Part shown: piece after piece, positions 1 to 64,000 of the stretch
Position numbering within the stretch: the stretch's first letter is position 1
How the letters are laid out: every line of letters begins with the position of its first letter
Assembly (NCBI GenBank): GCA_039545335.1
Contig: BCIN01000003.1
Coordinates: 2,489,060 to 2,553,059 of the forward strand
Source of the DNA: Kondoa subrosea
Lineage: Eukaryota
Length of the DNA: 64,000 nucleotides
Direction of reading: 5' to 3'
Made by a program: the position numbers and the translations under genes
The notes under the pieces: model-generated
What the model was told of the DNA's origin: nothing
What the model saw: the letters and a program-made list of their open reading frames with translations, nothing else
Databases searched by the model: none

Positions 1-144
1 GAAGCAGAACCTTCGTGATCAAGAGGAAATGAACCACGATCTGCAGTATCGCTTTCAGCGTTGCTTCGCCGGTCAAGTTGCTAGCATACCTGGCGCAGCC
101 GCAAGGACAGAGCCAAAATTGTTCGCTGGTCGTCCTACACTCAT
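1..144 (-). CDS. COX19: Cox19 cytochrome c oxidase assembly protein, 5' part (runs off window)
   Basis: Manual splice: ATG at 144 and a ~49-nt GT-AG intron give MSVGRPANNFGSVLAAAPDRGSFPLDHEG; PDRGSFPLDHEG is the Cox19 N-terminal signature. Confidence 0.85.
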
Positions 145-479
145 TGATCGCTACTGGAAGAGCGGCAACTTCATTTCGAATTTGGACCTGCCAATGGGAT
201 GCTTAGTCGAAGTTGCGCTTGTGCGCGTCGATACGAGCTGCAAGTTCCTGACAGGCTGTTGCGTCGCAAAACGCATCCTCAACTTCTGGTCCAGCAGTTC
301 AGTAGGCCAGTGATGATTAGTCAGCAAGTCAAGAGCCTGGCTAGACCTCAGTATGACGCGACAACCAGCAAAATACATTAATGCACTGCAACATAATATT
401 CCTGCTACAATACGAAAGAAAGGCTCTGGGTGTTAGTACTGAAAAAGAGAAATGCGACCCTAATTTGATCCCCTTCAGT

Positions 480-1320
480 CTACCAGACTTCGGAATGATC
501 GTTTTGAATCTTGTGCATAGCTCGGCGCTGTTATGTAGTCGTTAAGCAATCTTCAAAGAATTAAAAGAGCAACACTTACTTCGCGAGTCATGCGCTTCTG
601 GAAACCGTTACTGGGAACAGGAGGGTGATTGGGAACAGAAGTGTAGCTAAGCAAATAGACAATCAAATCAGTATAATTGTGTCATGCGAGGTCAAAGATG
701 AGAGCCAACCCTGCGGTGAAACCTTTCTTGTATTGATCCTGTAAGTCGGCATTGTAACCCTCATCTTGGCGGTCTTCAGTATAGCCGGCGTTGTAACCCT
801 GAAACAAGGGATATCAGCACAGACACATCAATTTCCCGCTAAGAAAAGAGAATCTCACTTGGTTGTACATATCATTGCAAGTGGAAGCAGTTTGGCGAGG
901 AATCATAGCATTCGCGGGAGGTTCATAAGGAGTTGGTTTCTTGTAAGAGCCTCCAGTCTGAGCGGCAACAACACCATCGCTGAAGAAAAAACAATGTTGG
1001 TAAAGCTCAAGGAAGACGCGTCGCGAGACTCACTTGTAACCATCGTTGTAGACACTAGAGCTTCTAGGGCTGGACATTGCGTAAGCTGCGCCATCGTCTA
1101 GACAAAATCAAAACAAAGATGAGCAAGAACGCGTCTATATCAGGAATCCGAATTAGAACCAACTGTAGGCATCGTTGCTTCCGTCATTGTAGCCATTGTT
1201 GTAATCAGTGGCAGTTCCAGCACCACATTGAACATCGGTGCGAGGAGCTCGAGCGACAATGTTGCTGGCGGAAGCGAAAGCAGTCAAAAGACTTAGAGCT
1301 GAAAGGAGTGTGAAGCGCAT
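480..1320 (-). CDS. Small secreted protein (~175 aa) with Y-N-x-G-Y-N-x-G repeats, 6 exons
   Basis: Five phase-consistent GT-AG introns; signal peptide MRFTLLSALSLLTAFASA; repeats DYNNGYNDG, VYNDGYNDG, MYNQGYNAGY, QYKKGFTAGY; ends FQKRMTREIQNDHSEVW*. Not visible in the ORF track. Confidence 0.8.
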
Positions 1321-1990
1321 GATTGGCTAATGTGAGTGTAGTAGTGGTGATAGTTTTGTGTGAAAGTGTATATGGAAGTCGATAACAAGAGAAGGAAACA
1401 AGGAAACAGTCGCGAAAATAGATGTTACCCGGAAGAGTCGGATGTCGTTCAACAGTGTTTCAACGGTATTGAGGTCTATACATAGTCAAAGTCTTGTAAG
1501 CATACGCAGCAGGGCGAGTGCGTTGTAAGACGAGGATGCGATATTCATGTCGACGCGCCGATAACGAGACGAGGCAAAGCGAATGCAGAAGCGAAGGACA
1601 CAGTCATGCTTCATACATTGCCTAACATGCAAGCAGTAGCAGCCACAAAGAGCCAGCTGGTCTTTGTATTGCAACGATAGAGGTATCGCGATAATCGGAA
1701 CGCGACTTTGAACCCTTTGCTGAGCAGATTCTGAAGAGGGTGGGCACGCTGCCATCTTCAATCGTCAGGTGCAGTAAGGAGACTGAACATCAGAAGCCAC
1801 TGCCCATATGCAAGCGGTATTCTTGCTACTACAGCTCAGATGGCTAAATCTGCAGAGAGGGGAATTCGTTCGCACGAGAACAATAGAATCGAGGTTGCAA
1901 GAAGAAGAAAGACAGGGACAGGCCGAAACTAGCAAGTATGCAAAGCAGCTTTCACTGAGAAAGGCTTCTTCTCTTCACAGCCATGAGAAG

Positions 1991-2888
1991 ATGACAGCGC
2001 CGACGAACAACCTTATAGATACATCCGGTGCGACGTCAATATATCGCATGTAGGCGAGGAAGCTGAAGATGGGGATGCAGATCACTCGGCGCAAAGAGAT
2101 ATCGGATCTTTGGCAGCTTGGTCTGTTTCTTCAAGCAAGCCTGGCTATGGTGTGGAACAGTTGATGGATCCCAATTTGGACACTCTCTGGCAGTGCGAAC
2201 TGTTGCGCTTGTATTATCAGTTCAAGCATTGAAATCGTCGAGCAGGAGTGAAGGACCTCAACCTCACTTAGTCAATATTCATTTCCGGAAGAGGATGCCT
2301 ATATGTGTAGGCAACTGTCTTGCGCGCTACGCAGGCTGACAGTGGATTGCTAGCAAATATCTATGTTTGTCGACGTGACCACAGACGATTCTTATACACC
2401 TCAAAAGTTGTCATTGAGGGCTGGCAGCTGCTTTGCTGATCTGCAAGAAGTCAGTCTTCTGATCAATGCAATTATGATGCTGATGAGAAGAACGCAGGTG
2501 AAGATCATTGATCTTGAACAGCCGAGGGGTTGGCAGCATTTCAAGCTAGGCAATGCTGTTGACGCAGAAGAAGATGAAGCCATCAACTATAACGATCCGG
2601 ATGCGTGAGTTAGCGATGATTCTTGTAGTAAACGGGCTCAAGCAGATTCGCTTAGTTTTGCTGTTCGGGCTCAATTGATCCAAATCATTGTATTGGCGAA
2701 TCACCTCAACGGGAAAGATACTCATGTACGGAACATCAAGATCTATGCACCCAAAGAGTGGGCCTTCTCCCAGCGATTACAAGTATTTGACTGATTTGCC
2801 GTTCAGACCGGTCACAAGCGTATTGACCGAAGACGATCTTCCGCCCTTCACAACAGCTATCTTTAAGCAGCATCGAGCTATACGGTAA
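1991..2888 (+). CDS. APC10: Anaphase-promoting complex subunit 10 (Apc10/Doc1); 5' end uncertain
   Basis: Spliced exons give [77 protein letters not shown], and the C-terminal IR tail typical of Apc10. Confidence 0.9.
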
Positions 2889-2939
2889 CAAAACATTGAA
2901 AACTTCAATACATCTATATATATCTGCATTGTACATTCT

Positions 2940-5900
2940 TCATTTCAACGACATCAATCTTACAACAAGTGGTAGCAGAGCTACAGAATCAGAACTAGCT
3001 GTGTAACTAACACAATCGGTATGAATAGCCATATTATGGTTGAAATGTTGCTCGAATTTTGAAAGAGTTGTATCCGGTTTACTGAAATTGATTTCTGACC
3101 ATTCTCCGCCCACTCGCTCCAGATCCGCGATAGCTTGCGTTACTGCGGTGCTGAAGAAGTTCCCAAAACTTATGTACATGTTGCAAGTCGTGACTATCTT
3201 ATGTTGCATCTGCGGCACGACTTGAGCATTGACAATAGAGACAACATTCGCACGTACTCTGAGTAATCGGGAGTTCGTGAGCATACACTCGTTCAAGCAT
3301 GCGTCCAGGAAATCAGAATGATCCTTTAGCAGCCCATCCACTGTGTCTGCTTTAGCCATCTTGGCCAGGAGGGCACGCCAATTGGTTTCCAACACTTCCG
3401 AGACCGCAAAGCCGTACATTTCTTTAACGAATTGCAACATCTTTGTACGTAAAGCAATAGATCTGTTTTTCCATCTTTCGAGTTCAGGATAAGGGGTTTG
3501 TTTTCGCCATGAAGGAGTTTTAGTTTGTTCGATCCAAAGTAAAGTGAGAGTTTGCTCAAGATGTTTTAGTCGCAGAAGATGTCGGAAGATGAATTGATAC
3601 TTGAGAATAGTTTTGCGTGAGATGATCAAAGATAGAGGGAAAGTAACATGGTAGTCCAAAGTGAGAGCATCGATGCCTAGCAATTCTTTCTTGTCTTCTT
3701 TGCTGGAAGAGGCAGCTTCTTCTCGTTTGGCATCTTCCGCATCTAAGCCATCTGGAAGTCCATCGCTGGGGCCATAACCCTTGACGCTGACCACTCGCAT
3801 GAGTAAATCCGTCAGCGAATCCGACATTAGCGCAACTTTGACATCTTCTTTGAACGGATCGCCGGAAGAAGAACTGCTTGGATTTCGAATTGCCAGATCG
3901 AGCAGACTTTGGAGTTTGGTAATGGAGACATTCTTGGCTTTCTTACCCAATTCATGTGATGCTAGATCTAGGAAATGCGTGAAGGAATCGCCCTGGTCCA
4001 GGAAGAATTGATGCTTGATTGACTGCAAGCGAGAGATGAGCTGCTGATCCTTGACCAACAATTGTAGGAGAGTACGGTTGGCATATGTATAAGCTATGTC
4101 GATGCGGTTGTAAAAGCTGCCGTAGTTTGGATTAGCTGATGTGAAAGGATGAAAAACAATGACAAACCTTGGTTCATCCATTCGTATCAAAGAACCGGTT
4201 GAAGAAACAGCTTCCGGTATCTTTATATCTCTGCCACATTCCCTTATCACATTGAGGTACTTGCCAGCGAGTAAAATCTTCGCTCTCCAAGGTTCCAGGA
4301 AATCAGGTATAACAGATCCACCTCCCAAGCCTTTTTCTCTCGCTTGTTTCCTGCTACTGATATACCCACTACTAGCAGCTTTTGACGACGAGTTCTTGTT
4401 GTTGGAAGAGGCAGAAACATCTCGAAGCGTATATCTTCTTTCCCAGTATTCATCTTCGTAGTCCGATTCCAGCGAACCTCTAGAAATGGATTTCGTTTCC
4501 TTGATCATGAACTCTTCATGTGGATCCACCAAAGCTCCGGTAGAGATCCACTGAACCAACATATTCATATAAGGTTGACCAGCTTTCAATAATAAATTTG
4601 AGTAGAGTACTACAGCTGAAGGATCTCCAGAATGCAATTGCAAACGCTCATATAGGACTGAAAGCGTTTCTCCTCCTTTTACAGGTCCACCAGATCTCCA
4701 AATAGCTGCTAGGTTCGGTTCAGAGGCTGACGAAGTTTTTGAAGGTTTATTCATTTCTGCTAAAACTGCTTTGAGACCATCAGCACCTGGTCCTGCGTAA
4801 TCCGATTCATCGTCTGAGTTGTTTTGAGATGAAGCAGAAGATGAGGAAGAAGGAGCGGGTTCTATAGGGGAGGAAAGCAGTTCGACGGTTAATTGATGTA
4901 TGAGTGATAGAGTGTGCAGAGTTGGGTGAATATGATACCAGAAGCGTTGTAAAGTGAAAGAAGGAGCGGTATTGAATTGATGTTCGATTTGAGCGAGTAA
5001 AGTAAGGTATTCTTTAAGGATATCCCGAATGGCTGCGCATAGAGCATGATTGATCAGGCCAAATTGTAAGTGAGATTGTTGTGATACGAAAGCTTCTATA
5101 GCTGTGTAGTATGTTGCAAGAGGAAGGATTCGGTCGGTAAGATTGCGAAGGGATGGGTCTAGTGCTGGTGAAATGACAAAGCGAGCTCCGCTGAGCCGAT
5201 CTATCTCGTCTTCTGGCGAGTATTCTGGATCGAACTCTATAAGTTCTCCTTCGATGCCCTGTATTTATTTCAGCACGATCTACCTAATAGGGATTTATTT
5301 CTCACCATAAGCACGAATAGTAAATCTTCAACGATCATAGCTTCTTGCAGCTCAATACTGACACCTTCTAGATCTGGTAAAGGTGAACCGTCTGCCTCTA
5401 CTTCTCCATTCACTTCTTCTTCTGCCCACAATTCATCTTGCAGCTTGACTTCTCTGAGTGAAGTGCGCATGTTTATTGATTTCCGCAATATGTTATTATT
5501 CCGTGGAGAGGGCGGAGGCACACGAGAATTGAGAGGAGCAGACATGAAAGCTTGTGTAGCAATAAAAGAAGCCTCTTGTACCGGCGCAAGTTCAACCACA
5601 GCTCTTGCTTTTCCTTTATCTCTCTGCCTTCTTCGAGGCCCATCTTGCGCTTCTGTATCGCTTGCACCAGCTACACTTTGTCTTGATGATTTGCGAAAGA
5701 GACCATTGACGGAAGGAGGTCTAGCTTGCTGATGTGAATTGACGCTTGAAGCATCACTTGGTTTGCGCGTTGCAGAAGCCAAATTATCACTGATTTTATT
5801 CAATTGTCTTGCTGAGAGACCTCCGAAACGTGCATTGGAACCTTTGAGCAGGCTCGGTGTAGCAAGCAGGTTCTCGCGGTTTATGGTGTTATGCGACGAA

Positions 5901-5971
5901 GCAACCGAAGCTGGTCTTTCTCTTCCTGAGTGCACGCTAGATCTCGAGGAAGGCCTCTCCCGTGTAGACAT
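2940..5971 (-). CDS. SPC97: Gamma-tubulin complex component GCP2 (Spc97/Alp4)
   Basis: ORFs 5270-5971 and 2940-4754: QEAMIVEDLLFVLM, YWERRYTLR, KILLAGKYLNVIRECG, LDYHVTFPLSLIISRKTILKYQFIFRHL, FLDACLNECMLT. Confidence 0.9.
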
Positions 5972-6175
5972 AGTAGGACAGAAAGCAGGCTGTGGCCGTC
6001 GCAGTCAAACCATCGCACAGGAATTCTGACTTCTTCTTATGCCAACACGAGCGCGTTGTTTTGTCTCGGCTTGTGCTGTTCAAATATACCCAGGCCTCTC
6101 GTTACCCTGCAGAGCCTTCTAGGCGAGATACCAGTGTTGCAGCACTTTGTTGATTTTTACGAAACCTGAAACGAA

Positions 6176-9100
6176 ATGCAAGCAAGAGACTTGAACGACT
6201 TGTATGGCATTACAGACAATCGCTGCGATTCCGATCTGATGCGGGATGTAGAGCTACCTTCTCGAAACAGCAGAGCAAGATCGAAGAGTTTGTAGACCAA
6301 CTCAAGCTGCTTGGTACAGTTATCATGTCTTCTGCGGTGTACAACTATTCATGCGACCCATTCAGGCACTCTCAAACCATTGGAACCTTCCCCTCCTGCG
6401 GCAAGTCCCATCGCAAAGCAGAAACTGGCAGTCTGGATTGCTGAAATTGATGCGTTGTACTTGGAAGTTGAGCGACTGGAAACGGGTGATTTGGGTAGAT
6501 TAAGACACCTGGCAAAGGCTGCATCAGAGAAAGAAGGACTGAATGCACGAGAAGTGGATTTGGTTGAAGTCGTGCTGGCAACGCTTTTCGCTTTGGACAA
6601 ACTCTTTCACCTGCTGAGATCAAGATCCCGTAATCTGGATCTCCTCGCTCTTCGCATACAGTGAGCATCGTTCATAGCGATTCAGATCTCGCTAACATTT
6701 AGTTCAGATGGGATGAACAATGCGCACATATCACCAAAGAAGCCACAGCACTATCTCTCGATGTGCCCAAATTTATCCGCAAAGCTCGATGGTCACCACC
6801 GGATGAAGCAGCAACGCAACGCAATCGACGTGCTTCGCAAACCTCTCCAACCAAATCTCCTTCGCTTCTCGGTCCAGTAGCCAAAGCATCACCTCTAGGA
6901 GGAGGTCAAACATCTTCTATCATGGCGAGAAGGATGAGGCAAGATATTCTGTTGCTCGACCAAGCAAGACATAATCAAAGAATCCATTCACTTTCTCATG
7001 CTTTGACTGAAGCTGCTGGCAAGACTTTGGATAAGATGATTGATCTTTCTCCTGTTCGGCTACCTGACTCTTTCCTTGATGTACAAGAGAAGCTGGAAGA
7101 CGACACCTCTGCCCAGACTCGAGGATTAGCGAATTTCCTCAGCACAATCGTCACTCAGTGGAAGCTGGCGGACGAGATTTATTGGTCAGCTACTGAAGGA
7201 GTTCAAGCCAAAGCGGAAGAAATACAACGGGAACTTGAAGCTGCTTTACTCAAAGAACCAGACGAAGCCATGTCTGCTTACTTTCAAGCTCAATACAATG
7301 AACTCGATAATCTACTTCGTCAACTACGTAAAGACCTTGACGCTGTTCCTCAACCTCATCATTCAAGCATGCCGGATCAACCCGCAGCGTCATTGTCATT
7401 GATAGCAAGCCTAAACAAAGCTCTCGCGAACGCGGCAACAGCTCTAGCGAAGACTTTGGATCTCATCAAAACATATCGTCGAGCTGCAACAGCTTTATCC
7501 AAATGTATCACCTACAGAGCTGCCTGCGAAGCAAGTACCGAAACTTTCAATTCTCTTAGTCGATCTCTGAACGGCACCATGGCCAATCTTCCTTCACTAG
7601 ATAGCGAATCGTGCATCGAATCTATCGATCCCCAAGAAAACGCTACTACAAGCAAGATCTCAGAAATCGCTGCCCGGATACGTCAAGAAACCGTCGGAGC
7701 TCAAGTACTCAACAAAGATGCCAGCGCCGCTTTAGTAGATTTATGGATAGTCAGCGGAGTAGATCCCAACATCAAGAGATCTTTACGAGATGTAGCTCAA
7801 GCTTTGTTGGACGCTTCAAATCGAGCCAATGCTTTAGTCAAGCAATCAGAAAAGCATCGAATCACGCTCGATTTGGCCAGATTCTTCCAGAGGACAGTAG
7901 AAGAATGTTTTGTTAACATCAGATGCACCAAGGAAGTGCTACAGAGAGAAGTCAACAAAGCTTATTGGAGTCCTGAAAAAGGCAAGAATCGAGATTTGGT
8001 CGATACTCAAGCTGTGGTGGATCAACTTCGAATTCTAATAGATGATAAGCTGCTTCCTCCAATGGTTCAAGCCGATGTCTTGAAGATGCCTGCAAGATAT
8101 CCTCGCTTATTCAAGTATCTTGAGCTAGGCGCTTCTCGGGTGCGGGAGAAATTTGAGGGAATTCTTCAGCTGCTGGATCGATATCGGGACGCGTGTGAAC
8201 AATGCCAGCAAGTTGAGGAAGCGATGGACCGAATGTCCGCAGCCGAGAATCGCTTGAAGGGACTCGCTACTTCGGGTTCGGACCTTGCCAAATCTCCAAA
8301 GTTCTCGTCAGAGTCACTCGCAACATATCTTTACCAGCTGGAAAAAGAAGCTAAAGCGCTCGAGTCCATGTCTGAACAGCATTCGCAAGTTGGCATGGTT
8401 TATACTTCGCATCTCACAGCTCGCCCAGACGCTATCTTGCCCCTCGCCACAGCCTCAGCTTCGTTTGCCCTTAAAGTGGATCTTCGACCTGTCGCCGGCA
8501 GCTCACCTAATCACCAGACTGGTATTTCAGATCTGGCGCTGCAAGATGAACTAGTCAGAACAGCCATAAATACTCAAACGCTCAAGCTTGATGCCTGCCT
8601 GGACGAGTGCCATCGGATCAAGAACCATCTTACTAGACTCTTAGAGGTCTCCTCCCTCGGCACAGAGATCGAGCCATTATGCAAGAACTTAATTGATATT
8701 CAACTTCAAGTGTCTCTACTATCCTCTTCCAGCACCACTCCTCAATCTCATCTGGAATCATTGCAGTCTATAACAGGGATGATTCAGTCGTTGCAAAGCT
8801 CAGTGTTGCTCCTCCAGGATCGTCAGTCTGATCTTCTGCAAGGAGTCGATCATACTTCGCCCATCATTGCCATGCAACCTGCGCAAACGGAAGAACTAGC
8901 AAATGACCTGGCAAAATTAGCTAACGAGGTTCAACAGCAACAGTCACAATGTAGAGCCGCTTTATCAGCGGAAGAACAGCAGAACGCCGAGCAGGCATTG
9001 TTGGATGCGCAAGAAGCTGCTTCAGCAGCGGAAAGGCTGCGACAGGAAGACAAGCAGCGAGCATCTTTCGGCGCACTGAAAGTGAAAGCGGAAAGTCTTC

Positions 9101-12080
9101 AATCTGAAATATCCCAGAAATTCCAGGTACTGCAAGAACTTCTGCGCGATCTGGAAACTATTGAAGTAAGCTCTGTCTCGCTGATTTCTCAAAGCGATTG
9201 CTGATCCGCATTTAGGCACCTAGCGATCTGGAGCAGCTTCAGAGCCGGCTTCATGAAGTAACAGGCACGATATCGAAGCTACAAACTTCAGGCGCAGAAT
9301 TCGAACACGAATTAGCATTGCTGTCGGAACACACCATCTATTGCACTGAAGAATATCAGACCTTGCAAGCATTGAAGCATGATTTGCTCGCGACTCTTGG
9401 CAAGCTTGAACATGATCTCACAATGTCATCGTCAGCGCTTTCAAAAAAAGGCGCCGAACTTCTCGCGTGGCAGAAGCAGGAAGAACAGCTTGCAGCCGAG
9501 AAAGCAGCAGAATCAGATCGAAAGGCGCTCTTGCAAGAGGTGCTTGGTATGCAGACTTCACTAGAAACTCATTTCGCAACGATCGAAGTCTTTCTAGCCG
9601 AAACTGAGCAGATCATCACTGCCGACCAAGATGTATGGCAAAGCGCAAGTCATACTATGAAAGAGCATCTGGACGTATCTGCAAAGGCCTTCCGTCATTT
9701 TCAAGCTCGATTGGGCGTACTGCAATCTGAATATCCAAGTCATGTCGAAGCTGACACAAGCAGACTCTCTGTGCTTATTCAATATCGCGACGATACAGCT
9801 CGTCGAATAAATCAATATCCCGGAACCTGGACTGCGCTGGAAATTCAGCGGAACACCGAGCTTGCACAATTGGAGGCGGCCAGGATGGCAGCTCTACGAG
9901 CCGAGGAACTTCTCAGACAAGAGGAGGAAGCTGCAGCAGCTCGAAAAGCTGCTTGGCAGCAGCAGTATACCGAGGTTGTGGACGAGATCGAAGGACTTCA
10001 GCAGACCTGCTCGGCTTGTGAGACAGCTGTGAAAGATCTAGCGCAATTTTACTCTGCCGACGAGTACTACGAAGACCTGGCGACGCCAATGGAATTGCTG
10101 AGTTCGAAGGAAGAAACTATATATTCGCTGAGAATGCGTTTGTCTGAATTACAACAAGCTGTCAATCTGCTCTCGCAAGACGTATTGCCTGGTATCGAAG
10201 ACCCTGCTCCTCTGTTCGCAAATTTGGCAATTGCTTCGACGCAGATCGGAAGAATACCTGATCAAATCGCTACTCTCAAAGAACGACTCTCACAATTGGC
10301 TTCTCGACGAGCTACGGATGCAGAACAGGAAGATCTGTTCGCATCGTCCGAGACAAGTTTACGCGCGCAAAGCTCGAGCCGGCCTGAATTGCGGCAGGAT
10401 GCATCCACACATGAAGACGTGTCTCCTACACCTCGGCGACTTTCATCCCTTCGCGGACATCTTGACGAGCTTGAAAGCAGCTACACCAGCAGTCTGAAGC
10501 GGTCGGTCGCTCTACCATCCATCGATCAAGCGAGTTTAAGGGAGAGAGAACTATCTCTTCTTTCTTCGCAATTTGAAGCTCTGAGAGAAGACGAATCGCT
10601 AGACGATGTCACCCGTCAGCACCTTGGGAACAACATTCAGTCAATCACCTTGCAAGCTGCTTCCTTCACTCGGCTTGCGCGCTTCAAAATGCAAGCCGAC
10701 AGCTGTAACGGGATGTAAGTTCGATTTATATCGATTGACGAAGTAGATGCTCATCAGAATTGGCAGACTCTCAAATCTGCTGGAGGCCATCGACAATCAT
10801 TCTTTGACCTCGACCCCGAATATTGGATCGAGTACCATAAACCCTTTGGAAGCTAGTCAAAGCTACTCTGCACTACATGAGGTCTTGCGAAACGCGTCTT
10901 TAGCTATGAGCGACCTCGACGAAGCTTCTAGGCCGGTACAGGATGACGAGCGCGTGGCTACGAGCTTGAAAAGAATCGATACAGGTCCGTCCTAAATCGC
11001 TGTATTTGATGTTTTGACTGAGATTGTCGTAGTCTGGCAAGAAATGAGCAGCCTTGCTGCGGAGAAACTGCAAGACGACCCTTCTGAACATGGCCGAAGA
11101 AAGGCCCCATCAATAGATTCTGGCTACGCTGGCACAATACGCTCTGTATCAGATGCTCGCGTATTTGCTCGACCTGCTGTTCCATCATCACGAAGGTCAA
11201 TCTCAGCCTCGACTTCGATGTCCCACATCCCGAAGTCAACTTCTTTGAGCAAGATCCCCACTCTTTCAACCAGAACTCGTAAAATCAGTCAACAAAGCTC
11301 TCGATCATCTTCTTTGCGGCAATCGCAGTCCATGAGGTCCTTCATGTCACTGAACGAGGTTGATGAATTTGGCCACTTGAAAACTAGTCAACGTCCGCTG
11401 TCAGCGAGAAGTGCGGGCGACCCTATTTCGACACCTGTACGAAGAACATACGGATCTATCGGACTCAAAAACAGCCATGTACCTCCAAGTCCTTCTACGA
11501 CAATTAGTTCTATCGGAGCACCAATGCGTCGCAGTTCTTCTGCTCGAAGTATCTCAAATACTAGCGCGAGTATGCGGCGCAGCTCTTCAGCGCGAAGCTT
11601 GAGTGAAGTTCCGAAAACATTTTACAAAGCCAGCAAACATAGAACATTGGACAAAGAAATTGCAAAGATAGTGAACAATATCCCTGTCGAGATTCCTATC
11701 GTACCGCATCAAGATGATTTCCAAGACAGCAGCGGAAGATATCTGATTGCTGGAAAGCTATATTACTGCCGCATTCTGCGATCAAGTGCTGTCATGGTAC
11801 GGGTTGGAGGAGGTAAGCAGAACATCCATATCTTTTGGGAGACAGAGCAGCCCATACAATGTTTCGTTCAGGTTGGGCGAATCTGGAAGACTTCCTCCAG
11901 AGCCACTTCTCGCATTTGGCTGAAAGGAATGAAACCAAAGAAGAAAGGATTGCGACCATCAAGAAGCAATCGCCGACGCATTGGACAAATGGACGTAAAG
12001 TCAGTGGTCCTGCTGATGCTACAATGCTTGCTTTGCTGCAGCCTTCGCATGATGGTTCGCCCGGAAGTCGCTGGAGATGA
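6176..12080 (+). CDS. Very large (~1,800 aa est.) coiled-coil protein with C-terminal GAR/GAS2 microtubule-binding domain
   Basis: Chain of same-strand ORFs (6311, 6763-9204, 9318-10718, 10747, 11014, 11835) separated by short introns; helical E/Q/L/A-rich rod; C-terminal GRYLIAGKLYYCRILRSSAVMVRVGGG|WANLEDFL matches the GAS2 signature. Confidence 0.8.
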
Positions 12081-12261
12081 TCGTTTCCATATCTGCTCAA
12101 TCTTGGTTGTATATTTCTTGTATTAGAGGTTCCTTAATAGATGTACAGAGTAATGGCACCACCATATTGTAGAGGTTAGCCTGTTCCTGATCTCGGCAAC
12201 CCATTCCTGAAATTCTGGCAGATCTGCATTATTTTCCGCTCTTCTTTCCAAACCATCCAGC

Positions 12262-12962
12262 ATGTCAACTTTCGCTCAAACTACATACAACTATTCGCTC
12301 TGGTCTGTTCCAGCAGGATGGGTCACTGCTAGTGAGTTTCTTTGTTTCAGCTTGAATGACGTCCAGTCCTGATTATCTTTTGTGGCCATAGTGATCCCAC
12401 ATTTCTATGCTGTATCCTTGATGGGCAAGGAGTTCCATAACTCAGCGTACGTATAGGCAATGCCTTGAATCCGTCTAGTCGTTTCTCAGATTTCGTCCTC
12501 TCTCTCACACAGGCCTCGTCAATCGATCGCTGCCCTTCAAAGGATCGAGAAGCCTTCCGCACTACAGAGACGGATTCTTGTGAGTCTATCTTTCGATGTC
12601 ATGACAATCTGGCAAGAGAACTGATTGAACGGGAACGAAAAGCGAGCGGAAGCTGCCCAACAGAATGGCCATGAAAACCTAGGACTATTCGCTGCCGGAG
12701 TCGTAGCAATGAATGTCGCCCGTCTACCATCAGATACTGCAAACAAACTCGCTGCAGCTTATATCGCTTTAAGATTCCTCTACAATTATCTCTATGTCAG
12801 CATCGAATCTGACAGTGCAGCCAACTTGCGATCCATCGTCTATGTCAGTAGTATTGGCGTTATCTGTAAGTCGTCATTAGCTAGTTATGCAAATCTTCTT
12901 ATTATGTTTGTATAGCTACCATGTTCATCAAGTCGGCATCTGCTCTTTCAAATGCTTGGTAG
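12262..12962 (+). CDS. MAPEG family membrane protein
   Basis: Spliced: MSTFAQTTYNYSLWSVPAGWVTAMIPHFYA...RAEAAQQNGHENLGLFAAGVVAMNVARLP...RFLYNYLYV...RSIVY. Confidence 0.8.
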
Positions 12963-13513
12963 AGGATGAATCTGTACGGTATTTATTAACCCAAAAAATG
13001 TATCTTCCTATTGCACGTCGTCACTGAAACATCAGACGCTTCTGACAATGCACATTGATATAGACTTTCGCTTATGATAAGGGTGTCTTCCATTGCACAA
13101 CGCTTGAGATACACAGATAGTGTTGTAGACAATGTCAACAGCGCCATCGAAGTCCAGCTGAAATTGGTTTCGATCTCGAGAATGTGCAGGTGTGACTCGA
13201 CAACAGCCGGCTGGGTTTTGTACTTGATCAAGCTGCTTCCGAACCAGCTGTTGTACAACAAGAGATGCACCCAGAGAGACGCAACCAGAGAGAAAAGAGA
13301 GGAAAAGATAACCATCAAACAGGCAAAGTAGATAGATCTCAACACCGCTCGCGCGCATAGATTGTACAGAATGCGAAGAAGTAATACATTGCAGAAAAAT
13401 GAGTATGTACATAGCTGCTCGAAGCAAGGAACGAAGCGTTTCAATGCTTTCGCTAACACAGAGGCAAGAGACTTACCAAAAGAAACACCCCGACCTGTCG
13501 TTCATCTGGTTCT

Positions 13514-14087
13514 CTAAGACTTTGGTTCCGGTGCAGCAACACCTTTGCAAGCGACTACTTTCACTCTGAAAGCATGAATTATGAGTATCATCTGGCTTGC
13601 TGACAAAAGCAGGCTAACGAACTTTTCCAAAGGGCCAATTGTCTCCTGATCCATCTTGAAAGTAGCGTCTTTGAGAACAAAGGTCCAGACCTAGTACAGC
13701 CTGAGCTCTGTTGACCCGTGAATGGTACTGATAGTCCAATCACCTCATCACACAACCGATATATCTTGAGCGAGCCTTTCGTCGTGCATTTCGTCTTCAG
13801 ATTGTTAGAAAAGGTATTAGAAGCAGACTTGTCAAACTGTACAGCCCATCCGATCAAAGGATTCGCCTAAACGAATTGTTGACAGGTACGACGCACCTGA
13901 AGCAAGATCTTGATTGCCAATTGAGGTGTAATGAGACCAGACTGGATGAGTTCATCCAAAGCATCCATCAACGCGATACCGATGCTAGCAAGGACGACAT
14001 GTCCTTGAGCTTCAAAGCAGGACTCGACTTTGGTCCAGCGAACCTGCTTTTTCGATACAACTCGAAGTAAGCGCCTGAATTGCTCAT
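13514..14087 (-). CDS. TOA2: Transcription initiation factor IIA gamma (small) subunit
   Basis: Spliced: [38 protein letters not shown]...FDKSASNTF...GSLKIYRLCDEVWTFVLKDATF...VKVVAC. Confidence 0.93.
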
Positions 14088-14278
14088 CCCTCTGTCCCTA
14101 ATATCTGAGTATTGAGGTATATGAGTGTGTTGCACCTTTAGCGGACCTCCTGGAACACAAGTGAGAGTGGCAGTCTAGGACCAACCTGAGAGGAATTTAT
14201 ATTCTTAACTCGTACACTCACCGGCCTTGGGTCTTCTTCTACCGCACTTTCTCAAGAGTAGACTCTATAGACACAAAT

Positions 14279-14919
14279 ATGGCTCCTCCAGCAAAAGATA
14301 AGGGAAAAGGCAAACAGAAAGCATCTGAACCTCAAGCACCAGAAACGAAACCTGCTACTGCTGGTCAGCCCTGCTCCCTTAGTGTATCATCTCGAGTAAC
14401 CAATATTGATGATATGCGTACAGCTACTGAAGTGGTCAGATCGAAACCTACATTCACCGGCCCAGGAGGAGCACCTTCAGTCATTCGTGTGTCTCCCATT
14501 CTTGTTTGAAACCAATACTATGTTCTGATACTATGATGTTTGTAGACTTCTTTGTCGAGAACAGTCCTGTGCAGCGAGGTTACGATCAAGAGAAGTTTCA
14601 GAATCATTACGAGGCTTTAATCGAGTCAGGTGAAAAGGAGCAGACAGCTTTAGCGAAACAGAGAAAGGAAGAGAAGGAGGAAACGGAGAACAAGACGAAA
14701 GAATGGTCAAGCCAGATTGATTTCATCGTAAGTCCCCTCGTACTTGAGAGCAAATGTTGCAGTATCGAGGAATCTGATAACCTGGAGCAGATCAGAGAGC
14801 TACAAACCAGCAGAGCAGAAGCGCAGGAAGTACTGTTGAAATATGACGGCGATCTTCACAAGAGTTTAATAGAGCTAACGGGACCGGTGCATCTGAAAAG
14901 TGCTTCAAGAATACAATGA
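14279..14919 (+). CDS. Small protein with C-terminal HYPK/NAC-alpha-like UBA domain
   Basis: Spliced exons end in IDFIIRELQTSRAEAQEVLLKYDGDLHKSLIEL, a UBA-like helix pattern, preceded by a charged coiled segment. Confidence 0.6.
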
Positions 14920-14925
14920 ATGGCG

Positions 14926-16455
14926 TTAGATCAATGTTGTGATATCTTCGTCTGCTTCAGGCCTATTCCACCTTTCTGCCTGCTCAGCTTCTCTTCTTTG
15001 GCCTTCTAGCACAGACTTCCGACTCCTATTCTTACTGGCCCCATACTTCAGAACGTATTTGTCATCATCGATGGAGGATTCGTAATGCCGTAGCGGCTGG
15101 CCTCCTCTTGAAGATCTTGCTGAACTCGTGTTGACTGCTTCTCCTTGGTAAATCCATCTTCTACTTCCCATGACCATATTCGAACCACGTTTCATTTCTT
15201 GAATATCAGGACTCCAATTCTCAAAGACCAATTCCATTCTCGGTACTCTTGCAATTCCTTCTTTTTCCCTTCCTTCCGCTTCTTTAGGGTCCACTTCGAA
15301 CAAATAAGTTCTTTTATGCATATCATCACTTCCATCATCAGTTGATCTAGAATCAATTGTTGCATTTTTAATTCTCGCATAACCTTTTCCAGCTAATTCG
15401 TTTCTTGTACCATCAGAATCAGGTTCAGGATGAAATTGAGTTTCACCAATTCCTCTAGAAGAAGATCTTGAAACTGTTGCTGAGATACCTAAAGCTGAAA
15501 CTATCATTTGAGCTGAATTGTTTGCAAATTGACCTCTACTTCTGTTTCTTGAAATATAAGAAGCTTTTAAATCGATTGGATGTAAAATTCGTGCTGGAAT
15601 AGGTTCTGCTTGATAAAGGTTGTAAAATTCAGAATGAGGTGTATAGGAAAGTCCATCTGCTACATGAGGATCTAATGGAAGAGCTTTAAGTTCTTCTAAT
15701 TCATCTTCTGATTTTTGTCGGATTTTTTGTAGCGCTTCTAAACCGGTTGAAGAACGTAGGAAATCAATAACGAGATCTCCATTGGAAGAGGATGATCTCA
15801 AAGCGTGTTCGTAAAGATCGTCAGTGTAACCAGCATCGAGTTCAGCTTGAATTTGAGCTTGATTCGAAGGAGTCGACTTTTCTAGTTCTGCTTGCTTCTT
15901 GCTTTTCCAGATTCCACTTAAATAATCCCGATATTTTTGTTGTTGAGAACGAAGTGCTTCTAAGTATGTGTTGAATTCAACTTCTGACATGTTCATGTAA
16001 TCTGGTAAATCATTGTACTTGCTCGTCTTTGGTTTTCCCATCGATACTTCTTCCTCTTTCCCTTGATTCGAGTCTTCAACAGTAGAAGTAGAAGCAAGAG
16101 GATCTTGTATTGGATTATCGGCATCGAAAGGTGAACCATTCAAGAAATGAGTATCCAATCTACCTCGATCTGCTTGAATGGAAGTAGAAATTCCAGATAA
16201 AGTTTCATCCCATCTCTTTCCGAACAAAGCTTCTTTTCCAGCAGAAACGAAATCCGTTTGACCATGCTTGCTATCCATCTGTCGGACTCGAGCAAAAGGT
16301 GTTTTGGAAGGAGGAAGAGGTCGCTTGAGACCATAATCGTTTCTATGCAAGTATCCTGCTTGAGAAGTGATGACCGTTTCGGGCGTGAGATGGAGAGCCT
16401 TGGATTGCTTGAGCAGATTGTTAAACTGGACAGCAGATGTTGACGATGCTGCCAT
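14926..16455 (-). CDS. MRP51: Mitochondrial small ribosomal subunit protein Mrp51-like (intronless)
   Basis: ORF with FNNLLKQSK...HRNDYGLKRPLP, the N-terminal motif of the fungal Mrp51 family; first ATG at 16455. Confidence 0.7.
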   Translation of the reverse strand: MAASSTSAVQFNNLLKQSKALHLTPETVITSQAGYLHRNDYGLKRPLPPSKTPFARVRQMDSKHGQTDFVSAGKEALFGKRWDETLSGISTSIQADRGRLDTHFLNGSPFDADNPIQDPLASTSTVEDSNQGKEEEVSMGKPKTSKYNDLPDYMNMSEVEFNTYLEALRSQQQKYRDYLSGIWKSKKQAELEKSTPSNQAQIQAELDAGYTDDLYEHALRSSSSNGDLVIDFLRSSTGLEALQKIRQKSEDELEELKALPLDPHVADGLSYTPHSEFYNLYQAEPIPARILHPIDLKASYISRNRSRGQFANNSAQMIVSALGISATVSRSSSRGIGETQFHPEPDSDGTRNELAGKGYARIKNATIDSRSTDDGSDDMHKRTYLFEVDPKEAEGREKEGIARVPRMELVFENWSPDIQEMKRGSNMVMGSRRWIYQGEAVNTSSARSSRGGQPLRHYESSIDDDKYVLKYGASKNRSRKSVLEGQRREAEQAERWNRPEADEDITTLI

Positions 16456-16616
16456 TCTGAGTAAAGAAGAATACAGCAATGAGAATGGTTCTGACTTATT
16501 CGATAATCACACATACTTGGCTGTTTGTTCCCTTCAAAGCTCCTCCTTTGGCGGTACAAGGCCAAAAGTGAGATTCGCATAAATTGTCTTGTAACGACGA
16601 TACTATACCCTTTGCC

Positions 16617-18564
16617 ATGGAGCAGTCTACAGATTTCCGCAATCACATCTTGCAGCAGCTACAGGAGTACCGCTTTGAGCTAGAATCAGCCAAAGATGCG
16701 ATTTCTATAAGACTCGTTTCTGGAACAGCAGAAATCTTTGGCATGGAACTTGCTATGGATGTGGACTATCCCTTCGGCGAAGAAGCTCGAGGAGCTATCT
16801 TTACCTGGACAGGATGTGAACTACAGATAGGTTGCCCTTCCTTTTGCTCTTTTATAAGAGTTCAAGTCAAATACCTGTCTTCCAATGTGTGACTGCCGCT
16901 TGTTTGTGTTTCTCTTCTCTATCCGAATATGCATCGTATGAAAGATCCTTGGCTTATTTCCTGTTTTGTGTTTTTCTCTTCTTATTCTCCTTGAATCCTC
17001 CTATATGCCCATTTTGCGAATATCTACGTTTTCGGCCAAGTCTCGACAGAATACATTTCAGAAGAAACGCCAATTCCATCTTACTATAACCTTCATCTCG
17101 CTTTAGAGCGGTTGCGTGTTTTATCCTATACTGGTCAACATGCTTCACCAAGAGTGCTTTTGATCGGTGAAGAGGAAAGTGGGAAAACCTCCTTGTTGAA
17201 ATCATTAGCGAATTGGGCTATCAGAAGTGGAAGAGCAAGAACGGAAAGAGAGGTTCCACTTGGTGAAATGGCAGATGAAGGAGAAGGTAGATCAAGAGGT
17301 GTTCTTTTAGTCAACCTTGATACTTCAGAAGTACATTTCTCAATCTCTATATTCATACCTTATCATGCCGTTGCTTATGATATTCAACAGGGAGGTCTAA
17401 CTATGCCTGGAACAATCTCTCTTGCACCACTCTACTCAATCTTACCTTCCTCTACACCAGTCTTACCATTAGGCACATCCCACGCTACAGGTATTCCACC
17501 ATTACAAACCATTCCCAACAATTTACCACAACCAAACATAATCGCTCTCGCTCCAGCATTGACAGCTTTAAGTTTTTGGTACGGAAGTTTAGAATGGAGT
17601 CGACCGAAAGAATTGGGTGATTTGTTGTTAACAAGAGCTGGAGATGCTGCTAGACAGAAATTGGATTTGGCTGGAGAAAAAGATGCTTTAAGTAAAGGTG
17701 GGATGTTGATTGATACTCCTGGTAAATGGGCGGATAAGAGCAAGAAGGAAATCGTTCAGGTCGTGGTTCGTGAATTCGAGGGTGAGTTGGTATCGTATCT
17801 TAATTTCAGTCAGAGTAATGTTGAGCTATCACAGTGAATGTCATTGTGGTTGTTGGAAGCGAGAAACTACATGTGGAGATGACCAGATTGATGAGCACAA
17901 ATCGAAGTGTTCTAGTCGTTCGAGTGCCCAAGTCAGGAGGAGTCAGTGAGCTCTTCTTTCCTGTAGTAGCATGCTAACTTGTACTGTTTCAAGGTGTCCG
18001 ATTTAGATTTGGCTTATCAAAGGCGAAATCACAGTCGACAAATCCATTCCTATTTCTATGGCGGTCCAGCTTATTCGATGGGTAAACTAAGTCCACATGT
18101 GATCAATGTGGGTTTTGAGCACTTGAAGATTTATCGCGTCGGCGAAGGTAGGTCATACTGAGCAATCTGTTTCTTCTCGTCGCTCAAGGCCAGCATATTA
18201 CAGAATATCAAGTTCCAGATTCTGCTCTACCTATTGGAGCTGAGCGAACGACTACAACTACTCAATTAGTCGAGATCGATCCTACTTCTTCTCGTGCAAC
18301 TCTGGAACTTGTCAACCAAGTTTTGGCAATTATGCAAGCGCCTGACGATGCAGATGATGAAGAAACTGTAGCTAGCCCAATCCTGGGCTTCATTCACATG
18401 TAGGTGACATTCATAGCCTAGGATCGCAATGAACTGATTGTCTCATGGGTAGTTCTACTCTGGATGCCACCAAGCAAAAATTCACAATTCTTTCACCTCG
18501 AGCTGGTCGACTGCCACGGAAGAGGGCAATTTTGGGTTTGATGGACTGGCAAGATTCTGCTTGA
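16617..18564 (+). CDS. CLP1: mRNA cleavage and polyadenylation factor / polynucleotide kinase Clp1
   Basis: EYRFE...LVSGTAEIFGMELA...AIFTWTGC; P-loop PRVLLIGEEESGKTS; LIDTPG; VPKSGGV; IHSYFYG; PDSALPIG. Confidence 0.92.
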
Positions 18565-18729
18565 GCCAGATAGTTGGTTTGGTGGGAAAGCATAAACGTG
18601 CAATAGTGAAAATTACATCTAGCAAACAAAGAATGCTACTATACAAAAGGTGAAGAAGCATACGAAGGAAAAATAGAAACGACATTCAGTGCTTGTTATA
18701 AAATAGTCCATTACCCTCTTCTTTCCAGT

Positions 18730-20554
18730 CTAAACTCTGCTCACCCTTTTGACCGGTTGGTTCTCATCTCCAACATTGATGCTCAGATGTCTGCCTTTTA
18801 GAACCTGTTTTTTCAATTCATATCAAAACACGATCGGACATGATCAGGAAGCGACCTCTTACTTTCTGAGCGCCAGTGGTTGCCAAACTCTTATCGCTCC
18901 TTCCTAACAAATCCTTCAAGCTCTTCTGCGCCTTCTTTCCCGCCATACTTCCAACAGAAGCTTGCGTACCAGCATTAACTTGACCTAGAATTTTCTTCCT
19001 TGTAGCAGGAGTAGGTGAATCCGTTCCATTACTCGTGACCGCTGCCGAGGAAGAAGAAAGAGGAGGAAAGAGGGATCGGACATCTGATCTTGTTCCACGA
19101 GGTTCAGATCCAGGTTTCCTTTCTGGTGAAGGAAGTTTAACGACCTGAGTTTTCATTTCTTCCTTAGTCTTAGTAGTAGTAGAATTAGAGGATGGAGAAA
19201 TAACAGAAGTAGAAGAGGTTAAGAGGGGTTCTAGAGGCGTTGCACGAAGAAGAGCTGCTGAATTAGTTTTGCGTAGGTATTTCTGAGAAGTTGGTACAGC
19301 CAGACTTTGGGTTGGGATAAGTATTGTAGGTGAAGGAAGTTTATCAGCAAAGACTGGAACAGAAGCTACGTGTCGTAATCTTCTTCGTAGATCTTCGCTG
19401 CCTTTGAGAGTTCCTTTCATTGTACCAAAGGAAGTCACTGTGGGATTTGGTGAAGGAGCGATACTCTCCAGAGAAGGTTGCCAGCGAGGATCATTCTCTA
19501 AGCAAAGGGCAGGTGGAGCAGGTTGATGAGTGGGGGAAGCGAAAGAACGAGCTGATCTGATGGAAGAATTGCCACTTTTGGTTGACAGAACGGGGGAAAG
19601 AGGTCTTGAAGGGCTTCCTACTTCTGAGGAAGTTGATGCCACCCATGTTGAGATTCGAGCTTGCGTTGTGGCGGGCTCGACGGGCGAGTTTGGGTTCTCT
19701 ATTTCCGACAAGAGGGATTCTTCAGATGTCTGGGAAGAAATGGATGTAGGTGATGCTGGAATGGTAATAGTAGGTGATTCAAGAGGTGGGGTAATAGCTG
19801 CTGAGCTGGTCCACAAAGAGCCTAGCATACCAACTATACTGATTTTTGGCTTGAGAGCAGGCCGAGCTGGACTCGACATGGATTCGATTGATTGTTTGTC
19901 TGATTCGACATCATCCGCTGACGAAGATGTAGCCCAGGCTGTTTGTGCTGAAGCGCGAGCTTGTGTTGCTCTGGTCTTGAACGTTTCTGGTGTTATGATC
20001 CTTGTGTCGGTGAAGCCCCTTGAAGATAGCAACTATATACAACGTTAACACAAGAATCGACTCGAAAAAGGGTCTCCCACCTCTTGCATGGACATATAGC
20101 CTTCCGAAGAGCCAATACTCGTTTCGCTGGCTCCCATAATCGACAAGGAACTATATCCTGATCCTCTATTGAATTGTTCCATAGACTTGACCGCTCTCAA
20201 TGCCTTAGGAGGTTTCTTGACTTTCGCTCGTGGTGTAGGCGTAGGAACGAAGTAATCGCTATATGTATCAGATTCACAAGAGAACTTCCGTTGCGAAAGA
20301 ACTTTGGGAGGTCGAGTCGGAGTTCGAAAAGCATCGGAAGACTCGGCCTCTTGTTTGTTTGATTTGTTTGATGCGTCGCATAAAGCTTTCGGTATGGACT
20401 GGCCCATCTCGGAATGGGATTTGATCATTTCCATAGAATTCGCAGGCAATGCAGGCAGAGTCGCCCATGACAGTCCAATTCCTAGTCCGAGCAATTGAGT
20501 GAGAGACTTCTTCGTCCGTAGCTGCTGTGGCCTCGTAGGCTCTTGTCGGGACAT
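18730..20554 (-). CDS. Hypothetical Ser/Pro/Thr-rich low-complexity protein, 3 exons
   Basis: ORFs 20045-20554 and 18818-20032 joined by a GT-AG intron, plus a last exon ending VSRV* at 18730; no recognisable domain. Confidence 0.65.
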
Positions 20555-21044
20555 TGTTTTTTATGCATGAATAGATCAACAAATCGACGCAGACGTGTCC
20601 ATAGGCCGGCGGACAAGGAGCAGCGTTGAATGGCAGTCTTTTGCTGTGTAGTATCGCTTTGGTCCGAGTACAACAAGTGTGGATGAGAAAAGGCGCTCTT
20701 GCGAACCTTATTCGGTACCAACGACTTGCTTCTCTTTGCTCTCTCCGATATCTGGACTATGGAAGGAGCTATGCCAGACCTTCCTGAAGTCAAAAAGCGG
20801 CGAATCTGAGCAAGGCCATGCGATAGCCTTTGGATTCCAGTTGTCATGATCTCACTCTTCTGTGCTTCACATTTCCGTGTTTCGATCGGTCTTTCTCGTG
20901 TCAGTACACTTAACACATGGTACTCTTTCATATTATTGTGCTGCCTCTGATGCTCGAACGTCTGTAAGTCAAGAATTTGTGGGACAGAGCAAGATCTTAA
21001 GACGCCGCCATGTACACCGGTACAGTAAACTACATGTCCATGTA

Positions 21045-21657
21045 TCAATCTCGAGCGCCAGTCCACAACTCCGTCAAGTCTTTCCCACCCAGAGGATCTT
21101 TTGGCACCTTCAAGCCTTCCTTAACTTTTGTTTCGCCATATTGCATATCCCACTGCTCGCTGCCTTTTGGATAAGACCCTACCATTTGGAAGTCGTCACG
21201 ATCTTCCAATGCTCGATGTGCTACTCCTGCAGGAATACTGCAAATCGGAGATCAGAACCAGATATAAGAGTTTACACGACTTGAACTTACACAATCACAT
21301 CGCCTGCTGTGACTGTGTCTCTTATTCCATTCTCACTCTCCATCTCTGAATCTGCTACGCCAAACAAGAGGTCCGCCGAGCCGCGATATACACCAAGGCA
21401 TTCATGCGTTGTAGAATGATAATGGCTCGTAAAGTACATGCCGTATCTCCACTAGAGATAACTCATCAGATCGATTTCAAGTCGATCTACACTGTTGCTT
21501 CGGACCGACTTACCTGAGGCTGTCAATCATTCGACTCGAAAATACTTTCTATCTCACTCGCTCCTTTGCCTGACAATGTACCTCGGTAGATCAGAAGCGG
21601 ATGAGCAGAATTGGGGATCAGAGCTGTTGGTTTGAGGTAATGCGTAATTGGTTTCAT
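21045..21657 (-). CDS. YjlB-like cupin protein
   Basis: Three exons: LIPNSAHPLLIYRG...FESNDWQPQWRYGMYFTSHYHSTTHECLGV...AGDVIVIPAGVAHR...MVGSYPKGSEQWD. Confidence 0.85.
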
Positions 21658-21859
21658 TATGTAATGGTTGTCGGAAGCAAGAGCAGACATCATTCCGGGG
21701 AAGGGAGTTGATCGAATCGGGTCAGTCAAGATCACGTAGCACATTGGACTGCACACCAGCCTCCGATGCAATGAATGCATCACAATTATCGCGACTTCAT
21801 TCTGAGCCATCATTTGCTTTCCGAGCTGAATGTGCTAGATACCTTGTGCAGCAAAGGCG

Positions 21860-24800
21860 ATGTGGAATATACCATCGCTGCTACTCTTGTGCTGTCTGCA
21901 ATTGCAGGTCTTTGCAGTTCGACAGCATGAATTCAAGACTTGCGCACAATCTGGCTTTTGTCGTCGAAATCGGGCTTTGGCAGACCGAGCAAGCGAGCAT
22001 AAGGACACTTGGGAATCACCTTATTCCATTCAAGGCCTTCCTAGCTTCAACGCAGGCGTCTACACTGCTACTCTAGCCAATGCTCTCTTCCAAGATATAT
22101 CTTTCTCCCTAGAGCTACGTTTCCAACATGACAATACTGTTCGTATTCTTGTAGATGAAATCAATGGACTCAGACAGCGTTACAATGAAGCTGCTTCTTG
22201 GGCTTTGATCAAAGAACCACAACTAGAAGCAAGTACTCAAACTATCAAGGCCGACATCAGTTCTACAAAGACTCAGATCACGTACGGTCAAGGAGCTTTC
22301 AAGGTTGTCATTCAGCATTCGCCTATTCTAGTCACTTTCTATCGAGATGATCAACCTCACATCGTTCTAAACGAACGAGGTCTCTTCAATATGGAGCATT
22401 TCCGTACCAAAACCGTTCAAGCGGCAACAGAGACTTCTGATGAGATCTTGCAAGAAACTCAACCTCCAGCACAACAAGTTCTGGCAGATACTAAAGATGA
22501 CAAGTTTGCCAAGTTTCTCGAAAAGAGCGAAGATGGTTTATGGGAAGAATCTTTTGGTGGGAAACAAGACACAAAGCCTAAAGGACCGGAATCAATTGCT
22601 ATGGATATCACTTTCCCTGGTTATGAACATGTCTTTGGTATTCCTCAGCATGCTGGACCTCTTTCCCTCAAGACAACTCGGTACGATCAATCCAGAACGT
22701 ATTGAGCTGTCTAATTTGAATTCTTCAGCGGCGGAAATAATGCTTATACCGACCCATACCGACTATGGAATTCTGATGTATTCGAGTATGAGCACGATTC
22801 GCCAATGTCAATCTATGGCTCGATACCTTAGTATGCTTCCTTCGTACTGTGCGGAATTTGGATCGAGCTAATCTGATTCACAATGTAGCATGCAAGCACA
22901 CAGAGCAGGATCAACAGTCGCTGTCTTTTGGCTCAACGCTGCTGACACGTGGATCGACATAGAAAAGCAGGCTACCCATAAATCAATCACAGATGCTTGG
23001 CGCAAAACCAGAAGCAAATCACTTGCAGACGTAGGACCGGAATCTCAAACGACTACTACACATTGGGTTTCTGAATCTGGCATTCTTGATCTGTTCATTT
23101 TCATGGGACCTGATTCAGATTCCCTCTACAAGCAATTCTCTAGTCTTGTTGGATCTACTGCTATGCCTCAATACTTTGCTATCGGTCATCATCAATGTAG
23201 ATGGAATTACTTGACTGAAGAGGACGTGCTAGATGTTTCCGCTAAATTTGATGAGCACGATATACCTATGGATGTAATGTGGCTTGATATGTAAGTACTA
23301 ATGCATCCAAACGGGACCGCACTTACTCTTCGCAATTAGAGAGTATGCAGAAGAGCACAAGGTAAATCCAATTCAACTCAGATCCGACTCTTTCGATCCT
23401 AATTTTTATCCTCAGTACTTCATTTGGGACAAGACAAAGTTCCCACATCCTGAAAAGATGCAGCAAGGCTTAGTCGATCGAGGCCGACAATTAGTGGCTA
23501 TCATTGATCCGCATATCAAACGTACTACAGATCTACACGTGTACAAAGAAGCTCAAGACTTAGGCATTCTTTCCAAAACTCCAGAAGGAAACGAATACGA
23601 GGGTTGGTGCTGGACCGGATCAAGTTCTTGGGTAGATTGGTTTGACCCGAAGAGTTGGGATTGGTGGGTCGGCTTGTTCAAATTCGATAAGTTCACGGTG
23701 AGTGTAATCTGATCTATGGAGTAAGAGTAGCGACCAATTATTCGCTTGTAGGGGTCCACTCGGAATCTGTTTATCTGGAATGATATGAATGAGGTACAGT
23801 CGTTTGAGATCTGGTAGTCTTTGAAGCTGACCATCGGTTAGCCTTCTGTCTTCAATGCGCCTGAGATTACGATGCCAAGGGATAACATTCATTCTGGCGG
23901 TTGGGAACATCGAGACGTTCATAACCTATACGGCATGCTATATGTACGTCTTTAGCCAATACTTCATGATCAAATCCCTTACCGTTCTTGGCCATAGCAC
24001 AATCTGACCTCTCGAGCTTTGGTGCATCGTGAAGCCGAACCCCGTCGACCTTTTGTGCTATCTCGAGCTTTCTATGCTGGTTCGCAGCGATTCGGCGCGT
24101 AAGTCATTTCGATTATGCAACGTACTTTCGCTGACAGGGGCATAGCATCTGGACTGGAGACAATGGTGGATCATGGGATCATCTAGCTGTTTCGGTTCCT
24201 ATGATTCTCGCAAACGGAGTTGGTGGAATGGCTTGGAATGGAGGTGTGGATGTTCTGCATTCACATATAGAATACGCTGACGGCACAAATCTAGCTGATG
24301 TGGGAGGGTAAAGCGTCACTGCTCTTCATCATTGAGCTCCAGCTGACAACCTGGTTTAGCTTCTTTGGCAACCCCACCCCAGATCAGCTCGTTCGTTGGT
24401 ACCAAGCAGGAGCTTTTGCGCCTTTCTTTAGAGCTCATGCGCATATCGACACGAAGCGCCGTGAGCCATATCTATTTGACGAGCCATATCGCGGACATAT
24501 GCGAGATGCTTTGCGGATCCGTTACTCGCTGTTACCGATGTGGTATACTGCTTTCTGGGATGCTCACCAAAGTGGGAAACCAATTGCTGTGTATGTTTGA
24601 GTTTCAATTTTCGTGCAATGCTAATATTGTGAACAGACCTCATTACATCGCCTTTCCGAATGACACGGCTGGAATTGCTGTCGATGATCAATATTATGTT
24701 GGCAGCAATACAGCACTTCTCATCAAACCGGTGACTGTTGAAGGCGCAACAGAAACAAGCGTCTACTTTCCAGACGAACAACCATACTACGATTACTTTA

Positions 24801-27238
24801 CAAATGAAGCTTACTTCGGCTCAAAAGGCGGAGCTTCTCATTCCGTCGCTGCTCCTCTTGACAAAGTTCCTGTCTATCAACGAGGTGGATCTATCATTCC
24901 TCGGCGGGATCTAGTTCGCAGAAGTGCAATCCTCACTTGGCGAGACCCTATCACCCTAGTGGTTGCGACAGATAACCAAGGCAAAGCTCAAGGCAGTCTC
25001 TACCTAGATGATGGTGATTCTTACGCGTATGAGCAAGGCGATTTCATCCATCGCAGATTCTCTCTAGACCCAACATCGGGTAAGATATTCACTCTGTCCA
25101 ATATTGATGCTGGATCGCAAAGCTCTTCGTCTGGACTCGCGATGTATACTGGCGACAAGCGGAAATTCGTTGAACAAATAAAGGATGTCACGACTGAAAC
25201 GATAGTGGTGCTCGGTCTTTCGAAGAAACCATCGTGTGTCAAGGTTGGAGACTCATCTGTCGGTCTCGCATTTGAATGGATCGAAGGTGTCTCCGCGACA
25301 GCAGGTCGCAAACGCTCTGGAAAACAAGCTAGCGTCCTTACCATTCGTGGCGCACATCTGCCCGTTTCGGTTGCTTGGAGCCTTCAGATCCATCTTGATG
25401 GTCAAGACTGCTCGCAGCAGAAGTACGAAGATCCACAAGCTGCTTTGCAAAGTCCATCGTGTCCTGTTGGTCAGTTCCAATGTCGTAACCAAGGGCATCA
25501 ACCGTCTTGCATTCTGATATCAAGAGTAAATGACGGGCTGTGTGATCCTGAATGCTGTGATGGCTCCGATGAATTCGATGGCAAAGTTCATTGCCCAAAC
25601 CGCTGCGCGGAAGTCGGAAAAGCTTATCGCAAACAGCGCGATGAAGAGAACAGGAAGACTCGCGTTGGCGCCAAGGTTCGAGCAGAGTATATCACTTTTG
25701 GTCGTAAAGAGAAGCTTCGCATAGAAGCAAATGTCGATCGTCTTCAAGTTGAATTGATTGCTTTGGAAGAGGAAGAGCGCAAAATGAAGACCATTCTTGA
25801 ACAGACTGAAGCTCGGGGTCAAGAAGAAACTGACCGCAAGAAGGCTAGTTTGGCTTATCTTCGGCTGGTAGACCAGCAGCGGGCGATCAAGATGCTGCGA
25901 GAACATAGAGACAGCTATGCGTCGCAACTAGACGAGCTTGTCGCTTTGTTGGGAGATCTTAAGAAAGGCTACAATCCAAACTACCAAGATATGGTGGTCA
26001 AGAGCGCTGTCAAAGGTTTCGAAGATTGGCAACGTGCTAATGGTTACGAAGTCGAGGCGAACGAATCAGCAGATGTATCAGAGGAAGAAGTACAAGAACC
26101 CGATGTCGCACAATCAGAGACAACAGATGCCTTCTCCGATAGTCAGCTTAAAGCATTTGAAAATGAAGATCCGCTCTCCATTCTCGACGACGCAGCGCAC
26201 GGACAGCTGACCAGCCCAAGCTCTCCTGATATTTCAGAGTCACGTATGTTTTCAAATCCTGTATCGTCTTCTTGTCTCAATTCCCACTGCCTCATGCCTT
26301 AGTTTTCCGTTTGGAGAACTACGTTCCGGAATCATTGAAGCCAACTTACACGGCAGCGATCGAGAATCTGCTGTCTGTACTATCTCGAATGGGAATCATC
26401 AAGGAGGCGCAAAAGTTCGATGGATCTTCGAGTGATCGACCTGGTGAGTAGTGCTTTCCTGTTGCTTTGCAGACTGTATTGATGCGAGGCGCCGCAGACG
26501 TCGTCAAAGCTCGATCTCTACATAGTGCGGCACAGAAGACTCTCACTGATAAGCAGCGCCAACTGCGAGAAGAAAAAGAATCACTTGGAAAGAATTGGGG
26601 ACGAGAGTGGGAATTCAAAAAATTAGACGGCACTTGCATAGAGAAGAATACAGGAGAGTCCGTCTTTCTTTTCTCTGCTCAGCAGTAGAGACATAAGCTA
26701 AACAGGCTTCTTCTAGATATACCTACGAAATTTGCTTGTTTGGTGAAGGCAAGCAAAAATCCAACAAAGGGCACATGAATACCTCGTTAGGGTGAGTGGG
26801 ATCTATTGACTCTATCGAACATGGCTCAAGGCTATATGCAGACGCTTCGCGGGCTGGCACCCAACTGCGGATCCATCGTCTGACGCATATTATACCAAGC
26901 AGATATACGACAAAGGCCAGCGTTGCTGGAATGGGGTGAGTTCCTTAACCCAGTAAAGGCCGCTTGGCTGATAGTGTGAACAGCCGGAACGGAGTGTCAA
27001 GCTAGACATCATTTGCGGCACAAAGAACGAGCTCTTATCTGTGATGGAACCGTGAGTTTCCGGACATATTGTTGAATTTTCTGACACTACACTGACACAC
27101 AGCGAGAAATGCGAGTATCTGTTCAAGATTACTTCACCAGGTCAGTTTAGCTTTTCATCGCTTTTGCGAAAGCTCACCGCGTGAACAGCTGTTTGCATAC
27201 CATCAACGGAAGAGGAAGCAATAAAACAGGAGCTTTAG
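21860..27238 (+). CDS. Fused ER glucosidase II: GH31 alpha subunit plus beta subunit (LDLa-like, coiled coil, MRH), C-terminal KQEL
   Basis: Signal peptide, [21 protein letters not shown], catalytic IWNDMNEPSVF and [22 protein letters not shown]. The same exon (24637-26243) continues to [31 protein letters not shown] and YNPNYQDM. Later exons give [47 protein letters not shown]. Confidence 0.9.
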
Positions 27239-27343
27239 CAGTCGATAGCAACTCAATTGGAAATAGAGTTCTTCACGTGTGCTGTTTTGACTGTAAACCA
27301 CGATTTGGGCCCCTCTGTACAGGCATGGAAGCGTAGAGTGACA

Positions 27344-28727
27344 ATGAGAGTTCAGACCATTGCCTTCAACATCGCTATATCCCAACTCCTATTGTATTTC
27401 TTGCCATTGCAAACAGCGCAACCCTTGATTGGACTCCTTCTGGGTGCAATGATCCTCTCTGGCATCTTTCCGCAACTGAGGTTCTATCTGCGATTGTCTT
27501 CTTTTATTGGTGGTCTGCTCACGACAGCGGCATGGGTAAGCAGCGTCTCAATCAAAAGAAATAGGATATGTTTGATCTAAAGCTTGAACGATAGGGTGTT
27601 GTCTCCTCCTTGTTCATGGGCATCATAGGCCGAAGATCTGATGCCTTCTGGGTCGTTGCAAGATCATTCTATAATCTTGTTGGACCTATAGGTATGCTCA
27701 GCATGTAGCAAGGCAGATATTGATTCTGACGTATTCTCAGTTGGCGTACGCTTCAAGATTCAAGGAGCCGAGTATTTGGACAAGAGCGCGCATCCAGCTG
27801 TGGTAGGTTCATCAGCTTTGGTGAAATTAATGCTTAGACTAGGATCCAGATCGTTGGTAATCATCAATCAATCTTTGACATCTTATATCGTGCGCACCGC
27901 GAGTATGATCAGCTCTAAAGTAGTCTAATCATCGAGCGATGCAGTCGGAGCTATCTTTCCAAAACAATGCTCCATAATGGCCAAGAAAGAACTGAAATGG
28001 ACACCGTACGGACTCAAATCATGTCCTCTGCTTGCTGCTGACATAATTATAGATTCCTCGGCCAATTCATGGTCCTCGCGAATGCTGTCTGGGTTGACCG
28101 ATCAAATCGTCAATCGGCTCTCGATACCTTCGCCAAAGTCGCAAAAGTGATGAAGTCCAAAGGAACAAGCTTGTTCCTCTTCCCTGAAGGCACTCGTTTC
28201 TCTTCCAAAACACCTACCCTTCTTCCTTTCAAGGCAAGTTTCGCCAGGTTTAGCTAACTGAAATTTGATCACGTTGCGTACTACAGAAAGGAGCTTTCCA
28301 TCTAGCCGTAGCTGGCCAGGTTCCGATAATACCGATAGTGGTGGAACCCTACTGGAAGATCTACTCTCTACCAGAGAAACGATTCGAATCTGGTGAAATA
28401 CAGATAAGAGGTCAGTCAATCGTCCGTGCATTCAAGCTGTCGCGCTGATCGGCACACAGTTCTACCTCCGATACCCACAATAGGCTACACATCTTCGCAC
28501 GACGATATCACCAAGCTGACGGACAAAGTAAGGGATGTCATGGTACGTCAATATGCAGTTCAGTAGTAATATTCGAATTTGCTTATGCCTATACTTCTTG
28601 TCCATTTCAGCTCGACGCCATAGAAGAGATGGTCAAACGGTCAGACACAGTTGCGGGGAGTCACGAAGTTCTTCGCGATGGCGAGCGTGCGATGGCACTG
28701 TATAAACCAAAGAAGAAGACCACATAA
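27344..28727 (+). CDS. SLC1: 1-acyl-sn-glycerol-3-phosphate acyltransferase
   Basis: Spliced motifs VGNHQSIFD, MAKKELKWTPFLGQFM, FPEGTR, PFKKGAFHLAV; C-terminal KKTT (KKXX). Confidence 0.9.
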
Positions 28728-28834
28728 TATTGAAAGTAATAACTCGCTTGCATTTCCCATTCCGCTGAACTCTCTGTTACAACAACACATAGATCCAAAC
28801 TCATCTAACCAAATACTAAACCCCTTCAACTAAG

Positions 28835-31142
28835 TTAATCCGCAAACAACGATAGTTTTCCTCCACTGTTCAGCCAGTAATCTAAATCATCGTCATTGAC
28901 TAAATCAACAAATCGTTGTTGTCCTCCTGCTCCTTCTTCTTTGTACCTCAAATTTGATACATCTCCACCTAACCTCTCCCTCACTTTATCAAGCAAGGCA
29001 TCCCTGCTGACTGTGGGCGGTACTCTGATGGCAATCAAATCGTCCGTATTGCGATGGAAGATCTTGATCTTGATGAACGGAGGCTGATTAGCTCTTGCTC
29101 CGCCTGTACTGTTGGCGGAGTTTGACATTGTTCTAGAATGCGATGGTTGCTGATATTGATCTTGTGGGTAATTGTTAGAAGGCGGTCTTTGAGAAGAAGG
29201 AGGTGCAGATCCAAAACCACTGTTGAGACTTCGATGAGATTGTCTTGATGGACCCGAACGTTCAGATCCCGCAGCTGAACCAGGTCGAGTGTCGTTCTGA
29301 TAGTTATAAGCACTGTTGGCTCGCGATGAAGACCGTTCTCCTCCAGACCCGCTAAGTCTTGTTTGTTCCATTTGTCGAGCTAGAGATTGATCAGGTGTGT
29401 TGGCTCCACTTGATCCTGGCATTCGGCCCAATAATTCGACAATCTCATTCTCAGCAGCCGTTCGACCGACATCAAACGATTCATCTTCGATTTGTTGAGG
29501 TGGAGCAACTTCAACATCGCCAGGTTTTGGGACCAAGAAATCGAAGAAAAGGGAATGAGAGCGAATATGTTCTGGTAATTGACAAAGCTGAGACAGGTAA
29601 ACGCTCAGATCGGCTACTCTTTGTGCGCAAACAACTTCATCCACATCTTGCACTGGACCTGGCATTTTCGGTAACGTTCTTCTAGGTTTGTCTCCTGGTC
29701 TAGCATCAGGAGGTAATTCTCTTCCTGCTTCTACTCTAAATACATCCATTAAAGCGATTTGAAAGTCATAGAAATCTTCATATAGCCTATAAAGGACCAA
29801 AGAACATCTTGAAGTGAAAGAGCAGCGGACGTGGAACCAGAACGAGCCTTCTTCTTGATGGAAAGATTCAACTGAAGCTGAAATGACTAAACCGTATCGC
29901 TGGAGTGCGTCTTCGTCTTCCAAATTGCTCTGAGCGTATGATTGATCCGAGTATCTTTGATCGCCTCTATTGACCGAAGACTGCGATGTATTGTTACGAC
30001 CAAGAGCAGGAGTAGAGTAGGAAGAAGGCTGCTGAGAGTACGGGTTGAACTGCTGGCTACTAGGCGTATCATAATGAGAATTGACTTGTCGACCTTGAGA
30101 ATTCTGTCGACCATGGCCAGCAGGAGGCTGAGGTGAAGTGTTGGACCGTGAGAGATTACCGCTGGGAGGTTGTTGTTGCTGTTGCTGAGCGAAGTCAAAT
30201 TTGCCAAGAGGAATACTGTTCTGCTTGTATTCGGCTGTAGACTTCTTCCACTCTTCTACTGGTGGTAAAGCACCTCCTCTGATCATCTCTTGCACAACTT
30301 GAGCATCCAAAGCTTTCCCTATGACACGTCGAATGAGGTAAGACGAGAGAGAGATACACCTGAAAACTAACCTGTTGCCATATTCATGATAGAAACATAG
30401 CTAACCGGAATCAGACCAGGCCCTCCTAATCTCCCTATCGGCTTTGCTACAAACCATTCGTGATTTGATTGGGCGCTAACGAAGCAGAAAGTCAAAGGCA
30501 AGCCGGTGAAATGCAACCAAAAAATACGTACATAACCACAATGGGTTCACCTTTCTTAGCATCCAATTCATCCTGCCGTTGGGCTTCAAAGTCGAACTGC
30601 ACAATCCCGTACAAACTCTGCCCTTTGCCTCCAGCTGGACCTTTTCCAGGTGGTGGTGAAACAGCTTTGCCCGAATTCCCATTCTGTTGTTGTTGAGAAG
30701 AAAAGACAGCTGAAGAACCAAGAGTAGGACTATTTCCGGCACTTCCTGGTGGACTTCTTATTGTTCCAGAAGATTTGGCGTTTCGACCCAAGACTTCAAA
30801 ATAACTCATCGGTACCAGACCTCTGGCGTTGGTTAAAGGATTATGTGCGTCAAACCAATCTTCGCCAGATTGACCATTAGATTCCGATGCGTAGCGCTCG
30901 CTAAGAACATGAAAGAAGTCGCCCTTTTCGAAACCGAGTTGTAAAGGCGATTGAGATCTGTATGACTGTAGAGCTCGGATAACAGCTTTTGGTGGAGCAG
31001 CTGATTTGCTAGATAGGTTTTGAGGCATGAGAGGCTGAGCTGGACCTCGGTGAGACGATGGGAGAGGAGGGGAGGTTGGGCCATTGCTGTTCGACGACTG
31101 TCGATCTTTGTCTTTATTCAAGGACCTTCGAATGCTCTTCAT
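28835..31142 (-). CDS. BEM1: Polarity scaffold Bem1/Scd2 (SH3-SH3-PX-PB1)
   Basis: [23 protein letters not shown] (SH3a); [40 protein letters not shown] (SH3b); [15 protein letters not shown] (PX); [19 protein letters not shown] (PB1). Confidence 0.95.
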
Positions 31143-31686
31143 GTTGATGTGTTCAAGATCTGTGTCGTGTAGGATGAATATGGGCAGAGACGTTTACAGA
31201 CATAAAAGCAGATGCTTTGGCGCTGATGAGGACCCGAGAGCAGAGCCTTGAGATAGCAGTACAAGAGCAATAGTACTGCAGGTCTACCAGATGTCTCGAC
31301 AAGTCTTGAAGCAGAAACGCCTTTGTTGTTCCAGCTATATTCTTCAAGCCCAACCGAATTCCGACAAAATCGCGCTCGAGTTGCAGCGTGAGGGTATCTT
31401 TTATTGATAGCGTATAGCTGAGACTCTTTAGCTAGCTATATTGGCGCCAAAGACCGTTTAAATTGGCCGTTTCTCTGAAACCATGGCGCGAAGTCAATAG
31501 ACCCGGTCAGCGAATCAAAAATGTGGCAGACATTTCAATTTGACTATTCTGTACAAGCATATGTTTGAAGGAGGAATGATTGTCCAGCAAAGTCTCCCTC
31601 TTTTGTTATGAATGACCCAAAACCCAAAACAAACGATATTAGCATGACCAATTTGGAAAGTAGTAGCTACCATTCAATCCGGACTA

Positions 31687-32894
31687 TCACCGGCCTCTGA
31701 TAGTAGCAGACCTATCAATCACTTCTTCTTGATCGTCTCCATCTTGAGGTAGAGCTTTCCATAATTGTGAAACATCTAAAGCAGTGGATGCGTGTGGTGC
31801 ATGCTCATTTTCAGCTATCTGACCACGCTCTGAGTCTGTGAGCACGGATCAAATAGCATCAATCAAGACGCTGATCGAGAGTTCCGTTGCAACTCACTAA
31901 TGATATCGGCATAGGACAAGAACGATCTCCTTCGTTCTTTCCTCCTCCCATCCGAAACATCCAAATCATCCTCAGAATTCTCTGATGAAGATAAAACCGG
32001 AATTGAGAAATGCATAGCATTGAAATTCGGCGAAGGTGGTAAACTACCATTACCAAAAAGTGACGAGACGGAAGTAGCCATTTTTGGATCATCGATATCC
32101 GATAAGCTTCGAACGCTTATAGGCGATGTGGTTCCACCTTCGCTAACAACATAAGGCGAGTGGCTGAGATTTTGAATTGGTGAAGGGGATTTTTTCTGCT
32201 TCTTGTGAGATTTGCGAAGGGCTCCTTTGGTATATTGACTCAAAGGAGGTGATGGAGAAGTTGCAGGCGAAAGAATAGAAGAGGATTCGGGAGAAGATAG
32301 AGATGGAGATACAGCTTTGTGACCTGAAGAGCGAATAGGTGTTCTGTTATTTTGGCGCATCTCGGGCGATGTTTTGAATTTGTTCCCTTCAACAACAGAC
32401 GAAGCCATAGAGTCGTGATCTTCCGATGCAGGTGATTGCCATCCGTGCGACTGGAAGCCGAGTCCAGGCAAAGAGGAAGAAGAGGCCGACCGAATTAGCG
32501 ATTCGATCTCTTCAGGAGGAATATCGTCAGTGACTACCGCTTCAGCAACCTCACTTAGAATGCTATACGAAGAAAAACTTTGGTCAATGGGTGCTCCGGT
32601 ACCACTCAACTAAATCTTACGGTGGTATAGCCACGTCTATGGCTTCCTGTGCATCTGCAAGCTGCCATTAGATTCACATCATCTTCCTGGTGAGAATTGC
32701 TTACTAAATATGTGATCAGAAGAAAGCACGTCCCTTTCGAACACTGCTGTGGCGGAAGGAGAGGGCATAGAACTGGGTGTAGCAGAGCAAGTACTTGCTA
32801 AGAGAGGAGATGGACGCTCGTTGGACGAGACCCTAGACCTGCCTTTCACCTCGTTCGGACGTGACTCTTCTCCAGCCCTTCGTCCAGCAATCAT
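31687..32894 (-). CDS. Hypothetical Ser-rich fungal protein (start uncertain)
   Basis: Phase-consistent exons give AVFERDVLSSDHIFNAQEAIDVAIPPILSEVAEAV...RRRSFLSYADIINSER...ATIRGR*. Confidence 0.65.
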
Positions 32895-33354
32895 AGCAGA
32901 TAGTGTATGCAAAAGACGAGGCAGAGTATATTCGAGCGCAACACCTGACGATTAGATCCGCCTAGTAGAGTAGTAGAAAGGAAATTGTGCAGGACTCGGC
33001 TGTTTTCTTGCTGTCACGAAATTCAACGGCCTCGTGTGCGCGGTCACGCCCATGCGCATCTGCTCCGTCCGTCCCCGGGTATACTCCTGCAGTAGTGACT
33101 GCGGAGCAGGAAGTGCTTGTCAGATGACAAGCCAGGTTCAGCGGAAATAATGATCCAGCTCGAACTGGACCCTTGTTGGATGCTACCAGAATCAATGCTG
33201 GTATTCGCGTGCACTCTTCTTTGCCATGCTTTGTTTCTACTGCTTGTCTGGATTTCTCCATGTGTCTCGACTGGATGTACCGTATTGTGTTCTGTTCTCA
33301 TACCCCTGCGGTTGGCTGCCCTAAGCAGCTTGCTGCATCCGAGACCGGTCCGCT

Positions 33355-33433
33355 ATCTGATTGGACACATGCCGCGCGACAAGCTTTCCGGGAGCGCGCT
33401 CAGCCAATGATTTTCGAGCAGCAATCTGATTGC
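33355..33433 (+). promoter_or_regulatory. Candidate GATA-like/CCAAT iron-regulatory elements upstream of the siderophore transporter
   Basis: ATCTGATTG occurs twice (33355, 33424), the second within the palindrome GCAATC-T-GATTGC; CCAAT at ~33404. Confidence 0.3.
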
Positions 33434-33500
33434 GCTAAAGCTCTTTGCAGCATAAAATTTCTCTTCTTCTCTTTCTTGTTCACTGCTGCCATTCTCTATA

Positions 33501-35644
33501 ATGAAGAGTCAACAAACTACGGTTGCATCTACACCTCTTCGCAGGGATTCAGTCGAGAAAGACTCTGAAACCGAAGACGAAACTCCAAGCGTCAGCTCTT
33601 ATGGTGTGCTCAAAGCAGAAGCTGGATCTAGAGCTATGACTCCTGCTTGGAAGTACAGCTTGTTCATCTCCCTTGCCATCTGCGCATATGGGATTTCTTT
33701 GGATCAAGTGAGACAGGCAATTTTTCCAACTAAGATGGACTAATGATCATAACTTTCATAGTATACTACCCCGTCGTACGAAGTAGCGGCGCTCGCAACG
33801 ACTTTCGGTCAACATTCTCTCATTTCGACGATCAACACCTTCCAAGCTATCTTTGCCGCCGTTGCTCAACCTCCATTTGCCAAATTATGCGATATCCTTG
33901 GAAGATGGGAAGCATACTGCTGTGAGTTTCCTTCTATGCAATGTCCATAATTGACTTGGCTCTGCAGTCAGCGCATTTATGTATTGTCTCGGTTACATCA
34001 TTGTGGCTTCCTCGCAATCGGTAGCGTCATATGCTGCAGGACAATGCATCTATCAGTTCGGTATTACGGGCTTCTGGTTAGTCACGCAGGTAATTGTTGC
34101 CGTACGTCCAGAGACCCTTTCCAATAGCATTCATCTTGTTCGCTCATATTTATTGCCTTAGGATAATACTTCACTTCGGTCACGCGTCTTCTGGGCCATA
34201 TCCCCTTCTATCCTTGGTACAATAAATGTATGGCTGGCGGGAAACGTTGCTTCAGCGATACTGGGCATCGATCAGACTAATTGGCGATGGGGTAAGATCT
34301 TTCTTGGTTCAGTGTCACTGTCCTGATGTGATATGCTAGGCTATGGTATGTTCGTGATCATCACACCTGTACTACTTGCTCCTGTCATCTTTGTCCTTGG
34401 CTGGACCGAACGTCAAGCGAGATCTCGTGGCTACATGAGCGGAATGGTAGCACCCTGGAAGGCTGACAGGGTATCAGTAGTAGCCCGCGACATCTTTTGG
34501 CAGATGGATATGCCGGGGCTGTTTTTGCTTGTTGCGACTTTCACTTTACTATTGTGAGTGCTTCCAAACATAGTTTGGTTTTTGTTGACTATCTGTCAGG
34601 GTGCCTATTACTATCTACTCGCAAGTCAACGGAGGTTGGCACTCTGCAAGGATTATCGCTCCTTTCGTCATTGGCTGTCTGCTTGTACCAGTCTTCTTCG
34701 TCTATGAAGGTTTCTTTGCACCGCACCCGATTATTCCACCTTCTCTCTTCAAGAAACGATCTATCCTCTTTGGCTTTTGTATAGGCTTCCTTCTCATCAT
34801 TACAGATGCTGTCGGTGGTCTGTACTTATATACCTGGTATCAAGTCGCTGCAGATCAATCTGTACTCTCAGCTACTCGCTTATCCGGCCTTTCAACATTC
34901 ACAAGCGTGTTATCCGTCGTCGTTGTCGGTCTGCTCATCAGGAAAGTCAAACGCAATAAGCCTTTCATGATACTCGGAGGTGTAATAGAGGTTATAATAT
35001 GGGTAAGTCTCTTCATTTTTTAATGTATGATGACATTGAACAATTTCCAACAGGCTGTAATGACTCGATTCCGCGGTCCTTCAAATTCAGTTGGCGAATT
35101 GGCGGTGCTCCAAATCTTTAGGGGCATGGGTTACGGCATGATCATTTGGCCTACTCAATCAAATATTCAGGCATCTTTACGCCATGAACAAGTAGCTTTG
35201 GTCACTGCAGCTTTCCTTGCTGTCTACTATTTGGGAGGAGGCGTCGGTAGCGCAATCGGTGGATCAATCTGGCAGTCAGTCCTCCCGCCTCGCCTTCAAG
35301 CAGCAGTACCGCAACTTTGGGAAAGCGTTTACGCCGATCCAATCACCTTCATTACCGAATATCCTATTGGCACGCCAGAAAGAACAGCAGTCATTCAAGC
35401 TTATTCTTCAGCCCAGCGTATTCTGCTTATCGTTGCATCGTGCATCTCCGGTCTCGTCACCATTCTCTGCTGTTTAGTATCGAATCCAGTGTTACCGTAA
35501 GTGAGAGATTATCTCATTCCTTCTGTCAAACTGATCTCACTATGTAGGGATACTATTACCATGGCTGAGGTGGAGAACGGGCAAAGCATCGCGCCAGGCG
35601 AGATCAAAGATCCGGAGAAGGCTGCAGCTGCAGCAAGGGTATGA
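33501..35644 (+). CDS. MFS siderophore-iron transporter (Sit1/Arn family)
   Basis: YGVLKAEA, FGQHSLISTIN..AAVAQPPFAKLCDILGR, WRWGYGMFVII, WQMDMPGL, GSAIGGSIWQSVLP, YPIGTPERTAVIQAY; many TM segments. Confidence 0.88.
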
Positions 35645-35869
35645 TGGGTCCACAGAGTATGGAATAATAGATAGTAAAGTCAGTAAAGTGCTGTAGTAAG
35701 GCAATGAAACTATTTTGGGTTTGCATAATTCGACCATATTACGTAACCTTTTTGAGATTGACCATTCTCCCTATTTCTTACTCGGAGGCTATATGCCAGT
35801 GCTCTCTTTCTTCTGTCACTTGCAACTCTGCTTCTCGAATACAACTGCTTCTGTACCGCCGACTCAGTG

Positions 35870-37937
35870 ATGCTGTTGCTCTCAATCTGGCTGGTTGCTC
35901 TTTTGCCCATTTGTTCAGCAGTCTGGCCACAGCCTCAGGAGTACAACAATGGCTCTCAATACCTGCAGCTGTCCGAATTCTCCATCTCTTCTGCAGCAGA
36001 ACTGCACGGGTTGCCCGACATGCAAGCTGCAATTACATGGACCCTCACGACTGTGCTGTCCGAGCATCATCAGCGAGTCATGGTAGGTAGAGGCGAGACG
36101 GATCGCCAAGCAGTAACAGAGGCTGCTATTCTACGCAATCTCCATCTCTCGTTGGATTGTTGCTGTAGGGTCCTCGAAATCAGCGATATCAGTTACGATG
36201 CTACCAGACCACTAGAAGATAGGGACGAAAGCTATCATCTGCTAGTAGAGGAACACGGAGCGATTCTTACGGCATGCTCAGCATTGGGGCTGCTAAGAGG
36301 GTTGCAAACGTTTGTTCAGCTCGTGTATACTCTACCTTCAAAGAACCATCAGAGGATCAAGTACATTGTTGATGTGCCTATAGATATCAAGGTAAGTCAA
36401 GGAAACCAGGCATACGAATCGTCTCACATCCATCGGTAGGACAAAGCAGCTTACCCTTGGAGAGGTATCCTTCTGGATACAGCAAGAAATTATTATCCTA
36501 TTCCTGCTCTCAAGAATATGATCGATACTGCAAGTGCTTACAAGTTCTCTCAATTTCACTGGCACATAACTGATTCGAATGTATGTGAGAGGTATGCTGC
36601 GAATGCAAAACCAGCTGACTTTGTGCTAGGCCTGGCCCCTAGAGACGAAGATCCATTCGAAGCTGTACGTATCTCTACTCTCTGTAGACTGTAAGACCGC
36701 GTCTCAACAATGTCAAGACAGTGCACAAATGGGTTCTTCAGCCGGCCAACGATACTCGATACTCGATGTACAAAGCCTAACGGCTTATGCCAATGCTAGA
36801 GGAATAGATGGGATGCTAGAGATAGACACCCCTGTACATTTCCTGCATTTCCCGCTGACCCCTTGCTGAAACTTTGACAGGGCCATACAAACAGTATAGC
36901 AAACAGCTACCCTGGTGTTGTTTCCTGTAGTGAAGCAAGTCCTTGGGTCCAGTACGCGAATCAACCACCTGCAGGACAGCTCAATTTCGCGCAACCAGAA
37001 GCTCTCGAGCTCATCAAAGACATTTTCGAGGAAGTGACCAGCTCGATTACCAATAGTCCATATTTCAGCACTGGTGGTGACGAAATCAATGTGCGTAGTC
37101 GTCAATTGCCAATATGTAATGAATTGATGATCGAGCAGAAAAACTGCTACACATCAGATCCAGAATTCGTCAAGGCACTAAAAGACTCTGGTAAGACGTA
37201 CGAAGAAGCTTTGACAGATTTTGTGCAAGCGACGCATCAAGTTGTTCGCGCGAATCACAAGATACCTTTGGCCTGGGAAGAATTAATTCTGAATCATGAT
37301 GTTGGATTGGAAGGTACAGATACGCTGGTAAGCACTCCTAATGGGTCTCGTACTTGATTGAAGTGTTTCTATCTAGGTCGCTGTCTGGACTTCAAGTGAT
37401 CAAGTGAAAGCGGTCGCTGAAAAGGGCATGCGGATAGTACATGCTGCAAGTGACTACTTCTGTGAGCCGTATACATGTCACTTGTCATTATAGCTGATTC
37501 GCAGCCAGACCTTGATTGTGGCAGAGGAAGTTGGATGGACACGACAGCCGAAAGCTGGTGCAAATATAACAGCTGGCAACGCATGTATTCCTTCGATCCA
37601 CTTCAAGATCTTGATAAGAAGCAATCACAACTGGTCGTGGGCGGCCAAGTCTTGCTCTGGAGTGAGCAAGCTGACGAAACGAATTTGGAGGCTTTACTGT
37701 GGCCGAGGAGTTTAGCGGCAGTTGAAGTCTACTGGTCTGGCAAGAACAAGGCTAGTAAGCTCTCAGATGCTCTGCTGCGCTTGAACGATGCGCGTTATCG
37801 TATGAAGGTTGGTCATTCGAGAACCGCTTTGAAATGTCTGACATTCATCACAGACTCGAGGAGTTCAGGCTACACCTTTGCAGCCAGAATGGTGTGCTCT
37901 TCGCGGACCAGGGGCTTGTAATGCGGCGAAAGGATGA
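35870..37937 (+). CDS. Secreted beta-N-acetylhexosaminidase (GH20)
   Basis: Signal peptide plus VWPQP; DESYHL; LRGLQTFVQL; YPWRGILLDTARNYY; FHWHITDS; EIDTPGHT; FSTGGDEIN; LWSEQAD..LWPR; PLQPEWC. Confidence 0.93.
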
Positions 37938-38096
37938 GATTCGTCATGCTGTGCTTGGCTGGTTCTAATCATTGACTTGCAATGTTTTCACTCAACAGTC
38001 ATCTCATTATATCTGAAGTGTTTCCGAGTGATATCCGACTTGCTTATTCGCTAGCGCTTGTAGACACTTGTTCAGAATTCCATCCGAAGGCACGTC

Positions 38097-39686
38097 ATGC
38101 CAGCTACTGCACCTCTCAAGCACACTATATCAGAGGAGCGTATTACTGTTGCATTTCACATATTAGCAAGAGATGCTCTGCAGAAAGCTATTGGTGAAGG
38201 ATTGTTAGAGGCGGAGGAAATAGCTCGAATGCAAGAAAGTGAATTGCAAGCAATAGGGCCTTCCTTGGTGCTGTTCTTCTGTTCGCTACAATCCGACGAT
38301 GGTCATCACCCCTCGATAACTATACCCTCTGATCCTCCAGCTATTCTTTCAGTCCAAACTTGTCCGCCGACTTTCAAAAATTTGTTTCGTCTCTGGGCCC
38401 AAGCTACCGTGAAGCTGAAGAGACTGCCACCCGAGTATCAACATGATATCGCACGTCTCTGCTGCGATCTTTCGCCTATAGCGCAACCAATTCGACAAGA
38501 TGTGTTAGCTCTCGGCGCGGACTATAGGGCTGTCGCGCTCGAAATTAGTCAGAGACGAAGGTAAGCTGGGATTCTATCGATTTAATTTCGGTCTGATGTG
38601 ATTCTGACAGCTTTCTTGAGCGATATCAAGCAGACCTGCAAGCGGTCCTAGATAGCGATGCTTCGTCCAGCAAATCAGGGAGCCTAACTGCACATTTCGT
38701 ACCTCCTCCAATATGTATGTGAGCTATTAGACAATAGAAACACCCTGATTTCGTATCAGACGAAGGAGCTTCTACATCACACTCAGCTCCCGATCATCCA
38801 CCGCCTGGTCGCAGACCATTACCAATACCTGGTTCTTCGTCATCTGGCTCATCTTCGTCAACTTCTCAACAAATAGAGGAACCGCCGGAAATGTTACTCA
38901 TACGAGAAACTTTATATGCTGCTCTAGCAGATGTGATCGCTTCGAGTCAGTGCCTATTCAACAAAGAACTTACGAGCATCACTGATCTCTGCCTTCAGCT
39001 CCTTCAATCGCTCCTATACTTTCGTCAGATCCATCTCGGGCCTACTTCGCGTGTGTTGGGCTTGCGGTACTCTCCGTGGCTCTATCAGGCAGTAAGTGTG
39101 CATCAGCTGTATTGATACTCTTTCTCATTGTATTTTTAGGGACGACAGATGGTCATGCTATCAGAGTGGTCGATGTCGGGTTGTTGGTCCACGAATCACT
39201 TCAAGAGAAGCGTTCTTTAGCACCTGAAGAAGTCCCGCTTGTTATGCGACCTATAATAGCTGAATTAGTGTCCATCGGCCACGCTGCTGAAGCATTTGGG
39301 GAAGAGGATGATCAAAGAGCTAGTGAGTCGCTGTTCCCTAAAGAGGGATGCGCAGTGCTGAGGTGAACCAAAAGTGGAAGCTGCTGCAAACGATAATTTT
39401 GATGTACTCAGCCAACCCACTAGGATGGAACGTCTTCGTTGGGATCTGGAAAGAGGAACAGGTTGGGATTCGCAGGCAATAGAAGATGGTCAAAGAAGTC
39501 CATCTCCCTCTAATTCTGTTCGAGGCTTGGCCAACAGGATCAATCGCTTAGCTCTAGCAGGTGGGTCTACTTCCTGTACATCTGATCGCTGGTCTGATTT
39601 GGGTTGCTGCAGTGACTTCTCTTCCGAGCTTTCAATCGAGGAGCAGTTCCGTCTTCCAAATCTTAGCTAGTTTCGCGTCACACTAA
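38097..39686 (+). CDS. Conserved hypothetical fungal protein
   Basis: Spliced ORF chain: GPSLVLFFCSL, QHDIARLCCDL, YRAVALEISQRRSFL, LIRETLYAALADVI, ANRINRLALAVTSLPSF. Confidence 0.7.
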
Positions 39687-39814
39687 CAAATGCACTGTAT
39701 CTATCTCGCATCTGCCTGTAATACTGTACTAAGTTGTAGCCGTTCCGGGCCTTTGTGATAAAGGCTTCCCCAAATTTCACGTGCGAATCTTGCTTCTTGA
39801 CATCCAACATCAAA

Positions 39815-40603
39815 ATGCCTCTAGCTGATTCTGGTAGGGCGCAACGCAATATAATCAAGCACTGTGACTGATCGGCCTGGATAGATATCCCTTCTACTAA
39901 AGCTTTCGATGACATCGCTTCAGGTCTGGCTGCGTTCGTTTTTGTGCTCCTTCTAGAACAGCATGATGCTCAATTACATCTGGCAGACTGAGCGCAGACG
40001 AGCGCAAGAAGCAATGCGAAGCAACCAATGGTAATCTACAGCTCTTCTGCTCTCGCTTCTTCCTCGAGCTGATGTCTCATTCAAGCTGTCTTCGTACTCA
40101 AGATCAAGAAGGGCGACAAGGAAGCCGCCTATACTATCGGTAAGTATACCCACGGTTGCCCTGTACTTCCGCTTGAACCGTTGTTATGACAGACATGAAG
40201 AACACTGGCGAAGTCAAGCAAGGAGCAGCAAAGAAAGCTGATGCTACCATCTCTATGGATGATTCGACCTTTGCTGGACTAGTCGAGTAAGCCTTTGTTT
40301 GCTTCGTTACTCGAACGGAGTCTGACTGTTATATACAGCGGAAGCGGTTCCGCCCAGAAAGCGTGCGTATACCAAGCTAGGAGTGAGACAATGCTTATGC
40401 ACAGAAATAGCTTCATGACTGGTGGTCTGAAGATCAAAGGCAGCGTGAGTCACCATACAGATAGTAGTTCCAGCTGATCATAGTGTATCCGCAGATTGTC
40501 GTTGCTACGAAGGTACAGTATGTCTCTGTGTCTACGAGCCATACACTTACGACACCGGTAACAGCTCGATTCGGTGCTCAAACAAGCTAGAAGCAAGCTC
40601 TAA
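39815..40603 (+). CDS. Peroxisomal SCP2 sterol/lipid-transfer protein
   Basis: About 9 short exons: AVFVLKIK..YTIDMK..KADATISMDDSTF..AQKAFMTGGLKIKGS..ATKLDSVL; ends in SKL (PTS1). Confidence 0.9.
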
Positions 40604-40670
40604 ATCTGCTGTCACAAGGGATTCATGGAATTGTATATATGCTTTGGAATATCGTTTACATCTTTACCAT

Positions 40671-42955
40671 TTAGTCAATGCCCAGCAGTTGCGCCTCCCT
40701 TAGCTCGCTCATCAACTTCTTGGCTTCATCTTTCTCCTAATGAAAGAGATCAGGCATAATTGAGACGGTCTGCCCATGAGACTCACATCCAGTGTACTTC
40801 CGGAGTTAATCAGGATAGACAGATATCGCTCAGCCATGACCAAATCACCCGTTTTGCGTCCTTCTTCATCTTTGAGGTTGATTTCATACTGCGCTAGCGA
40901 AATATAGTTTCTCGCATACTCTTTCAAAGGTAAGCCTTCTTTAACAGCTGCATCGATAGCTGTACGTTGATAAGCTGCAGCTTGAGCGTAGAAACCTTGA
41001 CGTTCGCACAAAGCGCAGAGCTTGGCGTAAAGTGGCATTTCTCCAGGTTCGGCGGAAAGAAGAGCTCGCTTATAGGCTTTCGTTGATTCTGCAAGACTGA
41101 AATGGACATGAGCGAGCGAATTCCTTACGCCGGGATTCTGTTACTTACTAGCCTAGCTTGTCATAACAGCTGCCTAACGCGGCCCACATTCTGCTGTCGT
41201 AAGGGCTACAGGATGAATGCAAATGAGCCTCAAAGAAGCCAGTTAAAGGAAAAAATCTTACCGCAGTGCTGTCGCTTTCTGATAGTAGTTGAGGGCATAG
41301 AAATGCATCTCAAGAAGTTCATAGGTTTGCCCAAGACCATACCAAGCTCGATAGTCTTTTCTGCTCACATCTGGATGACTAAGATCAGGTACCGTATTTA
41401 TAGTAAGATGTAGTTGAACCTACCGACAGCTCGTCGATACGCTTCAACAGCAGCATGCGTGTTCTTCATCTCGACATATTCGTGCCCCATTAACGTCCAA
41501 GCCGACAAATATCCTCTATCCAACCTCAACGCTCTTCTGAAATAGACGACCGCCTTCTCATGATCTCCTCTAAGAGAATAATAATTTCCAACCAAACAAC
41601 AAGTTTCAGGTCTGAATCGATCCAATTGAGTATATTTTTGTGCCATTTGAGAAAGTTTCGCTCTTTTTTCCATGACATACAAAATGTTGGAATAAGTATC
41701 AATGTCGTCTATTCTGAAAGGGTCGGTTTCGAAAATTTCATCAAACAATTTTTCAGAATCGTCAAATTCTCGCAAGTGATAGCTTATAAGAGCTTGTTGA
41801 GATTTAAGATGAAGACTTTTAGGGAAATAATGTAAGAGATCTAGCACCCGAGTTTGTAGCGCATCGGTTGCAGAATGGATTTCGAGGACTGCATGAACGC
41901 TGAAGATTGCTGACATGAATGAATTAGGTAGTCGACTATCCAGTGCGGTAAGCTGTCGTTTCGACTTGAGTATTGGAATGATGCGAGCTTAGAATGGCAA
42001 GCACCTCATCTCCTCGATCGATCAACGCAGCGATCTTCAGCCAACAACTCCAATTATACGGGTAGGCTGCTCCCGACTGGACTAGTACATCGATGGCTGC
42101 CAGCCGTTTGCCGAGCTTGTCCAGTACCAACCCTTTCCTGCGAGTGTCATCAGCTCTTGGATATATTGCATTCATGCGGTCGTGCTGCGTACAAGTACAA
42201 TAAGAAGGGATCCGAGACGTCCTTCAGCTCCACCAGTAAAGGTAGAATCTCTTTATTCTGGCGGCGTTGCTTGTCTTTCGGTCCTACGCTAATTGTATAA
42301 ACAGCAGCAGCGTGGTGCAGATTGCGGCGGACTTACCTAACATCTGACCGCTCTCTTCCTGAACTCTTCGCTCTCCCGCCTGTCAAATACATAGATGACT
42401 TGAGCTGGAATTGCGTACAAGCACATGGAAATCGCTCACCAAATAGCGAGCATACAACCCTAAGAATCTAGCTTTGTTACTCTTGCAGTCTTTGAGTACT
42501 TTAGAAGCTCGATCAAGCTCCTTATTGTCATAATACGCCTTGCCCAGATTATATAGATCAGCTTCTTGCGCTTCGAATGGGTCCACAGCCAGTTTTGATG
42601 TACTAGCTTTAGGTTGCTGTTGCCGAGGAGAGAAAGCGAAAGAAGACATATCGGCTGCAGTAGGAGAACTAGGACCTGCTATAGAAATGTTTGGCGGTAA
42701 ACCAGGTAATGAAGGTCTTGGTCTGTTTGGTGTTGATGTACGAATACCCTCGTTTGCATTCGACGACGATGAGGATGCTAGAGCAGGATCACTAGCAGGC
42801 ACAGCTTGGAGTAATTCAGCAGCCCATCTCGAGGCCATAATCAATCCTCGGTCTTGTAGATCTTTGCAAGCTTGACGCAGAACAGCACGCGCTTCATTAG
42901 GGGCCGCGTCTGGAGCCTCAAGCGGGCTGCTTGTGATTTGCGAATCGTGCATCAT
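40671..42955 (-). CDS. CDC23: Anaphase-promoting complex subunit 8 (Cdc23)
   Basis: [28 protein letters not shown] block [55 protein letters not shown]. Confidence 0.95.
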
Positions 42956-43115
42956 CTTGAGCCAATAGACAAGAGTCGCTCGAATACAAACAAGAAACGA
43001 TAAATTACAATAAACGAAACTGAACACTGAAATGATGCTATGTAAGATGCTTTTGCGTGTACAAATAAGAATAAGGCGATGCCAATTGCGAATGCTGCGA
43101 TGAGACCAAATATTT

Positions 43116-45324
43116 CTAGCGCTTCTGGTAGAGGAGGATGTAAGGGTTGGCAGCCAAGACATAGGAAAGCGAGCTTGTAAGTACGGTAGTATCGTTGTTA
43201 TATGTCCACTGCACAACAATCAGCAAGCTCATATCTATAAGGCAACAAACTGCTTACCTCGTTTCCTGACCTAACGAAACTGGTGTAGTGGCCTGTATGG
43301 ATCTATGTATTCTGTCAGCTGAATATCGCTAAAGGAACTATGCCCCCACTTCGCCTTCATGTACTACCACACCAAATAGATCGTACATGTGCCTAGAACA
43401 GATGGTGAGCATCAGACAACGGTGAGGAGACAATATGCCTACGAGTCCTTGCCAGAAGCGTGAACGAACTCGCTCATGTCCAATGTCAGAGGAAATTTGA
43501 CGCGTTTCTCTACTTTCCGGAGACTGCCATCCATACTTTGTTCGAAGCGCTGCATACATATAGGTACATGAGAACTGTTAAGATGATAAAAAAGATGACA
43601 GTACCTTTAATGCGACGCATAGAACACGCGGAGAGGTGTCTAGCCTCAACTGCTTGCTTGCCTAGACAAAGAAAGTTTACTCTCATCCTCAAAATAATGC
43701 AGGACAATCGCGCACAGAAGCATTAGCTGCGCCACAAGAGCAAGAATATTGCTTCAACTGTTCCTTTTTAGTATATCTGCGCTCAAATCCGATCAGACCT
43801 TGAGAACCCCAATGGCGTTATCGGAAGTACTCACATCCTAAGACAATTCTGCAAAGTTGTGGGTTTCTCCGAAGCAACAGAAGAAGATAAGTTGAGCGTA
43901 ATCTCCATGAACGGATCATGAGCGATAGTTGATTTCCCGCATGCGTTGCATTTAACTTCAGATCGAAGTTGAGCTGCGAATGTTTGGTGGATGATGCATG
44001 AACAGGAATCTTCGGAAGAGGAAAGAGGTGAGGTAGAGTGTATCTGAGTGAGAAGGGAAACGAGGAATTCATGACCTGTTTAAACCAGATCAGCAGGACT
44101 TTAACGACCAAGTTGCGGGAACAAACTGTCTTGTTGACCCTGTGCGCATCTATGAGCATTTTCCACGACTGAGTACAGGCGACTTACATGTCTGGCCAGT
44201 TCTGTCCCCTCTGTAGATCTCCAGAAAGAATATAGAAAAGATTCTAGAGCAAAAGAAGCAGCAGCGGCATCTGCTTGATAGAACTGCAGCAGGATATCAG
44301 CTTCAAGCATACTGCACCAGACATACGGCATACAGTCCGAAAAAGGAGATCCATCTCGCAAGATATACAGCAATTCCGGCCCTCTGCATCGGGCTTTCCA
44401 TCACATCCAGGTGAGTGATTGTGTCTGCGGACAGACAGTCAGTCAATACTATTTCAGACCGAGATCAAGAACTCACTTGTCTGCTAGATAGTAGTCTCGC
44501 AGTGATCGAACCCGTAAAAGACATTGGAGTATAACACTAAGATACTGCGAAATGGCAGTCCTCAGAGTTTGAAGGAACGAGCAAGAGTCGAATACATACA
44601 CAAGTAGCTCCAAGATTGAGTATACCAGTAGGATCTGAATTCCAAAGCATTAGCCCATTCTCCCGACTGTAGAGTCAATTCGAACCAACATATATGTGAA
44701 GGTTTAGTTCTGGACTGTTTCTCGCGTCTTTGTAAAGAGAGAACCACTTCCTCTGCATTGTGAGACAAAACATCATCACAAGCAGCGCAAAAGATGTCCA
44801 AAGTTTTGATATCGAGGTATAGAAAGTGGTTGTGCTTGCGGGAATGCGACTGTTGCGCGTGTTGAATACCGCAGAAAGATTGTTTGCAGTCTTTGGCAAG
44901 ACATATATTTGGTCGTAAAAGAGGTGAACGACATTCAGTGCATTGCTGCTCATCGAGCTGAAACATGGTTTCAGCTTGTTTGGCTAACGGGAAGGAAGTA
45001 GACACTCACTTTGCGTCTTTTGGTAGGTGGACTCAGTGCATCCTGCTTGAGCTGCTTGTTCCAGTATCGAGCGGTGACGAAGAGTCGGGCGAAATCATCT
45101 AGTGAGAAGGTAGCATGCTTGCAAAGACCGGGCAACGCTTTTGAAGACGGTGGAAGGATAGTTTGAGCTACTTTCTGCTGGACTACGGAGCGCTGGGCTG
45201 CTGGCAGCTGAACTGACGGAGGTCTTGCACTCGAAACATTTGCTTCCGAAGCTCGAGATTGAAACCGAGGTACGCCTACGCCATGCTGTTGCGGGTAAGG
45301 TGAGGCTACAAGAGTGACTGACAT
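43116..45324 (-). CDS. UBP8: Ubiquitin-specific protease with zf-UBP (Ubp8/USP22-like)
   Basis: zf-UBP (CTEC..C..C..H..H..CAAC); Cys box GILNLGATC|YLSVILQ; QQDSHEFL; His box YDLFGVVVHEGEIHTGHYTSF; ends PYILLYQKR*. Confidence 0.8.
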
Positions 45325-45655
45325 AGGGAAGAGCCGATCTCAGATCATTGAGGTTTGAGAGGAAAATCAACGACACTACGGGCAAACGGTTCGCGGTCGA
45401 GTGGAATCCATCAGGCGCCATCCCTTCGCCGCTTCAGAGCGAGTGTATGCGTTCGTTCACGAGGAGACTGCTTTACAAAGCGTACAACTTGCCAAAGAAA
45501 CGACCCACAAGTTCGCTATACACGTTCACCATTTATTCCCCATCCATTCCATACCTGATGGATAGGGCGCGCACTTCTTACAACAGCAAACACATGAGTA
45601 ACCTGTTCTAGACAGATCAGCACATGCGAATGACAAAGCTACATGAGCATACCAT

Positions 45656-46807
45656 TCAATAAACCCAATCATCATTGCTTGGACCGCCAGTGAGCATACG
45701 GGCTTCTGACAACTTTATCTCTTGATCATCATCTTCCGCAAGCCCGAGATCAGCTAGATCGTCTGCTATTGCAGTAATGGGCACCGTAGGCGGTGCTGAG
45801 TAGCTTTTAGGCATACGATTCTTGAGCGGAGAAGCGTTGTCGTTCGGCAAATACAGAAGAGCGCTGGCGGACTGATCTTGTCTTTGCTCTTCGTCGATTG
45901 GCGCATACAGCTGCAGTCGCATTGGGCTGCGAAAGCGTTTACGATTGATAGGGTCTTTAGGGTCGAAAGGTGGTAGATGAGACAGATCAGTAAGGTATGG
46001 ATAGGGGAGAGGTGTGTATGCTGCATCAAGGGAATGGCCAGCATGTATTTCGTCTGTCGCAAGCGTCAATGGAAGCGTTTCACATGATAAAGATGACTTA
46101 CTCAAGATATGAAACACATTCGTTCGTAAATCCAATCCGAGCACTACTTGAACTTTTCCCATATCCGTTGGCCCTGACGAATGGAATACGCAAAGAAGCA
46201 TGTAGCCAAAAATAATTCTTTCAGCGACATATCCCCCTTCGCCGTGTTTCTTGTTCCTATCCAAGAATGTATCATCCAGATCTCGAGACATCGGCGCCAG
46301 GTTCTGCATCTTACGCGAAGGCGGTGACCGTCGAAAGCCATGAAAGAACTGCTGAGCGGCATGCAAGAATTCATGATGCAAGGTGTGTACGAAAATAAGC
46401 TGTGAAGTGGATTCAGAAGTGCGTTGCAGCTTCGACTGCTCCATGAATTCAATAAGAGAGTAGTCGATTTCGATTAAGGGTCGAGTGCCAGCTAAAGTTC
46501 TGCTGGTACGGCCATAGGCGAATGCTTCGCTCGCTGGCGAGTTCATCCGGGTAAGGCGAATGGTAGGGAAGAAGCTCTCCACGAAATGGGTCAAGCGGAT
46601 CTTCTCCGCTGGCCAGCGCTCGTCTTCCAATGACATAGGCCGTTCAAGACCCATCGATGCAATGCTTAATATTGCGAGCAGAGCGTCAGAGGAGAGAAAA
46701 TTGCTTTGGAAGTTTGCCAATACATGTTGTGTTTCGTGCAAAGGTGTAAGATGGGCGAGGAGGGAGTTCACGCGGCTAAAAACGATTTCGATTGTCGAGG
46801 GTTTCAT
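45656..46807 (-). CDS. Hypothetical protein with HEXXH zincin-like motif
   Basis: Long ORF (first ATG 46807, one likely in-frame intron near 46060-46100) containing HTLHHEFLHAA and downstream GEGGYVAE. Confidence 0.65.
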   Translation of the reverse strand: MKPSTIEIVFSRVNSLLAHLTPLHETQHVLANFQSNFLSSDALLAILSIASMGLERPMSLEDERWPAEKIRLTHFVESFFPTIRLTRMNSPASEAFAYGRTSRTLAGTRPLIEIDYSLIEFMEQSKLQRTSESTSQLIFVHTLHHEFLHAAQQFFHGFRRSPPSRKMQNLAPMSRDLDDTFLDRNKKHGEGGYVAERIIFGYMLLCVFHSSGPTDMGKVQVVLGLDLRTNVFHILSKSSLSCETLPLTLATDEIHAGHSLDAAYTPLPYPYLTDLSHLPPFDPKDPINRKRFRSPMRLQLYAPIDEEQRQDQSASALLYLPNDNASPLKNRMPKSYSAPPTVPITAIADDLADLGLAEDDDQEIKLSEARMLTGGPSNDDWVY

Positions 46808-47290
46808 TCGAGCAGGATTCAAAGTTATTCTGGTATTTGCTTTGATTGCACGACGTGGGGATGACGAAGACCAGAGAGGATCGTGTGAGTATACTTTAGT
46901 TCTGGTTATCCACACTGGATGTTGGTTCAAGGACAAAGGGCGCGACTTGCGAAGACTGACTTGATAGTTCGGACGATTTTCTAATATAGGCTGCGCAGCA
47001 TACGGCAGATGGAACGTGGGTAAGACTAGAAGAGAACTAAAAAGAATTTGCAACAACAGCCAAGACTCTCTTTCTCAGTTACAAAGGGGCTATTAGGTTT
47101 ATGATATGTATGAGTTTTTTTTCGGCTTGGCTTGGTAAAGAAGTGTCCAACATCGATGTCCCATAATGCGCAATGAAGCAGCCGATTAAGCTGTAGACAA
47201 TTCAATATAATCAGCATCGGGATCAACAACATTAGACAGAAGGCAGCCCACAGGAAGGGCGAAGAGTAGAAGAGATGAGAGGTCGAGTGC

Positions 47291-49740
47291 TTAGAACTCT
47301 TCCTTGAAGCGAGTTGCTGAAGAAAGAAAAAGCAAGGAATGGGATAAAGGAAAAGCAAGACACAAGACTGCAAACTAGACTAACCTGAGCTATCACCTTG
47401 AGGCTTCTCGTCAGCTACACCAATGTGATCAAGCTTGTCTGCTTCTTTGTCAGCTGGAGTTGGTTCAGATGATCCAGAAGCGTTGGGTCCGGAAGCATCA
47501 TTGGACTTCTTCTCGGTAGCATAGCCGTTCTCGCCGACTTTGACGCTAGAATCGGGCGCAGGTGCAGAGTAGCCAGGTGCGGCTTCATCTTCACCACGAG
47601 TGCTGCCACCGTGAATCAGAGAAGAAGGAGTCTTGATTGCAGGAGCGAGGTGAAGTGAGCCGTTGGTAGAACCAGCACGTTGAGATTGAGCAGTGTGCGT
47701 AGACTGAGCAGTGTGGTGAGATTGAGCAGTGTGGTGCGATCTCTGTTCAGCTTCTTCCTCTTCTTCCTCCTCTTCATCTTCTTCTGTATTATATCATCAG
47801 AAAGAATTCATTGAAGTCAGGAAAGTACAATTTACCTTCTTCAGACTCTTCTTCGACTGAGCTTCCTCCTTCTTCCTCTTCCTCATCTTCTGAGAGATAA
47901 CCAGCTGAACGAACAGCAGCTGGAACAGGTCCAGATCGATCCATGGGTTCGGAAGTGGTGACTAGAGGCAAAGTGTGAGTCGCAATTTCGCGACTAAAAA
48001 TACAAGGAAATGCTCACGGTAAACCTTGGAAAGCTGCTTAGCATCGTTCCACCATTCCATCATGTCTTCGTAGTTTCTAGCACGGAAGGAGAAGGCTGAA
48101 GAACCACCACCAGTCAATTTGCCAAGGCCACCGCTGCCAGCGTTAGGGTTTCCTTTGCGACCTTCGACGTGGAACTTGTAAGAGCTGGAGTGAATGGTAG
48201 ATGGAGCGCCAAGAGTGCATTCAGGCAAGAAGAGAGACAAGCGGGGTTCGGGGTGCTTGAAACCATCCGATGACCTACAAAACCCCGTTCAGGAAAGATC
48301 ACTACATATGTGACAAAGACACTTACTGAAGCTCGTGTAAGTAACCAGCAGGAGTCAAGACGTAGTAACCTTCGGTGTAGCTCTTGGTGAAGCGCTTCTT
48401 GCGTTCGAGCATACCTTCGTGAACAGGCAAGACTGATGGATCGTCTTTGCCAGGGTAGTTGATGTGATCGATGTTTCGCAGAGGAGTTTCTGGGTCGAGC
48501 AAGTGATCGGAGCGAGCAGCGAAAGCGAGCCATTCGGTGTTTGGCTGGACGGACTTCATCAAGACACCCATTGTTGCCCAAGTATCTTGGACAGAGGTAG
48601 ACATTCTATAGCAATGTTCAATGAGCTAGGTCATGAACGACACGAGAAAGGTCCGTACCTTGAAGACCAGTTGTCGAAAGTCTCCCAAGCGGTCTGAATA
48701 GCGCGAACAACACCTTCTTCGAAATGTTCAGAGTTCTGTTGCATGATGATAATACTCTTTTGAAGAGCGTTCTCTTCTTGAACTTGCTTTTGAAGCTGGC
48801 GGGCGACCAAGCTGTTGGTGTACCAAGGATCTTCCTTGGCGCTGACATGCATGGGAGTGTTCTTGAGCATAGTAATGGAGCGAGCCAAGTCGGTGATTAC
48901 GCGAGTAGAAACTTCACGTTCTTTGGCAACAGACTGAGGTACATTAGTCAGAATGGGTCTTCTAGTCTGAGAAAAAACATTACTCACGACAGCAAGCTTT
49001 CCAGTGTCCATTTGGATGTTTTTGATGTGAGCCTTGATCTCAGTGCGAAGCTTGTGCAAATGTTGAACAATGGACATGTCGACAGTGCGAGCCAAGTTAG
49101 CATGGTGATCAGCAATGTTGCGAGTCTTTTCACGAATGCCAAAGAAGATATCTTGCATACCGCCTGCAAGTAGAGAAAGGAGAAATTGCCTTGTTAGGCT
49201 CTTGTCCTTAAAATGTCTCTAATGCGGAATAAGCTTACCATCGCCCAAGAACTGGTTGCCTGCATGGAAGGGTACTTGAATGACACCTCCGAGCTTGGTG
49301 AGTTCCTTTGAGGTGTTGTTCTCGATATCTGCGATGCCTTCAAAGTAGCTGGTATTGATTGAATCAGCTTTCCAAGCCATTTGCCTTTCTTGAATGCCAG
49401 ACTCACGCAATCAAGTTCTTTGTGATACGTTTCCATGCTTCAAAGCGTTCAATGAGAACATCACTGTAGAACGCGGCATCGCGCAGTTAGGCTCCACCTT
49501 CCCTTTACAATTGTTTTGTTCAGTAAATTTCTAACCTTGGACGGAGTTCAACAGGGCCAGTGTTCTCTGATCAGTACTATATCAGTACTATGCTACACTG
49601 CACGGCAACAGCACTGGGCACTCACTCTTGATCAATTGAGATTGTCTCGTGGCAACTGAACTGCGCCTCGAAGTTCTGGACTGTCCGGCGCTAGTGTGGT
49701 GAGAGGGTGCTCTGTTACTGAGTCTGTCGCTTTCAACCAT
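47291..49740 (-). CDS. Slm1/Slm2-like BAR-PH domain protein
   Basis: SDVLIERFEAWKRITKNLI, YFEGIADIENNTSKELTKLGGVIQVPF; PH: EGMLERKKRFTKSYTEGYYVLTPAGYLHE..SFRARNYEDMMEWW; acidic tail. Confidence 0.85.
47686..47739 (-). repeat. 3 x 18-bp coding tandem repeat (SHHTAQ/SHHTAQ/STHTAQ)
   Basis: Units ttgagcagtgtgcgtaga / ctgagcagtgtggtgaga / ttgagcagtgtggtgcga. Confidence 0.85.
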
Positions 49741-49932
49741 TGTGTAGATAGGTATAGAGTTAGGTAAGAGTTCAGGATGAAGTGAACCGTTAAGGAAAAC
49801 AAGGGAGGCACGCCGAAATTCTGCAAAAGGCAAGTTGGTTCGCGAACTTCTCGACTGACGTATTTTCTCAAGAAGGTGAATATCTCTACATGGCAAATGA
49901 TGCTGCTATTATGCGCTCATATATTACAGTAA

Positions 49933-52081
49933 TCAAGGTGAAGTACTAGCAGACGTTGCGCCTGCGGGAGGGCAGCAAGTCAAATGAGAACATGTCTTCT
50001 CGGAATTATCAGCATAGCCTAATTGAAACCAATAAGGAAGCTTACCTTGTCTACGCACTGCACTAGGCATGCTCCTTCTCGTTGTGCCTGTCACAACGTA
50101 AGAACAAAGTCCGAGACAATTTAATGCATGACTCACTTCGTTGAATTGCTCCTCCGAAATAGGCTCTAGGTTTGGGTGTGATGCTTCAGTAGCAGCTGAT
50201 CTAAGTTCACCAATCACTTCGGCTGTCAAATAAATGTTCGTTTAGCTTATTATCAAGCAAACGAAACCAAGTGACTGACGTTGAATGGTGCTCGAATGAA
50301 TGCCATGCTGGTGCAGAACTTCTCGGATCCTTGCACTGGCTTCAATGTACTCTTTACTACTCTTGACCAAGACATGCACAGAACCAATGACTTTGCTTTC
50401 CGACAATGACCAAATGTGCAGGTCTGACATTCGCGATCAGACCTTGTTCACCCTCAATGTTGAGAGGAATACTGACCATGTACATCTTCTACTCCAGGAA
50501 GACGAAGAATAGCAGCTCGGACTTCATCCAGTGAGACATCTGACGGTGTGCCTTGTAGAAGAATAGCAGATGCTGATCGTACTAAAGGCATTGCGGAAGA
50601 AAAGATAATGACAGTAATGATGATACTGATTGCTGGATCAAAGTAGAAGCGATATTGCCATTGTGTGAGCCAAATAAGAAGACCAGCAGCGATAACTCCA
50701 ACATTGCCAAGCTGTTTCGCACACTTAGGACAAGATCTTCCCAAGCATGTTTAACTCACAGCATCGCCTAGAACATGCAGAAAGACACCTCTCATATTCA
50801 TGTTACCATGGGAATGTCCTCCTTGACTTTTCTCCACATGATCGTGTTCTTCTTCATCATCGTGTTTGTGCGAATGTCCATTAGCATGAGAATGACCTTC
50901 ATGCGATTCTGATTCTCCATCTAATAGTCCTTGCTCTGCTTCTGACAGCCTTCCAGATCGACTGCTGCTCTTCTTCACGACATCAGAATAAGATCTAGGT
51001 TTCGTTAATCCTTCTATATCGGTCGAATTGCTGCCATGGGAAGTACTCCTCTTCCGGCCATGCGTAGCAGCTCGAACGATGTTGGCTCTTGTTTGAGCTG
51101 GATGAGCATAAAGATCATCCACTTCCTCATCTTCAATAGCGTTGGAGGCATCGTCATCTTCTGGTAATTTAATGGCTCCTGATCCAAGACCACTTGAAGA
51201 AGGAGCACCGTGTGAATGCGAGTGCGAGTGTCCACCATGCGAATGACCATGATCTACGTCCAACTTGAGCTGTACTTTTGAGATTGATAAAGTCAAGCTT
51301 ACCGTGGAATAAGAACAGCCCAACAATGTTGGACAGAAGACCTAGACTACCAACGATGACTACTAGCTTAGGGTTGCGCACGTCTATACTTTCATTGAGC
51401 ACATCGGAATTGCGCAATTCAGAGAAAACTGACCAGCGCCATTGACGAATCTTTCGATAGCTTCCATGAAGATTGAGAAGCAAAGAGCGAGTAGGAAGAC
51501 TCCGTTGATCAAAGCACCGAGAATCTCCGCTCGCTGCCAGCCATAAGAATACTTTGAAGAGGTTGTTTCTTTCGCTGCGAGCTGTTAGCCGCTTTTCGGT
51601 GAGTTCCAGCAACTGAATACAGACTTATTGATACTTACTTTGATAGCGTAGAGTGCAACAACGAGCGAGCAGACTATGCGCTCCGAATCAGAGTGAAGTC
51701 GGTGGAAGAAATGCATGACAGACCATCATTGAGCATCTGTTATGGATTCGTCAGTTACAGCAAAGAAGGCAGTATGGAAGAACTGACATGAAAACTGTCC
51801 GCTACCAAGGCGAGACTGCAAATGTCTGTAAGTATCAAATGTCATTTGCCAAAATAGCCACATACGAGCCGACAGAGTAGCCTGGAGAGCGAGCATGAGT
51901 CGGCTGCCCTTCTCAGTCATATAGACATCACTGACCAACAATAATCTCGACAAAGAAAAACACAGAGTCTATCGCTAAAAGCGTGTACAAGGATGCTTCT
52001 CTGTTGGGTCATTGCTCAGTCTTTAGTTGCGGGTCCAGTGGTCCAGTGGGATGAATGCATAGCTTACCGCGACCAACCCAT
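49933..52081 (-). CDS. Cation diffusion facilitator Zn transporter (Zrc1/Cot1-like)
   Basis: SLALVADSFHMLND, YSYGWQRAEILGALINGVFL, His-rich loop, NMNMRGVFLHVLGDALGNVGVI, YFDPAIS, HGIHSSTIQ. Confidence 0.93.
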
Positions 52082-52287
52082 GATTAGTAACTAACGAAGT
52101 GGTGCAGGCGAAACAGGGTATCAGATGACGGTCGAATGGGACAAAGATTCGTCAAAGTGACAATTCGAGTCGTCACGCGCAAGTCGTAAAGGACGCTTTC
52201 TCAGAGTTTTGTTATACCCAGCTATGCAGTACAGAACACATCTGCAATTCCTCGTACATCTGTTTCATAGTTCATGCACATTGCCCG

Positions 52288-53852
52288 TCATGGCACGAAA
52301 GCTGTTTTGCCAATCTTGTTTTCATTGAAGAGCTTGTAGTACTCTGGTGCATCAGCTAATGGTACTTTGTGTTGGATAAAACCTTCAAAGACTTCTTTGT
52401 TCGCTCGCAATGCTATCATTGTATTAGTAATCAAGGTCGAGCCGGTTCATAGGCAGACTTACCTTCCAGGGCTTCTGGAAACAGTGCTCTGACTGGACAG
52501 CGACCAAATTCTGCGGAGCCCAGTTAGTTCAAGAGTTATAATTTCTACAGCGCAACTCACGCATTCTTATGTTCTTATCATAGAGAGTTGTTCCATTCAG
52601 CTTCAGGGTATGGTTGTAGACACCACAAGAAGAAACCGCCTTTCGACATATGTCAGCACTCAGAAGTATGTGGAAGCGGGAAGACTTACTCCCCCTATGG
52701 CAGAGAAGAAGCATAGATATGAGTAAACGGTGTGCCACTGAACAGGCTTTTCATATACAAGGTCTGACCAGATCAATAGCCAAATCCAAAGCTGCCGGTA
52801 ATCCGACGACTTCCAGAACCGCATCCGCTCCTCTGCCATCAGTAGCTTTCAACACTTCTGCTCGAAGGTCCGCTTCTGGAAAAGCTTGTGCTCCGTGCTT
52901 TTCTGCTTGTTTCCTTCGAGATTCTACTGGATCAGTGGCACTATAGATCAAGTCAGCAGAGCAGACCACGGAAAATGCAAGGGGCTGGGCTTACTATACT
53001 TTTCCAAAGAACTTTTTCGCTGCGGTGGCCGCACAGAGCCCCACGGGTCCGGAACCTATGACTACAGCTACGCTATCTGATGACTTGGGCTCATCCAGTA
53101 ACTTCCAAGCGTTGCGAGCGACATAATAGCCTGTCCCAAAGAGTTCGACGGTCTTTTACAGCAAAGCGTTGGTAAGAGCTAACCAGTCGGGAATATGTCT
53201 TTAGAATTAAGTTGGAACTATTCACGAGTACCGGATGTGAAACGACGTACCTCCCATCAACATTAGCAAATCTGCGCTTAAGTCTTCAGGTGCTTTGAAT
53301 AGAGTTGTTTCAGCCTGTCAGTACTCAGGCTTCATCCACACGAATCTTATCGTGTCCGAAGCAGTACTGACCAGCGGTACGAGAGCGTATTCTGCTTGAA
53401 CACCAGGTAATCGAGGTGAACCAAATAATCGAGAATGCACACATCGGGAAGTCTTTTGTTTACTGCAGAAGAAGCATTCGTCGCAACTGATTGTAAAAGG
53501 GGATACAACCCGATCTCCTTTCTTGAATTTCTTCACTGCAGATCCAGTTTCCACAACCGTTCCCACGAATTCCTGTTGATTTGCAATCAGCTTAGTCCGT
53601 ATTGCTCTTTTTGGTGACTTACATGACCCATAATGAAATCATATTCATGATCAGCTATGGGTTCAAGACCTCTCTACAATCTTTCAGCATAGTCATTCAA
53701 ATTCGACCGACACTCACATAAATATGAAGATCTGATCCACAACACCCAGCCAGCTCAACTCTAACGAGCGCTTCCCCTTCTGAAGTGATTTTTGGTATCG
53801 GTCTCTCTTCCACAACTATATTTCCAGGTGATTTAACTACCACAGCTTGCAT
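52288..53852 (-). CDS. Zinc-dependent medium-chain alcohol dehydrogenase (MDR)
   Basis: MQAVVVKSPG..AGCCGSDLHIY..MGHEFVG..DRVVSPFTISCDECFFC..C; DIFPTGY; GSGPVG; GRGADAVLEVVG. Confidence 0.92.
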
Positions 53853-53870
53853 GACGGAGAACCACGAGCA

Positions 53871-54586
53871 ATGTTAGGGTTGCAATTGACCAGAGAACAG
53901 TTTGAGCTCGTTTGCAAATCTTTAGAGACAACCGAAGCAGAGAACGAGTACGAGGAAAGGAATATAAGAGATTGGAATTGGCGAGCACAAAATGTCAGGG
54001 ATTTCTCGCTGGAAGCGAACGGGAGCTCAATGAGGAGCAGATATATGGACGATCGTCTGGATATCTAGAGAAGCTGGGAGTCAAGCGACGCAAGATGTCT
54101 GTGGTCGAAGAACAAGATGATCTAATGCTGCCGCAAGCGGAGCCGCTCGACGACGCGCAGGAAGAGTCGCAAAGCCCCGAGACCATTACAATCGACTTCT
54201 ATGTGGTGTACTCTAGCACTTATCGCATACCAGCTCTATATTTCGCTGGGTTTGATGAGAGTGAGCTTGTCTCACTTCTCTAGTGAAACTGAGTTGCTCA
54301 TCGAGTGACAGCGGGCTCACCTCTGACACTGGACAAGATGCAAGCAACCGATATTTTCCATGCTCACCCTCAGTCATATCCCTTTGCAGAAAGTGAAACG
54401 ACTGAAGCTCGATTTCCAGCAGTATCACAAGGCGAACATCCAGGTATTGGAAAAGCTTGTTACTTCGTGCATCCATGCGAGACAGAAAACATGCTTCGAG
54501 AAGTGTTAGGGAAGGAAGATAGCAGAGCAGAACAGTACATAAAAGCATGGTTGATGATTGTTGGTAGCCTGATAAATCTCGCATAG
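53871..54586 (+). CDS. ATG10: Autophagy E2-like conjugating enzyme Atg10
   Basis: LTREQFELVCK..; VVYSSTYRIPALYF; SQGEHP..YFVHPCET (catalytic HPC); YIKAWLMIVG. Confidence 0.85.
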
Positions 54587-54801
54587 GTGCGTTTGCGAGA
54601 TCAGACGTATCCAAGCGGAGTATGGGCAGTGTTCAGCAGACAGACAAGGACAAAGAGGAAACGAGGTAGATTGAATCCGGGAATATTAAAATCAATGTGG
54701 TGTCAATGCAATGCGAGAGAAAGTGAATCTTCCTTCTGCAGAATACAATCCATCCCTGAAGATTGCAAAATACAAATAGGATTGCTCATCTCTAACCCCG
54801 A

Positions 54802-55919
54802 TTACTGAGGCGAAAAATATTAGTGAACGGCACAGAAGGAGCTGAAAAGATAGACTTACGACTTCGGCCAAGATAGCTGGCTCCTTGAAGTCAGCCTTGC
54901 CAACCTTGGTTCCAGTCTCTGCCGCTGCCGACTCAGAGTGCATCTCCATCAGCTTGCCAGCTTCGTATTTAGGCGATTTTAGGATCTTGGCTTTGCGGAT
55001 GTAGACGTTCTGGAGAGGGTAGATGCCTTGGCAGGCCTTTTCGATTTCTCGTCCAATGGATTCAGGGAAGAATTTTTGAACAAGTTCTTTGAGATCGCAA
55101 GTTGATGCTTCGCGAATCATGACTTCGAACATTTTCTTGCGGATTTCCTTGATTTGAGATGACTTAGCATAAGTAGTCTTCTTAACTTGGTTTGGGCGCT
55201 TCTTGGTGAAAGCAATGCAGAAGAGACGGATGAGGTAGCCATCGGTGGTCTTGACATCGACATGTGCCTCAATCAAAGTCTGCCACTTGCGCACAAGAGA
55301 CCGAAGCTTGTCTGAGGTGAAGTCCATGCCGTAGAAGGTGGTCAAGCAGTTCTTGCCCTGTACTTCATCGACCTGTAAAATCGGCATGAATTAGGTATAT
55401 CAAACATGAGAAAAATGCCGGCATACTCTAAGCTTGATCTTCCTGAATGCCTGTTCCTCATCCTTTTGCAGATCTGCCAATGAAATTTCGACAATACGTC
55501 CCTTCAATGCATCGTTGGCGTTTTCTGTAATCGAATGAGATCTAGGCCAATCCCTTGAACGTATTCTACTTACTCAAACCCTGAGATCTGTTGACGAGAG
55601 TCTTGCCGACGTTGCGAGTTTCGAAGAAGGAAGGAGCCTTGATGTCGTACCAATCTGCAGCCCAAAAATGAGATTTACTTCGACCAATTTATATGCCTGA
55701 ATCTTCACCTTTTCGTGTGAAAGGGTCGACTACCTTCTTCTTGAGACCCTTTTTCCCTTTCGACAATCTCTGCACAAAGTTCAAGGCATCAACAGCTGTT
55801 CTAGAGCTTTGGAACCATTTTTGAGGAAATATACCTTGTTCTTTCTGAATAATGCAAAGCAAATAACGTCAGCTGCAGGTCTGTGTGTTCCAAAGTGAGA
55901 TTGCGCACCCGACGGCCAT
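54802..55919 (-). CDS. RPS1: 40S ribosomal protein S1 (eS1/S3Ae)
   Basis: [27 protein letters not shown]..; [46 protein letters not shown]. Confidence 0.97.
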
Positions 55920-56580
55920 GATGTTCGTGAGGAAAGAAGAGATTGGAGATTTCAAGGTGAAAACGCAGACGGTGTCTTCGCCGAAATTTTTGGTCGAGCA
56001 GCCTGAAGTGGCAAAACTTCCTTCTGCTCGAACAACGTTACATCTCAATATTCTCTGTACTGTATTGTAGTACTCTCCCGCAAATACCTTGCTCAGTCTT
56101 TCTTCCTCTCTGGGAAATTGCCTTGCATGCGCCAGAAGAGTCGTATTCGACTTCGTTCACTCTACGCTACGATCATTTGTTCTGTTGCTCGATGTTTCCA
56201 GATCTGAAGCATTTCATCTCGCTCCTCCAATTTGTCCTCCTCACTCAAGCAAGAAATCTTCAAATGATGACCCGTAGAGCAAATGCATGGCTTTCGTAAT
56301 TTGATCCTCACAGAGTATCAGCATCCCCTTTTTGCTTTGCAAACTGCGCGGATCAGTGCTCTGTGTCGAGGATTGCCGAAAGGATCTACAAGTCTGATTC
56401 AGTCTTTCCCCTCTAAACTTTGATTTGAGAGGTTTGAAAACAACACGGCTCTTCTTCAACTTTAAATATATTGTCACGTATCTCGTGGATCCGATGTGTC
56501 CAAAAGGTAAGCGGAATAATGATGTAGTAATAATATGCAATGCAATTACTATTTCGCAACTGCGATTCCCTTTAGAAAGG

Positions 56581-57782
56581 CTACTGTAGTGCCTTGATTG
56601 CTCTAGAGACCTTTGCTAGTGCTTCCGCAGTATGACCCATCTCTTGCACATTGAGTACAGCGGATTCAGACAGCACATTGAGATGCTCGACCAGCCTTGA
56701 CGATGCCTTTTGCAGTGCCTCGACAGCAGAGACGTTGTTGCTTAAAGGCGTGACAGTCGAGGGATGTGTGTCCTGCGGAGATACACTTAAAACACTTTGC
56801 TCAGCAAGCTTTTCACTCACTGCAGAAGAGACACGAGTCTTCGAGACACTCTTGCTCTTGGCCAGAGGCGGTATCACTTCTTCTATAGCCCTCTTCTTGC
56901 CTTTATTAGATTCGCTTGGTCCTGCTTGAGGTACGGGTTGAGCTGAAACAGGTTGTATCGGCTTGTTTGCTTCAGTCCATGCAGCTAGCGCTGCCTGATC
57001 ACGTTCATCTACATAGTTCTGCTCGCAAATGACGCAGAATCTTCGCAGAATCAGCGTCAATATGAGTGAGTGTAAAAGAGCTGTAGACACACTTTCTTGG
57101 ATCCATCAAAGCAGGCGAAGAAGCTGAGTTTCCGGTACTAGCAAACTTCCTGTTCTTCCTTCCCTCTGTCGGCTCTTGATCTGACTCGCCATTAGCAGGT
57201 CTTGGTTTTGGTCTTTTCATCAAAGGAATGCCATGACAAGTAGGATTAACGCATTCTTGTGCTAAAAGAACCCAGCCTTTCAATAATCTGCTTCCTATCG
57301 CTGCTGATGCTGCATCGGATTGCCTTCGTCTTGCTTCCGCTGCTGGATCAACCGGTATTACAGGTAAAGCTACTGGCAAAGGGATTTCAGGTAATTCTGA
57401 AGCTGGCGTGGACGCTTCAGAGATAGTGGAAGAGAGCGAGTGAACGGAAGAACGAGGAGATATGACGGAAGGTGTGGAAATTTGAACAAGTGGAAGGTTT
57501 TGCGAAGGACGAGAGCTGTCCCTGTCCGGTGGTCCATCGCACCTGAAAGCAGAACTTAGCTCTTTCCACTGTACACGAAGTGCAGAAGCCTACCTTGCGC
57601 AGAATGCTTCAGATCCCTTTGACATCAACGGACAGCCGACACAGTCAGGCTTATCGCATGCTTCTCCCATGGTCCAGCCTTGAGGTTTGGGTCAGCATCA
57701 TATTATTGCAAGTTGTGTCTGGCGTACCAAGCAGAAGGTATTTGCCCAAGATGGCACTTGTCTGTTCGAGCTGTGAGGACAT
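56581..57782 (-). CDS. Auto_anti-p27 (SSSCA1/ZNRD2-like) double zinc-ribbon protein
   Basis: Two copies of the pattern S..LG..LL.GW.M/L...C..P.C.G.PLM...C..C; C-terminal helix pair. Confidence 0.8.
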
Positions 57783-57865
57783 TTTCTTGGCTAGGCAAAT
57801 TGAGCTATTGAGCGAATGGTGGAACAAGGCCAAAGTAATCAAAGTGGGAAATGCAGGATAATGTT

Positions 57866-59215
57866 TCAAATTGAACACAGCTCTAATGGATCACCACGAA
57901 ACACCGCAACTCTGGGTACAGACCCGTCCGCTCGAATCACCCCGCGAAACATGCCTTCAGAATTCAAGGGCAGAGCATCTACATCACATTAGCGACTTCA
58001 AGGAGCAAGTGACACCAGGCTCACAATTGCCTTCTCCATCGAGTATGATCATTCCTCCTTCTCCACCTTGTAATGCGAGTTCCGCAACGACTTCTTTTCC
58101 AGCTCTTCTTATGCTTTGGCCAAGTAGTCGAGCTCGAGCAGACACTTCGTGTGCGGCAGCTCTGGGATGCCTGTCAGCGCTGAGCTCATATACTATCTGC
58201 TCACTCACGCTCGAATGAATTGATCACCTTCGCCGGTGCATGATATTCCGATTGACCGTGAGCGAGACTTTGATTTGATCTTCAACAGGGTTTTGATCTT
58301 GTCCAGAAGAGGAGCTTTTAGAGTCCACATTTCCGCCCAAGTACCAGCTCCAATAGTCGGTGTATCTCCTATTCTACCAATGTTCTTCTTCACTGGTTCA
58401 TCAGCCTAGTCTTGCGTTTTAGAGCAATGACTTACATTGGTCTTGCCGCCTGTAGATGTTGCAGACGCGATATGACCGTGACAGTCGAGAGCGACTGCTC
58501 CTACAGTTCCTTTGGAACCTTCAAGAATTTCATAGGCTGGTAGATCATCTGGCTTCATAGAACTAGCAGCCGGTCGCACGGAAAATCCAGACTTCTCTTT
58601 CAATCCTCTCTGATGCTCTCGCCAACGAGATCTATCATAGAGATGAACACGTTGTACTGGGTTTAACGAATCAGACGCACTCCGTGTCGAACCATCTGGC
58701 TTCTTTCATCTCTAAGCCTTTCTCTCTGGCAATTCTTTCTGCGTCTTCTCCACTCAAGAATGCATGCGGACATGCTTGAGGGTCCAAATAGAGTGCTTTA
58801 GCGAGTTGTATAGGATGGCGGACATGTTTGAGCAAAGTCACGCCTTTCCGCTTATATGTTGAGCTCAATCTGTACTTCATGGGAAAAGAGACTGACCAAC
58901 TCCTCTTCTGTGAGCGTCTAATGATTCATGTCCGACGGGAGGATGAGACACAGTAATTGAGGCATCCATTTCATGCTCTCCTACGATATTGAAGACAGCT
59001 CCATGACCAGAATTGAAGAGCGGGTTATCTTCCAAGACCGATACTGCTTCGGCAGCGGCAGCAAGAGCTGTTCCGCCATTCTTCAAAATTGCATGGCCCG
59101 CAAGAAGAGCATCACGAAGGCCTTGTTTGTAGCGTAGAAGTATTTCTGGACTGAAGATCTCTTTCGAGAGAGGTCCTGCGCCTCCATGCACTAGAAGAGT
59201 TGGCGTCACAGGCAT
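57866..59215 (-). CDS. Type-2 asparaginase / isoaspartyl peptidase (Ntn hydrolase)
   Basis: LLVHGGAG, LEDNPLFNSGHGAVFN..EMDASI, GTVGAVALD..SATSTGG, GRIGDTP..GAG, CTGEGDQFIR. Confidence 0.92.
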
Positions 59216-59400
59216 CGATATTGGGGAATCGTAAGTACAGCTAAAGACGGAGAGGAGAGAAAAAGATGACTGAGACTGGCGCGGCTAGTCAACAGCGCGG
59301 CTATATGAGCTGCTTGAGTTGATAATTGAGAGCAGATAGTCTGCCCAAGTCTGCTAATGATTCGACTGTCGACAGTCTCTTGAGCACAAACGGCCTGGTT

Positions 59401-62400
59401 ATGCAATGTCTCCTGCTCGTGGTCCTTCTCTGCTGTGACCTCTGTTGGTGTGCTCCTTTCTATTCTTCGCAGCGCAAGGCAGAGCTTCGGTTCGTCGCGA
59501 TAGGACAACAGTCATAACATGTTGAAATTTGTGTCATTGCCAGAGAGCTGGTAAAGGAGACCTGGAAGCATGGTTACAACTCGTATATGCAGAATGCCTT
59601 TCCGCTCGACGAACTGCGACCTCTGTCTTGTCATGGCCAAGGTCACAACAAAAGCGATCCGCACGCAGAGTAAGTAGAAATGTACGCATGACTGGACGAG
59701 CTTACGTGCTACATAGAGAGTTCAACGATGTAGCTGGTGACTACGTACTGCAAGTTGTTGACTGTCTGGACACATTTGTCGTAATGGGTGATGTGCAAGG
59801 CTTCCGTACCGCGGTCGCACAAGTCAGTCAGTCGACGCTCTTTGCTTGTATAGTCTTCTAGATGCTCATGCTGGAAGCTTTCCAACAGTCGAACATGTTT
59901 CTTTCGATTCTGATGTGAAAATACAAGTCTTTGAAGCGACGATCAGGGTGCGCGACACATTTACATTCCTGTCCCTGTGCAAACGTTGAGCCCTCCATAT
60001 ACTTTGACAGGTGTTGGGCGGTCTGCTGTCGGCGCACATCTTCGCTTCTGATCCTCAATCTCGCTTTGGCATCTCTTGGTACAATGATGAACTGCTATCC
60101 ATGGCACGCGACCTGGCCAAGCGGATGTTGCCTGCTTTCAGTAATAGTCCAACAGGTATTCCCTTTGCAAGGGTTAGCGTTCGAGCTCAGGCTTCTGAAC
60201 ATTCGAGGATTGATATTAATTTCAGGTGAACCTTCGGCATGGTGTGACTGGACTGAAGGACGGTCGCGAATGGGAAACATGCACTGCAGGAGCTGGCTCA
60301 TTGCTACTAGAGTTTGCGACTCTAAGTCGGCTGACGGGCGAGCCTGTCTATGAAGTACGTATGTTCCATAGCTGAATGATCAAAGCTCACCATTCTTTAT
60401 AGCGGGTAGCTCGAAAAGCTTTCTTCGCTCTTTGGAATCGCAGATCATCGTTGGACCTAATTGGCAACACTATTCATATCGTGCGGCTGATTTCGATTCC
60501 CTTTTTAGCTGCTCTAATGCGTCATTGTACTAGAAATCGGGGAATTGGATCTACGGTGTTTCATCTATTGGCGCCGGGATAGACTCGTTCTTCGAATACA
60601 TGGTTAAAAGTAGGCAAAAACACCTTTTCGCTACTGTCGACTGACTTGGCATCCTATAGGTTACATACTGTTGGTGACAATCTTCTTCATTACTTCAAGT
60701 CTGACTACTTTACAGCTTCAACGAGGATTCATACTGGCGAGTTTGGTCTCAAGCCTCGGCCGCCATCATGCGACATTTACGCAGCCCAGACGGCTTCTTC
60801 GTATGTCGTCTCTCTTTCAAAAAGGCCCGTGACCGATTCTGCATAGTATCGAGGTGCCCAGATGAGCAATGGCGCTGTCACAAATGCGAATATCGACTCC
60901 CTGTCGGCGTTCTGGCCAGGTACGCTGCACTGATACCTCACTTTGTTCCTTTCTGAACCATCTCAGGTCTACTTGTTCTTGCTGGCGATGTCGAGAATGC
61001 CATCAAATCGCATGCTATTTTTGCCAATATCTGGCTTCGATACAATGGTTTGCCTGAAGTCTTCTCCCCTCAAGAGGTTAAGGCATTGAATTTGGCATAT
61101 CCAGTGCGTTGCTTCTCTGTGTAGAATTGACGATCGCTAATTTAGCCTCGATAGTTGCGACCAGAACTCCTCGAAAGTACTCTATTTTTGCATCAAGCAA
61201 CAAAAGATGACACATATCTGCATTTTGCGGAACAAGCTGTCCATGATATTGTCAACAAGTCGAGAGTGCCATGCGGTCTAGCAAGCGTTGCAGATGTGTC
61301 GACTGGTGCTTTAGAAGATCGCATGCATTCTTTCGCTCTTAGCGAAACTTTGAAATACGCCTACCTAATTTTGTCAGTGGAGATTTCCAATCAGAAGCGA
61401 CACTAATATCCGTATGCAGTGATGAAGACAACATACACAACACCGATACAACGAATTCTGTCTACACAACGGAAGGACATATTTTACCACTGCATCGCAA
61501 ATACTTAGATTTTCCACCTTCAATACGTAAATATACCAATGTTTCAGCACCTACCTGTCTTGTATACCACCCAGCATCTGATACAAACAATTTTTGGTCA
61601 CCTTTAGCATTGAGTATAGATAAACGGCAAGATGCAGAATACGCTCGAATGGCGACAGGACTGAAGCTCGATGAGAAGGAAGCATTGCGAACGGGAGTCT
61701 GGGATATCAATGGCTTTTGCAGGATGCCTGATGTTCCACGAGTGAGTGTGATGCCTTGTCGCGGATCTAAATGTTAATCGCCCAGTGTTTTTAGATCCAA
61801 GAGTTGGTCTTTGCCAGCACATCAGCTCTGGAAGACTTGAACCCTACCGAAGACAAAGTTATGGCCATTCCTGCTGGCGTCGTCATCAAAAATGTCGAAG
61901 GTCTTCGTATCCAGCTAACAAAGCAAAGAGGCGACCAAGATCTCAGTGGTTTGGGTTGGTGGGATGTTACTCAAGGTGGGAGGGAGAAGGGGCCCGACCA
62001 GTCACAACTAATGAGTTCTTCAGTCGCTCAATATCCCCTCGGCTCCGGACAAAAAGTACTGATTTCTGATCAAAACATGCACAAACAAGTCGCACCTCTT
62101 TACGACGCCAACGAACGCAACACCATCTCTCTTTCTTTCTATCGCGGAACAGAAGACAGGAAAAGCCTTCTTTTCACCCGACCTGCTACTCTGGCCAATT
62201 TCGGTCCATCCTTCCCCGCTCAAACCGATTCCATTCCCCTCGTATTGCCACCTAAGAAGCAAAGGAATGCATGTAAAGCTTACGATCCTTTACATGAACA
62301 CAGTAAAAATCCTTCTTTCGTTTTGATCAAACGAGGCGATTGCACTTTCCATACCAAAAGTTCTATGGCATATCAAAGTGGTGCTTCTGCTGTGATTGTA

Positions 62401-62655
62401 TGGAACGATGATGAAAGTAACGGATCATTCATTCCAAGTGCGGAAGGGGAAGTTTCTGAAAAGTCTCAACTCGTTCCGTTGGCTATGATTGATTATTCGT
62501 ATGGGAAAATGCTAGAGACTTATATCGGTGTCCTGGAGACGAAGATTTGGGTTCAGGTTACTCAGCAGAAAGAACCGAAGCAAAGGTTGGAGGATATAGT
62601 CGTCACTTTGAACGGGTACAAATTGGGTAATACGAAATTAACAGATCTAGTCTAA
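59401..62655 (+). CDS. GH47 ER degradation-enhancing alpha-1,2-mannosidase (EDEM/Mnl1-like) with PA domain
   Basis: Signal peptide; [84 protein letters not shown] domain [17 protein letters not shown]. Confidence 0.92.
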
Positions 62656-62722
62656 TCTAGTCTAGTTTGCTTATTGCAATTGTCTAAAAAGTTTGTTAAA
62701 TATGCCCCCGCTTACTTCTCAT

Positions 62723-63578
62723 TCAGTGACCTTCCGGTATCTCTTCTTCTTCAGTTATCAAAGCCCATGTTGGTGCTGGCAACTTTTCCCGACCTTTGAG
62801 GAAACCGATTTCGATTACGAACAGATTTTCTATCACGTGCGCTCCACTTTGTTCTACTAATTGAGCAGCTGCAAATGCGCTTCCCCCGGTCTGCGCGAAG
62901 TCAGACAGGTAGAGAAAAAATCAGAAGAACGCACTGCTATCAGATCGTCCACAATCAGGACATTCTGGCCTGCTTGTAATGCGCCGTTCTGCATTTCAAA
63001 TGTGTCCTGTAGGTCACAGAATCCTCAGAAACTCTCTACCGGAGAAGCCTGAGACTTCAGCCTACGGTTCCGTATTCCTTCACATAAGTAGCCTGCATAA
63101 CTGATCCAGGTAATTTACCCTGTTTCCTAACTGGCGCGAAGCCTGCACCCAATCTTAGCGCTATCAGAGGACCTAGTAAGAAACCTCTAGCATCTAATCC
63201 GACTACCATATCGATTTTCTTTCCTTCCAATCTTGGAAGAGTGGAAGTGAAGATATGGGTTAAGAAGGAATTGATGAGCGCTTCCGTCGCTATCGGATCA
63301 CGGAAGATCCTGTGAAAACACTTGTGTGATGAACGATTGCTCTTGTGAATGATAAGGTGAAATTGCAGTAAACTCACGGAAAGATGTCTGTGAATGTTAC
63401 ACCTTGCTTTGGAAAGTTTTCACTGACAGTATTTCAGTCAGCAGAGTGCAGACAGGTAAGTAGAGACTGAAGACACTTACTAATGTTGCAAATGTTTGGC
63501 TAGAAGATCTTTCACCTGAGCGGGTACAGGCTCATTCGGTACCAGAGTGGCTTTGGCGTGCTGTTCTATTGCGTCCAT
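62723..63578 (-). CDS. APT1: Adenine phosphoribosyltransferase
   Basis: [58 protein letters not shown]. Confidence 0.95.
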
Positions 63579-63765
63579 TCTGTAAATTGGGATTTTCAAG
63601 GGAGATAGCTCGTTGCAGGACAGAACAGCTCGAAGTAGTTTATTTCGCACCTTGACCCGTGTCGTATGCAAGTGACTCTCAAAAGACTTCAATCTATCGT
63701 GTGTAGACCATTTCAGAGCCATAGCTGTGCATCTGATTCAATGCTTGGGGGAACAGTCCTCTCAC

Positions 63766-64000
63766 ATGTCTGCAAACAAATTACCGGACGTGTTCATCAT
63801 TGGTGCAGCGCGCACGCCTATAGGCAGTTTCAATGGAGGTCTCAAAGCAGTCAAAGCACCTCAATTAGGTATCGCAGCAGTCAAAGCGGCCTTAACTCAA
63901 GCAAATGTCAAACCAGAGCAAGTTGAGGAAATGTACTTGGGTAACGTTTTACAAGCTGGTGTTGGTCAATCCCCTGCTAGACAAGTAGTCCTTGGTGTTG
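63766..64000 (+). CDS. ERG10: Acetyl-CoA acetyltransferase (thiolase), 5' part (runs off window)
   Basis: MSANKLPDVFIIGAARTPIGSFNGGLK..EEMYLGNVLQAGVGQSPARQV. Confidence 0.88.
   Translation, partial: MSANKLPDVFIIGAARTPIGSFNGGLKAVKAPQLGIAAVKAALTQANVKPEQVEEMYLGNVLQAGVGQSPARQVVLGV

Follow-up and report, generated by a model that had tools for sequence, protein, structure and literature searches.

The window analysed here, a stretch of 64,000 nucleotides of Kondoa subrosea DNA, carries at 21860..27238 of the + strand, on which all features described below lie, a gene of 19 exons whose predicted product joins the alpha (GH31) subunit of ER glucosidase II to a truncated beta subunit. In our hand-built model the 18 introns are all GT..AG, the start is the ATG at 21860, and the CDS of 4449 nt ends with AIKQEL and the TAG at 27236-27238, giving a fused protein of 1482 aa, in agreement with the single polypeptide of roughly 1,500 aa proposed in an earlier sequence-only reading, which had placed the gene within identical limits. 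That reading had described the two subunits as one polypeptide, and the signal peptide, GH31, Cys-rich, coiled-coil and MRH regions and the terminal KQEL were indeed all found in the predicted chain.

The alpha part begins with the start codon and a putative signal peptide (21860..21916, about residues 1-19), a hydrophobic stretch before VRQHEFKTC whose cleavage site we infer; alignments of homologues to the window protein begin at residue 18-19. Exons 1-11 (21860-22680, 22729-22830, 22889-23290, 23340-23361, 23416-23697, 23752-23793, 23842-23943, 23998-24098, 24146-24243, 24295-24307 and 24360-24590), which together span 21860..24590, encode the GH31 N-terminal mutarotase-like domain and the TIM barrel according to Pfam, with Gal_mutarotas_2 on exon 1 (2e-28, 100.4 bits, cut-off 27) and Glyco_hydro_31_2nd on exons 3, 5 and 11 (2e-13 to 1e-22; profile positions 1-44, 53-142 and 265-328 of 328). 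Two catalytic residues were assigned by motif: Asp554 in WNDMNE (motif at residue 552; 23782..23784), matched to human D542-M543, is the putative nucleophile, and Asp630 in WTGDN (motif at residue 627; 24159..24161), matched to human W615..D618, is by homology the putative acid/base. Human D542, M543, W615 and D618 are named among the active-site residues in the available part of the structural report (PMC9713302). The equivalents of alpha R817/R818 are also kept (DLVRRS), the GH31 C-terminal part matches residues 717-861 of 5dkx_A at 1.1e-38, and AlphaFold2 places beta strands in the distal C-terminal domain with a pLDDT of 85-94. Since a whole Mycena alpha subunit of 976 aa aligns with window residues 18-992 (49.8% identity), and the stand-alone beta alignment starts at residue 61 of the beta subunit, the alignments indicate that the alpha part is complete and that the beta part starts at about its residue 61.

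The two parts meet inside exon 12 (24637..26243), which holds the GH31 proximal and distal C-terminal domains, a linker, module 2 of beta and the coiled coil. Its limits, as given in the sequence-only reading, agree with AG at the acceptor side and GTATGT at the donor side. The reading frame around it (24347..26302, 651 aa) is uninterrupted and contains the GH31 end, the linker and the Cys-rich beta domain in this order. Searched alone, as the sequence-only reading had suggested for the spliced protein, this exon gave Glyco_hydro_31_3rd (1.2e-20), DUF5110 (7.8e-08) and PRKCSH-like (1.5e-20) in one chain, and it matched both the A (alpha) and the B (beta) chains of the same PDB entries (5jqp, 8d43, 7jty and 5f0e), a double match far beyond chance. 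Open frame, splice sites and Pfam matches thus confirm the claim of one uninterrupted exon running from the GH31 C-terminal domain through a linker into the Cys-rich domain of beta. The absence of a stop, a Met or a second signal peptide at the junction holds as well: residues 909-1121, read from the translation, contain neither a Met nor a hydrophobic signal-like stretch, and no Met was counted in the 120 aa before CCDGSDE.

The same junction recurs in other genomes. An alignment of the window protein with 12 fused homologues has the passage from alpha C-terminus to linker to module 2 in common, and full-length counterparts cover nearly the whole chain (Mixia end to end, window residues 18-1479, 55.8% identity; R. 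toruloides, window residues 1-1475, 52.2%). The junction is crossed in one stretch by 15 of the 150 best cluster representatives, and 32 of the 120 listed shorter matches, from independent assemblies, are single-ORF fragments that carry both the GH31 C-terminal domain and PRKCSH-like. An artefact of assembly or gene modelling might be suspected, as some database models are merged with neighbouring genes (the Mixia model of 2122 aa includes an HLH domain, and that of R. mucilaginosa has 1864 aa). However, the junction is an open frame in the raw sequence that needs no gene model, it is repeated, across many assemblies and annotation pipelines independent of one another, in at least 38 long proteins and at least 32 ORF fragments, and the loss of the first beta module, described below, is consistent among the fused homologues. 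For these reasons the artefact reading was rejected as barely credible, and the recurrence of the junction indicates that the fusion is real and old and no error of assembly or annotation. It is likewise very improbable that the locus yields two products, with an internal promoter or alternative polyadenylation giving separate alpha and beta mRNAs and the long ORF not being the main product; the two sequencing runs listed for the organism are both of DNA and may be the source of the assembly. Where beta begins, the chain offers neither a Met nor a signal-like stretch, so that a separately made beta would not enter the ER; moreover, the 120 aa that precede CCDGSDE are free of Met in 32 of 41 fused homologues too. 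A single exon holds the junction here, as a single ORF does in each of the independent fragments, and the reading frame through it is conserved over the subphylum Pucciniomycotina.

The claim that the beta subunit is fused to alpha stood for module 2, the coiled coil, the MRH domain and KQEL, but that reading missed that beta is incomplete. The beta part begins mid-chain and has no separate signal peptide. Its alpha-binding domain (G2B) has two Ca2+-binding modules in stand-alone betas, and the first of these (NDDYCDCxDGSDEPG), present in 11 of 11 stand-alone betas, is absent from the window and from all four fused rows aligned beside them. The Pfam PRKCSH-like match is limited to profile positions 71-172 of 176, and exactly one DG[ST]DE motif occurs in the window protein and in each of the 41 fused homologues. 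The linker (residues 991-1013; 25391..25459) corresponds in the alignment to YCDC..PGTSAC of stand-alone betas and appears to be a vestige of module 1, of which only a Cys and ALQSPSC remain; it has the invariant Cys997 and a conserved ALQSP stretch, and no DGSDE Ca2+ motif. This Cys is invariant in 26 of 26 rows (alignment column C258), C275 is conserved at 90% or more, and the AlphaFold2 pLDDT across the linker is 75-87. Module 2 of G2B (residues 1014-1062; 25460..25606), assigned by the PRKCSH-like profile and by alignment to human beta, is invariant in the 26-row alignment (RVNDGxCD..CCDGSDE), and the equivalents of N93, D94, D98, D104 and E105 are identical in the alignment to human beta 67-195, in which module 2 itself is matched to 67-117; in the part of the human report that treats these residues, their roles are those of Ca2+ site 2 and of contact residues (PMC9713302). 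The AlphaFold2 model is weak at the Ca2+ loop of this module (pLDDT 36-49, exon residues 301-330; pTM 0.50).

Downstream of module 2, a long helical, coiled-coil-like region (25607..26038) was delimited by the predicted helices (exon residues 323-402, 405-443 and 447-467) and by the human beta alignment, which extends up to residue 238. Exons 13-19 (26303-26443, 26498-26657, 26717-26791, 26842-26935, 26984-27051, 27103-27140 and 27189-27238; together 26303..27238) encode the C-terminal beta part and the MRH lectin domain, as indicated by alignments to stand-alone and fused betas; for example, residues 61-558 of the 583-residue Testicularia beta align with window residues 975-1477 (38% identity, 1.6e-102). 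The MRH domain is split over several exons and was assigned in the window by alignment, with PF07915 and PF13015 precomputed on fused homologues. Its conserved block (YTYExC..Q, CWNGPERS, EPEKCEY, SPAxC) is shared with five stand-alone betas and four fused homologues, and its conserved Gln, Arg, Glu and Tyr are presumably the mannose-binding residues. The chain closes with KQEL and the stop codon (27224..27238), a putative ER-retrieval signal; a [KRH][DE]EL C-terminus occurs in 38 of 42 fused homologues and KQEL in none of the 42, although we take KQEL to fit the broader ER-targeting pattern.

These features set the locus apart from the known arrangement. In the available portions of three reports (PMC3103398, PMC9713302, PMC12732852), glucosidase II is described as a heterodimer. 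Its subunit pairs are GANAB/PRKCSH in mammals, Gls2/Gtb1 in S. pombe, Rot2/Gtb1 in S. cerevisiae and GII-alpha/beta in C. thermophilum (PDB 5jqp). Heterodimer and window protein have in common the GH31 alpha architecture and catalytic motifs, module 2 of beta, the coiled coil, the MRH domain and an xxEL C-terminus; the window alpha part is 40.7% identical to frog GANAB and 47-50% to basidiomycete stand-alone alphas, and the beta part 34-39% to fungal stand-alone betas. In contrast to the heterodimer, there is one gene and one predicted chain here, beta lacks its own signal peptide and the first G2B Ca2+ module, and the putative ER-retrieval signal stands in cis to the catalytic part. The missing module has been studied in the heterodimer: in human, module 1 gives D53, D54 and D57 to the alpha interface (PMC9713302), and in S. 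pombe the subunits associate, and alpha stays in the ER, only if its Glu, E73, is present (PMC3103398). The model built for the human cryo-EM structure covers no more of beta than residues 18-117, as far as the available text describes it (PMC9713302). The fungal fatty acid synthase with fused alpha and beta, in which the fusion may be engineered or natural (PMC7300031, in the part available), offers an analogy only, that of an obligate hetero-oligomer joined into one chain in an unrelated enzyme, and no homology is claimed.

How widespread the fusion is had been left open by the sequence-only reading, and in part it can now be answered: the fusion is found throughout the named Pucciniomycotina and is not special to Kondoa subrosea. 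Among 120 listed long homologues, 38 are fused, and all 36 of these that bear a species name belong to Pucciniomycotina (Microbotryomycetes, Pucciniomycetes, Atractiella and Mixia, that is, four of the ten classes of the subphylum); further fused members were found in Rhodotorula. The other 82 are not fused and reach at most 47% query coverage, 80 being alpha-only, one a beta with unrelated domains and one an alpha with unrelated domains; the rows from Agaricomycotina, Ustilaginomycotina and Ascomycota among these long homologues are alpha-only. No named stand-alone beta from Pucciniomycotina appeared among the best 120 of 305 and the best 120 of 423 matches. The fused orthologues, such as those of Mixia osmundae, Atractiella rhizophila, Rhodotorula toruloides, Microbotryum intermedium (SCV72067.1) and Rhodotorula pacifica (XP_076513563.1), share with the window protein the architecture, the junction, the linker Cys, the ALQSP-C motif and the single DG[ST]DE; their unmerged models have 1398-1564 aa and a full-length identity to it of 50-56%, and most end in [KRH][DE]EL where the window has KQEL. 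The alpha parts of fused proteins (n=20) form one clade with an SH-aLRT of 99, and the window falls inside it, pairing weakly with Mixia (SH-aLRT 83 in a quick tree search). The window protein lies outside all four named classes and is roughly equidistant from them, its closest relative among the best 150 cluster representatives being a 497-aa fragment with 69% identity. This distribution indicates that the fusion is a trait of subphylum scale and a candidate shared derived character of Pucciniomycotina.

We therefore consider, with a probability of about 0.85, that the locus is the ER glucosidase II gene, that it encodes a single chain of 1482 aa with a truncated beta, and that the fusion happened once, at the base of Pucciniomycotina or close to it, where it would have replaced the two-gene arrangement. 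As we picture it, the N-terminal signal peptide would bring the protein into the ER, and the GH31 alpha part, putatively active, would trim the two inner alpha-1,3-glucoses from N-glycans. At its C-terminus, alpha would run straight into a beta without signal peptide and without the first Ca2+ module, so that a peptide bond takes the place of the module 1 half of the non-covalent interface. The C-terminal domains of alpha probably remain a docking site for module 2, because the Ca2+ ligands and the equivalents of N93/D94 and of alpha R817/R818 are conserved. The coiled coil and MRH domain may then offer the mannose arms of the glycan to the active site, and KQEL, as a putative retrieval signal, would return the whole enzyme to the ER.

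This scheme supposes a chain that stays intact. Alternatively, the fused precursor might be cut after translocation, in the linker or near the alpha C-terminus, giving a mature two-chain enzyme from a pro-protein that only ensures co-synthesis. Some 30 residues ahead of the end of alpha there is indeed a basic stretch, which reads GRKRSGK in the window and RRR/RRS in Microbotryomycetes and Mixia, and other GH31 enzymes appear in the PDB as processed fragments (7xoi_B, 'alpha-glucosidase C-terminal polypeptide'; 8cb1_A, lysosomal alpha-glucosidase 70 kDa). Nevertheless, rusts have no dibasic site there (SAKMTGLGK, SAKKTGAGK) and the site is therefore not conserved, and Kex2-type dibasic-specific proteases act in the late Golgi and not in the ER. 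In addition, the linker is predicted to be ordered and carries an invariant Cys, and a lasting covalent link makes it easier to explain why module 1 is gone from the window and from all 41 fused homologues. Cleavage thus seems unlikely, and we infer that the chain remains uncleaved in the cell. With more reserve, we favour the wider proposal that a single-chain glucosidase II, never cleaved, is a derived character of the whole of Pucciniomycotina and that, once covalently linked, beta could do without half of its alpha-binding domain. If so, module 1 of G2B would exist only for holding the subunits together, and beta would have no life apart from alpha in Pucciniomycotina.

An ancient, natural single-chain form that spans a subphylum including rust fungi and biotechnological red yeasts would be a natural experiment on the role of each part of beta, with module 2, the coiled coil, the MRH domain and the retrieval signal kept and the signal peptide and module 1 discarded. 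A tethered holoenzyme of fixed 1:1 stoichiometry may also be a route to the structure of the lectin domain as it feeds glycans to the catalytic site and, if never cleaved, could show the position of the MRH domain relative to the active site. As a clean rare genomic change, the fusion could serve as a phylogenetic marker in support of the monophyly of Pucciniomycotina. Whether it had already been described, the second point left open at the outset, has a divided answer: a full-text literature search found no paper that describes the fusion, of which no printed discussion seems to exist, and the sequences themselves are public, in NCBI and UniProt, where they carry automatic names, for example 'Glucosidase 2 subunit beta' and 'glycoside hydrolase family 31 protein'. 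Proteins of about 1500 aa named as beta subunit, ROT2 or GH31 protein call for caution in annotation, since with such mixed names a subunit may be counted as absent in tables of orthologues.

An open frame on the plus strand from 24347 to 26302 (651 aa) spans the junction between the alpha and beta parts of the fused glucosidase II gene (21860..27238, plus strand) and covers the terminus of the GH31 distal domain, then a 23-residue linker (residues 991-1013) and then the Cys-rich beta domain, as claimed by the sequence-only reading. The gene model, built by hand from the sequence and then checked by script, reproduced the limits proposed earlier for the junction exon (exon 12, 24637-26243) and comprises 19 exons, with all 18 introns of the GT..AG type. 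Its coding sequence of 4449 nt starts at 21860, stops at 27236-27238 and encodes 1482 aa. Fused homologues from Pucciniomycotina matched this model over the full length with almost no gaps (55.8% identity over 1484 columns for Mixia, 52.2% for R. toruloides), and therefore the splice choices are sound. A 13-nt micro-exon (24295-24307, plus strand), with introns of 51 and 52 nt on either side, encodes part of the conserved GH31 motif GADVGGF and is easy for automatic gene callers to overlook.

The prediction that alpha and beta domains occur in one chain was borne out by Pfam, since the junction exon alone matched Glyco_hydro_31_3rd, DUF5110 and PRKCSH-like. With exons run singly, Gal_mutarotas_2 was found on exon 1 and the GH31 barrel on exons 3, 5 and 11. 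The junction exon also matched both the alpha and the beta chains of each of the complexes 5jqp, 8d43, 7jty and 5f0e in PDB. By BLASTP, a stand-alone alpha of Mycena aligned as a whole (976 aa) to residues 18-992 of the window protein with 49.8% identity, and residues 61-558 of a stand-alone beta of Testicularia (583 aa) aligned to residues 975-1477 (38%, 1.6e-102); therefore the alpha part is complete and continues directly into a beta without its first 60 or so residues. Both catalytic motifs are present, WNDMNE at residue 552 and WTGDN at residue 627, the block of the MRH lectin domain is conserved in alignment with stand-alone betas, and the chain ends in KQEL. Pfam matched none of three short MRH-region exons (31-52 aa) run one by one, as expected at such size. 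The fused chain is predicted to have glucosidase II activity, and KQEL is its putative retrieval signal. A basic patch, RKR, is present at residues 963-965 (about 25307-25315) within the final strands of the distal domain of alpha, some 30 residues before the junction; its equivalents are RRR or RRS in Microbotryomycetes and Mixia, and are not dibasic in rusts.

The fusion is clade-wide. In an exhaustive HMMER search, 15 of the best 150 cluster representatives crossed the junction in one stretch, including a 1508-aa protein of Microbotryum intermedium and proteins of 1487-1488 aa from four Rhodotorula species. A word-seeded search among longer proteins, with the junction exon as query, gave 120 listed matches, 38 of which covered 83-100% of the exon and carried both the GH31 and the PRKCSH-like Pfam domains. 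Among these, all 36 with a species name belong to Pucciniomycotina, namely to Phenoliferia, Rhodosporidiobolus, Rhodotorula, Sporobolomyces, Pseudohyphozyma, Meredithblackwellia, Microbotryum, three further Microbotryomycetes, Mixia and Atractiella, and also to Phakopsora, Puccinia, Cronartium, Austropuccinia and Melampsora. The lineages of Atractiella, Meredithblackwellia and Phenoliferia were checked in a taxonomy database; with the remaining genera in their usual classes, the named fused proteins represent four of the ten classes of Pucciniomycotina, the six others being Agaricostilbomycetes, Cystobasidiomycetes, Tritirachiomycetes, Classiculomycetes, Cryptomycocolacomycetes and Spiculogloeomycetes. 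The other 82 listed matches covered 47% of the exon or less: 80, about 940-1100 aa long, contained alpha alone and came from Agaricomycotina, Ustilaginomycotina, Ascomycota, a chytrid, animals and others, and two were a Clathrus beta and a Rhizoctonia alpha, each merged with unrelated domains. Two database proteins were apparently merged with a neighbour. P0187 of Mixia osmundae (2122 aa) has an additional HLH domain beyond the beta part, the window protein aligning only to its residues 21-1495, and P0157 of Rhodotorula mucilaginosa (1864 aa) has a long N-terminal extension, its 90% cluster also containing TauD/TfdA dioxygenase proteins.

Stand-alone betas were searched in two ways. The beta half of the junction exon was compared with proteins of 294-937 aa (120 of 305 matches listed), and the beta part of the R. 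toruloides fused protein with proteins of 823 aa or fewer (120 of 423 listed). Among the matches listed in the first search, at least 32 were single-ORF fragments with a GH31 C-terminal domain plus PRKCSH-like, which are an independent confirmation of the junction at the DNA level, and all complete betas with a species name came from Ustilaginomycotina or Agaricomycotina. Among those listed in the second, the matches at 57-71% identity were fragments, and the species-named complete betas showed 41% identity or less and all came from other subphyla or phyla. Thus, no species-named stand-alone beta of Pucciniomycotina was present among the matches listed in either search. This is good evidence that no stand-alone beta is left in Pucciniomycotina, short of proof because it covers 120 of 305 and 120 of 423 matches.

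The fused proteins have lost one of the two Ca2+-binding modules of the G2B domain, through which beta binds alpha. Both modules are present in all 11 stand-alone betas aligned, with the motifs NDDYCDCxDGSDEPGTSAC in module 1 and then FxCxNxGH..RVNDGxCD..CCDGSDE in module 2. In the window protein and four fused proteins aligned with them, module 2 is kept and module 1 is gone, its place being taken by a short segment that contains a single Cys and ALQSPSC and aligns to the module 1 tail. The linker Cys is invariant across the 26 rows of alignment A1 (column C258), and the PRKCSH-like match on the junction exon covers only positions 71-172 of the 176 of the Pfam profile. Exactly one DG[ST]DE motif was found in the window protein and in each of 41 fused homologues. 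That the fusion is an artefact is excluded by this consistency, together with the uninterrupted frame and the recurrence of the same junction in the 38 long proteins and the ORF fragments.

Previous structural work describes Ca2+ site 1 of human beta as Q50, D53, Y55, D57, D63 and E64, in module 1, and site 2 as R91, D94, V96, D98, D104 and E105, in module 2; Arg 815, 817, 818, 891 and 929 of human alpha contact D53, D54 and D57 of module 1 and N93 and D94 of module 2 (PMC9713302). In S. pombe, the beta substitutions E73A and E114A abolished both the alpha-beta interaction and the ER retention of alpha (PMC3103398), these residues corresponding to human E64 and E105 (PMC9713302). The human residues N93, D94, D98, D104 and E105 are identical in module 2 of the window protein, and equivalents of alpha R817 and R818 are kept in its alpha part, whereas the equivalent of human E64 (S. 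pombe E73) is absent, gone with module 1. A regular expression for the RR motif matched 21 of the 41 fused homologues, all as [VI]RR, the other 20 being pattern failures, so that the figure is not a conservation count. Loss of the equivalent of alpha R815, whose human partner is D54 of module 1, together with that module was considered and rejected: the window protein has Leu there, but heterodimeric C. thermophilum has Ile, which makes the position uninformative. We infer that the job of module 1 has passed to the peptide bond and that module 2 may still dock on alpha. AlphaFold2 modeling of the junction exon (mean pLDDT 71.9, pTM 0.50) gave pLDDT values of 85-94 for the distal domain, 75-87 for the linker and only 36-49 for the Ca2+ loop of module 2, with long helices after it; the predicted model fits an ordered linker and gives nothing firm on module 2 docking.

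A fused precursor cut into two chains is disfavoured, because no dibasic site is conserved across the clade and module 1 has been lost. Separate translation of beta is very unlikely, since the translated model has neither a Met nor a signal sequence for a separate beta at the junction, in agreement with what had been read from the sequence. A single uncut chain would depart from the heterodimer described for glucosidase II in three papers (PMC3103398; PMC9713302; PMC12732852). Public databases already list fused proteins, with automatic names that vary from entry to entry, yet no description of a natural fused alpha-beta glucosidase II was found in openly accessible full texts; as far as searched, the enzyme is visible in databases and undescribed in that literature. 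Titles and abstract openings of glucosidase II papers mentioning Rhodotorula or Puccinia held nothing on enzyme architecture.

A quick maximum-likelihood tree built from 36 alpha parts grouped the 20 fused ones in a single clade (SH-aLRT 99), next to Ustilaginomycotina plus Agaricomycotina. It put the window protein outside Microbotryomycetes, Pucciniales and Atractiella, in a weak pairing with Mixia (83). Its best identity to species-named fused homologues was about 50-56%, and its closest relative among the best 150 cluster representatives was a protein fragment at 69% identity. The source organism therefore belongs to another lineage within Pucciniomycotina and is no rust.

The neighbours of the fused gene are ordinary fungal housekeeping genes, encoding the mitochondrial ribosomal protein Mrp51 (14926-16506, minus strand), a fragment of the polyadenylation factor Clp1 (16995-17837, plus strand), an exon of a PlsC-type acyltransferase (28042-28257, plus strand) and a PX- plus SH3-domain protein (28835-31193, minus strand), and among them there was no sign of a mobile element or gene cluster. 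The separate alpha and beta genes sit on contigs of unequal length in Mycena maculata, Cryptococcus amylolentus, Pseudozyma flocculosa and Fomitiporia. In Sympodiomycopsis kandeliae (Ustilaginomycotina), the stand-alone alpha and beta (P0236 and P0389) are both on a 5,778,576-base contig and therefore probably on one chromosome.
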